Below, one piece after another: positions 1 through 64,000 of a DNA stretch of 64,000 nt; position 1 is the first letter of the stretch, and each line of letters begins with the position of its first letter. Source of the stretch: an uncultured Candidatus Saccharibacteria bacterium (GTDB lineage Bacteria > Patescibacteriota > Minisyncoccia > Minisyncoccales > GWA2-38-27); contig CAZSQP010000001.1 in the NCBI GenBank assembly GCA_964609075.1, positions 97,593-161,592 on the forward strand. The letters are read 5' to 3'. The notes under the pieces are model-generated. The model had not been told where the DNA came from and did not search any database. It saw only the letters and a program-made list of their open reading frames with translations. The position numbers and the translations under genes are program-made.

Positions 1-1091
1 CCTGAAGAAATTACTTCTATAATAGGAAGATTATGAGTTTTAGCAAAGTCATAATCTCTTTGATCATGAGCTGGAACTGCCATTATAGCTCCTGTACCAT
101 AGTGGGGCAGAACATAGTCTGCCACAAAAACAGAAATCTCTCTTTTATTGACGGGATTTACAGCTTTAAATCCTTTTACCTCAACTCCTGTTTTTTCTGT
201 TATCTCAGCTATTCTTTCTCTTTCTGACTTCTGTTTTGATTCTTTAATATATTCTTCAACCCTCTCTTTATTCTCTATTTTATCTTTTAATTCCAACAAA
301 ACAGGATTTTCCGGAGCTAAAACTAAATAAGTGGCTCCGAATAGAGTATCCGGTCTTGTTGTAAATACAGGAACTTTAAAGCCTGAAACTTCAAAATTTA
401 TCTCAGCCCCTTCGCTCCTTCCTATCCACTCTTTCTGTAAAATCTTAACTCTTTCAGGATAATCTACCTTATCCAAATCATCTATTAACCTGTCAGCGTA
501 ATCTGTAATCTTTAATATCCATTGCTCTTTTTCTTTTCTCACAACCTTCTCCCCGCATCTCTCACATTTCCCGTCCACTACTTCTTCATTAGCCAAACCT
601 ATCTTGCAGGAAGGACACCAGTTTATAGGCATTTTGGACTTGTAGGCCAAGCCCTTTTTAAACAATTGGATAAATATCCACTGGGTCCACTTGTAATAGG
701 AAGGATCTGTAGTATTTATCTCCCTTGAAAAGTCAAAAGAAAGACCAAGACTCTTTTCTTGTCTTTTAAAAACCTCTGTATTTTTCTCTGTAGCTTTTCT
801 GGGATGAACTCCCGTCTTTATAGCGTAGTTTTCAGTAGGAAGCCCAAAAGCATCCCATCCCATGGGAAATAAAACATTAAATCCCTCCATTCTCTTTTTC
901 CTGGCTATCACATCCATTCCTACATAGCTTCTGCAGTGTCCCACGTGAAGACCGGAGCCTGAGGGATAAGGAAACTCAACTAAAACGTAAAATTTCTCTT
1001 TTGAAGACTTATCTGAAGCTTTAAAAGCTTCCTTTTCTTCCCATTCTTTCTGCCATTTCTTCTCTATTTTATGAGGGTTGTATTTTTTCAT
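1..1091 (-). CDS. leuS: Leucyl-tRNA synthetase, N-terminal part; the C-terminus runs off the window start
   Basis: My translation from ATG (rc of 1089-1091) reads [19 protein letters not shown]...[18 protein letters not shown] (HIGH-type motif)...[16 protein letters not shown], typical of LeuRS. The frame stays open to position 1. It is absent from the ORF track because no stop lies in the window. Confidence 0.9.
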
Positions 1092-1213
1092 AATTCAATT
1101 CTTAATCATATCATATTTTAAATCTTTCTAAAAACCAATTCCAATATTGACAAATTAAAGTAAAAATGTATAATAAAAGAAACTTTGAACCTTAACAAGG
1201 AAAGGAAGAAAGA

Positions 1214-1684
1214 ATGAAAACGAAGAGAAGATTCACTCTGATATGGCGATGGTCTCTGGTTACGGCCGGAGCAATCGCTCTGTTCTGGGCGGTTTGGTAC
1301 CTTATATTCAACGAGGTACCGTCAACTCAGTCTGTATTCATCCTACCACCTGACAATATAAGGCTCCCTTTTGAAATATCCCGTTGGTGGGATATTCTAA
1401 TCGGGCCCATTTGGTCTTCTATCTTTATCTTGTTGATTCTCAGAAAATACGAAACGGATATTAAAGCTTTATTCTCCATTTTTTGGGGATTATCTCTCCT
1501 TCTTGGAATACTGTCTGGGTTAGCAGAAGGCTTACTCTATTTAGGACTTTACTTGGGTGTCGCATTAGCGTTCGGGCTTTTCGTTATTGCTATTGTTATA
1601 GCTTTAGCTTTAGCAATACTGTTTACTGATCTTTTCCCAAACTCAATTTGGCCCAGAGTTAAAAGATGGCTTTTGGCCAAATAA
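1214..1684 (+). CDS. Hypothetical multi-pass membrane protein
   Basis: 156-aa ORF with about four hydrophobic segments, followed by a terminator hairpin. No family recognised. Confidence 0.5.
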   Translation: MKTKRRFTLIWRWSLVTAGAIALFWAVWYLIFNEVPSTQSVFILPPDNIRLPFEISRWWDILIGPIWSSIFILLILRKYETDIKALFSIFWGLSLLLGILSGLAEGLLYLGLYLGVALAFGLFVIAIVIALALAILFTDLFPNSIWPRVKRWLLAK

Positions 1685-1692
1685 AAATATAG

Positions 1693-1721
1693 AGACCTGT
1701 TCTAAGAGCAGGTCTTTTTTT
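1693..1721. terminator. Bidirectional intrinsic terminator between convergent genes
   Basis: agacctg/caggtct stem (1693-1699 and 1709-1715) followed by T6 on the + strand. It lies between the 1214-1684 (+) gene and tatD (-). Confidence 0.6.
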
Positions 1722-2532
1722 AAATTTTAAATAGACTCCTAGTATTATCAAAAGTAACCTCTGAAACCTTCTCAAAAGAAACGCCTTTTAATTTAGCTAT
1801 CTTCTCTATTACATATTTTACAAAAAGAGGCTCGTTTCTTTTAGAAGAAGCTCTAGGAGGAGTTAAATAAGGACAGTCTGTTTCAACTAATATTTTTTCT
1901 AAAGGAATGTTTTTAATAACTTCATCCAAATCCATCTTAAATATTATCCCGTTAAAACCTATAAAGTATCCCAAATCAATATATTTCCTTGCCTGTTCTA
2001 AATCTCCTGTAAAACAATGAATTACCCCTTTGTATCTGCCTAAAGAAGAAAGAAGATCTTCATGAGCCATTCTACAGTGTACTATAACAGGAAGATCCAA
2101 TTCTTCAGCTAAAGCAACTTGTTTTAAAAAAACTTCTTTCTGTTTTTCTTTAAACAAAGAAAGCTTTCTTTTGGTTTTAGGACGATAATAATAATCCAAA
2201 CCTATTTCCCCTATAGCTATAACTTTTTCAGAAGAGGCTAAAGATCTGTATCTTTCAGCTTCAAAATTTTCCCCTGACGTTTTAAAAGCACCCTCCTCAG
2301 GATCTGTCCTAATTTTCATTAAATCAGGAGTGGCATGCATAGGATGAAGACCTACAGAAGCGTAGACTCCCTCCTTGTATCTTTCCGCTATTTCAACTGC
2401 TTTCTCGCTAGTTTCGTACTTGGTGCCAACATTTATCATCCAAAAGTCATTTTCAAGACAATTATTAATTACTTTTCCTCTGTCTTTTTCAAATGCTTTA
2501 AAATTAAGATGAGCGTGAGAATCTATTATCAT
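1720..2532 (-). CDS. tatD: TatD-family metal-dependent hydrolase (DNase)
   Basis: N-terminal MIIDSHAHLNF, internal GEIGLDYYY, VIVHCR and ETDCPYL motifs typical of the TatD/YcfH family. Confidence 0.85.
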   Translation of the reverse strand: MIIDSHAHLNFKAFEKDRGKVINNCLENDFWMINVGTKYETSEKAVEIAERYKEGVYASVGLHPMHATPDLMKIRTDPEEGAFKTSGENFEAERYRSLASSEKVIAIGEIGLDYYYRPKTKRKLSLFKEKQKEVFLKQVALAEELDLPVIVHCRMAHEDLLSSLGRYKGVIHCFTGDLEQARKYIDLGYFIGFNGIIFKMDLDEVIKNIPLEKILVETDCPYLTPPRASSKRNEPLFVKYVIEKIAKLKGVSFEKVSEVTFDNTRSLFKI

Positions 2533-2580
2533 AATTATTCATCATAGCGAAATAAAGAGCTTGTTTCAAATAACAGAACT

Positions 2581-2610
2581 AAAATAAAAAAGCGCTCAAA
2601 AGAGAGCGCT
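2581..2610 (-). terminator. Intrinsic terminator of the small zinc-ribbon ORF
   Basis: Perfect 7-bp stem agcgctc/gagcgct (2591-2597 and 2604-2610). On the - strand it is followed by TTTTTATTTT. Confidence 0.7.
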
Positions 2611-2616
2611 GATAAT

Positions 2617-2751
2617 TTAACGTCGAGGACGGGAAACCTTCCCCTTTTTCATTTTTCCGCAAGTCATACACCTTCCGTTTTTTGTCTCTGTTTTTCTTCC
2701 GCAATTACTGCAATATCTCTTGTGAAGCCTTCTCCTATGATTCGCTCCCAT
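2617..2751 (-). CDS. Small basic zinc-ribbon protein (44 aa), not in the ORF track
   Basis: My translation: MGANHRRRLHKRYCSNCGRKTETKNGRCMTCGKMKKGKVSRPRR*. It has two CxxC pairs, a strong SD (gaaaggagagaagtATG) and its own terminator. Confidence 0.55.
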   Translation of the reverse strand: MGANHRRRLHKRYCSNCGRKTETKNGRCMTCGKMKKGKVSRPRR

Positions 2752-2809
2752 ACTTCTCTCCTTTCTTGTTAAAGACCTATTAAGCAGACTAGCAGAGAAA
2801 AAAGGAAAG

Positions 2810-4228
2810 TCAAGATATCTTAGGAAAAAGAGCTTCTGTTTTTTCTTTTTTTAATCCTTTACTGTCCTTTTCTAATTCTTTTTTAATTTTAAGGGAAGTT
2901 TCCGGCAAAAAGGGATCTAAAAGATTTGATATTTTATCTAAAATATTCAAAAGACGCCCCAAAATCTCGGGAGAGTTTCCCTCCCAGGGCTTTTCTTTTT
3001 CTATAAGCTTGTCAGAAAAACTGATAAGCTTCCAGACAGATTCTAAAGCTCTAGAAAAATTAAACTCTTCTAGGGCTTTATGATACTCTTCTTCTCTTTT
3101 TTTAATCTCTTCATCTTCTGAATTATATTCCTTAAAACCCTTTTTTGAAGCCATACTTTTTACTCGAGCCAAAAGATTTCCTATACCAGAAGCCAAATCT
3201 CCATTATATCTTTTCTCAAACTTATCATAAGAAAAATCTCCGTCCTGAGTAGAAGGAATCTCCTTTAAAAGATAATACCTTACAGGATCTGTCCCGTATT
3301 TTTTAACTAATTCAAAAGGATCTATGACATTTCCCAAGCTCTTGGACATCTTCTGACCTTCCACAGAGATAAAACCGTGGACAAAAAGCTTCTTTGGAAG
3401 CTCTAAATCTAAAGAGAGAAGAATACCAGGCCAGATTAAAGAATGAAACTTTAAAATATCTTTTCCTATACAGTGAACATCAGCTGGCCAATAATCTTTT
3501 AATCTCTTTTCGTCTTCTGCGTATCCTATAGCTGAGATATAGTTAATCAAAGCGTCCGCCCAGACATAAATTGTCTGGCTTGGATCATCTGGTACAGGAA
3601 TACCCCACTTCAAGTCCTTACTGGGACGGGAGAAGCTTACATCCTCCAATCCCTGTTTTATAAAGCCCAGAACTTCGTTCTTTTTAGTCTCAGGAATTAT
3701 TCTAAGCTCGTCTTTTTCTACGGCTTTTTTAATTTTATCTGAATACTTAGAAAGACGGAAAAAATAGTTTTCTTCTTCTACAATTTCGGGTTCTTTTTTA
3801 TGAACAACGCACTTTCCATTAACTAAATCCTTTTTAGTAATAAAAGCTTCACAACCTGTACAATAAAGCCCTTCATATTTTTTCTTGTATATATCTCCGT
3901 TTTCTTTTAATTTTAACCAAACTTTCTTTACAGCAGGCCAATGGACTTTTTGATCTGTAGTCCTTATAAAATAATCTGTGGAAAGATTTAAAACGTCTTT
4001 CAGCTGCCTGAACTTACTTGAAACTTCATCTACAAACTCTTTGGGATCCTTTCCTAATTCCTCTGCTTTCTGAGCCACCTTTCTTCCATGCTCATCCGTT
4101 CCTGTCAAAAAGAAAGAGTCCTTGTTATACCTAGCTAAAACATCTGCTTGAACAGATTCCAAGGCAAACCCTAAATGAGGAAAAGCGTTTGTATAAGCTA
4201 TACTTGTAGTAACGTAAAACTTTTTCAT
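2810..4228 (-). CDS. metG: Methionyl-tRNA synthetase
   Basis: Class I aaRS. It has N-terminal YVTTSIAYTNAFPHLG, a CxxC zinc knuckle (YCTGCEAF...GKCVVH) and KMSKSLGN. Confidence 0.9.
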   Translation of the reverse strand: MKKFYVTTSIAYTNAFPHLGFALESVQADVLARYNKDSFFLTGTDEHGRKVAQKAEELGKDPKEFVDEVSSKFRQLKDVLNLSTDYFIRTTDQKVHWPAVKKVWLKLKENGDIYKKKYEGLYCTGCEAFITKKDLVNGKCVVHKKEPEIVEEENYFFRLSKYSDKIKKAVEKDELRIIPETKKNEVLGFIKQGLEDVSFSRPSKDLKWGIPVPDDPSQTIYVWADALINYISAIGYAEDEKRLKDYWPADVHCIGKDILKFHSLIWPGILLSLDLELPKKLFVHGFISVEGQKMSKSLGNVIDPFELVKKYGTDPVRYYLLKEIPSTQDGDFSYDKFEKRYNGDLASGIGNLLARVKSMASKKGFKEYNSEDEEIKKREEEYHKALEEFNFSRALESVWKLISFSDKLIEKEKPWEGNSPEILGRLLNILDKISNLLDPFLPETSLKIKKELEKDSKGLKKEKTEALFPKIS

Positions 4229-4278
4229 AATTAAAAGGCCTTTCTTCGTTCTACCACAAAAAAGGCCCTATTAAAAGA

Positions 4279-5313
4279 CTATTTAACGGTTTCTGCTTCC
4301 TGTTCTTTCTTTTTTTGTAAGAATTCTTTTGTAAACTCAAATATAATGCCAGCCAAAGGAATAACTAGAATAGCTCCCAAAACTCCCCATAATTTACCTC
4401 CTATTACCAAGGAAACAATAACTAAAGCTGGGGGAAGGCCTGTGATCTTCTTCATTAAAATAGGAGAAACAATGTTTCCTTCTACCTGCTGAATTAAGAC
4501 AAAAGCTATTAAAACGAAGACAGCTTTTAATATACTTATAGGAAAGAGTATTAAAAAGAGAAGAACTCCGGTAATAGCAGCTCCGATGTAAGGAATAAAG
4601 TTCAAAGCTCCAGCCAAAAGAGCCAAGGTAAAAGGGTAGTTTACATTAAACAAGACAAAGGTGATGTAAGCTGCTACCCCTACAAAAAGACAAGCTAAAA
4701 TTCTAGCTCCAAACCAGCCAGCTACCTTGTTTCTGACATCCCCCCAGATAGTCAAAGCTTGAGCTTCGTATTTTTTGGGAAAGATAAGAAATATTACTCT
4801 TTCAGCCAAACTCTTTTCAGCTGAAAGAAAGAAAGCTGTGGTAATAACAAATAAAGTGGTAGATACGCCTCCAAAAAAGGTAAACAAAACATTCATAATA
4901 TTGTTTGCCATTTTCTCTAAAGTGGAACCGAAAGACTGGACAAAGGTTTCAAAATCAGAAAAAGCAGAAAAACCTAACCCTTTTAAAGGAGGAGATATCT
5001 TTTCAAAGTAAAGAGGAAGAACTTTTACGAACTCTCTTATCTCATGAGAAAAGAGAGGAACTATTAAATAGACTAGTAAACTAAAAATACCGAGAATGCC
5101 AACATAGATAAAAACTACAGCTATTATCCTGGGAATTCTCAGTTTTCTGTATAGAAACTCAATAGCAGGATTAAATAAAACTGAAATTATTAAAGCGAAG
5201 ATAAACCAGACAAAAATATCTCTAATAGCAAAAAGCAGATAAAAAACTATTATAGCTATAGATATCTTGAAAATAGTTTCCCAAGATATATCTAGTATCT
5301 TTTGACTATTCAT
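4279..5313 (-). CDS. AI-2E (PerM) family transporter
   Basis: 344 aa, about 8 TM segments, with a conserved-looking QQVEGNIVSPILM motif. Confidence 0.75.
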   Translation of the reverse strand: MNSQKILDISWETIFKISIAIIVFYLLFAIRDIFVWFIFALIISVLFNPAIEFLYRKLRIPRIIAVVFIYVGILGIFSLLVYLIVPLFSHEIREFVKVLPLYFEKISPPLKGLGFSAFSDFETFVQSFGSTLEKMANNIMNVLFTFFGGVSTTLFVITTAFFLSAEKSLAERVIFLIFPKKYEAQALTIWGDVRNKVAGWFGARILACLFVGVAAYITFVLFNVNYPFTLALLAGALNFIPYIGAAITGVLLFLILFPISILKAVFVLIAFVLIQQVEGNIVSPILMKKITGLPPALVIVSLVIGGKLWGVLGAILVIPLAGIIFEFTKEFLQKKKEQEAETVK

Positions 5314-6574
5314 TTAAAATGTCTTCAAACTTCTTTTTATTCTTAAAAGGTCCTATTAAGGCCAAATTTAGCTTCTCTGGCTTAAAAATATCTTGAGCAA
5401 GTTCTTTAATATCATCAACCCCTACTTTATTAATTTTATCATAAATACTCTCTGGGGTTAAAAGTCTTCCTTCTAGAATCTCCTGAACACTGTAAAAGGA
5501 AGCTAAAGCGTCAGAGGTCTCCAAGCCTAAAGCCAATTTCCCCTTTAAATTCTCCTTTGCTTTTTCAAGCTCTTTTGTAGGAACCCCTTTTTTGATTTCC
5601 TGATACTCTTTTAAAATAGCAGAAACTGCTTTTTCTGCGCTTTTGTTATCCACTCCTGCTTGAGATACTAAATAACCTGAATCAGGGTCTGAAGAAGACT
5701 GACAGTTGATATAGTAAGCAAGGCCAAGTTCCTGACGCACTTTACGAAACAATCTAGAACTCATCATTCCTCCCAAGAGAGCAGCCAAAACCTTCTGAGG
5801 ATATCTTTGAGGAGAAGAAAGATTGTACCCTCTTACCCCCAGGCAAAGATGAGTTTGGTCTGTTTTCCTCTGCTCCAATAAAATACCGGGCTTCTCTTGA
5901 CCTTCTATCACTTCAGGTTTTTTAAAAGTCTTTTCTTCTTTTCTCTCAGAAAACTTCTTCTCTACCTTTTTAGATATTTCGGGAATACCTTCTGGAAGGT
6001 TCCCAGCTGCACAAACAACTGTATTAGAAGTTGTATACTGACCTTTAAAATAATTAACTATCTGATTCCGAGTAAGATCAGAAACTCCTTCTTTGGTTCC
6101 GGCAATATCCCATCCTGCAGGCTGATCTCCGTATAAAACATTAGTCCATAAAGATTGGACATGATGCATAGGGTGATCATGATACATATTTATCTCCTCT
6201 AGAACGACTTTCTTTTCTTTTTTAATTTCTTTTAGATCAAACTTAGAGTTTAGATAAATATCAGAGAGAATATTCAAAGCTAAATCAAAGTAGTCAGCTC
6301 TTGCTTTAATGTAATAACCTGTATATTCTTGTCCTGTAAAAGCATTGTAAACGCCCCCTATTCTGTCCAAGGGTTCTACTACAGCAAGCTGATTTGGTCT
6401 CTTTTTAGTTCCCTTGAACATCAGATGTTCTAAAAGATGAGAAATACCACTTATTTCTTTTTTCTCGTATTTAGAGCCCGTAGCAACCAAAACAAGAAGG
6501 GTAACAGCTTTTGTCCCCTTCTGAGAAATAGGAATAAATCTTAAACCGTTTTTAAACTTTAGTGTTTTTGGCAT
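5306..6574 (-). CDS. M16 (pitrilysin) family zinc peptidase
   Basis: Inverted zinc motif HLLEHLMFKG (HxxEH) near the N-terminus. 422 aa. Confidence 0.8.
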   Translation of the reverse strand: MPKTLKFKNGLRFIPISQKGTKAVTLLVLVATGSKYEKKEISGISHLLEHLMFKGTKKRPNQLAVVEPLDRIGGVYNAFTGQEYTGYYIKARADYFDLALNILSDIYLNSKFDLKEIKKEKKVVLEEINMYHDHPMHHVQSLWTNVLYGDQPAGWDIAGTKEGVSDLTRNQIVNYFKGQYTTSNTVVCAAGNLPEGIPEISKKVEKKFSERKEEKTFKKPEVIEGQEKPGILLEQRKTDQTHLCLGVRGYNLSSPQRYPQKVLAALLGGMMSSRLFRKVRQELGLAYYINCQSSSDPDSGYLVSQAGVDNKSAEKAVSAILKEYQEIKKGVPTKELEKAKENLKGKLALGLETSDALASFYSVQEILEGRLLTPESIYDKINKVGVDDIKELAQDIFKPEKLNLALIGPFKNKKKFEDILNE

Positions 6575-7244
6575 CTTTAAACATTCCTTTTCTTTTTAAT
6601 ATCATAAACCTCACCTTAACAAGCTGCTTATACATTCTTAATCTTGCCTTAAAGCCATGCCAGAATCCCCACTTCTCTTCTTTTATGGCAATGCTAAGCC
6701 CTTTCAGCTTAACATAAGAAACACGGAGATTATTAACTAGACAATAATAATCTAAAGCAGTCTCTACCATAAATCCTTTCATAAAATACTTAGGAACTCT
6801 TTCAAAAACAAATCTCTTCATAGCCCTTTCCCCTGCTATAGCCAAAAGAGGATCAATCTTTATAGCAAGTCTAGATAAAAACCCCCATCCTTTTCTATCT
6901 CTTATGGCAACACACATTTCAGCTTTATCATTCAAAACAGGTTTTATTAACAAAGAAGCGTGATCTGGAGTAAGGTTCTTTAAGTCAGCGTCAAAAAAAG
7001 AAACAATATCAGCATCAGTTCTTTTAACACCCTCTATCATAGCGTTAGCTTTCCCCCCTCCTCCTTTTTTAGTCAATCTTACTACTTTAGCTCCAACTTC
7101 TTCCCCAATTTCAGGAGTTCTGTCTTCTGAACCATCGTCTATTAGCATTACCTCGTCAATATCGGGACAATCCAAAAGAGCCCTGAGAACACTTCCCACA
7201 TTGTCTTCCTCGTTTAAAGCTGGAACTATAGCTATAGTTTTCAT
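6552..7244 (-). CDS. Family 2 glycosyltransferase
   Basis: IVPALNEE...LIDDGSEDRT...FFDADL (DxD) pattern of the GT-A fold. Confidence 0.7.
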   Translation of the reverse strand: MKTIAIVPALNEEDNVGSVLRALLDCPDIDEVMLIDDGSEDRTPEIGEEVGAKVVRLTKKGGGGKANAMIEGVKRTDADIVSFFDADLKNLTPDHASLLIKPVLNDKAEMCVAIRDRKGWGFLSRLAIKIDPLLAIAGERAMKRFVFERVPKYFMKGFMVETALDYYCLVNNLRVSYVKLKGLSIAIKEEKWGFWHGFKARLRMYKQLVKVRFMILKRKGMFKDAKNTKV

Positions 7245-8551
7245 AGCTTATCTCTTAAAAATTCTAAAAGGCTTAAAATCTTAATCCTCTCCTGTTTCAT
7301 AGTATCTCTGTTTCTTACTGTAACAGAATCATCCTCTAAAGTATCAAAATCGACTGTAATGCAGAATAAAGTCCCTATTTCATCTTGCCTCCTGTATCTT
7401 CTTCCGATGGAACCTCCTTCGTCATATTGAGAAGCAAAATGAGGTTTTATTATATTATAAACTTCTTTAGCCTTCTTAACCACTTCAGGCTTGTTTTTAA
7501 CTAAAGGAAGAACGGCTGTTTTAACTGGAGCTAAATTTTTATCAATCCTTAAAACTATTTCTTTATCTCCTTTCTTTGCTCTTCCCCCCTTAACTTCTTT
7601 GTAAGCTGAGCATAAGAAGGCAAACAGGCTTCTTTCGACTCCTACAGATGTCTCTATAACATAAGGGAAGTATTTCTCCCCTGTCTTATCATCCGTATAA
7701 CTTAAGTCTTCTCCTGAATACTTGGAATGATTGGAGAGATCCCAATCCCCCCTGTTGTGTATTCCTTCTATCTCTTTCCACCCGAAAGGAAACTTGTATT
7801 CAATATCTACAGCTTTTTTAGCATAGTGAGCAAGCTCATCTTTTTCAATCTCTTTTGCCCTTATATCTTTCTTTTCAATTCCTAAATTATAATACCAATT
7901 CAATCTTTCTTTTTTCCAGTAATTAAAGAATTGAGAAGCTTTTTTAGGGTGGCAGAACCATTGCATTTCCATCTGTTCAAACTCTCGGGTCCTGTAGATA
8001 AAGTTTTTAGGCGTAATTTCGTTTCTAAAAGCTTTTCCTATTTGAGCTATTCCAAAAGGAACCTTCTGTCTCATAGATTGGACTACGTTCTTAAAGTTAA
8101 CATATATTCCCTGACAGGTTTCAGCTCTTAAATATGCTTGAGAAGCTTCGTCTTCCAAAGGCCCTACAAAAGTCTTCATCATCAAATTAAAGTCGCGAGG
8201 CTCAGTTAACTCTCCTCCGCAGTCAGGACAGACGTTTTTACCCAAGTGATCTTTTCTAAAACGATGATGGCACTTCTTACATTCAACTAATTTATCAGCA
8301 AAACCCGCTGTTAAATGCCCTGAAGCTTTCCAGACTTCAGGATTCATTAAAATGGCAGAATCCAGTCCCACTATATCATCCTGCTTTCTTGTCATCTCCT
8401 CCCACCATCCCTTCTTAATATTTCTTTTCATTTCAGCTCCTAAAGGACCGAAATCATAAGAGGATCCGAATCCCCCGTATATCTCAGAAGAAGGAAAAAC
8501 AAAACCTCTCCTTTTAGAAAAAGATATTATTTTTTCCGTTAGATCTTTCAT
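7241..8551 (-). CDS. glyQS: Glycyl-tRNA synthetase (alpha2 type)
   Basis: Class II motifs including FRNEITPKNFIYRTREFEQME and GVERSLFA, plus a C-terminal anticodon-binding domain. Confidence 0.9.
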   Translation of the reverse strand: MKDLTEKIISFSKRRGFVFPSSEIYGGFGSSYDFGPLGAEMKRNIKKGWWEEMTRKQDDIVGLDSAILMNPEVWKASGHLTAGFADKLVECKKCHHRFRKDHLGKNVCPDCGGELTEPRDFNLMMKTFVGPLEDEASQAYLRAETCQGIYVNFKNVVQSMRQKVPFGIAQIGKAFRNEITPKNFIYRTREFEQMEMQWFCHPKKASQFFNYWKKERLNWYYNLGIEKKDIRAKEIEKDELAHYAKKAVDIEYKFPFGWKEIEGIHNRGDWDLSNHSKYSGEDLSYTDDKTGEKYFPYVIETSVGVERSLFAFLCSAYKEVKGGRAKKGDKEIVLRIDKNLAPVKTAVLPLVKNKPEVVKKAKEVYNIIKPHFASQYDEGGSIGRRYRRQDEIGTLFCITVDFDTLEDDSVTVRNRDTMKQERIKILSLLEFLRDKL

Positions 8552-8575
8552 ATTTATTCATTCTAACTGATTTTA

Positions 8576-8610
8576 AGAAAAAGAAAAAGCCCTATCTCAG
8601 AAGATAGAGC
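8576..8610 (-). terminator. Intrinsic terminator
   Basis: ctatct/agatag stem with a 4-nt loop. On the - strand it is followed by TTTTTCTTTTT. It lies downstream of the 8622-9179 gene. Confidence 0.6.
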
Positions 8611-8621
8611 TTTGATTTCCC

Positions 8622-9179
8622 TTAAAGACCTTCCCACCAATCTCGACGGACACTTAGGACGACAAGATTGCATATTATCCAGAAAGCAATTCCTCCGCTC
8701 ATTGCCTCAACACGTGTGGAATGATAAATTTTTGCCTCAGCAAATCTTTCTCCTTCCTTATGGGAAAACGATCTTATACTTCCTTCCACCCAAAAAGAAA
8801 GAGAATAAAAAGACATTTTGGCAACATAAGTCTTTCTGTCAATCTTTGTAAGATAGTAGACTCTTCTGCCAGAATCCAGGATTATAACAGAGTTTTCAGC
8901 TTTTGGATTAGCAGCAAGACCGGATTCGTATCCTTGAAGAGGAACGAAAACCGCTGTTCCGCTTAAGGAAACTTCTGAAATGTTGACAAAATTCCCATCT
9001 ACCAAATTAACAATAGAAGCTTCCTGAGGAATCCAAATATTCTTAACCTCCTCGTAAGGAATAGAAAAAAAGATGATAGGAAATAGAGAAATTAATGCCA
9101 GAGCAAGCCAAATATAATTTTTAACGTCTCTGTACCATTTCTTTCTCATTTTGACCCTCCTTACCTGGTTCCTTTTCAA
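8622..9179 (-). CDS. Hypothetical membrane-anchored protein
   Basis: 185-aa ORF with hydrophobic segments at both the N- and C-terminus. No family recognised. The true start may be an internal Met (MRKKWY). Confidence 0.4.
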   Translation of the reverse strand: MKRNQVRRVKMRKKWYRDVKNYIWLALALISLFPIIFFSIPYEEVKNIWIPQEASIVNLVDGNFVNISEVSLSGTAVFVPLQGYESGLAANPKAENSVIILDSGRRVYYLTKIDRKTYVAKMSFYSLSFWVEGSIRSFSHKEGERFAEAKIYHSTRVEAMSGGIAFWIICNLVVLSVRRDWWEGL

Positions 9180-9227
9180 AAAGCTATCTATAGTTTATAT
9201 CTGTTTACCGTTTTTGTCAATGTTTCA

Positions 9228-9254
9228 AAATAAAAAGCCCTTTATACTAAGGGC
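9228..9254 (-). terminator. Intrinsic terminator overlapping the ankyrin gene stop
   Basis: gccctt/aagggc stem (9237-9242 and 9249-9254). On the - strand it is followed by TTTTTATTTT. Confidence 0.6.
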
Positions 9255-9585
9255 CCTTATTACTTCTAACTCTTAAAAAGGTGATAACAGATTGAACTGC
9301 TTCTTTTTCTTCTTTAGAAGACGCTGTTCTTAAACGAACTATAGCTGCTTCTTCGGGAGTACGTCCTCCCATGTTTTCTGCAAAAAGTCCAGATCCTGCC
9401 TCTACTAAAATTTTAACCATATTTAAGAAGACGACATAAGGACAATCTTGAACTGCTTTGTGAAGAGCTGTATCTCCTGTATAAAGGACGCATAAAAGAA
9501 GCTCTGGTTTCTTATTTACTAAACTTCTTACTTTTCCGCAACTACCACGCCGAATAGCTTCAAGCAAATTAGCAAGCTCAATCAT
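9247..9585 (-). CDS. Small ankyrin-repeat protein
   Basis: GDTALHKAV...ILVEAGSGLFAENMGGRTPEEAA matches the ANK repeat consensus (G-TALH-A / G-TP). Confidence 0.5.
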   Translation of the reverse strand: MIELANLLEAIRRGSCGKVRSLVNKKPELLLCVLYTGDTALHKAVQDCPYVVFLNMVKILVEAGSGLFAENMGGRTPEEAAIVRLRTASSKEEKEAVQSVITFLRVRSNKGP

Positions 9586-9651
9586 TTTCCTCTCCTTTCT
9601 TAGATTATTGTCAAACTTCTAAATCAAATATACATCTAATAACAAGAAAAA

Positions 9652-11331
9652 TCAATCCTCTACTTCTCCTTCAGAAACAGAAGGATCATCCGGGAGAGAA
9701 GTGTCTATTGAAGGATCTGTATCTCTAATGATTTGGTTTGTCCACAAATCTTCTCCTTGAATAACAGCTCTCCTTATAATATTTACAATATCTCCTTCCT
9801 GACTGGAATAAGGTTCTAAGGAAACCTGAAAAGCTATGCGAGGAGCCGACGTAAGAGTACCAGAGCCCGCTTCCATTGTCTCGTCATCCTTTACTCGCCA
9901 GACGATCTCCCTGCTAACACTATCAAAAGTAAAGTTTGATTCTTCCTCTTCAGGAGAAATCTCTCCTGTCAGATCCACATTTCCAGGAAGCTCAGCTCTC
10001 ATCACCACGTCCCTTAGATCGTTATAGTAGTTTTTAGCCTCCCAGACAATGGTATAAGTTGTTTCTTCTCCAACCTCAGGCGGAATAGGACCTGAATTTC
10101 CGAATACAGAATCTTCATAATATCCTTTCTGTAAAGCTACCAGTTTTGTATTAACCTTGGTTTCAAATATCTTCTCTACTTCTGAAATTAGAACTTCATT
10201 CCTTAAAGTAAAGTTTTTCTCACTGGAAGTTGAAACCTCCCACTCGTCTTCGAGCTCAATCCAAAACTCAACTTTTCCCTCCTCTCCTTTTTCCAAAAAA
10301 CTCAGTTTGGAAACATCTCTCCAATCCCAAATAACAGACTTGTCTCCTTCATTAAACTCTCCGTTTTTTACTCTTATTGTATCAAAGTCAAAAGGTTTTC
10401 CCTTTAAATTGGAAACCAAAAACAAATCCTTAAAGGGCTTTCCACTAACATTCCTGAAAAATATCTCATAATGAAGCATCTCCCCAGGACTGGCAATATA
10501 TTCGTCTTGTCCGTTTATTCTCTGGAAAACAGAAAGATGAGGTTCTCCTATCTCTGTTCCCTTGGAAACCTCTTTTAAGAGAACAAATTCATTGTCTTTC
10601 CAAACTCCCAAAGAAGCTTCAAATATCTTCTGAGATCCGCTATCGCCTGACAAGCTTCCTCTTACCTCGATTCTTCCTCCCTCGGCTCTGTTTACCACAG
10701 GAAGATCCCATTGAGTCTTGTCCAAAGAAGAAGGGCTACTACTCAGAAACTCAAAACCCGAAGGGTACTCCAATTTTACCCCAAGGCTAGTTAAGGGATA
10801 ATCAATATTTGAAAAATAGTTTAAAGAAAAACTGAATTCTCTTCCTGACTCTATTTTGGAAGGAAGATCCAAATTGAAAGTTAAAGGAACATCTTCTATC
10901 TCAGTAGTAAAAGCGGTCGAAGATTCATAAGAGGCTTTTAAATTCTTAACCTTATAACTCAACCATACTTTAGCTGTCTTAATATCTCCTTTCCTGCCGA
11001 ATAATCTCCCTTTAAACTCAAAGGTTTTCTCTTGGCCCGGATAAATAGCTCCTAGATCCTCTGCTTCTATTTCCTGCCTCAACTCTTCATCTTCTTCTAA
11101 AAGAGTATCCTGAGGAAACTCAAATATAAGGCGGGGCTCTTCAAGCCTTACGTTTCCGTTGTTTTTAAATCTGACTGTATACTCTACTTCTTCTGCAGCT
11201 TCAACTTTCTCGGGTCCTAAAATCTCAAGTTTTAAAATATCTTTTGAGTAAGGATTTCTCTGCCAATACCAAAAACCAATAGCAGCTAAAGCTAATCCTG
11301 AGATTATTACAATTAGAATAAGTTTTTTCAT
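9652..11331 (-). CDS. Hypothetical N-terminally anchored surface protein with repeated beta-sandwich-like modules
   Basis: N-terminal TM/signal anchor MKKLILIVIISGLALAAIGFWYW, then a long acidic beta-rich repeat-like sequence. Family not firmly recognised. Confidence 0.5.
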   Translation of the reverse strand: MKKLILIVIISGLALAAIGFWYWQRNPYSKDILKLEILGPEKVEAAEEVEYTVRFKNNGNVRLEEPRLIFEFPQDTLLEEDEELRQEIEAEDLGAIYPGQEKTFEFKGRLFGRKGDIKTAKVWLSYKVKNLKASYESSTAFTTEIEDVPLTFNLDLPSKIESGREFSFSLNYFSNIDYPLTSLGVKLEYPSGFEFLSSSPSSLDKTQWDLPVVNRAEGGRIEVRGSLSGDSGSQKIFEASLGVWKDNEFVLLKEVSKGTEIGEPHLSVFQRINGQDEYIASPGEMLHYEIFFRNVSGKPFKDLFLVSNLKGKPFDFDTIRVKNGEFNEGDKSVIWDWRDVSKLSFLEKGEEGKVEFWIELEDEWEVSTSSEKNFTLRNEVLISEVEKIFETKVNTKLVALQKGYYEDSVFGNSGPIPPEVGEETTYTIVWEAKNYYNDLRDVVMRAELPGNVDLTGEISPEEEESNFTFDSVSREIVWRVKDDETMEAGSGTLTSAPRIAFQVSLEPYSSQEGDIVNIIRRAVIQGEDLWTNQIIRDTDPSIDTSLPDDPSVSEGEVED

Positions 11332-11351
11332 AATACTTGTATTTTACCAAA

Positions 11352-12038
11352 TTAAGTAAAAGAGATGAAGTCTTCTGTTATCTCCGCTATTTCTTCTTTA
11401 ACCTCTTTTGATATCTTTATTCTTTTTAACATTTCCCAATCCTTTTCTGCTAAAAGACGTATAACTTTAAAAGCTTCTGTAGAAATCCTCTTCCCTTGAG
11501 AACATTTAGAACAGCTGAAACCCTGTTCTGGATCAAAAAAAAGAGAATGATTAAGATTTTCCCCGCATAAGGCGCATTTATTAAAATCTACCTGATACCC
11601 CGAAGAAGAAAGAAAGTTCCAGGCAAAGTAATGATAAATTAAAAAACCAGAAAAAGAGGAGCTGTCCAGTCTTTTAAAAGACTCTATTAACAACCTCCAT
11701 AAATTCTTGTCAGGCTCTTCTCCTACAATCTTTTTATCTGCAACTCCTGATATCTTAAAAGCAGCTCTCATCTTCTCAAAATCATCTCTAAAACTTCTAA
11801 AAGAGCTTATTTCTCTGGCATCAGTCAGAGTTTTAAAGGTTCTTCCTTGGATAAACTCTATTTCTGTAAGATAAAAAAGCTCTGTAGCAGACTTAAGTTT
11901 TGACTTTATCTTCCTTATAGCTTTTCCTAGAATCTGAAGCTTTCCAAACTCCTTAGTATAGAAAGTTATAATCTGGTCTGCTTCTCCCCTGTCTGTCTTT
12001 TTTAAAACCAAAGCTTGGGTTCTGTAACGTGTTGCCAT
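11352..12038 (-). CDS. recO: DNA repair protein RecO
   Basis: N-terminal OB-fold signature (ALVLKKTDRGEADQIITFYTKEFGKL) and a CxxC...CxxC zinc motif (CALCG...CSKC). Confidence 0.75.
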   Translation of the reverse strand: MATRYRTQALVLKKTDRGEADQIITFYTKEFGKLQILGKAIRKIKSKLKSATELFYLTEIEFIQGRTFKTLTDAREISSFRSFRDDFEKMRAAFKISGVADKKIVGEEPDKNLWRLLIESFKRLDSSSFSGFLIYHYFAWNFLSSSGYQVDFNKCALCGENLNHSLFFDPEQGFSCSKCSQGKRISTEAFKVIRLLAEKDWEMLKRIKISKEVKEEIAEITEDFISFT

Positions 12039-12041
12039 AAA

Positions 12042-14813
12042 TTACTTTTTAATGGCAATGTACTCTTTCTTTCCTCCAACATCTATTTCTTTCTTTGTCT
12101 TCTCTTCTATCTTATCTACTACCTTAACCTCTTTTACGCCAGCATCCTCTTTTAAGCCCTCGTAAACAATATCAGAAAAAGTAGTTAAAAGCTGAGAAGC
12201 TTTATCTTGAGGGTTTAATTTCATTTTTTTTCTTAGAGACTTTACATTCCTTAAAAACTCTCTCTTCTGACCTTCTTTTTTAAGCTCTTCTGTAATCTCC
12301 GTATCAAGCTCCAGTTTTTCGCCTGAAATTACTTTTTTTACATTAACTTCTTCTTTTATTAACTCCAAGAGGTCGTCTTCTAATTTTTCTTTTATAACAA
12401 GTTTCTTTAAAGGCTGCCTTGTCTTAATGCCTGCTTTAGATCTCAAAGCTAAAGCCTGAGCTGTAATATCTCTTACCTTTTTCATTCTCTCTTCTAATTT
12501 TTTATCTGTTTTTCCAGCCGAAGGATAATCTTCTAAATGAACTGATTCTTCTTTTCCCCCTAGTTCAAGATAAAGGTATTCTGCCAAAAAAGGAGTAAAT
12601 GGAGCTAAAAGTAGAGAAAGTTTCTTTAAGACATAATAAAGGGTGGAAACTGCCCCCTCGTCAGAATCTCTAAATCTCTGACGAGACCTTCTGATGTACC
12701 AGTTTGATAAATCATCTACAAAACTGAGTAAAGGACGAGCAGCTGCCACTATATTATAATTTTCAAGATTGTCTACTATCTCTTTGTTCAAGCTTTCCAA
12801 ACGAGAAACAATCCATTTGTCTAAAACATTTTCAGAAGGAGCTTCTTTTAAAGATCCTTTATACATAGAAAAGAAGTTGTAGCTCTGATGAAGAGTATTA
12901 AAGAATCTTCTGTAAAGAGTTTGAACATCTTTAAAATCAAAGCTTTTAGTTTCAGATACTGGGTTTACAGTATAAAAGTACATCCTGGCACAGTCTGCTC
13001 CAAACTTGTCTATCACTTCTTTGGGAACCACAATATTTCCTCTGGACTTTGACATCTTCTGTCCTTTAGAATCTAAAACTAAACCTAAAACAACAACGTT
13101 TTTGTAGGAAATTCCTTTATCTAATAAGGTAGAGATAGCCAATAAGGTATAGAACCATCCCCTGGTTTGATCTATCCCTTCTGCTATAAAGTCTGCAGGG
13201 AAAAGCTCTCCTTTGTCTATTCTTTCTTTATTCTCAAAAGGATAATGCCATTGAGCAAAAGGCATAGAGCCCGAATCAAACCAGCAGTCAATAACTTCCG
13301 GCACTCTTTTCATTTCTCCCCCACATTCGCATTTGAAAGTAATCTTATCTACAAAAGGACGATGAAGATCTTCAACATCCTCCCCTGATTTTTCTTTTAA
13401 TTCCTTCAAGCTTCCTATACAGACCTTCTTTCCGCATTTAGAACACTCCCAAATAGGAAGAGGAGTCCCCCAGTATCTTTCCCTTGAGAGATTCCAGTCT
13501 TTTATTTCCTTTAACCATTCTCCAAACCTCCCTTCTTTGATATGGGAAGGAACCCAGTTTATCTCCTTATTATTCTCTATTAGCTTGTCTTTTATTTCAG
13601 ATATCTTAATAAACCAGCTGTTTTTAGCATAATACAAAAGAGGAGTCTTACATCTCCAGCAGAAAGGATAATCGTGCTCGTAATCTTCTTCTTTAAAAAG
13701 AAAATCTCTCTTTTTTAAGTCCTCTACAATCAAAGAATCGGCTTTTTTAACAAACATTCCCTCCCAAGAATATCCTTCCGTTTTCATTTTCCCTTCCTCG
13801 TCAACTGTCATTAAGACAGGAAGATCATTCTCTCTGGCAACTTTCATGTCATCTTCACCAAAGGCTGGAGCCATATGGACTATCCCTGTTCCCTCCTCAA
13901 CTGAAACAAAGTCAGCTCCAACTACTAGGTAAGGAGCCTCGTTCTCGTACAAAGGAATATATTTCTTTCCTATTAAATCTTTTCCTTTAAACTCTTCTAT
14001 TATTTCAGCTTTGTCTTTAGGATAATCTTCAAAATCTTTTTCAGAACAAATATATGTACCGTCTGAAATACCCTCATGCCCTTTTAAAGAAAACTTAACA
14101 TAGTCAATATCAGGATTCACCGCCAAAGCTACGTTGCCAGGCAATGTCCAAGGAGTAGTGGTCCAAACTAGAAGATAAACGCCTTTTTCTTCTTCTAGTT
14201 CGAACTTTACTGTAATAGAATTTTCTGTTACTTTTTTGTATCCTTGAGCTACCTCATGAGAAGAAAGGGAAGTTCCGCAACGAGAACAATAAGGAACCAC
14301 ATTATAATCTTGGTATAAAAGCCCCTTGTCCCAAATCTGCTTTAAAATCCACCACAAGCTCTCAATATAGTCCTTGTTGCAGGTAATATATGCTTTGTCA
14401 AAATCAAGCCAAAAGCCTATTCTTTCAGAGAATTGCTCCCATTCTTTCTTGTAATTGAAAACGTTGTCTCTTGATTCTTTTATAAACTTGTCTATTCCTA
14501 TCTTTTCAATATCCTTTTTAGTCTCAATTCCAAGCTTCTTCTCAGCTGCCATTTCAGTAGGAAGACCGTGTGTATCCCAACCAGCTCTTCTTCCAACAAA
14601 AAAACCTTTCATTGTCTTGTATCTTAAAATAATATCCTTAAAAGCCCGGGCTACCAGATGATGAATGCCAGGAAGTCCGTTGGCAAAAGGAGGCCCCTCG
14701 TAAAAAACAAACCTTTCCTGGTCTTTTCTTTTTTCTAAACTTTTCTGAAAGATATCCTTTTTGCGCCAAAAATCAAGAATTTCTTCTTCTTTTTTAGGTA
14801 AATTAAAACTCAT
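12042..14813 (-). CDS. ileS: Isoleucyl-tRNA synthetase
   Basis: 923 aa. It has PFANGLPGIHHLVAR (HIGH region), KMSKSRGN and an editing domain. Confidence 0.92.
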   Translation of the reverse strand: MSFNLPKKEEEILDFWRKKDIFQKSLEKRKDQERFVFYEGPPFANGLPGIHHLVARAFKDIILRYKTMKGFFVGRRAGWDTHGLPTEMAAEKKLGIETKKDIEKIGIDKFIKESRDNVFNYKKEWEQFSERIGFWLDFDKAYITCNKDYIESLWWILKQIWDKGLLYQDYNVVPYCSRCGTSLSSHEVAQGYKKVTENSITVKFELEEEKGVYLLVWTTTPWTLPGNVALAVNPDIDYVKFSLKGHEGISDGTYICSEKDFEDYPKDKAEIIEEFKGKDLIGKKYIPLYENEAPYLVVGADFVSVEEGTGIVHMAPAFGEDDMKVARENDLPVLMTVDEEGKMKTEGYSWEGMFVKKADSLIVEDLKKRDFLFKEEDYEHDYPFCWRCKTPLLYYAKNSWFIKISEIKDKLIENNKEINWVPSHIKEGRFGEWLKEIKDWNLSRERYWGTPLPIWECSKCGKKVCIGSLKELKEKSGEDVEDLHRPFVDKITFKCECGGEMKRVPEVIDCWFDSGSMPFAQWHYPFENKERIDKGELFPADFIAEGIDQTRGWFYTLLAISTLLDKGISYKNVVVLGLVLDSKGQKMSKSRGNIVVPKEVIDKFGADCARMYFYTVNPVSETKSFDFKDVQTLYRRFFNTLHQSYNFFSMYKGSLKEAPSENVLDKWIVSRLESLNKEIVDNLENYNIVAAARPLLSFVDDLSNWYIRRSRQRFRDSDEGAVSTLYYVLKKLSLLLAPFTPFLAEYLYLELGGKEESVHLEDYPSAGKTDKKLEERMKKVRDITAQALALRSKAGIKTRQPLKKLVIKEKLEDDLLELIKEEVNVKKVISGEKLELDTEITEELKKEGQKREFLRNVKSLRKKMKLNPQDKASQLLTTFSDIVYEGLKEDAGVKEVKVVDKIEEKTKKEIDVGGKKEYIAIKK

Positions 14814-14847
14814 ATATACTTTATATTAACTGAAATTAAAGATAATT

Positions 14848-15474
14848 TCAATTATAAAAGAAAACTCTCCTTAATAGGAGAGAAATAAAGAAAGTTACGA
14901 GAACCGCAGAGGGCTTGTTAGCATTCCAGTCGTTCTCAAGCCAGTTGTAGTTCCAGTTCCAGCAGCTACCGCTCCAATATAGGTCCAGCACACAGCGGCC
15001 GCCAACAGGGCTCTGGAAAACTGTACCGTCAAAATAGACGACTTTTTCTTTCCAATCCTCTGGGATAAACTCTTGGTTTTCCCAGAGTTCTTGAAAGATT
15101 TTAGCGTCCAAACGGACGTAGCCCGCTTCTTTGAGGCGACGCAGTTTTTCCTCTCCCTTAACCACGCTCTCTCTTTTTGTGAGCATAATTACAAGCTGAA
15201 CCTGGGAAAGATCGATCTCCTGTAAAGCCAGGGACCTTTCATCTTCTTCTTCAATACTCCAGTCCTTGCCCAGAAACCCGGCCGGGTCAAAAAGCCGGTT
15301 GCGGTCAAGAGAGAGAATCTGGGTTTCCCAGGGATTCTCTCTCCTAAGAAACCTCTTTAAGGCTTTTACCCACTCTGGTCCTTTCTCGCCGTTAAGCTTT
15401 GAGACGAGATCCTGAAGCGGTCCGCTCCAGAGCCGGCGGAGCGCTTCTCCATCGCCGAGCATACCTTTTCGCAT
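14848..15474 (-). CDS. DGR-target-like protein (paralog of the 23999-24610 target) with an Asn-rich, TR-like C-terminal repeat and an aberrant C-terminus
   Basis: C-terminus ...VLDLYWSGSCWNWNYNWLENDWNANKPSAVLV aligns with TR/VR ...SVLNWNGLKRNLNLNWFENDWNENCRFAGVRK. It is GC-rich relative to its flanks. A scaffold motif is shared (KEAGY vs EKAGF). Confidence 0.7.
   Translation of the reverse strand: MRKGMLGDGEALRRLWSGPLQDLVSKLNGEKGPEWVKALKRFLRRENPWETQILSLDRNRLFDPAGFLGKDWSIEEEDERSLALQEIDLSQVQLVIMLTKRESVVKGEEKLRRLKEAGYVRLDAKIFQELWENQEFIPEDWKEKVVYFDGTVFQSPVGGRCVLDLYWSGSCWNWNYNWLENDWNANKPSAVLVTFFISLLLRRVFFYN
14896..15000 (-). repeat. VR-like / TR-like segment of the second target paralog (not an A-only match to the local TR)
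   Basis: It aligns codon for codon with TR 23545-23622 (for example cca gtc ... ctc ... cca). Mismatches occur at all base types. Six AAY Asn codons fall within 14 codons. Confidence 0.6.
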
Positions 15475-15503
15475 GGTCAGCTCCTTTCTAAAAGAACTAT
15501 TGG

Positions 15504-15526
15504 AGATGAAGGACCACCCTTCATCT
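15504..15526 (-). promoter_or_regulatory. 5' leader hairpin with GGGUGGUCC core (target paralog 2)
   Basis: RNA AGAUGAAGG-GUGGU-CCUUCAUCU, a perfect 9-bp stem. The 9-mer ends 36 nt before the ATG. Confidence 0.6.
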
Positions 15527-15537
15527 AGCTAATCAGC

Positions 15538-15566
15538 ATTATATAATATAATTAATTCTCTGTCAA
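15538..15566 (-). promoter_or_regulatory. Consensus sigma70-type promoter of target paralog 2
   Basis: On the - strand: TTGACA (15561-15566), 17 nt spacer, TATAAT (15538-15543). The -35 lies within the last codons of the upstream gene. Confidence 0.65.
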
Positions 15567-16136
15567 CTCCCTCAACTCCCCTGTTTTAATCTTTTCTCCT
15601 CCTAAAAGCTTATCTCTTAAATCCCAGGAAGATCTCTTTCCTTCAAAAGAAACTCCTTTTATTTGAGCTTCCAATAAAGTTAAAGGAACCTGATGGCTTA
15701 TAATCAAAATGTTTTTACCAGAATATTTCTCTTCCAATTCTTTAAACAAATCTAAAACTCTTTCTGCTATCTGATTGTATGTTTCCCCTCTTTGGGAGGA
15801 TTCTTTAAACCTGTTTTTCCCTTCCATATGTTTTCTATAATCTATTTCAGGTTTTCCGTTAAAAATACCCACATTATACTCTCTCAATCTTTTTTCAAAA
15901 AAAGGCTCTATTCCTATCTTCTCTGAAACTATCTGAGCTGTCTGTTTTGTTCTTAATAAATCAGAAGAAAAGATAAAATCAACATTTTTGTCTTTTAATT
16001 CTTGAGCTCTCTCTTTAATATCTTTCCTCCCTTTTTCTGTCAAAGGAAAACGGCCTTTTTCGGGCCAAGAAGATATTATTTCTTTAACATTAGATAAGGC
16101 TTGTCCATGCCTTAAAAGAAAGTATTTGTTTTTCAT
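15552..16136 (-). CDS. Histidine phosphatase (phosphoglycerate mutase family)
   Basis: LLRHGQALSN (RHG catalytic motif) and a downstream ISHQ motif. Confidence 0.75.
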   Translation of the reverse strand: MKNKYFLLRHGQALSNVKEIISSWPEKGRFPLTEKGRKDIKERAQELKDKNVDFIFSSDLLRTKQTAQIVSEKIGIEPFFEKRLREYNVGIFNGKPEIDYRKHMEGKNRFKESSQRGETYNQIAERVLDLFKELEEKYSGKNILIISHQVPLTLLEAQIKGVSFEGKRSSWDLRDKLLGGEKIKTGELRELTEN

Positions 16137-17698
16137 TACATTTTATCTGGAGCTGAAACTCCCATTATCTCTAAACTGTTTTTTAATGCTATCTTTGAAG
16201 CTTCAACTAAAGCTAAACGAGCCCGGGAAAGATCTTCTTTCTCCTCTAAAACCTTGCAGTCTTTGTAAAACTTGTGAAAGCTTGAAGCTAAATCCCTGCT
16301 GTACTGGGGAATCCTTTGAAGCTGGCGGTCTTTAGCTGTATCTTTTACAACATCTGAAAATCTGGCTATTTCTTTCATTAAAGCCATTTCTGAAGGATGA
16401 GTTAGAAGAGATAAATCCCCTTTCTTTTTAGAAGCTTTTTCTAAAATACCAGATGTTCTAGCGTGAGCGTACTGAACATAATAGACAGGATTCTTTTCCG
16501 ATCTTTCTTTTGCTAAGTCCAAATTAAAATTTAAATGAGTATTAGCTTCTCTCTCTAAAAAGAAAAACCTAGCAACGTCCAAACCGACTTCTTCTATTAA
16601 TTCGTCCAAAGCAACATAAACCCCTTCCCTTTTTGACATTCTCATTTGCTTTCCTTCAGAAAAAAGCCTTACCATTTGAAAGACAATGAATTCTGTTTGC
16701 TCCTTTAAATATCCCAAGGCTTCTGTAGCAGATTTCAGCCTGCCTATGTATCCGTGGTGATCTGCTCCTAAAAAAACAATAAGCTTTCTAAAACCTCTCT
16801 TAAACTTGTTTTCAAGATAAGCTATATCTGAAAGAAAGTAGGTGGGCTCCCCGTCCTCTTTTACTAAAACCCTGTCTTTATCGTCTCCAAACTTAGTGGT
16901 TCTCAGCCACAAAGCTCCTTCTTTTTCAAAAGTCAGATCTTTAAGCTTTTTTAAAACTTTTTCTGTTTCTTTAGGATAAAGATCTTTTTCTGAAAACCAA
17001 GTATCAAATTTAATTCCCATTTTCTCGACAGTAGGCTTTATCATATTCTTTACAATGTATTCAGAAGCTTTTTCTCCTGCTTTTTCAGGATCTTTTTCTT
17101 TTATCTTCTCTCTTAATTCTTTAATATATTCTCCTTTGTAAACAGCTTCAGAATCCCCCAGCACAGAATGTCCCAAAGCTTTAACTTGGACTCCTTTATC
17201 ATTAAGATAATATTCTCTTGAAACCTTAAAGCCTGATTTTTCTAAAACGTTGGCTAAAACGTCTCCGCAAAATCCCCCTCTTCCGTTAGCTAAAGTCAAA
17301 GGGCCTGTAGGATTGGCTGAGATAAACTCTAGATTCACCTTTTCGCCTTTCCCTAAATTCAAAGAACCAAAATCCTCTTTTAAGACTTTTTCTGTTATCT
17401 CTTGAAGAAAGCCCTCTGAAAGAAAGAAGTTTATAAAGCCGTTTACAACTTCAATCCTTTTTAAAAAGTCTTTCTTTTGAGATGATATTTCCTCTTTTAT
17501 TAGTTCTGCTGTCTCCAAGGGCTTCTTTTTAGCCAACTTTGCTACCTGCAAAGCTATATTGCAAGAATAATCTCCGTGAGCCTCCTGGGAAGGTATTTCT
17601 ATTATAACGTCCGGTAAGGAAAACTTAGAAAGCTTTCCTTTTTCTTGAAGGGAAATTACAGCTTCTTCTATTGTTTTTTCCAGTTTTTCTTTTATCAT
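16136..17698 (-). CDS. argS: Arginyl-tRNA synthetase
   Basis: SANPTGPLTLANGRG, C-terminal YYVQYAHAR and a DALR-type domain. The start is placed at ATG (MIKEKLEK). The track's longer ORF uses TTG at 17725. Confidence 0.9.
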   Translation of the reverse strand: MIKEKLEKTIEEAVISLQEKGKLSKFSLPDVIIEIPSQEAHGDYSCNIALQVAKLAKKKPLETAELIKEEISSQKKDFLKRIEVVNGFINFFLSEGFLQEITEKVLKEDFGSLNLGKGEKVNLEFISANPTGPLTLANGRGGFCGDVLANVLEKSGFKVSREYYLNDKGVQVKALGHSVLGDSEAVYKGEYIKELREKIKEKDPEKAGEKASEYIVKNMIKPTVEKMGIKFDTWFSEKDLYPKETEKVLKKLKDLTFEKEGALWLRTTKFGDDKDRVLVKEDGEPTYFLSDIAYLENKFKRGFRKLIVFLGADHHGYIGRLKSATEALGYLKEQTEFIVFQMVRLFSEGKQMRMSKREGVYVALDELIEEVGLDVARFFFLEREANTHLNFNLDLAKERSEKNPVYYVQYAHARTSGILEKASKKKGDLSLLTHPSEMALMKEIARFSDVVKDTAKDRQLQRIPQYSRDLASSFHKFYKDCKVLEEKEDLSRARLALVEASKIALKNSLEIMGVSAPDKM

Positions 17699-17763
17699 TT
17701 CAATAACAGCGAATACTATTGACAACTATTTATCTAAAATGGTAGCATAAAAGCACTAAACGT

Positions 17764-17800
17764 GGAACGGATATTTCGCATGTCCGTTCCGTTTTATTTT
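17764..17800. terminator. Strong hairpin (ggaacgga / tccgttcc), probable terminator
   Basis: 8-bp perfect stem at 17764-17771 and 17783-17790. It is followed on the + strand by GTTTTATTTTT and lies just downstream of the NYN gene on the - strand. Confidence 0.5.
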
Positions 17801-18423
17801 TCTTCAAATTTTATTTTCCTTTCAAGACGAATAAAGTCTCTAAAACTACCTGCAACAAATTGTTTGATTTCCTTCGCTGTTCTCGGCCCCCGAGCCAGAA
17901 CAATTATTTCTTTACCTGAATTTCTAAGATGTTTTAGAACGGGAAGAAAATCTCCATCTCCAGACAAGAGAACCACTCTATCAAATTTATCTTTTTCTTT
18001 CATCAAATAAAAAGCCATATCAACATCGCAATTAGCTTTCCTTTTTGTCGTTCCGTCATCTTGTTCATATAGCTTAACCGGTTTTAAATAAAGCTCGTAT
18101 CCGAATTATTTAAGTTTTAAGTAAAAACGTACTCTTTGAAGGTGACGATTTAACAACAAAAGCATTGCCTCATTTAATTTATCACTTTTCTCTTTTATTA
18201 TTCTAAACAGATATTTCTCTAATTCTTCTACCGGAACTGTATTATTCTCTAAATAGTTGAAATCGAAATTGTGTATTTCTACACCACCAAAATATAAAAC
18301 TTCGGAAACTTTATACTTATTCCTCAAATAAGCTAAAAGTTTCTCATAATCTATCTTCCATCCCAAGCTCTTCTTCCCGCCATAGAAAAGATTTGAGGCA
18401 TCGACAAAAGCGAAAGTTTTCAT
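17794..18423 (-). pseudogene. NYN-domain (LabA/DUF88-like) protein interrupted by a single in-frame TAA
   Basis: ORFs 18106-18423 and 17794-18018 share one frame. Reading through the TAA (rc of 18106-18108) gives ...RFYLKLK*FGYELYLKPVKLYEQDDGTTKRKANCDVDMAFYL...LLSGDGDFLPVLKHL, a contiguous NYN domain. Confidence 0.6.
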
Positions 18424-18542
18424 ATTTCCTTATTTTACCAAAAAAAAGTACTATGACGAGAGCACGTAAATATATTAATTTACTTGTTATTGGAGGGAAA
18501 GAACAAGTTTCTAAAAGAACTTAAATCTGATAAAATAAAAGT

Positions 18543-18989
18543 ATGAAGGTTTTAGCTGAAAACAGAAAAGCCTCTTATGATTATCAGATAATAGACAAGT
18601 TTGAGGCGGGAATGGTTCTAACAGGACAGGAGGTAAAATCAATAAAGTCAGGCAGAATGAGCCTGAAGGGATCTTATGTTATCTTAAAAGACCAAGAACC
18701 CTATTTAATAGGAGCTGCTATCCCTCCTTATCAGCCAGCTAATGCTCCAAAAGACTACAATCCCAATCAGTCCAGAAAGCTTCTTTTACACAAAAAGGAG
18801 ATAAATAAGCTCATAGGAAAAACAAAAGAAAAGGGCTTGACCTTAGTGCCCTTGAAAGTTTATACTAAAAATGCTAGAATAAAGCTCGAATTTGCAGTGG
18901 CCAAAGGAAAGAGAAAAGAAGACAAAAGAGAGAAAATTAAGAAAAGAGAAGCCGAAAGAGAGATAAGGCGCACTTTAAAAAGGGGATGA
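18543..18989 (+). CDS. smpB: SsrA-binding protein SmpB
   Basis: ENRKASYDY...TGQEVKS...LLLHKKEI and a basic C-terminal tail. The gene is immediately followed by tmRNA. Confidence 0.9.
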   Translation: MKVLAENRKASYDYQIIDKFEAGMVLTGQEVKSIKSGRMSLKGSYVILKDQEPYLIGAAIPPYQPANAPKDYNPNQSRKLLLHKKEINKLIGKTKEKGLTLVPLKVYTKNARIKLEFAVAKGKRKEDKREKIKKREAEREIRRTLKRG

Positions 18990-19318
18990 ATGTTTCGACA
19001 AAAGAAGTTATTCTTTTAAGGCAGGCCGAGCTCTATCTCGCAAAACTGGAAAAACTAAATAACTGCCAAGTTATTTAAACAACCAGCTTTAGCTTTAGCT
19101 TAAAAGCTGTGCCTGTCTGGTAACTCCTGATAGTCAGACAAGGTATCAAATCATCAGGATAGATGATTGTTGGAGCCTCTCAATAATCATTAAAATAAAA
19201 AGAGGCAAAGATATAGGCCTTTTGCCTGTTTTAAAACCTGTATCTTATACAAACAGGCTATGTCTGTAGAATTAAAAGAGTAAATCTTTTGGACGAGGGT
19301 TCAAACCCTCCGTCTCCA
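18982..19318 (+). ncRNA. ssrA: tmRNA (ssrA), one-piece
   Basis: The 5' GGGGAUG pairs with the 3' CGUCUCC, including a G3:U pair, followed by A. T-arm GAGGG-UUCAAAC-CCCUC. 5' GUUUCGAC motif. The tag ORF GCC AAG UUA UUU AAA CAA CCA GCU UUA GCU UUA GCU UAA (19065-19103) encodes AKLFKQPALALA. Confidence 0.85.
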
Positions 19319-19336
19319 CAAAAATAATTTAAAATC

Positions 19337-25181: not shown

Positions 25182-26885
25182 TTATTTTAAAGCTTTTAAA
25201 AACTTATCTAAAGAATAAGTGTTTATAATGTCTTTTTTCTCAGCCCATCCTCTTCTTGCCTGTCCTATACCGTATTCTATAAATCTCATTTGGTCTATGT
25301 GGTGAGCGTCTGTATTTATTATCATCTTTACTCCTGCTTCTTTGGCTTTTTTAATATATACATCTTTTAAATCCAGCCTTAAGGGAAAAGAGTTAATTTC
25401 TAAAATAGTATTGGTTCTTTTGGCAGCTTTTATAACTTCATCAATATTAACATTATACTCGTCTCTCTTTTGGATTAATCTTCCCGTAGGATGGGAAATA
25501 ATATCCACGTGAGGATTTTCCATAGCTTTAATTATCCTTTCTGTCATATTTTCCATCTTAAGATTAGAGTGGATTCCGGCTATAACAAAGTCGAGCTTAG
25601 CTAAAGAAGAGTCTTCAATATCAATAGAACCGTCGTTTAAAATATTGGCCTCACATCCTTTCAGTATCTTAATCTTGCTTTTTTTATTTAATTTGTCTAT
25701 CTTCTTATTTCTCTTTTCTAACTGCTTTTCATCCAAACCGTTTTCTATTTTTAAAAACTTGGTATGATCTGCTATTCCTACATATTCATATCCCATCTCT
25801 TCAGCTTTGTCTGCTATTTCTTTTATGGAGCTTTCTCCTCCATCCCAGTTAGAATGACAGTGAAGATCTCCCTTAATATCTTTATAGCCTATAACTCTTG
25901 GAAGCTTTCCTGAAAGAGCAGCTTCTAACTCTCCTTCTCCTCTTCTTATCTCGGGCTCAAAGAAAGGAAGATCTATAGCTTTATACACTTCTTCTTCTGT
26001 AGTACCTGCTATTTGCTTAGATCCTTTAAAAACTCCGTATTCGTTCAGCTTCAAACCTTTTTCCATAGCAATCTTTCTTGTTTGAATATTATGGTCTTTA
26101 TTTCCTGTAAAGTACTGAAGAGCTGAACCATAGCTTTTCTTAGAAACTATTCTCAAGTCAATATCCATACCCTCCTCAGTTCTTATAGAAGATCGAGTGT
26201 TTCCTTTTCCCCAGACTTTTAATACGCCTTCCATAGAAGTAAAAAAGTCCATCACTTTTTTAGGTTTTTTAGAAGATACAAGAATATCAACATCTCCCAC
26301 AGTCTCTTTCATTCTCCTTACAGAACCTGCCACATTTACTTTTTTAACCTCTTTTAAACCTGCTAGCTTTTTTAGGATATCTTTTACCACAGGCATAATA
26401 TCCCCTAAAAGAAATCTCCCCTTGCTTTTTTTAACAAACTCTATTCCTTCTAATATATTCTTTTCTGTTTTCTCTCCAAAACCTTCCAAGCCTCTTATCT
26501 TTCCTGACTTAGCTGCTTTCTCCAAACTTTTTAAATCATTAATTCCAAGTTCACGGTAAAGAGTCTTAGCTTTCCTTGGCCCCATTCCCTCAACTGAAGT
26601 AAGCTCTTTTAAATTTAAAGGAAGCTTCTTTTTAAAATCTTCGTAATACTTAATCTTTCCTGTCTTTATATATTCTTCTATCTTCTCAGCTATGCTTTTC
26701 CCTATCCCCGAAATCTCTTCTAAAGCTTTTAATCCTCCCTCATTGTAAATATCTTTCACGTTTTCATCCAATCCTTCTATCGTAAGAGCTGCTTTCTGAT
26801 AAGCTTGGGGTTTAAATTCAACATCCTCCATTTTCAGATATTTGGAGATATTATAGAAAATTTCTGCCAGCTCTTTATTTATCAT
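25182..26885 (-). CDS. polX: Family X DNA polymerase with C-terminal PHP domain
   Basis: HhH motifs (GIGKSIAEKI, GMGPRKAKTL), the pol-beta nucleotidyltransferase core GSVRRMKETVGDVDIL and the PHP motif GDLHCHSNWDGG...NTDAH. Confidence 0.85.
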   Translation of the reverse strand: MINKELAEIFYNISKYLKMEDVEFKPQAYQKAALTIEGLDENVKDIYNEGGLKALEEISGIGKSIAEKIEEYIKTGKIKYYEDFKKKLPLNLKELTSVEGMGPRKAKTLYRELGINDLKSLEKAAKSGKIRGLEGFGEKTEKNILEGIEFVKKSKGRFLLGDIMPVVKDILKKLAGLKEVKKVNVAGSVRRMKETVGDVDILVSSKKPKKVMDFFTSMEGVLKVWGKGNTRSSIRTEEGMDIDLRIVSKKSYGSALQYFTGNKDHNIQTRKIAMEKGLKLNEYGVFKGSKQIAGTTEEEVYKAIDLPFFEPEIRRGEGELEAALSGKLPRVIGYKDIKGDLHCHSNWDGGESSIKEIADKAEEMGYEYVGIADHTKFLKIENGLDEKQLEKRNKKIDKLNKKSKIKILKGCEANILNDGSIDIEDSSLAKLDFVIAGIHSNLKMENMTERIIKAMENPHVDIISHPTGRLIQKRDEYNVNIDEVIKAAKRTNTILEINSFPLRLDLKDVYIKKAKEAGVKMIINTDAHHIDQMRFIEYGIGQARRGWAEKKDIINTYSLDKFLKALK

Positions 26886-27544
26886 TTCTTATTATTAGGC
26901 CTTAAAAGAGTGAGAAGGTTAAGGCGAGAGAAAAGATTGTCCAAGCTCTTGTCCATAGGAAGAACATCCTTCCTAATAAACAAAAGCAAAAGAGTAGCAA
27001 AAAGAGTAAGAACGCCTACCAAAATAAAGATAATTTTGAATCCAAAAAGAGCTGCCACTATACCCCCTATTGCTCCTATAATTCCGGTAGCCAAACCTAG
27101 AGAAGTACTGTCCATAGCCCATTCATAAGCCTCTCTACCTTTATCTATATGACGAGTAAAGATGGCATTCCAGGAAGGAATAACCAAGGACATACCTAAA
27201 GCATGAACTATCTGAATTCCATAGATATGAAAAGGGGTTTTAGCAAATAAAAAGAGGAAGGGAGCTATTCCGTTTATAGTAAGACCTAGAATCATCATCC
27301 AATAGTCATCTTTCTCTCCATAAACTTTGTCAAAATAATTACTGGTCGGTATTTGCAAAAGAGACTTAACGCCCCAATATGTAAGAGCTGAAAATCCTGC
27401 TATCTCAGCAGCCTTAGCAGGATCTAAAGTTATATTCTCTATGATAAAGATAGCAAAGACAGGAGATAAAAGCCCCCATCCCCCAAGAAGGAAAAAATCG
27501 CTTGCTATTAAATACTTTATTACTCTGTTCATTCTTTTTGCCAT
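26882..27544 (-). CDS. MFS-like six-helix membrane protein
   Basis: 220 aa with about 6 TM segments. Weak MFS-like character only. Confidence 0.45.
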   Translation of the reverse strand: MAKRMNRVIKYLIASDFFLLGGWGLLSPVFAIFIIENITLDPAKAAEIAGFSALTYWGVKSLLQIPTSNYFDKVYGEKDDYWMMILGLTINGIAPFLFLFAKTPFHIYGIQIVHALGMSLVIPSWNAIFTRHIDKGREAYEWAMDSTSLGLATGIIGAIGGIVAALFGFKIIFILVGVLTLFATLLLLFIRKDVLPMDKSLDNLFSRLNLLTLLRPNNKK

Positions 27545-27545
27545 A

Positions 27546-27944
27546 TTACTTTACCTTAATTGTTATTTCCCGTTTGCGCGACCTATTGTCAAAATCCAAA
27601 AAAACAACCTGCTGCCAGGTCCCTAAAAGGGGCTTTCCTCCTTCCACGGGCAGAAAAAGAAAAGGATTAATTAAAGCTGATCTTATATGCGCATACCCGT
27701 TACAGTCTCCCCATTTTTTACAATGCTTATAATCTTTGTTTGCAGGAATCAGATTATCCAGAATTCTTTTTAAATCTTTAATAACCCCCTCTTCATATTC
27801 TATAGTTGTAAAACCGCAAGTAGAGCCGGGACAAGAAATCAAACAGATTCCTTCCTCAATGCCAGACCCTTTAACGGCTTCTAAAACCCTATCTGTAATG
27901 TCTATAATATCTGTAAACCCTTTTGTTTCTAAAGAAAACTTCAT
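27546..27944 (-). CDS. YjbQ/UPF0047 family protein (secondary thiamine-phosphate synthase-like)
   Basis: DITDRV...GICLISCPGSTCGFTTIEYE...GYAHIRSAL...GTWQQVVFLDFD pattern of UPF0047. Confidence 0.8.
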   Translation of the reverse strand: MKFSLETKGFTDIIDITDRVLEAVKGSGIEEGICLISCPGSTCGFTTIEYEEGVIKDLKRILDNLIPANKDYKHCKKWGDCNGYAHIRSALINPFLFLPVEGGKPLLGTWQQVVFLDFDNRSRKREITIKVK

Positions 27945-27950
27945 ATTACA

Positions 27951-28934
27951 TTATACAATACTGCTAATTTTCTTAAAGACAAAACCCATACCTATCTTTA
28001 ACAAGAACACAATTCCTATCAAAGCCATTACCATCTCCGCTCCTCTCATAACAAAGCTGAAGCTGATACCCACAGCGCTTCCTAATCCTAAAGCTTTAAA
28101 AGCTACAAACTGAGAAGCTTCTAAAATTCCAAGATTAGCAGGAAGAGGAAGAAGATAAGAGAGATAAATGAAGAACATAATAGCTAAAGCTATAAAAAGA
28201 TTAAATCCTATACTAGCTAAAAATACTAAAACCAGCCAAATGCGGGCGAAAATCAAAAGATACTTTAAAAAAGTGATTCCCAAACCCTGCCAGATAAAAG
28301 GTTTTTTAAGATCATAGAAATAGAAAACGTCTTTTTCTATCTTTTCTGTTTTTTCTTTTACAGAGAAAAACCTCAATATCCTGTCAAAAAAGCTCTTTCT
28401 TTTAATGGTCTTATAGTAAAAGTAAACAAGAATTAAACTTAATATCCCTATAAAGAAAGAGGCTAGAAACCTGTAATTCTCAAAAGAATAATCTGTTAAA
28501 AAAGGAAAGGCAACGGCTCCGGGAATTAAAAATAGGATCATTATACTCCACCTTTGAAGCCTTTCAATTAAACTTACAGCTAAAGTTTTCTCCCATTCTA
28601 TAGAAAACTTTTTTCTCAAGGAATATATTTTAAAACCCTCTGCTCCGAAAATAGCTGCTGGACTAAGAAGATAAAATAAGGAGAAACTGCTTAATAAAAT
28701 TTGACCTAGCTTTAAAAAGGGGAGATTATATCCTTGCACTTTAAATACAAATTTCCATCTCCAAGTCTCTATCAGCCAGATTAAAAAACTCAAGCCAACT
28801 ATAGCCAAACCTTGCCAGCCAGAAAAAGCAAGAAGAATATCTCTTATCTCTTTCCAACCTACATACTTTGTGACTAAAAACAAAAGAGAAAAACCTATTA
28901 AAGCTGACAGCACAAAAAGGGAAACTTTCTTCAT
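27951..28934 (-). CDS. Flippase-like / lysylphosphatidylglycerol-synthase-TM-region family membrane protein
   Basis: 327 aa with about 8 TM segments. UPF0104-like organisation; assignment is by recollection only. Confidence 0.5.
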   Translation of the reverse strand: MKKVSLFVLSALIGFSLLFLVTKYVGWKEIRDILLAFSGWQGLAIVGLSFLIWLIETWRWKFVFKVQGYNLPFLKLGQILLSSFSLFYLLSPAAIFGAEGFKIYSLRKKFSIEWEKTLAVSLIERLQRWSIMILFLIPGAVAFPFLTDYSFENYRFLASFFIGILSLILVYFYYKTIKRKSFFDRILRFFSVKEKTEKIEKDVFYFYDLKKPFIWQGLGITFLKYLLIFARIWLVLVFLASIGFNLFIALAIMFFIYLSYLLPLPANLGILEASQFVAFKALGLGSAVGISFSFVMRGAEMVMALIGIVFLLKIGMGFVFKKISSIV

Positions 28935-28974
28935 ATTTTCTTATTATACACTAAAAATAAAGAATCCTTAAAGG

Positions 28975-29002
28975 TTGACATTAGAAAGAAAAAATATAAA
29001 AT
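28975..29002 (+). promoter_or_regulatory. Putative promoter of the 29042 gene
   Basis: TTGACA (28975-28980), 16 nt spacer, TAAAAT (28997-29002). Confidence 0.5.
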
Positions 29003-29041
29003 AAGAGCACACTGTTCCTTAAAAATCGAAAGGGAAAGAAA

Positions 29042-30202
29042 ATGGATGGCATAATCGCTCTTTACCGTGGCTGGCATGCTTTGGAAGAAACAGAGGGGAT
29101 CGAGATAATAGACTTTGACCTCGTTCCCCATATTAAGGACCAAAAGGATTTTACCTCCAGAAGAGAAGTTCTTTCTTATTTAATAAAGCTGAGAAACAAC
29201 TTTCCTGTAGAAGCCGAAAGTGAAGATAAGCAGTTTTTAAAGGCAAAAGTTCAAGCTTCTATCTGGTACCTGAAAGCTCTAATGGGAGAAGAAATCCCCT
29301 TCTCTCTTTACATAGCCAACACTCTTGGCTTAAGGCCTTGTTTTATCTCAGAAGAAATAATCAGGAGACAAAAAGAAAGAGTTCAGGCTCTTCTTTCTGA
29401 ATTCGGAGTTCCTGATAAGAGAACAGCGAAACAGCTCTCAGAAGATCTCAGACTAACAAGGGAAAAAGCAGAAGAGGAAACTAAAAGAGCTCAAGAGCTT
29501 TATCTGCCCAGAGTATTTGCTCTACTTGATAAAGAAGAAACTTCTCTCCCTTACCAGCTTAGCTCCGTAGAGGAGAAAGCTTACTGGCAGGCCTGGACTG
29601 GTACAGATCCCGAAGGAGGGCTTAAACTGACTTTTAATTTCCATCCTTGCCAAACCTGGCACAAGGGAGATCCTGAGTTTCTCGTTCTCCATGAAATAGG
29701 AGGACACTTCTTACAAATGACAATGGTAAAAGAAGCCATTAAGCAAAGAATAGTAAATCCTGCCCTGGGACTTACCACAGTACACGATCCTCATAGCTTT
29801 GTCTCGGAGGGAATAGCTGACACTCTCTCCTTGTTCTTAAATATCCCGCTCTCCCGTTTCGGATTGCTGGCTAGAGAGCACAGAAAACTCAGAAATTACC
29901 TCTGCAACAACGCTCATATTTGGGTAAATGAAGGAGAAGATCCTGAAGAACTGGTTCCCTACCTTCTTCAACACCCATTCTTGAAAGAAGAAAAAGTAAG
30001 ATTAAATTTGAGAAACTGGGTTCAAGACCCCCTTTTAAGGGTTTACCAGTACAGTTACGGCATAACAGATTACTTTCATACCTTGTGGGCATCATTATTA
30101 AATCCACAACAAAGAAGAGCATACGCAAGATATGCTCTTTCGAGAATGGCTACCTTCTCTCAGGCCGGAGCCTTTCTCAATAGACTCATAATGAGTGGCT
30201 GA
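29042..30202 (+). CDS. Hypothetical protein, possibly DUF885-like metallopeptidase
   Basis: The LHEIGGHFLQM segment resembles the HE..PGHHLQ motif of DUF885. It appears GC-richer than its neighbours. Weak call. Confidence 0.4.
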   Translation: MDGIIALYRGWHALEETEGIEIIDFDLVPHIKDQKDFTSRREVLSYLIKLRNNFPVEAESEDKQFLKAKVQASIWYLKALMGEEIPFSLYIANTLGLRPCFISEEIIRRQKERVQALLSEFGVPDKRTAKQLSEDLRLTREKAEEETKRAQELYLPRVFALLDKEETSLPYQLSSVEEKAYWQAWTGTDPEGGLKLTFNFHPCQTWHKGDPEFLVLHEIGGHFLQMTMVKEAIKQRIVNPALGLTTVHDPHSFVSEGIADTLSLFLNIPLSRFGLLAREHRKLRNYLCNNAHIWVNEGEDPEELVPYLLQHPFLKEEKVRLNLRNWVQDPLLRVYQYSYGITDYFHTLWASLLNPQQRRAYARYALSRMATFSQAGAFLNRLIMSG

Positions 30203-30218
30203 AAAGCCACTCTTTTTT
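30193..30218 (+). terminator. Intrinsic terminator
   Basis: gagtggct-gaaa-agccactc followed by T6. The stem includes the stop codon. Confidence 0.8.
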
Positions 30219-31575
30219 ACAATTCGGGATAATTATCTTTTAATCGAGAAGAAAACTTTTTAAAAACCTGACAGGAACTATAATCTTCAACAAACTTTTC
30301 GGCTTCTTTATAGCTTCCTAAAGCCATGTGGTAGTCAAGCTCAGAACATAGTTCCTGAATACAGATCATTAATCTGGCAAAATCAGGGAAAGAAATACCA
30401 TTTTCTTCTTTTATGCCTCCTTCCCTTAAATAGAAGTTTTGAGCTATAGCAGCTCCTTTGGCGTAAGCTGAAACATTTGGATTTTTAAGAGAATCTATCC
30501 ACCAAGTAAAATTACGGGCTATATGCATAACTAGAATAGACTCTAACTCTTTCTGAGCTAAAGCTCCTTTTAAAAGAAGAGTAGCAGAAGCTTTGATGCC
30601 GAGAACATAAGCGAAAAGCTCGTCAAAGACAGGAAAAAGCTCTTTTAACCTTTTCTCTGCATCTTTATACCTTATTAAACTATGAGATATCTCATGGAGA
30701 AGAATACATCTTAAAGACCCTTCATAAAGTTCTTCTTTAGAGTATTTCTCTTGGAAACCTTTTTCAAATATCTTTTGATATATAGGATAATGATCTCCTT
30801 CAAATTTCAAATCTAAGGGAGTGGTAAAAACTGTTATCTTGGAACCATACTTTTTCATAAGATTAACATCATTCGGAAGATTGGTTCCTGTGGGCATAGA
30901 ATCGGCCTTCTGGCCGGAATAAACAACTGCTTTATCTATCCTTATACTTAATTTATCTATATCAACTTTGGCAGCCCCAGGGAGAATCTTCCTTTGGCCT
31001 GTTAATATCATTTTCTTGAATCTTTCAGCTTCCTTGGTTCTTTTCTCGTCCATTACCCCTACCCAGGCCTGATAAGCGCATTTTCTAAAAAAGAGCCTAT
31101 CTAAATACCTTTCAATAGGCCCTATCATAATACTGATTTTATAGGGTTTGGTTTTAAGCCAGACGACTTCACTCTTTTTGTAATCCCCGTCTATCAAAGA
31201 TTTAGCTCTAGCTTTAAGATATTTAGAAAACCCCTTATCCTCTGATATTTCAGCAGCTTCTCTTAAGAGGTCAGATACTTCTTCTAACTCTTTTTTAAAC
31301 TCTTGGTGAAAAAAAACAGCCTTTAGCTTCCCTGATTCATCTCTTCTCACAAAGGTATAGGGATCTAAAATATTAGGGTTTTTTTCCGCTGCTTTTTCTA
31401 TTTCTTCTTTACTAGCATCTTGGGAATAAAAATTAGCTCCTAAGTTATTGTTGTTTTTCTGTTTTAAATAAAGAGGAGCTATCTTTTCTGCAGCTTCCAC
31501 CAATTTCTTAACCAATTCCTTTTCTTTTGGAGAAAGATCTTCAAGATTAACATCAAACTTTTTTACAGCTTCCAT
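30217..31575 (-). CDS. Putative HExxH zinc metallopeptidase
   Basis: ILLHEISHSL (HExxH). 452 aa. Family uncertain (M49/DPP-III-like by recollection). Confidence 0.45.
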   Translation of the reverse strand: MEAVKKFDVNLEDLSPKEKELVKKLVEAAEKIAPLYLKQKNNNNLGANFYSQDASKEEIEKAAEKNPNILDPYTFVRRDESGKLKAVFFHQEFKKELEEVSDLLREAAEISEDKGFSKYLKARAKSLIDGDYKKSEVVWLKTKPYKISIMIGPIERYLDRLFFRKCAYQAWVGVMDEKRTKEAERFKKMILTGQRKILPGAAKVDIDKLSIRIDKAVVYSGQKADSMPTGTNLPNDVNLMKKYGSKITVFTTPLDLKFEGDHYPIYQKIFEKGFQEKYSKEELYEGSLRCILLHEISHSLIRYKDAEKRLKELFPVFDELFAYVLGIKASATLLLKGALAQKELESILVMHIARNFTWWIDSLKNPNVSAYAKGAAIAQNFYLREGGIKEENGISFPDFARLMICIQELCSELDYHMALGSYKEAEKFVEDYSSCQVFKKFSSRLKDNYPEL

Positions 31576-31586
31576 ATATTTAAATA

Positions 31587-32057
31587 TTATTTGTATTTAA
31601 TCTTCTTTATCTTACAGGTGTGATTAACTAACTGAGTTTTAACCACAGTTTTATCCCCTTTCTTTTTTCCCATTAAAGCCTTACCAATGGGAGATTCATT
31701 AGATATTTTGTTCTGGATAGGATCTGCCTCCATGGTTCCTACAATTTTAAATTCGTCAATTTCTCCGTCAAGCTCGACAGAAACTGTAGCTCCCAAATTA
31801 ACTTTGTCCCTTTCTTTTCTGGGAGGAGCTTTGATCAGTTCTGCATTTTTTACCACCTCCTCAAGCTCTTCTATTTTTCTGTCTAAAAGATCCAAGTCCT
31901 CCTGAAGAGAAAGGTATTCAGGATTCAAGTCTTCCGACTCTAAAACAGGAGGAGCTTCTCCTTTTGTCTTAGCTGACTTAATGCCCTTAAGATCTTGATA
32001 TCTTTTTTTTATCTTTTCTAGTCCTTCTTTAGTTAGGTAATAATTTTTATTCCCCAT
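31587..32057 (-). CDS. greA: Transcription elongation factor GreA
   Basis: LTKEGLEKIKKRYQDL coiled-coil N-terminus with acidic tip, and C-terminal ISNESPIGKALMGKKKGD. Confidence 0.9.
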   Translation of the reverse strand: MGNKNYYLTKEGLEKIKKRYQDLKGIKSAKTKGEAPPVLESEDLNPEYLSLQEDLDLLDRKIEELEEVVKNAELIKAPPRKERDKVNLGATVSVELDGEIDEFKIVGTMEADPIQNKISNESPIGKALMGKKKGDKTVVKTQLVNHTCKIKKIKYK

Positions 32058-32269
32058 GGTTTTTAAAACCCCTCCTTTTGAGAGGGGCAGTTGCTTAAAG
32101 ATATAAGTAAACTATCCCCTCATCTTTTAATTTTTACGACAATAAATTCACCGCAGAAAGAAATCCATGCAGGTGAATAATTGAGAATATAATTTTTTGT
32201 AATACCCTTTTCTAACATAATATATCCCACAATTTTATTCTACTCTTTTGTGAAACAGCTTGTCAAGCT

Positions 32270-34191
<1,922 letters not shown>

Positions 34192-34204
34192 AATATATTT
34201 TTAT

Positions 34205-34265
34205 TTATCACTTACAACCTTTGTTTGCTAATTATCCATTTTAAGAAAGATTTTAAAAATGTCAA
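34205..34265 (-). promoter_or_regulatory. groES promoter with a degenerate CIRCE-like element
   Basis: On the - strand: TTGACA (34260-34265), 16 nt spacer, TAAAAT (34238-34243). This is followed by TTAGCAAAC-N9-AAGTGATAA (34205-34231), which matches 14/18 of the TTAGCACTC-N9-GAGTGCTAA consensus. Confidence 0.45.
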
Positions 34266-37033
34266 GACTTATTCAAATACTTCCCTGTATAGCTCTTTTT
34301 AACTTTTTTAATATCTTGAGGCATTCCTTCAGCTATTAACTCTCCTCCTTTTTCTCCGCCCTCAGGCCCTAAATCTATTATCCAGTCAGCTGTTTTAACA
34401 AGATCTAGATTGTGTTCAATTGTGAGAACAGTATTTCCCTTATCAACTAATCTTTTCAAAACTTTAATAAGCTTTTTAATGTCGTCAAAATGAAGTCCCG
34501 TAGTAGGCTCGTCTAGAATATACAAGGTCTTCCCTGTTCCTTTTTTGGAAAGCTCTGTGGCCAGCTTTACTCTCTGAGCTTCTCCTCCAGATAAGGAGGG
34601 AGCAGGCTGTCCCAGTTCTATATATGATAAACCTACATCATTCAAGGTCTTTAATTTATGGTAAAGAGGAGGTATGTTTTTGAAAAACTTCATGGCCTCT
34701 TCTACTGTCATCTCTAAAACCTCTGAGATGTTTTTTCCTTTATATTCTATCTCCAGAGCTTCCTTATTATACCTTTTACCCTTACATTCTTTACATTGAA
34801 CATAAACATCGGGAAGAAAATACATCTCTACTTTAATCTGACCCTGTCCTTCACAGGCTTCACACCTTCCTCCTTTGACATTAAAGCTAAACCTTCCCTG
34901 TTTATATCCTCTTATCTTAGCCTCTTTTGTCTCAGCAAAAAGTTTCCTGATGTAAGCAAAAGCTCCTGTATAGGTAGCAGGATTTGATCTTGGAGTTCTT
35001 CCTATGGGAGATTGATCTACTAAGACTGCTTTATTTATCTTTTCTAGCCCTTCGATCTCCTTGTATTCCCCAGGCTCTTCTTTTGAACCGTAAAACTTTT
35101 TCAAAAGAGCTTTAGCTAAAATATCGCTTACTAAAGAACTCTTACCAGAACCTGATACTCCTGTAACACAGACAAAGTTCTCAAGAGGAATTTTAACATC
35201 TATATTTTTTAAATTATGTTCTTTAGCTCCCTTTATTTCCAGATAATCCTTTCTTTTTCTATTTTTCTTTTCCGTTTCTATTTTCTTTTTTCCTGAAAGA
35301 TATTCTCCTGTGAGAGTATTAGATTTTAAAAGCTGTTTTGGAGTCCCTTCGAATATAACTTTTCCTCCATGCTTCCCTGCCCCAGGCCCTATGTCAATAA
35401 CTCTGTCTGAAGAAAGAATAGTTTGACTGTCATGCTCTGTAACTATAACGCTGTTTCCTAAATCTCTTAAGTTCTTTAAAGTTTTAATCAATCTATCCTG
35501 ATCTCTAAAATGAAGACCTATTGAGGGTTCATCTAGAATATACAAAACTCCTGTAAGCTTAGACCCTATTTGAGTAGCCAGTCTTATCCTCTGCTCTTCT
35601 CCTCCAGCTAAAGTAGCAGCTTTTCTGTCTAAGGTAAGGTAGTCCAAACCGACATCTAATAGAAATTGCATCCTGTTTAAAATCTCCTTTATTATGGGCT
35701 CTATTACTTTTGTTTGATAAGTTTTCTTTTTAGATAAATCCTTAAAAAACTTCTCTGCCTTGTCTATCTGAAGCTCTACTATCTCGTCTATTGATTTCCC
35801 TCCAACAGTGACAGCCAAAACCTCTGGTTTTAATCTTTTTCCCTGACATTTTGGGCATTGCTTTACTATCATATACTGCTCTATTTCCTTTCTTGTCCAG
35901 TCAGAATCGGTTTCATGATATCTTCTTTTTAAATTAGGTATTACTCCTTCAAAATTCTTATCTCCATACAAGATAACATCAATTATCTTCTGAGAAAGAT
36001 TCTCGACAGGTTCGTGAAGAGAGAACTCTTTTTTATCTGCAAGATCTGAAAGCTGAGACCGAAAGTACCCTTGTCTTCCTATCTTATGAGAAGCTCTCAT
36101 CCAGGGTCTTACAGCCCCTTCAGCTAGAGTTAATCTAGGATTGGGTATAACTAATTTAGGATCCACTTCCAACTTCTCTCCCAATCCCATACATTCTGAA
36201 CAAGCCCCATAAGGACTATTAAAAGAAAAGAGTCTAGGTTCTAAAGTAGGAAGAGATACCCCGCATTTTTCGCAGGCAAAATGTTCTGAAAAAACTAAAT
36301 CTTCCTTTTTGGTAGATACCAAGACAATACCCTTTCCCATTCTTAAAGCTATCTCTAAAGAATCGGTTAACCTGGATCTTTCTAGATTTTCTTCTACAAC
36401 CAACCTATCTATTACAACTTCGATATCGTGCTTTTTATTCCTGTCCAAATCTTTAGCTAGAGCCTCTTCCATTCTGTAAATTACACCATCTATTCTCGCC
36501 CTAACAAAACCTCCTCTTTCTATTTCCTCCAAGGTACCTCTATACTCTCCTTTCTTACCTCTAACCACAGGACCTAATACAGTTATCTCTGTTCCTTTTT
36601 CAAGTTTTAAAATCTGATTAACAATCTGATCTACTGTCTGACGAGTAATAGGTTTTCCGCAAACAGGACAATGAGGCTTTCCAGCTCTGGAATACAAAAG
36701 GCGGAGATAGTCGTAAATCTCCGTAATAGTCCCCACAGTAGAGCGAGGATTATGAGTTCCTTTTTTTTGATCTATAGAAATAGCAGGGCTAATACCTTCT
36801 ATTTTATCCACCTTGGGTTTTTGCATCACTCCTAAAAACTGTCTGGCGTAAGCTGATAATGATTCTACATACCTTCTCTGTCCTTCAGCATACAAAGTAT
36901 CAAAAGCCAAAGAGGACTTTCCAGAACCTGATAGGCCTGTAATTACAACTAGCTGATCTCTGGGAATATCAAGATTAATATTCTTCAGATTATGAACCTT
37001 GGCTCCTCTTATTTTAATAGATTCGTCTTTCAT
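34262..37033 (-). CDS. uvrA: Excinuclease ABC subunit A
   Basis: Two ABC modules ([23 protein letters not shown] x2) and zinc-finger Cys clusters. The start is set at [19 protein letters not shown]; the track ORF extends 7 codons further to 37054. Confidence 0.95.
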
Positions 37034-37078
37034 AAAGTAAAAGCTATTATACAAAAAAATTAAAATAATTTCAAGACC

Positions 37079-37107
37079 TTGAAAGAAAACTTTATTTTTA
37101 CTAAAAT
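37079..37107 (+). promoter_or_regulatory. Putative uvrC promoter
   Basis: TTGAAA (37079-37084), 17 nt spacer, TAAAAT (37102-37107), 9 nt before the ATG region. Confidence 0.45.
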
Positions 37108-37116
37108 ATCAAGGCT

Positions 37117-38331
37117 ATGGATAAATTCAGCTTTTTCCCAAAAGAAAAGCTTTCTCTTCTTCCCAACACCTTCGGAGTTTACGCTTTTAAGAATAAACAC
37201 CTACTATATATAGGTAAAGCTTCGGATATAAAAAAGAGAGCAAAAAGCCATTTCCAACAACCCTCCTATAGAGATAATCTCTTTATCTCGAAAGTAGAAG
37301 AGATAGGATATATTGAAACAGATTCTGAAATAGAAGCCTTAATACTGGAGGCTGAATTAATAAATAAATATCAGCCCAAATACAATGTTCTATGGAAAGA
37401 CGACAAGAACTACTTTTATGTTAGAATCAGCAAAGACAATCTTCCGGTGGTATCTATAACTCATCAAAAAAATAAGAAAGGAGAATATATAGGTCCTTTT
37501 ATAGAAGGAAAGCCGTTAAAAAAATCTTTAAAGACCCTAAGAAAGATATTTCCCTATTACAGCAAAAAGAACCATCCTCCAAAACCCTGTTCTTTCTGTC
37601 ATCTTAATCTCTGTCCAGGACCTAATCCTGATATAAAGGAGTATAAAAAAAATATTAAAAACCTAAAAGACTTTTTAAGAGGAAAAAAGAAAGCTGTTAT
37701 TAAAAATCTTAAAAAAGAAATGGAAGAGGCCTCTCAAAAAGAAAACTATGAGAAGGCAGCGGAAACAAGAGATAAAATAGAGGCTTTGGAAAGAGTTATT
37801 TCTCATGCTAAAGTGATAAGACCAAAAAGAGAGATTGAGTACAAAAAGATAGAGAAAGAATTAAAGAAAATCTTTAAAAAGAAAATAAAGAAAGTAGAAG
37901 CTTACGACATTTCTAACATCCAAGGACAAAAAGCCACAGGTTCTATGATCGTTTTTATTAAAGGAAAGCCTTCAAAAAATCTATACAGAAGATTTAAGAT
38001 AAAAGCAGAAGGGAAACCAAATGATACAGCTATGATAAAGGAAATGTTAAAGAGAAGGTTTAAACACAAGGAATGGGGCTATCCTGACCTGATTTTAATA
38101 GATGGAGGCAAGGGACAATTAAATGCAGCTCTTTCTGAAACTCCAAAAAAAATACCTGTTTCAGCTTTAGCTAAGAAAGAAAACAAGTTATTTATTGAAA
38201 ACAAAAAAGAACCTCTTCTTTTAAAAGATCTCCCCAAAGAACTTTCTAACATGATACTTTACTTAAGAGACGAAGCTCATAGATTTGCCATCACTTATCA
38301 TAGAAAGCTTAGAAAGATTGACTTTGTTTGA
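37117..38331 (+). CDS. uvrC: Excinuclease ABC subunit C, short form without a C-terminal (HhH)2 domain
   Basis: GIY-YIG (GVYAFKN...LLYIGKA), UVR domain (ENYEKAAETRDKIEAL) and an RNase-H-like endonuclease region (AYDISN, LIDGGKGQ, RDEAHRFAITYHRKLR). The protein ends right after this region, at 404 aa. Confidence 0.85.
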   Translation: MDKFSFFPKEKLSLLPNTFGVYAFKNKHLLYIGKASDIKKRAKSHFQQPSYRDNLFISKVEEIGYIETDSEIEALILEAELINKYQPKYNVLWKDDKNYFYVRISKDNLPVVSITHQKNKKGEYIGPFIEGKPLKKSLKTLRKIFPYYSKKNHPPKPCSFCHLNLCPGPNPDIKEYKKNIKNLKDFLRGKKKAVIKNLKKEMEEASQKENYEKAAETRDKIEALERVISHAKVIRPKREIEYKKIEKELKKIFKKKIKKVEAYDISNIQGQKATGSMIVFIKGKPSKNLYRRFKIKAEGKPNDTAMIKEMLKRRFKHKEWGYPDLILIDGGKGQLNAALSETPKKIPVSALAKKENKLFIENKKEPLLLKDLPKELSNMILYLRDEAHRFAITYHRKLRKIDFV

Positions 38332-38355
38332 TATCCTGCTATTATAGATAAAACA

Positions 38356-38718
38356 ATGGCAAAACTACTATTCCATATTATCTCGGGAGCTTTAGGGCTC
38401 TTTATAGCAGCTCGTTTCATTCCCGGAGTGGAATTTACAGGAACATATAAAACTCTCATCATAATAGGCGCTGTCTTGGGCTTTATTAATTTTTTTGTAA
38501 AGCCTCTCCTTGACAAGATAACCCTTCCTTTGAGAGTATTAACTTTCGGAATTTTCAGTCTCTTAATGAATATGTTCTTTGTCTGGCTGGTAGCTGATGT
38601 TTTTTTCCCAGCAGAGATGGAAATATACGGACTAGTACCTCTTTTCTGGACTACTCTTATTCTCTGGGCTCTAAACTTTTTTCTAGGACTTCATCAATCT
38701 AAAAAGAAAACCCAATGA
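38356..38718 (+). CDS. Phage-holin-4_2 / YvlD-like small membrane protein
   Basis: 120 aa, 4 TM, with an N-terminus GALGLFIAARFIPGVEF typical of this family (by recollection). Confidence 0.5.
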   Translation: MAKLLFHIISGALGLFIAARFIPGVEFTGTYKTLIIIGAVLGFINFFVKPLLDKITLPLRVLTFGIFSLLMNMFFVWLVADVFFPAEMEIYGLVPLFWTTLILWALNFFLGLHQSKKKTQ

Positions 38719-38930
38719 ATTTAATACTTCTAATAATTCAAATTATAGTTTCTATTCTTTTAATAACCTTCATTCTTCTTCAAAAGAGAGGAACTGCTTT
38801 AGGTTCTTCTTTTGGCGGAGGAGGAAGTTTTCACTCTACCAGGAGAGGAGTAGAAAAATATATATACTGGGGAGCCATAATAACAGGCATCCTCTTTATT
38901 GCTCTCGGAATCTTAAACCTTATCGTATAG
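38715..38930 (+). CDS. secG: Preprotein translocase subunit SecG
   Basis: 71 aa, two TM segments flanking LLQKRGTALGSSFGGGGS. Confidence 0.7.
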   Translation: MNLILLIIQIIVSILLITFILLQKRGTALGSSFGGGGSFHSTRRGVEKYIYWGAIITGILFIALGILNLIV

Positions 38931-38943
38931 GAATGAAAAGAAT

Positions 38944-40938
38944 ATGAAAAAACCTAATTCTTTTTCAAGGTTGCCCAACAAACATCAATGGTTTCGTTTT
39001 CTTAGAGTTCTCACTAGAAAAGAGAAGATCTTTTTTTTCATTTTCCTCTCTATTTTTTCAATATCAGCTATTTTCCTTCTAACAAATACTTACCTTAAAA
39101 AGACAGAAATAGTACCTGACAGAGGTGGAATTCATATTGAGGGCGTAATAGGCCAGCCAAGACATATTAACCCCGTTTACGCCAATTCTGATACGGATAA
39201 AGATTTGATTCAGCTTGTTTATCCCGGCCTGATGAAATATACAGAGAGTATGGAGGTAGTTCCCGACCTAGTCCAAAGTTATGAAATAAGTCCTGACAAA
39301 AAGAGATATACATTTCATTTAAAAGAAAACCTTGCTTGGGAAGACAAAGAGCCTCTAACAGCAGATGATATAGTTTATACTATAAAGATAATCCAGGACT
39401 CTGCTTACAGCAGTCCTCTAAGAAAGAATTGGGTCGGAATAGAAGTAGAGAAGCTGGGAGATCTTACAATCGAGTTTACTCTCCAACAGCCCTATGCTTC
39501 TTTTCTGGAAAACTGTACTGTTAAAATACTACCCAAGCATATTTGGGAAAATATTAGTCCTGAAAACTTCGGACTTGAGATATATAATCTAAAACCTGTA
39601 GCCGGAGGCCCTTACAAGGTAAAAGAAATAAAGCAGGATAAACCGGGGAATATAACATCTTTACTCTTAACCCCAAATTGCCAATATCACGGGGAGAAAC
39701 CCAATATTGCAGAAATAGAATTTCTTTTCTTTGAAAATCAAGAAGAATTAACCGAATCCTTAGAATCCAAGAAAGTAAAAGGAGTTTCTTTAAGTTCTTT
39801 TCAAGAAGTTAAAGATTACCAAATATACTCTTTATCTTTCCCCAGATATTTCTCTCTCTTCTTTAATCGGGTAGAATCAGAACTCCTATCCCAAAAAGAA
39901 ATCAGAACAGCTCTAAAAATGGGAACTGATAAGATAGCACTAATAAGAGAGATCTTAAGTACCGAGGATTCAGCTCTGATAGAAAACTCTATTGTTAATT
40001 CCCCAATCTTGCCTGATATATATGGATTTTCAGAACCAGAGAATAGCTACCAGTTTGATCAGGAAAGAAGTAAAGAGATTATAAAAAACCTGGGGTTTGA
40101 AGATGTAAACGGAGACGGATATTTTGAAAAGACGATTCAAAAAGAGGCTGCCTTTACCTTTACAGCTAATCTTCAAGAAGAAGATACGGGAACACAAGTA
40201 GAGGAACTTCAAAAATGCCTAGCTAAATTTCCTGACGTTTATCCAGAAGGACAAATTACAGGATATTTCGGCCCCAAGACAGAGAAGGCTGTTATTAACT
40301 TCCAAGAAAAGTATTCAAAAGATATTCTAGAGCCCTGGGGTTTTACAGAAGGTACAGGATTAGTAAGCAAAACTACTAGAGCTAAACTGAATGAAGTTTG
40401 TTTTGATACAGGTGAAGAAACTATTCCTTTAAGCTTTACTATAAAAACAGTAGAGCAGGACCAGATGATAGAGATCGCTCAGATCCTTAAAGAACAATGG
40501 GCTGAATTAGGATTTAAAGTAGAAATTGAAACATTCAGAGCTTCAAATTTAGAACAAGAAGTAATAAAGCCAAGAGATTACGAAGCCCTTCTTTTCGGAG
40601 AGATATTAGGAGCTATCCCAGATCCTTTTCCTTTCTGGCATTCTTCCCAAAAAGAAGATCCCGGTCTAAACCTTGCTCTTTACGAAAATGAAGGGGCTGA
40701 CACTTTATTAGAAGAAAACAGAAAGTCTTCAGATTCTGAGATAAGAGAAGAAAAACTTTCCTCTTTTCAGAACCTTCTCTTGCAAGAAATACCGGCTATC
40801 TTTCTTTACAAACCTCCTTTTATCTATTCTTTATCAGAAGAGATTAAAGGATTCCAAACAAATAAAATAACAGAGCCTTCAAAAAGATTTGTTGGAATAG
40901 AAAACTGGTATATTGAAACTAAAAGAGCTTTTAAATGA
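38944..40938 (+). CDS. Family-5 (peptide/nickel type) extracellular solute-binding protein with an inserted peptidoglycan-binding-like module
   Basis: N-terminal anchor and SBP_bac_5-like regions. Internal QVEELQKCLA...GYFGPKTEKAVINFQEKY resembles PG_binding_1. No adjacent permease or ATPase genes. Confidence 0.6.
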   Translation: MKKPNSFSRLPNKHQWFRFLRVLTRKEKIFFFIFLSIFSISAIFLLTNTYLKKTEIVPDRGGIHIEGVIGQPRHINPVYANSDTDKDLIQLVYPGLMKYTESMEVVPDLVQSYEISPDKKRYTFHLKENLAWEDKEPLTADDIVYTIKIIQDSAYSSPLRKNWVGIEVEKLGDLTIEFTLQQPYASFLENCTVKILPKHIWENISPENFGLEIYNLKPVAGGPYKVKEIKQDKPGNITSLLLTPNCQYHGEKPNIAEIEFLFFENQEELTESLESKKVKGVSLSSFQEVKDYQIYSLSFPRYFSLFFNRVESELLSQKEIRTALKMGTDKIALIREILSTEDSALIENSIVNSPILPDIYGFSEPENSYQFDQERSKEIIKNLGFEDVNGDGYFEKTIQKEAAFTFTANLQEEDTGTQVEELQKCLAKFPDVYPEGQITGYFGPKTEKAVINFQEKYSKDILEPWGFTEGTGLVSKTTRAKLNEVCFDTGEETIPLSFTIKTVEQDQMIEIAQILKEQWAELGFKVEIETFRASNLEQEVIKPRDYEALLFGEILGAIPDPFPFWHSSQKEDPGLNLALYENEGADTLLEENRKSSDSEIREEKLSSFQNLLLQEIPAIFLYKPPFIYSLSEEIKGFQTNKITEPSKRFVGIENWYIETKRAFK

Positions 40939-41504
40939 TGGAGTTAAAAAACCCAGACATCAGATATTTAAAGAATATGGAAGATGTGATTTATGATAAA
41001 GAATGGCTTAAAACAGCGGGAAACCCAGAGCTCTACTATATGTATAGAGGATTAAAGAGAGAAGAAGGCTTAAGATATGATATTACTGTCATCCCCTCCA
41101 GAATGCTAGGCAAAGAATATGTCAAAACAAAAGGACACGAACATATAGGAGATTACGGAGAACTATACACTGTTCTTGGGGGAGAAGCCATCTTCTTTGT
41201 ACAGAAAGGGAAAGATAAAATAGAAGATGTTTACGCTGTAAAAGCCAAAAAAGGAGATACAGCTATTATCCCTCCAGGATACGCTCACATTACAATAAAT
41301 CCCTCAAGAGAAGATCTTAAAATGGCTAACTGGATGGCAGAAGGAGTTGAAAGCGACTATTCTTTCATACAAGAAAAAGAAGGAGCTTGTTATTACTATA
41401 CAACAGAGGGCTGGATTAAAAATAAGAATTACAAAGAAGTTCCAGAACTCTATTTTAAAAAACCTTTAAAAAAAGTTCCTAAAGATTTAAGCTTCTTAAA
41501 ATAG
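40935..41504 (+). CDS. pgiA: Cupin-type glucose-6-phosphate isomerase
   Basis: TKGHEHIGDYGELYTVLGGEAIF...PPGYAHITIN, a cupin metal site as in archaeal-type PGI. Confidence 0.7.
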   Translation: MMELKNPDIRYLKNMEDVIYDKEWLKTAGNPELYYMYRGLKREEGLRYDITVIPSRMLGKEYVKTKGHEHIGDYGELYTVLGGEAIFFVQKGKDKIEDVYAVKAKKGDTAIIPPGYAHITINPSREDLKMANWMAEGVESDYSFIQEKEGACYYYTTEGWIKNKNYKEVPELYFKKPLKKVPKDLSFLK

Positions 41505-41590
41505 CCGAGGTGGCGGAATTGGCAGACGCGCAGCGTTCAGGACGCTGTGGGGGCAACTCCTTGCGGGTTCAACTCCCGCCCTCGGCACCA
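41504..41590 (+). tRNA. tRNA-Leu (anticodon CAG), type II with long variable arm, CCA encoded
   Basis: Acceptor GCCGAGG/CCUCGGC, anticodon stem CAGCG/CGCUG with loop UUCAGGA, long variable arm, T-arm GCGGG-UUCAACU-CCCGC, A73 and CCA. Confidence 0.9.
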
Positions 41591-41595
41591 AAACT

Positions 41596-43269
41596 ATGAC
41601 TAAAAAAGAAAAATTAAAAATTACCCCTTTAGGGGGATTAGGAGAAGTAGGAAGAAATATGATGCTCTTAGAGTACAAGGGCAAGATTTTAATTTTGGAT
41701 ATGGGTTTTCGCTTTCCAGAAGAAGATATGCCCGGAATAGACTATATTATTCCGAATATAAGCTGTCTTAAAGGAAGAGAAAAGGATATTATAGCTGTTG
41801 CCATAAACCACGGACACTATGACCATATAGGAGCTGTCCCCTACATCATAGACAAGATAGGAAATCCTCCTATTTATACTTCAGCTTTAGCCAGAGGAAT
41901 AATTCTTAAGAGACAAGATGAATTTTCTGACAAACCAAAATTGAAAATAAATACTGTAAAAGATGGGGATGAAAGGAAGTTGGGCCCTTTTACAATAGAA
42001 TTCTTCCATGTAAATCACAACATACCTGATACCTTAGGATTCTTTATTAAAACTCCTGTAGGAAATTTAATATATACTTCTGACTTCAAATTCGACAAGA
42101 ATCCAGTAAACGACAAACCTACAGACTTAAAAAAGTTAAGGAGAATAGGAAAAGAAGGAGTTCTTCTTTTAATGTCAGACTCTACGGGAGCTGAAGAAGA
42201 AGGACATTCTCTTTCTGAAAAGACTATAGAAAAGAATTTGGATGATATATTCAAGCAGGCAAAAGGAAGAATAATATCTGGAACCTTTGCCTCTCTTTTA
42301 AATAGAGTTCAGCAAATAATAAGCCTATCTGAAAAATACGGAAGAAAAGTCTGCGTAGAAGGATATTCTATGAAAAGTAACATTGAGATAGCCAAAAAGA
42401 TGGGTTATCTTAGAGCCAAGAAGAATACTTTTATTAAGGCAAAAGAAGTCAACAATTATCCTGATTCCAAGGTAACTATAATATGTACCGGAGCCCAAGG
42501 AGAAGAAAGAGCTGTCTTAATGAGAATAGCCAATAAGGAGCATAAACATCTTAAAATTAAAAAAGGGGATGAAATTATCTTTTCTTCTTCTATTGTACCG
42601 GGAAATGAAAGATCAGTTCAGATACTCAAAGATGAACTCTATCGACAAGGGGCTTTAGTCTATCATTATCAGATGATGGACATTCATGCCGGAGGGCATG
42701 CTCAACAGGAAGAATTGAAAGAAATGATAGAACTTACAAAACCTAGGTTCTTTATGCCTATCCACGGCCAGGTATCTATGCTTTTCGGACACGGAGAGAT
42801 AGCAAGAGAGAAAGGCATCCCCAAAAAGAATATCCTTCTGGCAGAAAACGGCCAGGTTATAAACTTAACCAGAAATAGTATTTCTGTTGAGAAAAAGAAA
42901 GTTCCCAACAACTATGTCTTCGTAGACGGATTAGGAGTAGGAGATGTGGGAGAGGTCGTCTTAAGAGACAGACAGATATTATCTGAAGACGGAATGTTTG
43001 TAGTAGTAGCTGTAGTAGATAGGCAGACTGGAAGAGTGAAAGGTTCTCCTGATATAATATCAAGGGGGTTTGTATACCTCAGAGAGAATAAAGAGCTTTT
43101 AGCCGAAACAAGAAGAAAAGTAATAAACATTGTAAACAAGGCTGCAGGATCCGGTGGAGCTGTAAACTGGGTTTACATTAAAGACGAGATGAAAGAGAAA
43201 ATTGGACAGTTTCTCTTTTCTAAAACTCAGAGAAGACCCATAATCCTTCCTGTGGTCATAGAAGTATGA
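41596..43269 (+). CDS. rnj: Ribonuclease J
   Basis: Metallo-beta-lactamase motif INHGHYDHIG, beta-CASP region and a C-terminal domain. 557 aa. Confidence 0.85.
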   Translation: MTKKEKLKITPLGGLGEVGRNMMLLEYKGKILILDMGFRFPEEDMPGIDYIIPNISCLKGREKDIIAVAINHGHYDHIGAVPYIIDKIGNPPIYTSALARGIILKRQDEFSDKPKLKINTVKDGDERKLGPFTIEFFHVNHNIPDTLGFFIKTPVGNLIYTSDFKFDKNPVNDKPTDLKKLRRIGKEGVLLLMSDSTGAEEEGHSLSEKTIEKNLDDIFKQAKGRIISGTFASLLNRVQQIISLSEKYGRKVCVEGYSMKSNIEIAKKMGYLRAKKNTFIKAKEVNNYPDSKVTIICTGAQGEERAVLMRIANKEHKHLKIKKGDEIIFSSSIVPGNERSVQILKDELYRQGALVYHYQMMDIHAGGHAQQEELKEMIELTKPRFFMPIHGQVSMLFGHGEIAREKGIPKKNILLAENGQVINLTRNSISVEKKKVPNNYVFVDGLGVGDVGEVVLRDRQILSEDGMFVVVAVVDRQTGRVKGSPDIISRGFVYLRENKELLAETRRKVINIVNKAAGSGGAVNWVYIKDEMKEKIGQFLFSKTQRRPIILPVVIEV

Positions 43270-44240
43270 GAATAGTATCAGGCATACAACCAACAGGATC
43301 TCTTCATATAGGGAATTATCTGGGAGCTGTAAAACAGTGGATAGAGCTTCAGCAAAACAACGAATGTATCTACTTTATAGCTGACCTTCATTCTCTAACT
43401 ATTCCCTATAATCCCAAAAAACTCAAAGAAAACACTCTAGAAACAGCCAGAGAGTATTTGGCTGCTGGATTAGATCCTGAGAAAAGCATTCTTTTTGTTC
43501 AGTCAGACCTAAGAGAGCATACAGAATTATGCTGGCTCTTAAATACTGTTACTCCTGTAGGAGATCTTCAGAGAATGACTCAGTATAAAGAAAAAGCACA
43601 ACAGTTCAAAAAAAATATCAATGCAGGACTTTTAAACTATCCTATCTTACAAGCTTCGGATATTCTCATCTATAAGGCAGAAAAAGTTCCCGTAGGAGAA
43701 GACCAGGTCCAACATATAGAGCTAACGAGAACCATAGCCAAAAGATTTAATCAGAGATTCGGCAAGACTTTTGTTATCCCAAAACCCTATCTTTCCCAAG
43801 GAGCTAAAATAATGTCTTTAAAAAAACCCGAAAAGAAAATGTCAAAATCTCTGGGATCTGAAGGCTATATTTCTCTTTTTGATTCTCCTAAAACAATAAA
43901 GAAAAAGGTAATGTCAGCTGTAACAGATACAGGAAAAGAAATAAAAAGGGATAAAAACAAACCGGGTATATCCAACCTCATTAATATTTACAGTCTCTTT
44001 ACAGAAAAAACAGAAGAAAATATAGAAAAAGAATTTAAGAACAAAGGATACGCTGAATTTAAAAAATCTATATCAGAAATTTTGATAGAGAAATTAGAAC
44101 CCTTTAGAAGAAAAAGAGAGGAACTCTTAAATAGAGAAGATTATGTGGAAGAATTACTAAAACAGGGAGCTAAAAAAGCCTCCGTTTTAGCTAAATCAAC
44201 TTTAAAAGAAGCTAAGAAGAAAATGGGCTTAAATGGCTAA
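43266..44240 (+). CDS. trpS: Tryptophanyl-tRNA synthetase
   Basis: SGIQPTGSLHIGNYLG (HIGH) and KMSKS. 324 aa. Confidence 0.9.
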   Translation: MRIVSGIQPTGSLHIGNYLGAVKQWIELQQNNECIYFIADLHSLTIPYNPKKLKENTLETAREYLAAGLDPEKSILFVQSDLREHTELCWLLNTVTPVGDLQRMTQYKEKAQQFKKNINAGLLNYPILQASDILIYKAEKVPVGEDQVQHIELTRTIAKRFNQRFGKTFVIPKPYLSQGAKIMSLKKPEKKMSKSLGSEGYISLFDSPKTIKKKVMSAVTDTGKEIKRDKNKPGISNLINIYSLFTEKTEENIEKEFKNKGYAEFKKSISEILIEKLEPFRRKREELLNREDYVEELLKQGAKKASVLAKSTLKEAKKKMGLNG

Positions 44241-44658
44241 AAAAGTAGCAGTTTCAGGATACTTTATCTGGCTTCATACTGGACACCTTGATTATTTTAA
44301 AAGAGCCAAAAAATTAGGGGAAGTCGTAGCTATAGTTAACAATGACCGTCAGCAAGTTTTAAAATATGGTAAAGTTATAGTCCCTTTAAAGCAGAGAATA
44401 GAAACGATAAAAGCTGTAAAGTATATAGATAAAGTAGTCCCCAGTATAGACCAAGATAAAAGCGTCTCCAAAACTTTAGCTAAAATTAATCCCGATATAT
44501 TCGCCAAAGGAGGAGATAAGACAAAAGAAAACATTCCCGAAACTGAAGTATGCCAGAAACTAGGAATAAAAGTAATAGATCGTCTAGGACTAAAAATCAG
44601 CTCTTCTTCCGAGCTGATGAAAAAAGGATGTGATGATGTAAATTACTTTATAGATTGA
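44233..44658 (+). CDS. Cytidylyl/adenylyltransferase-family protein (HxGH nucleotidyltransferase)
   Basis: SGYFIWLHTGHLDYF (HxGH motif). 141 aa. Confidence 0.65.
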   Translation: MAKKVAVSGYFIWLHTGHLDYFKRAKKLGEVVAIVNNDRQQVLKYGKVIVPLKQRIETIKAVKYIDKVVPSIDQDKSVSKTLAKINPDIFAKGGDKTKENIPETEVCQKLGIKVIDRLGLKISSSSELMKKGCDDVNYFID

Positions 44659-45971
44659 ATAAACCCTTCTAATTCTTTCTCCTTTTCTTTAAGAAGCCTC
44701 TCATCGTCTGCCTCTATTGTTAATCTCAATAGAGGTTCTGTATTAGAGGGACGGGCTATAAACCACCAGTCTTTGTATTCTACAGTTATCCCGTCCAAAA
44801 AGTCCTGTTTCCCGTCAGAATAATGTTCTTTTAACTCTTCTAAAACTTTTTCTTTATCTTTAACCTTAAAGTTTATTTCAGGTCTCCTCGGATAAATTGA
44901 GAAGGAGGATGTAAGATCTGAAACTTTCTCTCCTGACTCTGATATTACTTGCAGAAGGACCAAAAAAGATATTAATCCCGAATCACAGTAAAAATTATCT
45001 CTAAAAGAATAATGACCGGAGACTTCTCCCCCTAATATACCTCCTTTTTCCATCATTTTTTCTCTAACATTGACAAAACCTACAGGAGTTCTAATCGATT
45101 TCCCTCCCCACTTTTCAATAAATTCAGGAACAGCTTTAGAACTCATTAAGTTATAAGCTATTCCTTTTCCAGGACTTTCTTTCAAAAAGTGTCTAGCTAA
45201 AAGAAGTAAAGTAATATCCCCTCTTTTAAAATCCCCTTTTTCATCTACCAAAAAGACTCTGTCTCCATCCCCGTCAAAGATAAATCCCAAATCCGCTTTT
45301 TCTCTTTTAACAGCTTCTGAAATTTCCTTTTTAGATTCTTCCTCTAAAGGATTGGGAGGGTGGGAAGGAAAGTTTCCGTCCAAATTAAAATTAAGATTTA
45401 CTGTTTCTAAGGGCAAACTCTCTAAAATCTGAGGCAGAATTTTTCCTGCCATTCCATTACTAGTATCTATAACCACCTTCAAGGGATTTATTTTGTTAAT
45501 ATCAACGAAAGAGAAAATATGGGAGATAAAGTCATTCCATATATTAAGTTCTTTTACCTCTCCTATTTTATCCAGAGAAGAAAGCTCTGATAAACCTGTC
45601 ATGTCTTTCCCTCTTATAAGTTCTATTTTATCTTCCTCTCTCTTTATCATTTTAAAGCCATTGTATTCTTTGGGATTATGAGAAGCTGTGATCATTATTC
45701 CAGCATCATATTTATAAAAAGCCACCGCAAAATAGAGAGCTTCTGTAGGAACCTGCCCTATGTTATAAACATCTGCTCCTCTGCTGTTAATCCCTTTAGA
45801 CAAAGAAGAAAACAAATCAGGAGAGGATAGTCTAGCGTCTCTACCAACAACTATATCTTTAGCTCCTGTCTTTTCAACAAAAGACTGTCCCAGCTTAAAA
45901 GCTGTCTCTTTATCCAATTCTTCTGGATAAACACCCCTTATATCGTATGATCTAAAAATGGACTTTTCCAT
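44643..45971 (-). CDS. Phosphomannomutase/phosphoglucomutase
   Basis: Active-site loop TASHNPKEYNGFK, metal loop FDGDGDR and GGEVSGH. Confidence 0.85.
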   Translation of the reverse strand: MEKSIFRSYDIRGVYPEELDKETAFKLGQSFVEKTGAKDIVVGRDARLSSPDLFSSLSKGINSRGADVYNIGQVPTEALYFAVAFYKYDAGIMITASHNPKEYNGFKMIKREEDKIELIRGKDMTGLSELSSLDKIGEVKELNIWNDFISHIFSFVDINKINPLKVVIDTSNGMAGKILPQILESLPLETVNLNFNLDGNFPSHPPNPLEEESKKEISEAVKREKADLGFIFDGDGDRVFLVDEKGDFKRGDITLLLLARHFLKESPGKGIAYNLMSSKAVPEFIEKWGGKSIRTPVGFVNVREKMMEKGGILGGEVSGHYSFRDNFYCDSGLISFLVLLQVISESGEKVSDLTSSFSIYPRRPEINFKVKDKEKVLEELKEHYSDGKQDFLDGITVEYKDWWFIARPSNTEPLLRLTIEADDERLLKEKEKELEGFIQSIK

Positions 45972-45994
45972 TAATCTATTATATCATAAGAAAT

Positions 45995-46993
45995 ATGTCT
46001 TTTTCTATAGGTATTGTGGGCCTTCCCAACGCCGGGAAGTCGACTCTTTTTAAGGCCCTAACAAAAAAACAAGTGGATATTGCGGATTACCCTTTCACCA
46101 CAGTTGAACCTAATGTGGGAATAGTTCCCGTACCAGATAAAAGACTAAAAAAGATATCTGAAATAATAAAACCTGAAAAAACAACCGAAACAGTAATTAA
46201 GTTTGTAGATATCGCCGGATTAGTAAAGGGGGCTCATAAAGGAGAGGGCCTGGGAAACCAGTTTTTATCGCAGATAAGGAACTGTGATGCTATTGTGGAG
46301 GTAATAAGAAACTTCTCCATCTCAAAAGACTTTGAAGCAAAAGAGACAGAATACCAATTATGGGAAAAACCTGATCCTAAAAGAGATATTGAGATCATCA
46401 AAACAGAGTTTTTAATGAAGGACTTAGAAATAGTAGAAAAAGCTATTGAAAAGACGCCAGAAAAGAGAATACTTCATGAAATAAAAGAGAAACTAGAACA
46501 GGGAGTGGAAATTAGAGATACTGAATTTGATCCAGATAAGATTAAAGAATACCAGTTTTTAACAGCAAAACCTGTTGTGCACCTTTTTAATGTTAAAGAA
46601 GACTTCTCTGAGGAAAAATTTTCTTTAAATCTTAGAATAGAGGAGGAGTCAGGAGAATTATCTGAAGAAGAGAAGAAAGAGCTTAAGATAGAATCTCAGC
46701 TTGACCAACTAATAATCAAATGCTACAATGTGCTTGAACTGATTACTTTCTTTACTGTGACAGGAGGAAAAGAGGCAAGAGCCTGGACCATAAAAAAAGG
46801 CTCTAATATCCTTGAAGCTGCTGAAAAAGTCCACTCTGATTTTAAAGAAAACTTTATTAAAGGAGAAGTAATCTCCTGGCAAAAACTTATAGAAGCTGGA
46901 AGCTGGGCTAAAACTAGAGAAGCTGGAGAAATAAAGACAGCTGGTAAAGAATATATCGTTTCAGACGGAGACGTAATAGAATTTAAAATATGA
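45995..46993 (+). CDS. ychF: Ribosome-binding ATPase YchF
   Basis: GIVGLPNAGKSTLFKALT P-loop, DIAGLVKGA, and a C-terminal TGS-like region ending DGDVIEFK. Confidence 0.85.
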   Translation: MSFSIGIVGLPNAGKSTLFKALTKKQVDIADYPFTTVEPNVGIVPVPDKRLKKISEIIKPEKTTETVIKFVDIAGLVKGAHKGEGLGNQFLSQIRNCDAIVEVIRNFSISKDFEAKETEYQLWEKPDPKRDIEIIKTEFLMKDLEIVEKAIEKTPEKRILHEIKEKLEQGVEIRDTEFDPDKIKEYQFLTAKPVVHLFNVKEDFSEEKFSLNLRIEEESGELSEEEKKELKIESQLDQLIIKCYNVLELITFFTVTGGKEARAWTIKKGSNILEAAEKVHSDFKENFIKGEVISWQKLIEAGSWAKTREAGEIKTAGKEYIVSDGDVIEFKI

Positions 46994-47376
46994 GAAACTA
47001 CCAACTTACATACCTTATAAATCCTGAACTTTCAGAAGAGGATTTGAAAAAGATAACAGAAAATATAAATAGCTTTATCTCAGGACAAAGCGGTCTTTTA
47101 GATAAATCAACAAAACCCGAGAAAAAACAATTGGGATACAATATTGAAAAGAAAAAAGAAGCTTTCCTAGTAAGGACAGGCTTTTCTTTAAAGCCAGAGA
47201 GTTTAGAAGATCTCAAAAATCATCTTGATTCCGAAAAAAACATTCTCCGTTACACCATAACTAAAAAGGAAACAATAAAGGAAAAACCTTTAAAGACAAG
47301 AGGAACTAAAAAAACAAAAGAAGAAAAGGTCGATCTTGGAGATATAGATAAAAAAATTGACCAAATTTTAGAGTAA
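46990..47376 (+). CDS. rpsF: Ribosomal protein S6
   Basis: MRNYQLTYLINPELSEED N-terminus, in rpsF-ssb-rpsR order. Confidence 0.8.
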   Translation: MRNYQLTYLINPELSEEDLKKITENINSFISGQSGLLDKSTKPEKKQLGYNIEKKKEAFLVRTGFSLKPESLEDLKNHLDSEKNILRYTITKKETIKEKPLKTRGTKKTKEEKVDLGDIDKKIDQILE

Positions 47377-47822
47377 TGAATTTAAATAAAGTTATACTCG
47401 TCGGCCGCTTAACTCAAGATCCTGAAATGAAAAGCACCCAGTCAGGCCAAAGCTTATGTACTTTCGGACTGGCTACAAACAGAGTTTGGACGGATTCAGA
47501 CACTAAAGAAAAACAGGAGAAAACAGAATTTCATAACATTGTTTTGTGGGGAAGATTAGCTGAAATTACTTCCCAATATCTGAACAAGGGTAATTTAGTT
47601 TTGATAGAAGGAAGAATCCAAACTAGAAACTGGGAGGATAACTCAGGAAACAAAAGGTACAGAACAGAGATTATAGGAGAAAATATTCAGTTCGGACCCA
47701 AAAATAACCAAAACTCAGCTCCTAAAAAGAAAGAGGAAAATATCCCTGTAATAGAAGAGGATTCCTCTAAAAAAGAATCTAAAGGAGACGACGATATTGA
47801 CGTTAAAGATATACCCTTTTGA
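47376..47822 (+). CDS. ssb: Single-stranded DNA-binding protein
   Basis: MNLNKVILVGRLTQDPE OB fold and an acidic C-terminal tip DDDIDVKDIPF. Confidence 0.9.
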   Translation: MNLNKVILVGRLTQDPEMKSTQSGQSLCTFGLATNRVWTDSDTKEKQEKTEFHNIVLWGRLAEITSQYLNKGNLVLIEGRIQTRNWEDNSGNKRYRTEIIGENIQFGPKNNQNSAPKKKEENIPVIEEDSSKKESKGDDDIDVKDIPF

Positions 47823-48019
47823 ACATGAACTGCTACTTCTGCCAAAGAAATATAAAGGATATTGATTTTAAGAACACAGAAGTTCTTAAAAGGTTTCTTA
47901 CAGATCTGGGAAAGATAAAACCTAGAAAGAAAACAGGTGTCTGTGCAAAACACCAAAGAAGACTGACTAAGGCTATAAAAAGAGCTAGAAATTTAGGTCT
48001 GATTAGTCCGTCAAAATAA
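47819..48019 (+). CDS. rpsR: Ribosomal protein S18
   Basis: CYFC...IDFKNTEVLKRFLTDLGKIKPRKKTGVCAKHQRRLTKAIKRAR. Confidence 0.85.
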   Translation: MNMNCYFCQRNIKDIDFKNTEVLKRFLTDLGKIKPRKKTGVCAKHQRRLTKAIKRARNLGLISPSK

Positions 48020-48050
48020 AAAACAGCTTTTTCCGAGGAGCTGTTTTTTG
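48019..48050. terminator. Bidirectional intrinsic terminator (rpsR / recA)
   Basis: aaaaacagct...agctgttttt stem with flanking A-run and T-run. Confidence 0.7.
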
Positions 48051-48061
48051 TTTTGGAAAAA

Positions 48062-49060
48062 TTAGGCCTCTTCCACTTTTTCTAAGATAGCCTTTTTTAT
48101 TTTTTCTGCTGTTTTGGAATCACCCTTCAAATAATCTTTTGAAGCTGATATTCCCTGACCTAGCTTTTTATTTTCAAACTGGTACCAGCTACCAGATTTT
48201 TTAATTATTCCTTTGGCTTCTCCCGTGTTTATCAAATCAGCAAAGTAGGAAATGCCTTCGTTATAATAAATATCAAACTCTGCCACTTTAAAAGGAGGAG
48301 CTACTTTGTTCTTTACTATTTTAGCTTTTACCCTGTTTCCTATAATATTATCTCCCTTTTTAATCTGAGCTCTTCTTCTCAAATTAATCCTAACAGAAGA
48401 ATAGAACTTTAAAGCCAAACCTCCGGAAGTTGTTTCGGGATTTCCAAACATCACGCCTATTTTCATTCTTGTCTGGTTTAGAAAGATAACAGAAGTTCTT
48501 GTCTTAGATACCACAGAAGAAAGTTTCCTTAAGGCAGAAGACATCAACCTTGCCTGAAGACCTATCTGGTACTCTCCCATATCCCCTGCAATCTCAGCTT
48601 TAGGAGCCAAAGCCGCTACAGAGTCCACTACAATAACATCGACCTCTCCTGATCTTATTAAACTTTCTGTTATCTGAAGAGCCTGTTCTCCAGAATCAGG
48701 CTGAGAGATTAAAAGATCATCAGTGTTAACCCCTATTCTTTTAGCGTACTCTGGATCTAATGCGTGTTCTGCATCTATAAAAGCTGCTACACCTCCTCTT
48801 TTTTGAGACTGTGCTAAAATATGGAGAGCCAAAGTTGTTTTTCCAGTGGATTCAGGTCCATATATCTCAACTACTCTTCCTCTGGGCACCCCTCCTACTC
48901 CCAAAGCTAAATCCAAAGAAATAGCTCCTGTGGATATAACTTCAACTTCTTTAGACTTAGCTTCTTTTAGTTTCATAATAGCTCCTTCTCCGAACTTCTG
49001 TTTTATATCATCCAAAGCTTCATCTAAATTCCCTGTTGTTTTTTTCTTCTTCTTGGCCAT
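48062..49060 (-). CDS. recA: Recombinase RecA
   Basis: [10 protein letters not shown]-loop, and L1/L2 regions. The start is set at [24 protein letters not shown]; the track ORF starts 12 codons earlier and would overlap ftsK. Confidence 0.95.
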
Positions 49061-49080
49061 ATACTCTTTTCTAACATTTA

Positions 49081-52000
49081 TTATACTTTTTGCCAACCAT
49101 CTTCTTCTGACTCTTCTCCATAAACCTCTCTTGGTTTTGATCCTTCTTGAGGCCCTACTATTCCCTTTTCTTCAAGCATATCTATTAATCTAGCAGCTCT
49201 AGCATAACCTACCCTCAACCTTCTCTGGAGAAGAGAAGAAGAAGCTTTGCCAGACTCTATGACAAGCCTCTTTGCCTCTTCGTAAAGAGGTTCTTCTTCG
49301 TCAAAAAGGGAATCAGAACTTCCGCTCCCTTCAGAAGATTTTTTAGTTTCTTCTATCAATTCAGGATCCATCTCGGTTGAAAGCTGTTCTTTTTCTGTTT
49401 CTTCTTTAATATACTTTACTACTTTCTTAACTTCTTTTTCTGAGACATAAGGACCTTGAATTCTCTTCGGTTTTACCACGTCAGCTGAGAGATAAAGCAT
49501 ATCTCCCCTTCCCAGAAGCTTCTCTGCCCCAGCTGTATCTAAAACAGTTCTTGAATCAACTTGAGAAGCTACCTGAAATGTAACTCTTGAGGTAATATTA
49601 GCTTTAATTAAACCTGTAATAACTTCTACTGAGGGTCTTTGGGTGGCTAAAACCAAATGAATTCCCACAGCTCTTGCCATCTGAGCTAGTCTTACTACAG
49701 AAGCCTCAATATCTCTTCCTCTGGCTGACATAAGATCTGCTAATTCATCTATTATTAAAATAATGAAAGGGAGAGGGTTCGTACCATTGCTTAAAGCCTT
49801 TTCGTTGTAACTATGTATATTTCTTGAACCCACATCAGCCAAAACACTAAACCTCCTTTCCATCTCTCCTGTTAACCATTTTAAGGCTCCCAGAGTTTCT
49901 TCTGCCGTATAAATTATAGGACATAGAAGATGAGGAAGATCTTTATAGACAGAAAACTCTACTCTCTTGGGGTCTACCAGAATTAATCTTAAATTCTCCG
50001 GACTGGCGCTCTTAAAAGAAGTACTTGGCTGATAAAGAAGACTTAAGATTAAAGAGTTTAAATATATGGTATTGTGGTTAACAAAACCATTTCCGATAAA
50101 TGAGTCTGATCCAGGTACATAAAAATCGTATCCTTCACCAGAAGTTTTTCTAATCTTTTTAACTTTGTCCCAATAAAAATTCCTTTCTGAGATATCTTCT
50201 AACTCTTGGTATTCAGATTCATTAGAAATCGGTTTATAGAAATTTAAAATATTTTTTACAGACTGATAACTAGGCATTCTAGCTCCTGAGTTGTAACTCC
50301 TCAGACTATTAAAAGCATATTTTGGAATTTGAACACCAGATTGATATTTCCATCCCTTATTTGTTAGGTTAGCAAAACGACTACGATATTTTTTTGCCAT
50401 ATCTTTGAGCAAAGAAGAAATATTCGGTATCAAATCCCGATTTGTATTTGGAGACAAATTAAATAAGTCTTTTAACTTTTCATTTTTTTCTTTTCTTACA
50501 AAACCAATTTCCTCACTAAATTTACGTGCATCATCCCCGAAAATAGAAAGGCGATAGTATTTATTATGAGAGTATTCTTTTATCTTTTTTTCAGAAAGCG
50601 AAGAGACAATACCAAAATTTAGGAGTAAAATATGGATTTGAGAAATCAGTTTTTTACTGCTTATAGAAAGTTCAACAGCTCCTCTTCCGGTATAACCATC
50701 GTTATCAAAAAGAGCACTTAAATAAGCTTTTACTATTTCTTTGGGAGCTTCTCTGATAGCCCTAGGTATCTCTTTATTGGGAGATTTCGAAGAATCCATC
50801 CCTAGATATAATAGAAACTCTTTTAAGTGCTTACTATTGACCATTATATCGGTAGCTTTATTTTTAGGATTGGATCCACTTTTTATTTCAGTAAATCTAG
50901 AAATACCAAAAAGTTTTTTGAGGTATTTTTTATAAAGTTGTACAAGAAACTTGTCCGCTTGAGTATAAACTACTCGATGAAAGCCGTTTCCCTCTACTGA
51001 TAAACCTCCATCGGCAGTTAAAAAACCTAGAAAACGAGCTAAGCAAGGAGTTATTTTAGAAGGAAAAGAAATTTTATTATGATAACTCTTAATGTTGCTT
51101 GGTTCGAAATCAGAAATATCGGTTTTACTTCCAAATAGAGCTGGGCCGCGACTAATAGCTACATAGTCACCTTCTCTTATCAAAGACGCTGGTTTCCAGC
51201 CCTGAGAGCCATCTTTATTCATAACCCAAAGGGGATGTTCAGTCGTTGCTTCAACTTTATAACCGCGGCTTGTGATTATTTTATGAAATTTACAAATTCC
51301 ATTATTGTAGTTCTTTGCTGTTTCTTCGATCCCATCTCTTGTAACAAGCTTTATCTTAAAATTAACTTCACTATTTAAAGAGAGGGGGCACAATTCTTCA
51401 AAGTCCAACATTCCTTTTTCGGTGAACATTAAGGTATCTTTTGCGCATGTCTTACCGGTGCCGGTGGCGCCTGCTACCAGCATATGAGGCATTTTAGCCA
51501 TGTCAGCATAAACAGCATTACCAGAAACGTTTCTTCCTAAAACAATAGGCAAATCAACTGAAGAATCTTGAAATTTAGAATTCTCTATTAAACTTCCTAA
51601 TCTGACGGTAGCCCTCTCTGTATTGGGAACCTCAATTCCCACTAAAGATCTTCCGGGAATGGGAGCTTCTATTCTGATAGGATGACTTGCTAAAGAAAGG
51701 GCTAAATCGTTAGAAAGAGTAGTAATTTTAGAAAGTTTAACCCCTTCTGCTGGCTTTAAAGTATACTGGGTAACAGTAGGCCCTATATTAACCTCCGACA
51801 TAGAAACCTCTATACCGAAGTTCTCTAAGGTTTTTTTAATAATAGCTGAGTTTTCTTTAGTATCTCCACTGGTAGGAGCTCCCCTCTCTTTAGAAAGCAG
51901 ATCTATTGGGGGAGGGTTGAAAGAAAAAGTTTTGAAGCTCTTTTTCTCTTCTTTTTTAACCTCTTCCTTTTTGGGTTCTGGCTTTCTGGAAACTTCTGGA

Positions 52001-52584
52001 GCTATCTCTTTTACTTTAAACTTAGGTTTGAATATCTTTTTAATAACAGAAGGTTTTTTCTCTTCTTTTTTCTCTTCTTTTTTCTCTTTTTTCTCAGGTC
52101 TTAGAAAGTGCCAGAATATTAAACCCCCTATAAAAATAGGAGCCAAAAAAATGAAGAAAGTAGCCCAAAAGCCAAAATACTTCAAAAAGAGCCAGCTTAA
52201 ACCATATCCTGCTATTCCTCCAAATCTTGCCCCAGAGTTAAAAGATCCCAATATGCCTGTTACTCCGGTGACTAAAAGAAAGACAGCTAGAAGAACCGGC
52301 CAAAAAAGAGTTCTGTCTTTTTTGAAGAGTTCAAAATCATACTTTTTACTTATTAAAACTAGTCCCCCTAGGATAAAAATCAAAGGGAAGACAAATATAG
52401 TTTCTCCTATTAAAAATCTGCCCCATTCCATAAAGGTTTTTCCGGCAACTCCTGCTTTTCCAAAAAAACTCAGAGCTATTAAAATAGCTAAAAGAATCAT
52501 CAAAACCCCAAAAATAGCTTGTTTGGTATAGTTTGGAAGAGTAAACCTCTTCTTCTTTTTAGAAGATTTCTTTTTCTTTGCCAC
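49081..52584 (-). CDS. ftsK: DNA translocase FtsK/SpoIIIE interrupted by an intein
   Basis: N-terminal TM segments, a KE-rich linker, and a motor domain whose Walker A ([10 protein letters not shown]) is followed by an insertion. It also has LIIDELADL Walker B and a gamma winged-helix domain ([21 protein letters not shown]). Confidence 0.9.
50071..51447 (-). mobile_element. Class-1 intein (459 aa) with LAGLIDADG homing-endonuclease domain, inserted in the FtsK P-loop
   Basis: Residues 380-838. It starts at Cys (GKT|CAKDTLMF) and has block B TTEHPLW. LAGLIDADG motifs [13 protein letters not shown] and [12 protein letters not shown] are present. It ends FVNHN|T, with +1 Thr. I verified the codons directly (tgc at 51445-51447; aat at 50071-50073). 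Confidence 0.85.
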
Positions 52585-52598
52585 CTATAAGAAAGGAC

Positions 52599-55500
52599 TT
52601 AAGTTTTTTTAAACCCTGTACCCGCAGGTATCAGTTTACCTATTATAACATTTTCTTTAAGTCCTCTCAATTTGTCTTCCTTTCCTTCAAGAGAAGCTTT
52701 TATCAAAACTCTTGAGGTCTCTTGAAAGGAAGCAGCAGAAAGGAAAGAGTCTGTACTCAAAGCTACTCGCGAAATTCCCAAAAGAATATTTTTTCCTGTG
52801 GCAGGCTTTTTCTTTTCTTTTTTCATCTTTTCGTTCTCTTCTAAAAGTCTGGCATTTTCTACAACTTCTCCGGTAGTAAGAAGAGTGTCTCCAGGGTCTT
52901 TAATTTTGACTCTAGAGAACATCTGTCTTATTGCCACCTCAACATGCTTGTCATGAATAACAGCTCCTTGAGAAACATAAATCTTCTGTATCTCCCGAAG
53001 GATATAGTCTTGAGTATTTTCCTTGCCTGTAAGTCTAAAGAGCTCTTTGATATTAAGATTTCCCTCGTAAAGCTTCTGTCCCTTTTCAACCTGCTCTCCT
53101 TTCTTAACCAAAATAGCTTTATTTGGAGACACTTTGTACTCTAAAAGATCTTTCTTTGACTTCTTATCCTTTGGCATTATTTTTAAGACTCTGTCCGGGG
53201 TAATTTCTGTTACCTTACCTTCTACCTTAGAAACCTCTGCTCTACCTTTTGGATTCCTGGCCTCAAAAATCTCCTGTACTCTAGGAAGGCCGAAAGTGAT
53301 ATCTTCTCCTCCAGCAACACCTCCTGTATGAAAGGTCCTCATGGTAAGCTGAGTTCCAGGCTCTCCAATAGCTTGAGCTGCTACAATACCTACAGCAGTT
53401 CCCTTCTCAACAACCTTGTTCTTGCCAAAATCCCAACCATAACATTTACGACAAACTCCTCTTTTTGATTTACATGTCAGAGGCGTTCTTACTCTAACTT
53501 TTTCTATTCCCTTATCTATTATTTCCTGTCCCTTTTCCCAATCTATTATCTCTCCTTTTTTAACAATAGTTTTAGTACCGCCTTTCTTAGTCTTACCCTT
53601 TATATTCTCCAGAGATGTCCTTCCTACTATCTTAAAGAGAAAGTTCTGACCTATATCATCAGCTTCTCTTCTGAATATTTCTTTTCCTTCTTTGTCCCCA
53701 CAATCTTCATCTGAAACAATAACTTCGTGGGCTACATCGATAAGTCTTCGAGTAAGATAACCTGCCGTAGAAGTTCTTAAGGCTGTGTCAGCTGTTCCTT
53801 TTCTGGCTCCATGAGTAGAGATAAAGTATTCTAATACATCAAAACCTTCTTTAAAGGAGCTTATTACGGGTAGTTCTATAATTTGCCCTGCCGGATTAAT
53901 AACTAAGCCTTTCATACCAGCCATTTGGACGGGCTGAGACCAACTTCCTCTGGCTCCAGAATCTACAATTGTAAAAATAGAACTTGATTTTTTTAATCTC
54001 TCTGGAACAAGCTTTTCTATCTTCAATTTAGTTCTTGTCCAGACCTCAATAATCTTGCTCCTTCTTTCCTCTAGAGAAAAGAGGCCTCTTTTAAAATGCT
54101 TCTCAATAGCCTCTACCTCTTTTTCAGCTTCCTCTATAATTTCTTTTTTATTCTCTGGTATTATTAAATCAGTCATACCCCAGGTAACACCGGAAACTGT
54201 AGAGCTTTCAAATCCTAAATTTTTTATCTTATCTAAAGTGTCTTCAATCGTTTCCTGGTCGTATTTAGCTACTACATCACTCACTATGCTTTCTATAGAT
54301 TTGGATCTCATTACTCCATTAACAAAGGAGTAGTCCTCAGGAAGAGACTGATTGAATCTGATTCTGCCCAAAGAAGTCTCTATAACTTTATCTGAAACCC
54401 TTACCTTTATCTTTGCTCTTAAATCTAAACCTCCAAACTCATGAGCTACCTCTGCTTCTCTATAATCAGAGAACATTTTGCCTTCTCCTTTGGCTCCTTC
54501 TTCTATTTTAGTTATCCAATAACATCCCAAAACTATATCCTGGGTAGGAGCTACGATAGGAAGACCTGTAGCGGGTTTTAAAAGATTGTAGGAAGAAAGC
54601 ATTCTCTCTTTAGCTTCTTTCTGGGCTTCTTTAGATAGAGGAACATGAACTGCCATTTGATCTCCATCAAAGTCAGCGTTAAAGGCTTTACAGACTAAAG
54701 GATGTAGTCTGATTGATTCTCCCTCTGTTAAAACAGGCTGGAAGGCTTGAATACCCAAACGGTGAAGAGTCGGGGCTCTATTTAAAAGAACGTATTTGTT
54801 TTCTACAACTTCTTCCAACAATGCCCAGACCTCATCTGTCTCCTGTTCTATCAATCTAGAAGCTCCTCTGACATTGTAAGCTAGCTCTTTGTCCAAAATC
54901 TTTTCTATAACAAAAGGTTTAAAGAGCTCTAGAGCCATCTTTTTAGGAAGACCACACTGGTGTAACTTTAACTCCGGTCCTACTACGATAACAGAACGTC
55001 CCGAGTAATCCACTCTCTTCCCTAAAAGATTCTGCCTAAATCTTCCTTGTTTTCCCTTAAGCATATCAGCTAAAGATTTCAGTAATCTTTTACCTCCAGT
55101 AGTAGCTGTAGTTAAAATCCCTTTTCTCATTCCATTATCTATTAAAGCATCTACTGCCTCCTGAAGCATTCTTTTTTCGTTTTTGACTATAACTCCTGGA
55201 GCTCCTATTTCCAATAAGTACTTTAACCTGTTATTTCTGTTTATCACTCTCCTATACAAGTCATTTAAATCAGAGGAAGCATACCTCCCCCCATCTAACT
55301 GAACCATAGGCCTTAAATCGGGTGGAAGCACTGGAAGCACTGTAAGAAACATCCATTCTGGCTTAAGTTTAGCCTCATCTAGAGCCTGATAAAGCTTTAA
55401 CCTTCTCAATATTTTCTTCTTTGAAGCTGAACTTGCTTCTTCAACTTCTTTTTTAAGCTCTTTCATCTTTTTTTTGATATTAATATCTTCAAATATCTTT

Positions 55501-56171
55501 CTTAATGTTTCAGCTCCGGTACCAGCTTCAAAAACCTCTCCATAGTCTAAAGAAAGATCGTGATATTCAATTTCAGAGAGAACCCTCAAAGGAATTATTT
55601 TAGAAACTTCTTCTTTGGTATTATCTCTTTCTTTTTTAAGATCCTCTAAGGCTTTTTTTAATTCCTTTTTCTTTTTAACTTCTGCCTTTTTCTTTTTAAC
55701 TTCTTGTTTGTACTCCTTGTCTATTCTGTCCAGAACCTCTTTCCTGGCCTCTTCATCCACTGAAGTTATGATATAGGAGGCAAAATAAATTACTTTCTCC
55801 AATTGCTGCATAGGTACCCCCAAAACCATTCCTATCCTTGAAGGAATACCTCTTAAAAACCAAATATGCGAAACTGGACAGGCTAATTTAATATGCCCCA
55901 TTCTTTCTCTCCTGACAGAAGACTTGGTTACTTCCACTCCGCATCTGTCACAAATAACACCCTTGTATCTGATTCTTTTGTATTTTCCGCAGTAGCATTC
56001 ATAGTCTTTCTCCGGCCCAAAAATTCTTTCGTCAAAAAGTCCGTCTTTCTCGGCTTTTTGAGTTCTGTAGTTTATGGTTTCAGGCTTGGTAACTTCGCCA
56101 AAGCTCCAATCCAAAATCTCTTCTGGAGAGGACAGCTTTATCCTTATAGATTTTAAATCTTCTACTCTCAT
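52599..56171 (-). CDS. rpoC: DNA-directed RNA polymerase subunit beta'
   Basis: Zinc motif [23 protein letters not shown] and the catalytic [12 protein letters not shown]. 1190 aa. Confidence 0.95.
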
Positions 56172-59100
56172 ATTTTTTTAATTTCTACTCCTAACCCCAG
56201 AGATTTAAGCTCTGAAACTAAAAGATTAAAGGAAGCAGGTACGTTTGGACTTCTCACTGTTTCTCCTTTAAGGATAGCTTCGTAAGTTTTAGCTCTTCCT
56301 GTCACATCGTCTGACTTTATAGTAAGCATCTCCTGAAGACTGTGAGCTGCTCCATATCCTTCTAAAGCCCAAACCTCCATCTCACCAAACCTTTGACCTC
56401 CAAACTGAGCTTTTCCTCCCAAAGGTTGCTGGGTAATAAGAGAGTAAGGCCCGATAGATCTCATATGTATTTTATCTTCTACCATATGGACAAGCTTTAA
56501 CATATACATATAGCCAACAGTAATTTTCTCTGGCAAGGGAAATCCTGTTCTTCCATCATATAAGGTAAACTTGCCGTCTTCTGAAAAACCTGCTTTCTTG
56601 AGTTCTTCTTTTATATCTTCTTCTTTTGCCCCAGACATAGAAGGTGTCTCTGCTAGATAATTTAACTCGTAAGCTGCCATACCTAAATGAGTTTCTAGGA
56701 TCTGCCCTATGTTCATTCTAGAAGCTACACCTAAAGGATTTAGAATAATATCTACTGGGGTACCGTCTTCCAAGAATGGCATTTCTTCTTCCGGAACCAC
56801 CCTAGAGATAACTCCTTTATTTCCATGACGTCCAGCTAGTTTGTCTCCTGCTTGGATCTTCCTTGTTTGAGCCACCCGAACCTCAACTCTCTTTAAAATA
56901 CCAGGCTCTAACTTGTGCCCTTTATCTCTTGAAAATATTTTAACCCCTACTACTCTTCCTCTCTTACCGTGTTCCATAGTTAAAGAACTATCTTTAACAT
57001 CTCTTGCCTTTTCTCCAAAAATAGCTCTTAATAATCTTTCTTCTGCTGTCAGGCCTGCTTCTCCTTTGGGAGATATCTTGCCTACTAAAATATCGTTAGG
57101 ACCTACTTCAGCTCCAACCCTGACAATACCTTCCTCGTCTAAATCTTTCAGTTTTTCTTCTGAAACATTAGGAATATCGGAGGTAGTTATTTCCGGACCA
57201 AGTTTGGTATTTCTGACATCACAGGTAAAGTTTTCTATATGAATAGAGGAAAAATATTCTTTTTTAACTAATCTCTCTGAAATTATAATAGCGTCTTCAA
57301 AGTTGGATCCCTGCCAAGAGAGAAAAGCTACCAAAACGTTCTGCCCCAAAGCAAGTCTTCCTTTATCAATAGCTCCCCCGTCTGCCAGAAGCTCTCCCTT
57401 AGAAACCTTCTGTCCTTTCTTAACAGCTGGCCTTTGGTGAAAACAAGTATACTGGTTAGTTCTCATAAAGACATTCAAATCATATCTTCTAGTCCTTCCC
57501 TTTTTGTTCTTTACCTCTATATGGCTAGCATCTACTTCTGAAATAGTTCCTGATTCTTCTGCAAAAATCGCCTGACCTGAGTCTTTAGCTACTGTCTTCT
57601 CAACTCCTGTTCCTACCAAAGGAGCTTCGGGATGAACTAAAGGCACTGCTTGCCTCTGCATATTAGATCCCATCAAAGCCCTGTTAGCATCATCATTTTG
57701 TAAAAATGGTATTAAGGAAGTAGCCACAGAAAAACACTGCTCAGGAGAAACATCTATATAGTCTATTTTATCTACAGCAACGATCCCCGGAGCCCCTTTT
57801 ATTCTAGCTTCTATTTTGTTAGGAGGAATCTGGGGTTCTATTTTTCCGTTTTTGTCTACAGAAGTTCCTCCATGAGCTATATTAAACTTTTCGCCTTCAA
57901 AAGCATTTAAAAACTCTATTTTAGAAGTAACTTTCCCCTTTTTTACCTTATAATAAGGAGTTTCTAAAAATCCATATCTGTTTACAGAAGCAAAAGAAGC
58001 TAAATGATTAACCAATCCTATATTAGGACCTTCTGGTGTTTGAATAGGACAAATTCTTCCATAATGAGAAGGTTGGACGTCTCTTACCTCAAATCCAGCT
58101 CTCTCTCTGGTCAAGCCACCAGGCCCTGTAGCAGATAATCTTCTTTTATGCTCTAACTCTGCTAGAGGATTTTCGTTGTCCATAAACTGACATAGTTGAG
58201 AAGAGGTGTAAAACTCTCTTATAACAGCCATTACTGGCCTTGGATTAACCAACTGGTTGGGAGTCATAGTATGAGGATCTAGAGTAGACATTCTGTCTTT
58301 AATAATTCTTTCAGCTCTCATCAAGCCGACTCTCAATCTATTTTGCAAGAGCTCCGCAACAGTCCTTATCCTTCTGTTTCCTAAATGGTCTATCTGGTCA
58401 GGCTTTCCTTCAGGATCGTTATTCAATCTTACAATCTCTCTCATTACAGCTAAAACATCTTCTGCTTTAAGAGTTCTGTCTTCGGGCTTAATTTCTACAT
58501 CCTCTTTTTTGGGCGCCAGCTCTTCCAACCTTCTTCCCATTCTCCATCTTCCTACCTCTGATAAATCATATCTGTCAAAATTAAAGAAAGTATTTTCAAT
58601 GAGCTCTCTAGCAGTATCCGGCGTTACCATATCCCCGGGCCTAAGTCTCTTGTAGATTTCCACCAAAGCCTCTCCTTGATCTTTAGTTTCATCTTTCTCC
58701 AGAGTCTTTTTAATATAATCTACTTCGCTCTCTTTTGTTAAGTCCTTAAACTTCTTTTCAATTTCCTCGTCTGTCCAGCCACCTAAAGCTTTTAATAAAG
58801 TGGTGGAAGCCACTTTTCTTTTCCTGTCCACTTTTACTCCTATAAAACCAGATGCGTCTGTTTCAAATTCAAGCCAGGCACCTCTGTTTGGTATTATCTT
58901 AGCTCCAAAGACTTCTCTTCCTTGAACTGTCCTTGAAGTAAAGAAAGCTCCAGGAGAACGGATAAGCTGGGCTATGGCCACTCTTTCCACTCCATTAATA
59001 ATAAAAGTCCCCCTTTCTGTCATAAGGGGAAAGTCTGCTAAATAGATTTCCTGCTCTTTTTCTTCTTTTGTTTTAAGATTTACAAGTTTAACCTTTACCT

Positions 59101-59353
59101 TTAAAGAGGCTTCAAAAGACTCGTTGTTCTCCTTTGCCTCTATATCTGTCTTTCTTTTAGGCTGATCGAGTTTGTAGTCTGTAAACCAAAGCTCAAATTC
59201 CTCTCCAGTGTGGTCTTTAATAGGAAAGATCTCAGAGAAAAGATCTTTTACCCCTTTGTCCCAAAACCACTGCCAGCTTTTCTTCTGAAGGGTAAGAAGA
59301 TAAGGTCTGTCTAGAGAAACTTGGGATCTAGAAAAGTTTTTTATTTTAGTCAT
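56168..59353 (-). CDS. rpoB: DNA-directed RNA polymerase subunit beta
   Basis: Conserved [26 protein letters not shown] and rifampicin-region-like segments. It overlaps rpoC by 4 nt. Confidence 0.95.
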
Positions 59354-59497
59354 TGTAAATACAAAAAGTTCCCCATTCTAAGAGGGTTTAAAGTAATAAA
59401 TTTAACTTTAGGAAAAAGGGCTGTATTTATACATAAAAGGGAGATATTCAAAATAAAATACCTCCAGAATAATTTCCGAAAAAGCTACTAGTTATTA

Positions 59498-59525
59498 ATT
59501 TTATTCATTTTAGAAAATTTGTCAA
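59498..59525 (-). promoter_or_regulatory. Putative rpoBC promoter
   Basis: On the - strand: TTGACA (59520-59525), 16 nt spacer, TAAAAT (59498-59503), leaving a leader of about 140 nt. Confidence 0.45.
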
Positions 59526-59584
59526 GGCCAAATTCCCTAACTGCTACTATATCACAGCTAAAAACAATAATCAACTGTGGAAAA

Positions 59585-60655
59585 CTATTGGACTCTGAAA
59601 CTTTGAATAACACCAAGAGAAATGAAAAAGACTATCAAACCAGACCCACCGTAACTCACAAAAGGAAGAGAGAGACCTATTACAGGCAGAAGACCTAGAT
59701 TCATCCCTATATGAATAAAAACCTGTAAGATAATAATGGAAGCCAAACCTGTAGCAAAAAGCCTAGGAAAGTTTCCTGGAGCTTTTAAAACAGCTTTGAT
59801 TATTCTCCAGATTAAGATAAAGAAAATAATTAAAAGACCTGTCACTCCCACTAAACCAAACTCTTCTGCAATAGAAGCAAAAACAAAATCTGTATGGGGT
59901 TCTGGCAGAAAACCATATTCTGCCTGAGAACCTTCTCCAAAACCCTTCCCGAAGATACCTCCAGACCCTATAGCTATTTTAGACTGTCTTTGATTCCATC
60001 CTGCCCCCTGAGGATCTGCTTCAGGAGAAAAGAAGCTTATTATCCTTGTCTTCTGATAATCCTCTAAAAAGAAAAACCAGCTCCCAGCTATAATAATCAG
60101 TCCACAGAGAATAATTATTAAAAATTCCCTTAGTCTTATCCCTGAAACAATCAGTATACTCAGCCAAAAACCTATTATAATAATAGCAGATCCCAAATCA
60201 GGCTGTGAAGCAATCAAAAGAACAGGTAAAATAACATAAATCCCAGAGAGAATAATATGCTTTAAGCCATACATTTCAACATGTCTTTTGGAAAAATACT
60301 TTGCTAGAAGAACTATTAAGACAAGTTTAGTAAAAGGTATAGGATCTAGAGAAAGAAACCCTATTTTGTACCATCCTTTTACTCCCCTGGTAACGGGAGC
60401 TAAAAAGAAAAGACCTATTAAGGTTAGAATGGAAAGGAAATAGAGAGCAAGAATAAGATGAGAGTTACTCTGAATAGCTCTCCAGTCAATAAAAGCCAGA
60501 AGAAACATAAAAAGAAGGCCTATGCCCAAAAAGACAAGCTGTTTTTTAAAGTTAATCTCAGAAGAAGCACTGCAAATAGAAACCAAACCGATTGAAGTAA
60601 GCAAAAGGGCTGAGAAAACCAGAATCCAGTCAATTTTCTTCAAAAAATAAAGCAT
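59585..60655 (-). CDS. ftsW: SEDS-family peptidoglycan glycosyltransferase (FtsW/RodA)
   Basis: About 10 TM segments. PDLGSAIII, EPHTDFVFASIAEEFG and LPFVSYGGS motifs. Confidence 0.85.
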   Translation of the reverse strand: MLYFLKKIDWILVFSALLLTSIGLVSICSASSEINFKKQLVFLGIGLLFMFLLAFIDWRAIQSNSHLILALYFLSILTLIGLFFLAPVTRGVKGWYKIGFLSLDPIPFTKLVLIVLLAKYFSKRHVEMYGLKHIILSGIYVILPVLLIASQPDLGSAIIIIGFWLSILIVSGIRLREFLIIILCGLIIIAGSWFFFLEDYQKTRIISFFSPEADPQGAGWNQRQSKIAIGSGGIFGKGFGEGSQAEYGFLPEPHTDFVFASIAEEFGLVGVTGLLIIFFILIWRIIKAVLKAPGNFPRLFATGLASIIILQVFIHIGMNLGLLPVIGLSLPFVSYGGSGLIVFFISLGVIQSFRVQ

Positions 60656-62716
60656 TTATTCTTTTAGAAAAAAGTTAAGATGGTTTTCAAAGTAATTTTT
60701 CTTTTCAGGGAAAAATTCCATCAACCTGTAATAAATATCCTTACAGTTTTCTATATCCTCTAAATCCCTACAGAAAAGAATAGCTACCTTTTCCATAAAC
60801 TGCGCATCTTTTAAGTTGGGGTTTTCCATGGCCTCTACTGTTTTTTTAAGGTAAAGAGAAGCTTCTTTTTTCTTTCCTATTTTCAGAAAGCCAGAACCCA
60901 GATTCCTGTAATACTTAACCTCGCTGGTAGGAAAGAGACCGGCCTCTTTCAAAAAAAGATCTTTGGCCTTTTCTTCATTCCCCTCCATCAATCTTAATTC
61001 AGCTTTTAACCGGTAAAACTCCGGTCTCTGGTCATTAAAATCTATTCCTTTTTCGATTGTTTCTTCCATTCTTGCAAGATCCTCTTCATCCCCAAAAAAG
61101 AGGTAATTCCATTGATATGTTCTGGCTAAATACTCAAGGGTATCAACGGGCCTTCTGTCGGGTTTTTCTAAAAGCTCCTTGAGATAATCTTTGTCTTTGT
61201 AGATAATCTTTGCTATTCCCTCTTTTTTATTCCCTTTCTCCAAAAGAAGAAGGCCTCTTTCTATAGTAACGAACTTTAAGTCATTCTTGTAAATACTTTT
61301 TGACGCTTCGCTGTATTCTGAAACAGCCCGGACAGGATTTGTTTTCTCATATCCAACATTAGCAGGAAAACTGGAAGCTGCTAAAAGAGGCCCTAGGTTT
61401 ATAAAATACAAAGAAAGAAGAGGAAGAACAATCAAAGGAAGGAAAAGCCATACTCTTTTTATCTCCAAGGGTCTTGATGATAAAACATTAATAAAGGCTA
61501 AAACTAGAAAGAGAAGCAAGTAGATAGAGATGGTGTCAAAAACAGTCAGAGATTGGAAAAAGTAAGCAACAAGAAAAACGGATAGAAGCAAGACCAGTTT
61601 CTTTTCTAGAACTATTTTCTTGAAAAGAAGATAGAAAGAAACCCCCAAAACGCCAAGCCAAGAAAGAAGCCCCAAGATGCCGGTGGAAGCTAAAAGGTTG
61701 AATATCTTGTTGTGGGCATAGTCAAAGTACATTCCTTCTGGTATCTCTGAAAAATAGTCCGCCTTAAAATACTTGTAAAAGATGTAGGAGAAAGATTCAG
61801 GACCCCAACCTAAAAGTGGTTTCTCTTTAAAAGCCTCAAAAGATATCTCCCAGACATCTCCCCTAGATCCGAAAGAAAATTCAAAAACGCTTAAAGCCCT
61901 GTTTAATAATCCATTCTCAACATTCTCTTTGTTTAAAACCAAAAATAGAAGGATCAAACTTAAAAGCAAAACCAAGAGGGCTATTTTTTTTCTGTGAACA
62001 TTGGAATATTTAAAAAACCAGATAAAAAAACAAAACAAAAGAGCCAGACCTAAAGCTACCCAGGCTCCTCTGGTTTTAGAGAGAATTAGAGTAAAAGAAT
62101 GAAGAAATATTATACCTCCCCAGACAAACTTCATATCCTTCTCTTTTTCTATGAAAAAGACAAAGAGAGTAATGAAAAGGGAAAGAACAATATACGGAGC
62201 GAAAAAGTCGGGATTGGACAAGGTTCCTGAAACCCGACTAGGAATCGAAACTCCGTAAAAATGCCAGACGCCAAGCTTCTGAAGAAGAGCTGCGAAGCTT
62301 GATATTCCGGAAACCCCTGCTGAAATCTTAAAAACTCTAAACCAGTCCTTTTTCTTAACAAAAACACCAGAAACCATTAAAAAGAAGGTCAGTAAATGAA
62401 GGTGGAGAATAACTCCTTCTCCTCTCTCTAAATCTCCGAAAAAGCTGCGGTAAGGATTAAATCCCGCCAGAGCTGACAAAATCATCACCCCTGTGAATAT
62501 TAAAAGAGCCCAGGTTAAAAGAGAAACTCTGGGAAGATATTTTCTGTCAAAAAATACGAGAAAAAGATAGATTATTAGAACTATCTCTATTAAAGAACGA
62601 AAAAAGACAGCCTTCGGAAAAGCAGAAAGAGTAAGCCCGAAAGGACCCATTATCAATGGAGTGAGCAAGACCAGAAAGAGACTTGTTTTAACTGCTTTTA
62701 GAAGCGAAGAGTTCAT
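60656..62716 (-). CDS. O-antigen-ligase-like (Wzy_C) polytopic membrane protein with C-terminal TPR-like region
   Basis: Many TM segments, a central SKTRGAW-type loop and a soluble helical-repeat C-terminus. Confidence 0.6.
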   Translation of the reverse strand: MNSSLLKAVKTSLFLVLLTPLIMGPFGLTLSAFPKAVFFRSLIEIVLIIYLFLVFFDRKYLPRVSLLTWALLIFTGVMILSALAGFNPYRSFFGDLERGEGVILHLHLLTFFLMVSGVFVKKKDWFRVFKISAGVSGISSFAALLQKLGVWHFYGVSIPSRVSGTLSNPDFFAPYIVLSLFITLFVFFIEKEKDMKFVWGGIIFLHSFTLILSKTRGAWVALGLALLFCFFIWFFKYSNVHRKKIALLVLLLSLILLFLVLNKENVENGLLNRALSVFEFSFGSRGDVWEISFEAFKEKPLLGWGPESFSYIFYKYFKADYFSEIPEGMYFDYAHNKIFNLLASTGILGLLSWLGVLGVSFYLLFKKIVLEKKLVLLLSVFLVAYFFQSLTVFDTISIYLLLFLVLAFINVLSSRPLEIKRVWLFLPLIVLPLLSLYFINLGPLLAASSFPANVGYEKTNPVRAVSEYSEASKSIYKNDLKFVTIERGLLLLEKGNKKEGIAKIIYKDKDYLKELLEKPDRRPVDTLEYLARTYQWNYLFFGDEEDLARMEETIEKGIDFNDQRPEFYRLKAELRLMEGNEEKAKDLFLKEAGLFPTSEVKYYRNLGSGFLKIGKKKEASLYLKKTVEAMENPNLKDAQFMEKVAILFCRDLEDIENCKDIYYRLMEFFPEKKNYFENHLNFFLKE

Positions 62717-64000
62717 AGCATTTTTAAAAACTCCTTCTCTTTTAAAATATTAACTTTAAGCTTTTTTGCTTTTTGATATTTTGATCCCGGATCCTCTCCT
62801 ATCACAAGGTAATCGATTTCTCTAGAAACAGAACTTGATACCTCTCCTCCTAAAGATCTGATTTTCTTTTTAGCTTCTTCTCTAGTTAAAGAATTTAGAG
62901 AGCCCGTGAGAACAAATTTCTTTCCCTTGAGTTTTGTCCCTCTTTTCACTTTTTCAATCTTAATTCCTACTCTTTTAAACTTTTTAAGAAGCTCTTTATT
63001 TTTTTTATCGGAAAACCAATCTTTAATAGATTGAGCAGCTTTGGGACCAATATCTTCTATATCTTCTAAGTCTTTTTTGGAAGCTTTTTTAAGGTTTTCC
63101 AAAGAACTAAAATGCTTAGCTAAATCTTGAGCTGTCTCTTCTCCTATATGCTTTATACCCAAAGCAAAGATAAAACGGGGGAAAGTTATCTCCTTGCTTT
63201 CTTCAATCGACTTTACAAGATTATCTGCTGATTTTTCAGCAAACCTCTCCAGAGGCTTAAGATCTCCTCTTTTTAATTCAAAAATATCTCCTAAATCTGA
63301 AACCAGGCTTTCCTCCATAAGTTGGCCTATTATCTTAGGTCCCAGCCCTTCAATATTAAAAGCTCCCCTAGAAACAAAATGATAAAACTGTTGTCTTTCT
63401 CTGGCAAAGCAATTTGGGTTAGCACAATAATGAATAGCATCTATTTTCTTTACCTTCCCTCCACAAAGAGGACACTTAGAAGGCATTTTAAACTTCTTTT
63501 CTTTTCCTGTTCTTAAATCTTTAACTACTTTTACTATTTCCGGAATAACATCCCCCGCTCTACCTACAATAACAGTGTCTCCTATCTTTACTCCCAGTCT
63601 TCTTATCTCATCCTCATTATGAAGAGTAGCTCTGGTAATAGTAACGCCTCCAACCTGAACAGGCTCTAAAACAGCCACCGGAGTAAGAGCTCCTGTTCTT
63701 CCCACCTGCACTTTAATATCTCTCACTTTAGTAGTAGCTTCCTTACCTGGAAACTTAAAAGCTATAGCTCCTCTTGGAGCCTTGCCTACCACACCTAGCT
63801 TATTGTAAATTCTATCCGAATTAATAATAACAACAATACCGTCTATTTCATAAGGAAGAGAATCTCTCCTTTTCTGCCACTTTTTATGAAACTCAAAAAC
63901 TTCATCCAAATTCTTGCAGTACCTGTTGTTAGGATTTGTCTTAAAACCCAAAACTTTTAAAATTTGATGCTTCTCTTCGTGAGTTTTCTGACCAAAATCT
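62713..64000 (-). CDS. ligA: NAD-dependent DNA ligase LigA, C-terminal part; the N-terminus runs off the window end
   Basis: OB domain, Cys4 zinc finger (CPLCGGKV...YCANPNC), HhH region and BRCT (GKKFVLTGSL). The frame stays open upstream of the track's TTG start to position 64000. Confidence 0.9.
   Translation of the reverse strand, partial: DFGQKTHEEKHQILKVLGFKTNPNNRYCKNLDEVFEFHKKWQKRRDSLPYEIDGIVVIINSDRIYNKLGVVGKAPRGAIAFKFPGKEATTKVRDIKVQVGRTGALTPVAVLEPVQVGGVTITRATLHNEDEIRRLGVKIGDTVIVGRAGDVIPEIVKVVKDLRTGKEKKFKMPSKCPLCGGKVKKIDAIHYCANPNCFARERQQFYHFVSRGAFNIEGLGPKIIGQLMEESLVSDLGDIFELKRGDLKPLERFAEKSADNLVKSIEESKEITFPRFIFALGIKHIGEETAQDLAKHFSSLENLKKASKKDLEDIEDIGPKAAQSIKDWFSDKKNKELLKKFKRVGIKIEKVKRGTKLKGKKFVLTGSLNSLTREEAKKKIRSLGGEVSSSVSREIDYLVIGEDPGSKYQKAKKLKVNILKEKEFLKML

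Follow-up and report, generated by a model that had tools for sequence, protein, structure and literature searches.

An intein in the Walker A loop of FtsK from a Patescibacteria genome, with an extra threonine at its N-terminal junction

Inteins that lie between the lysine and the serine or threonine of the Walker A motif have been described in several proteins. They include mycobacteriophage TerL1-a, archaeal RFC-a and MCM-a, and bacterial DnaB-b (PMC5050341, PMC4760082). We analysed an insert in the same loop in FtsK from a Patescibacteria (CPR) genome. A preliminary description of the same DNA had read it as a large LAGLIDADG intein that splits the FtsK Walker A loop, and profile matches to the Hint and LAGLIDADG families, with FtsK domains on both sides, bear this out. 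It also remarked that ftsK is not a commonly catalogued host, and FtsK indeed goes unmentioned in the main text of a large survey of inteins (PMC4760082). A search of the accessible literature found no description of an FtsK intein. The element is of a known kind, in an uncatalogued host and with an unusual junction.

The ftsK gene occupies positions 49081..52584 on the minus strand of the window, by which we mean the whole 64-kb stretch of DNA that was analysed. Counted from a GTG start at 52584, it has 1167 codons plus a stop codon; on a Logan contig, the publicly called gene instead begins at an ATG 28 codons downstream, which gives a product of 1139 aa. The neighbouring genes are rpoC (52599..56171) on one side and recA (48062..49096) on the other, and the gene order rpoB-rpoC-ftsK-recA is a conserved neighbourhood. 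We found neither a second ftsK nor a second intein within the 64-kb window.

The host protein is an FtsK translocase, with membrane segments, an alpha domain, a RecA-type motor containing Walker A and Walker B, and a gamma domain. It matches the Pfam families FtsK_alpha, FtsK_SpoIIIE and FtsK_gamma (PF17854, PF01580 and PF09397), with the FtsK_SpoIIIE match split in two, and the NCBIfam FtsK model NF007615 (E 1e-111). According to the ORF, the Pfam matches and an alignment with intein-less homologues, the N-extein runs to the Walker A lysine (ending VAGATGTGK; 51451..52584, minus strand) and covers the membrane segments and the alpha domain before extending into the beginning of the motor. The rest of the C-extein (50067 down to the stop codon, 49081..50067, minus strand) carries the part of the motor with Walker B and the gamma domain.

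Between the exteins, positions 50071..51447 of the minus strand encode 459 stop-free codons, from CAKDTLMF to GNGFVNHN, in frame inside the single 1167-aa ORF. The limits had been given exactly in the preliminary description, but without the strand; translation of the plus strand over the same interval meets many stops. The insert scores 62.3 bits against Intein_splicing (PF14890; E 6e-17; Pfam cut-off 35.8 bits) and 76.7 bits, in two matched stretches, against LAGLIDADG_3 (PF14528; E 1.7e-21; cut-off 22.5 bits), and NCBIfam also matches it to intein-containing proteins. An AlphaFold model of the intein (pLDDT 84.5, pTM 0.87) resembles solved inteins in a Foldseek comparison (E 4e-28, TM 0.62-0.68). 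The class 1 catalytic set is complete, consisting of C1, T68, H71, D441, H458, N459 and T+1. It is close to certain that the insert is an intein.

By convention, the intein is numbered from Cys1 to Asn459, and all of its parts lie on the minus strand. The N-terminal Hint half (residues 1-110; 51118..51447), assigned from Pfam and NCBIfam, includes block A (CAKDT) with Cys1 (51445-51447) and block B, T68-T-E-H71 in TTEHPLW (51235-51246). It is followed by a LAGLIDADG homing-endonuclease domain (residues about 125-330; 50458..51075), which is covered by the two LAGLIDADG_3 stretches and resembles the I-DmoI and PI-PfuI folds. Its two motifs are FLGFLTADG with Asp146 (51007-51033) and LSALFDNDG, within which LFDNDGY begins, with Asp250 (50695-50721). 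Residues 331-415 (50203..50457) have no Pfam match and are helical in the AlphaFold model, where the helices span 329-431 in a numbering that includes a 10-residue N-terminal flank. By analogy with other large inteins, this region is probably an accessory DNA-binding part. The C-terminal Hint half (residues 416-459; 50071..50202), assigned from Pfam, contains block F (GYDF, with Asp441) and block G (GNGFVNHN), which ends in His458-Asn459 (50071-50076). The next codon, ACC (50068..50070), encodes the +1 Thr, the second-step nucleophile, and aligns with the one Thr/Ser that Walker A contains in FtsK without the intein. The motifs that had been quoted earlier, namely Cys1, TTEHPLW, both LAGLIDADG motifs and the terminal His-Asn followed by Thr, were all found in the translation.

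Two other types of intein were considered and rejected. Class 3 inteins are defined by a residue 1 that is not a nucleophile and by a WCT triplet, made up of a block B Trp, a block F Cys (F:4) that serves as nucleophile and a Thr at G:5 (PMC2807308); here, Cys1 is present, Asp441 stands at F:4 and the canonical TxxH is found in block B. A split intein does not fit the one uninterrupted ORF of 1167 codons.

The window allele is not unique. At least 60 related FtsK inteins, 48 of them distinct, are already present, unremarked, in public Patescibacteria MAG and metagenome contigs, and are 46-75% identical to that of the window. Residues T68, H71, D441, H458 and N459 are invariant in the 48 distinct alleles, as are the endonuclease residues D146 and D250, which agrees with the earlier statement that the acidic residues are intact. 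Median dN/dS is 0.106 in the N-terminal Hint half, 0.153 in the endonuclease, 0.102 in the C-terminal Hint half and 0.095 in the extein; in the helical region 331-415 it is 0.152. These sequence comparisons indicate that the intein, including its endonuclease domain, is kept under purifying selection across the family. One copy, L004 from Ca. Yanofskybacteria, is broken by an internal deletion and a frameshift.

The intein is sporadically distributed. We found 235 close FtsK homologues without it, up to 78% identical, so the insert is not universal among homologues, and it is an in-frame insertion absent from close orthologues. The signature of the window's FtsK sub-clade, QPSTSFKSA, also occurs in some of the intein-less proteins. 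In alignments, the exteins of intein-containing alleles match intein-less FtsK in their degree of conservation. A scan of viral contigs found no relatives of the FtsK intein.

In many pairs of alleles, the inteins are 82-88% identical with dS of 0.2-0.9, whereas the exteins share 64-69% identity and have dS values that exceed 2 or are saturated. In three of the pairs that we profiled (L029/L021, L029/L026 and L022/L028), DNA identity falls at the intein borders; for L029/L021 it is 0.88 within the intein and about 0.6-0.66 in the flanks. Such discordant ages support homing, and the family combines a sporadic distribution with an element younger than its host gene. In several allele pairs the inteins are far younger than the host genes, which indicates homing within the family. 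In this process, the endonuclease would cut intein-less ftsK alleles and repair would copy the intein in.

In line with the suggestion that it may still be an active homing element, the window's intein appears still to be mobile: its endonuclease active-site residues are intact, and its relatives show recent horizontal spread. For the window's own copy, neither the divergence of intein and extein nor the DNA identity profile gives a sign of recent transfer: it is at most 74% identical to other inteins, and its extein is 73% identical to theirs. One might propose that in this particular lineage the intein still splices but homing no longer makes use of the endonuclease, and that the element is inherited vertically with ftsK. 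The near-equal divergence from L027 (intein 74%, extein 73%), DNA identity of 0.72 within the intein against 0.67-0.72 in the flanks, and an intein G+C content (33.1%) slightly under that of the host gene (37.5%) are consistent with this proposal. We nevertheless regard it as rather doubtful, given that throughout the family purifying selection (dN/dS 0.15) acts on the entire endonuclease domain, the two catalytic Asp residues included, that other alleles have clearly moved between diverged hosts and that the FtsK sub-clade of the window also has members without the intein.

The N-terminal junction contains an additional codon. Directly before Cys1, alignments reveal Thr379 (ACA; 51448..51450, minus strand), and ftsK thereby holds one Thr codon beyond that expected from the host gene and a 459-aa intein. 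In 235 of 235 intein-less homologues Walker A reads GK(T/S)-I/V, with one hydroxyl residue, whereas all intein alleles read GK-T|C...HN|(T/S)-I/V. Compared with a classic Lys^Ser/Thr insertion, the C-terminal side is as expected, the +1 T/S aligning with the native Walker residue, and on the N-terminal side the additional Thr lies between Lys and Cys1. The preliminary description held that removal of the insert restores a normal P-loop context. On this point it does not stand, as excision at Cys1 leaves GKT-T-IYL, one residue over, and only a 460-aa intein that starts at the Thr would give back the host sequence. We found no compensating indel within about 70-90 residues.

We favour, though with some reserve, a start at Cys1, by which FtsK would retain a one-residue Thr scar. 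The splicing steps, deduced from the conserved catalytic residues, would begin with translation of a 1167-aa precursor in which the Walker A motif is interrupted. Cys1 would attack the Thr379-Cys380 peptide bond, the N-extein would be handed to the Thr+1 hydroxyl, and cyclisation of Asn459 would free the intein as the exteins ligate. Given Cys1 as the nucleophile, mature FtsK would have GTGK-T-T-IYL in place of GTGK-T-IFL. The added Thr would rebuild the GKT motif, and the native Thr/Ser would be shifted one position into helix alpha-1. Counting against this reading, such an insertion, seen in none of the 235 intein-less homologues, would fall where the motor is most conserved and would need to be tolerated at every entry of the intein into a new host.

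Variation at the Cys1 position is as expected for a nucleophile. Among the 48 alleles it is C in 41, S in 4 and T in 3, and nothing else, while the adjoining residues are freely variable. Six lineages have changed here independently, along the codon path TGY>TCY>ACY. A search for residues that co-vary with the Ser and Thr alleles found none; one pair consisting of a Cys allele (L022) and a Ser allele (L028) is nearly identical. Two relatives, P0328 and P0371, have the same short spacing, as C-x-x-D/N-S directly after GK, which thus exists in the intein family, although splicing of both is putative.

Alternatively, the intein could be 460 aa long and start Thr1-Cys2, with Thr1 undergoing the first N-to-O acyl shift and native GK-T/S restored exactly. 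The insertion would then be at an ordinary Lys^Ser/Thr P-loop site, mature FtsK would be identical to intein-less FtsK, and there would be no need for an insertion that is absent from every intein-less FtsK. Of the best 150 cluster representatives among related inteins, about 135, in other proteins, have a GK|C junction, and their distance from GK to the D-T anchor equals that of the FtsK inteins. A gap-free alignment puts Thr379 at their Cys1 position, with T-x-x-x-D-T matching C-x-x-x-D-T. All 60 FtsK-intein alleles have this Thr, and between them they use all four of its codons. The +1 residue follows the host clade, being T where intein-less relatives have GKT and S where they have GKS, although this match amounts to one evolutionary contrast, and a comparison of Ser codons did not single out a native flanking hydroxyl residue: the +1 Ser is always AGY in intein alleles, and the codons are AGC, TCA and TCA in three intein-less relatives. 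Thr can also support splicing in a mutant, S1T of the Tli pol-2 intein (PMC2807308).

Against a Thr1 start, natural N-terminal nucleophiles in reviews are Cys1 or Ser1 only, and one review states that Thr1 had not been observed (PMC2807308, PMC4031507); our own search of the accessible literature found no report of a natural Thr1 intein. If position 2 were non-catalytic, one would not expect Cys there in 85% of alleles and only Ser or Thr in the remainder, over an identity range of 46-100%. Nor is the Thr ever replaced by Ser or Cys, changes that should turn up occasionally at a nucleophile position. On balance, we judge a Thr1 start unlikely, and retain the Cys1 start with a Thr scar.

Three lineages (L016, L041 and L024/L025/L065) read GK-T-T-x-x-D-T, with neither Cys nor Ser at either position, so that here a Thr must be the N-terminal nucleophile under any reading, if these inteins are functional. 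We tentatively suggest that the FtsK inteins of Patescibacteria may break the rule of a Cys or Ser start combined with traceless excision, by Thr1 or by a Thr scar, and that either way these three lineages would be natural Thr-nucleophile inteins.

It is very improbable that the insert is a non-splicing Hint-like domain, dead or domesticated, in an FtsK that is a pseudogene or functions with a permanent insertion. The broken L004 copy would fit this reading, but the window's reading frame is intact, the canonical splicing residues do not vary across the 48 alleles, the Hint halves and the exteins are under equal purifying selection, and conservation of these exteins matches that of intein-less FtsK. 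With 459 aa lodged between Lys and Thr of Walker A, moreover, ATP could probably not bind.

Overall, we consider it fairly probable that this CPR genome carries a class 1 intein with an embedded double-motif LAGLIDADG endonuclease at the classic P-loop site of FtsK, with a scarred junction. FtsK would thereby join the essential DNA-handling P-loop ATPases that inteins have colonised. FtsK maturation, and with it cell division, would rely on splicing, such that the maturation of a chromosome-segregation motor hinges on this reaction in a reduced-genome host. The many alleles, clear recent transfers and C/S/T variants of the first nucleophile form a natural test set for studying nucleophile change and how precisely host sequence must be restored. 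If the scar is real, an indel in one of the most conserved motifs known can be forced on a host gene, and kept there, by a selfish element; if Thr is a nucleophile, the repertoire of splicing chemistry and the options for engineering are wider.

The best sequence matches among known systems are the Thermococcales VMA inteins (TliVMA/PhoVMA), PI-PfuI, PI-TkoII and PI-SceI (PDB 7qss, 7qsu, 7qst, 1dq3, 2cw7, 1vde; E 1e-15), which are also the best fold matches, at the Foldseek values given above. They share the layout, in which a double-motif LAGLIDADG endonuclease interrupts the Hint domain and extra DNA-binding parts are present. However, identity is 12-21%, their hosts are archaeal or yeast, and the host proteins and insertion sites are different.

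Related inteins in Patescibacteria-type RecA (P0012), a ClpB-like AAA ATPase (P0011) and terminase-like proteins (P0014, P0015) are 27-34% identical to the FtsK intein over the full length. They share its GNGF(V/I)NHN|T end and its P-loop site, but have GK|C-V-x-x-D-T without an extra Thr. In-silico excision of these inteins restores the native motif, for example GPESSGK|...|TTLALH, as judged against the window's own RecA.

The classic P-loop inteins resemble the FtsK intein in having the site GK^S/T, with the Walker hydroxyl residue as +1 nucleophile, and in residing in P-loop ATPases that act on DNA. FtsK is not among the hosts named in the available portions of the surveys (PMC5050341, PMC4760082). 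The FtsK intein differs from these classic examples in its extra Thr between Lys and Cys1, and in a distance from Cys to the D/T anchor that is one residue shorter.

The preliminary description assigned positions 50071-51447 to a LAGLIDADG intein in the Walker A loop of FtsK. These coordinates are exact, but the element lies on the minus strand, the plus-strand frame being full of stops. The minus-strand translation is 459 sense codons (CAKDTLMF...GNGFVNHN) within a single ftsK ORF of 1167 codons (49081..52584, minus). The junction DNA is GGT AAG ACA|TGC GCA AAA at the N-terminal side and AAC CAC AAT|ACC ATA TAT at the C-terminal side. The exteins match the Pfam families FtsK_alpha, FtsK_SpoIIIE (in two pieces) and FtsK_gamma. 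Between the FtsK_SpoIIIE pieces lie matches to Intein_splicing (62.3 bits, cut-off 35.8) and LAGLIDADG_3 (76.7 bits, cut-off 22.5), and the identification as an FtsK intein was right.

The window belongs to a public contig of 185 kb. The gene order around the intein is rpoB-rpoC-ftsK-recA, on the minus strand, and the 64-kb window contains neither another intein nor a second ftsK. The ftsK start is ambiguous (52500-52584, minus): the longest ORF (1167 aa, with a Lys-rich N-terminus) begins at a GTG at 52584, and a public gene call for the same sequence (1139 aa) begins at an ATG 28 codons downstream. Directly downstream of ftsK, recA (48062-49096, minus) lacks an intein at its Walker site. A 34% identical intein (P0012) occupies exactly this site in another Patescibacteria-type RecA (GPESSGK|C...HN|TTLALH), so the target site of a sister element is unoccupied in the window's recA. 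The RNA genes detected in the window are only a tmRNA (18982-19321, plus; Rfam, 127 bits) and a single tRNA-Leu(CAG) (41504-41590, plus).

The nearest FtsK homologues belong to Patescibacteria/Parcubacteria-type MAGs. A protein search revealed FtsK-borne relatives of the intein with 50-77% identity, including one in Ca. Yanofskybacteria GW2011_GWA1_48_10, and loci with related inteins were found in GTDB genomes (2) and JGI metagenomes (61). We extracted 60 complete FtsK inteins, of which 48 are distinct. Among the best 150 of 1.84 billion cluster representatives, FtsK is the host in four further clusters and in P0009, a partial allele already known from the protein search; the remainder are in other proteins. 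Most FtsK genes have no intein, and some of these carry the window's own sub-clade signature, QPSTSFKSA, so the distribution is sporadic even among near relatives.

Some of these loci are irregular. Inteins of 475, 476, 477 and 505 aa (L002, L037, L046 and L058/L059), compared with 452-460 aa otherwise, have extra insertions; in L002, for example, 16 residues are inserted near residue 411. The Yanofskybacteria intein (LCPC01000019.1, 3700-4300) lacks approximately residues 4-80 and is frameshifted, with GKTCDA followed by MRWKNGG... in another frame, so that gene calling splits its ftsK into two ORFs. Either the intein is decaying and has broken ftsK, or the assembly is in error. Several intein-less FtsK proteins of the GKS clade (L067-L069) are called short (371-424 aa), without the membrane domain, and one (L069) has a separate small upstream ORF matching FtsK_4TM; these may be split or mis-called genes.

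The preliminary description also held that excision restores a normal FtsK P-loop, and here it fails. With the spliced sequence as query, 235 close homologues that include a P-loop were recovered, and in all 235 the P-loop is uninterrupted; in each of them a single hydroxyl residue follows the Walker Lys, at a constant distance from the remainder of helix alpha-1 (e.g., GKS-VAIHSLL...). By contrast, every FtsK-intein allele reads GK-T|(C/S/T)-x-x-D-T...HN|(T/S)-(I/V), with a Thr before the intein and a Thr or Ser after it, so the host sequence obtained by deleting the 459 residues in silico is one residue too long. Within 70-90 residues of the junction there is no indel that would compensate for this. 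The residue after the intein tracks the host clade (T with GKT intein-less relatives, S with GKS). The residue before Cys1 (Thr379, ACA, in the window) is always Thr, with all four codons used.

The first nucleophile position is itself variable. Thr replaces Cys1 in three independent lineages (L016; L041; L024/L025/L065), as does Ser in another three (L028; L035/L036; L046). In all of these alleles the reading frame is uninterrupted and the catalytic residues are retained, a search for residues co-varying with the substitution found none, and a Ser allele (L028) is almost identical to a Cys allele (L022) apart from that residue. According to Tori et al. (PMC2807308), an S1T mutant intein splices, but no natural intein with Thr1 had been observed; later reviews give the N-terminal residue as Cys1 or Ser1 (PMC4031507, PMC7765530). 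Our search of the literature turned up no natural intein with Thr1.

Two readings of the junction were weighed. We favor, with some confidence, the one in which the intein starts at Cys and the extra Thr stays in mature FtsK (GK-T-T/S-...). The chemistry is then conventional, and this position is Cys in 85% of alleles and otherwise only Ser or Thr, with six independent changes along TGY>TCY>ACY. Moreover, two relatives share the short C-x-x-D/N-S spacing directly after GK. Alternatively, the intein has 460 aa and begins with Thr, such that splicing restores the native FtsK sequence. The junction is GK|C-h-x-x-D-T in the related inteins hosted by RecA, by a ClpB-like ATPase and by terminase-like proteins, as it is in about 135 of the 150 best cluster representatives, and a gap-free alignment pairs the FtsK Thr with their Cys1, and the FtsK Cys with the hydrophobic residue that they have at position 2. 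This alignment, the absence of the insertion from every intein-less FtsK and the repeated entry of the intein into naive hosts all speak for a Thr start, which we nonetheless consider unlikely. In the Thr alleles (GK-T-T-x-x-D-T), neither candidate position is Cys or Ser. The Ser codons do not separate the two readings: the +1 Ser is always AGY in intein alleles, and the Walker Ser of three intein-less relatives is AGC, TCA and TCA. A related intein in another P-loop protein (P0346) has Cys at both positions (GK|C-C-R-F-D-T); speculatively, such a junction could plausibly have stood between the two arrangements if the nucleophile shifted by one position.

The catalytic residues are conserved. 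Thr68 and His71 (block B), Asp441 (block F) and His458 and Asn459 (block G) are invariant in the 48 alleles, as are Asp146 and Asp250, the LAGLIDADG acidic residues previously described as intact. Over allele pairs whose synonymous divergence is not saturated, the median dN/dS is 0.095 in the exteins, 0.106 and 0.102 in the N- and C-terminal Hint halves, 0.153 in the endonuclease and 0.152 in the helical region after it. Selection thus maintains both the splicing and the endonuclease activity.

Mobility, suggested earlier for the window copy, is apparent in its relatives. In many allele pairs the inteins are 82-88% identical (dS 0.2-0.9), with exteins only 64-69% identical (dS >2 or saturated). 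DNA identity drops sharply at the intein borders in L029/L021 (0.88 inside, about 0.6-0.66 in the flanks) and L022/L028 (0.997 inside, 0.83-0.93 in adjacent flank windows), the pattern that homing with short co-conversion tracts leaves. The window copy lacks this contrast: its intein and extein are nearly equally diverged from those of L027 (74% and 73% identity).

The Lys^Ser/Thr position of P-loops is a "classic" intein insertion site (PMC5050341), in use in DnaB, MCM and RFC according to the main text of a survey (PMC4760082). That text does not mention ftsK, in agreement with the earlier impression that it is not a commonly catalogued host, and no description of an FtsK intein was found in the literature checked that mentions both inteins and FtsK. 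NCBIfam models of RFC, DnaB, GyrA, RNA polymerase A'' and V-ATPase proteins that carry inteins align with the insert along their intein segments, and among solved structures, Thermococcales V-ATPase inteins and PI-PfuI are nearest to it in sequence. An AlphaFold model (pLDDT 84.5, pTM 0.87) matches TliVMA (E 4e-28), PI-PfuI, PI-TkoII and PI-SceI over the full length, and I-DmoI across the endonuclease core. On all tested features but one, the restoration of the host sequence, the insert belongs to the class 1 intein and LAGLIDADG families. It is a known kind of element in an uncatalogued host, with homologous alleles already lying unremarked in public data; two features set it apart, an extra Thr that is conserved at the splice junction and the occurrence of Cys, Ser and Thr as natural variants at the first nucleophile position.
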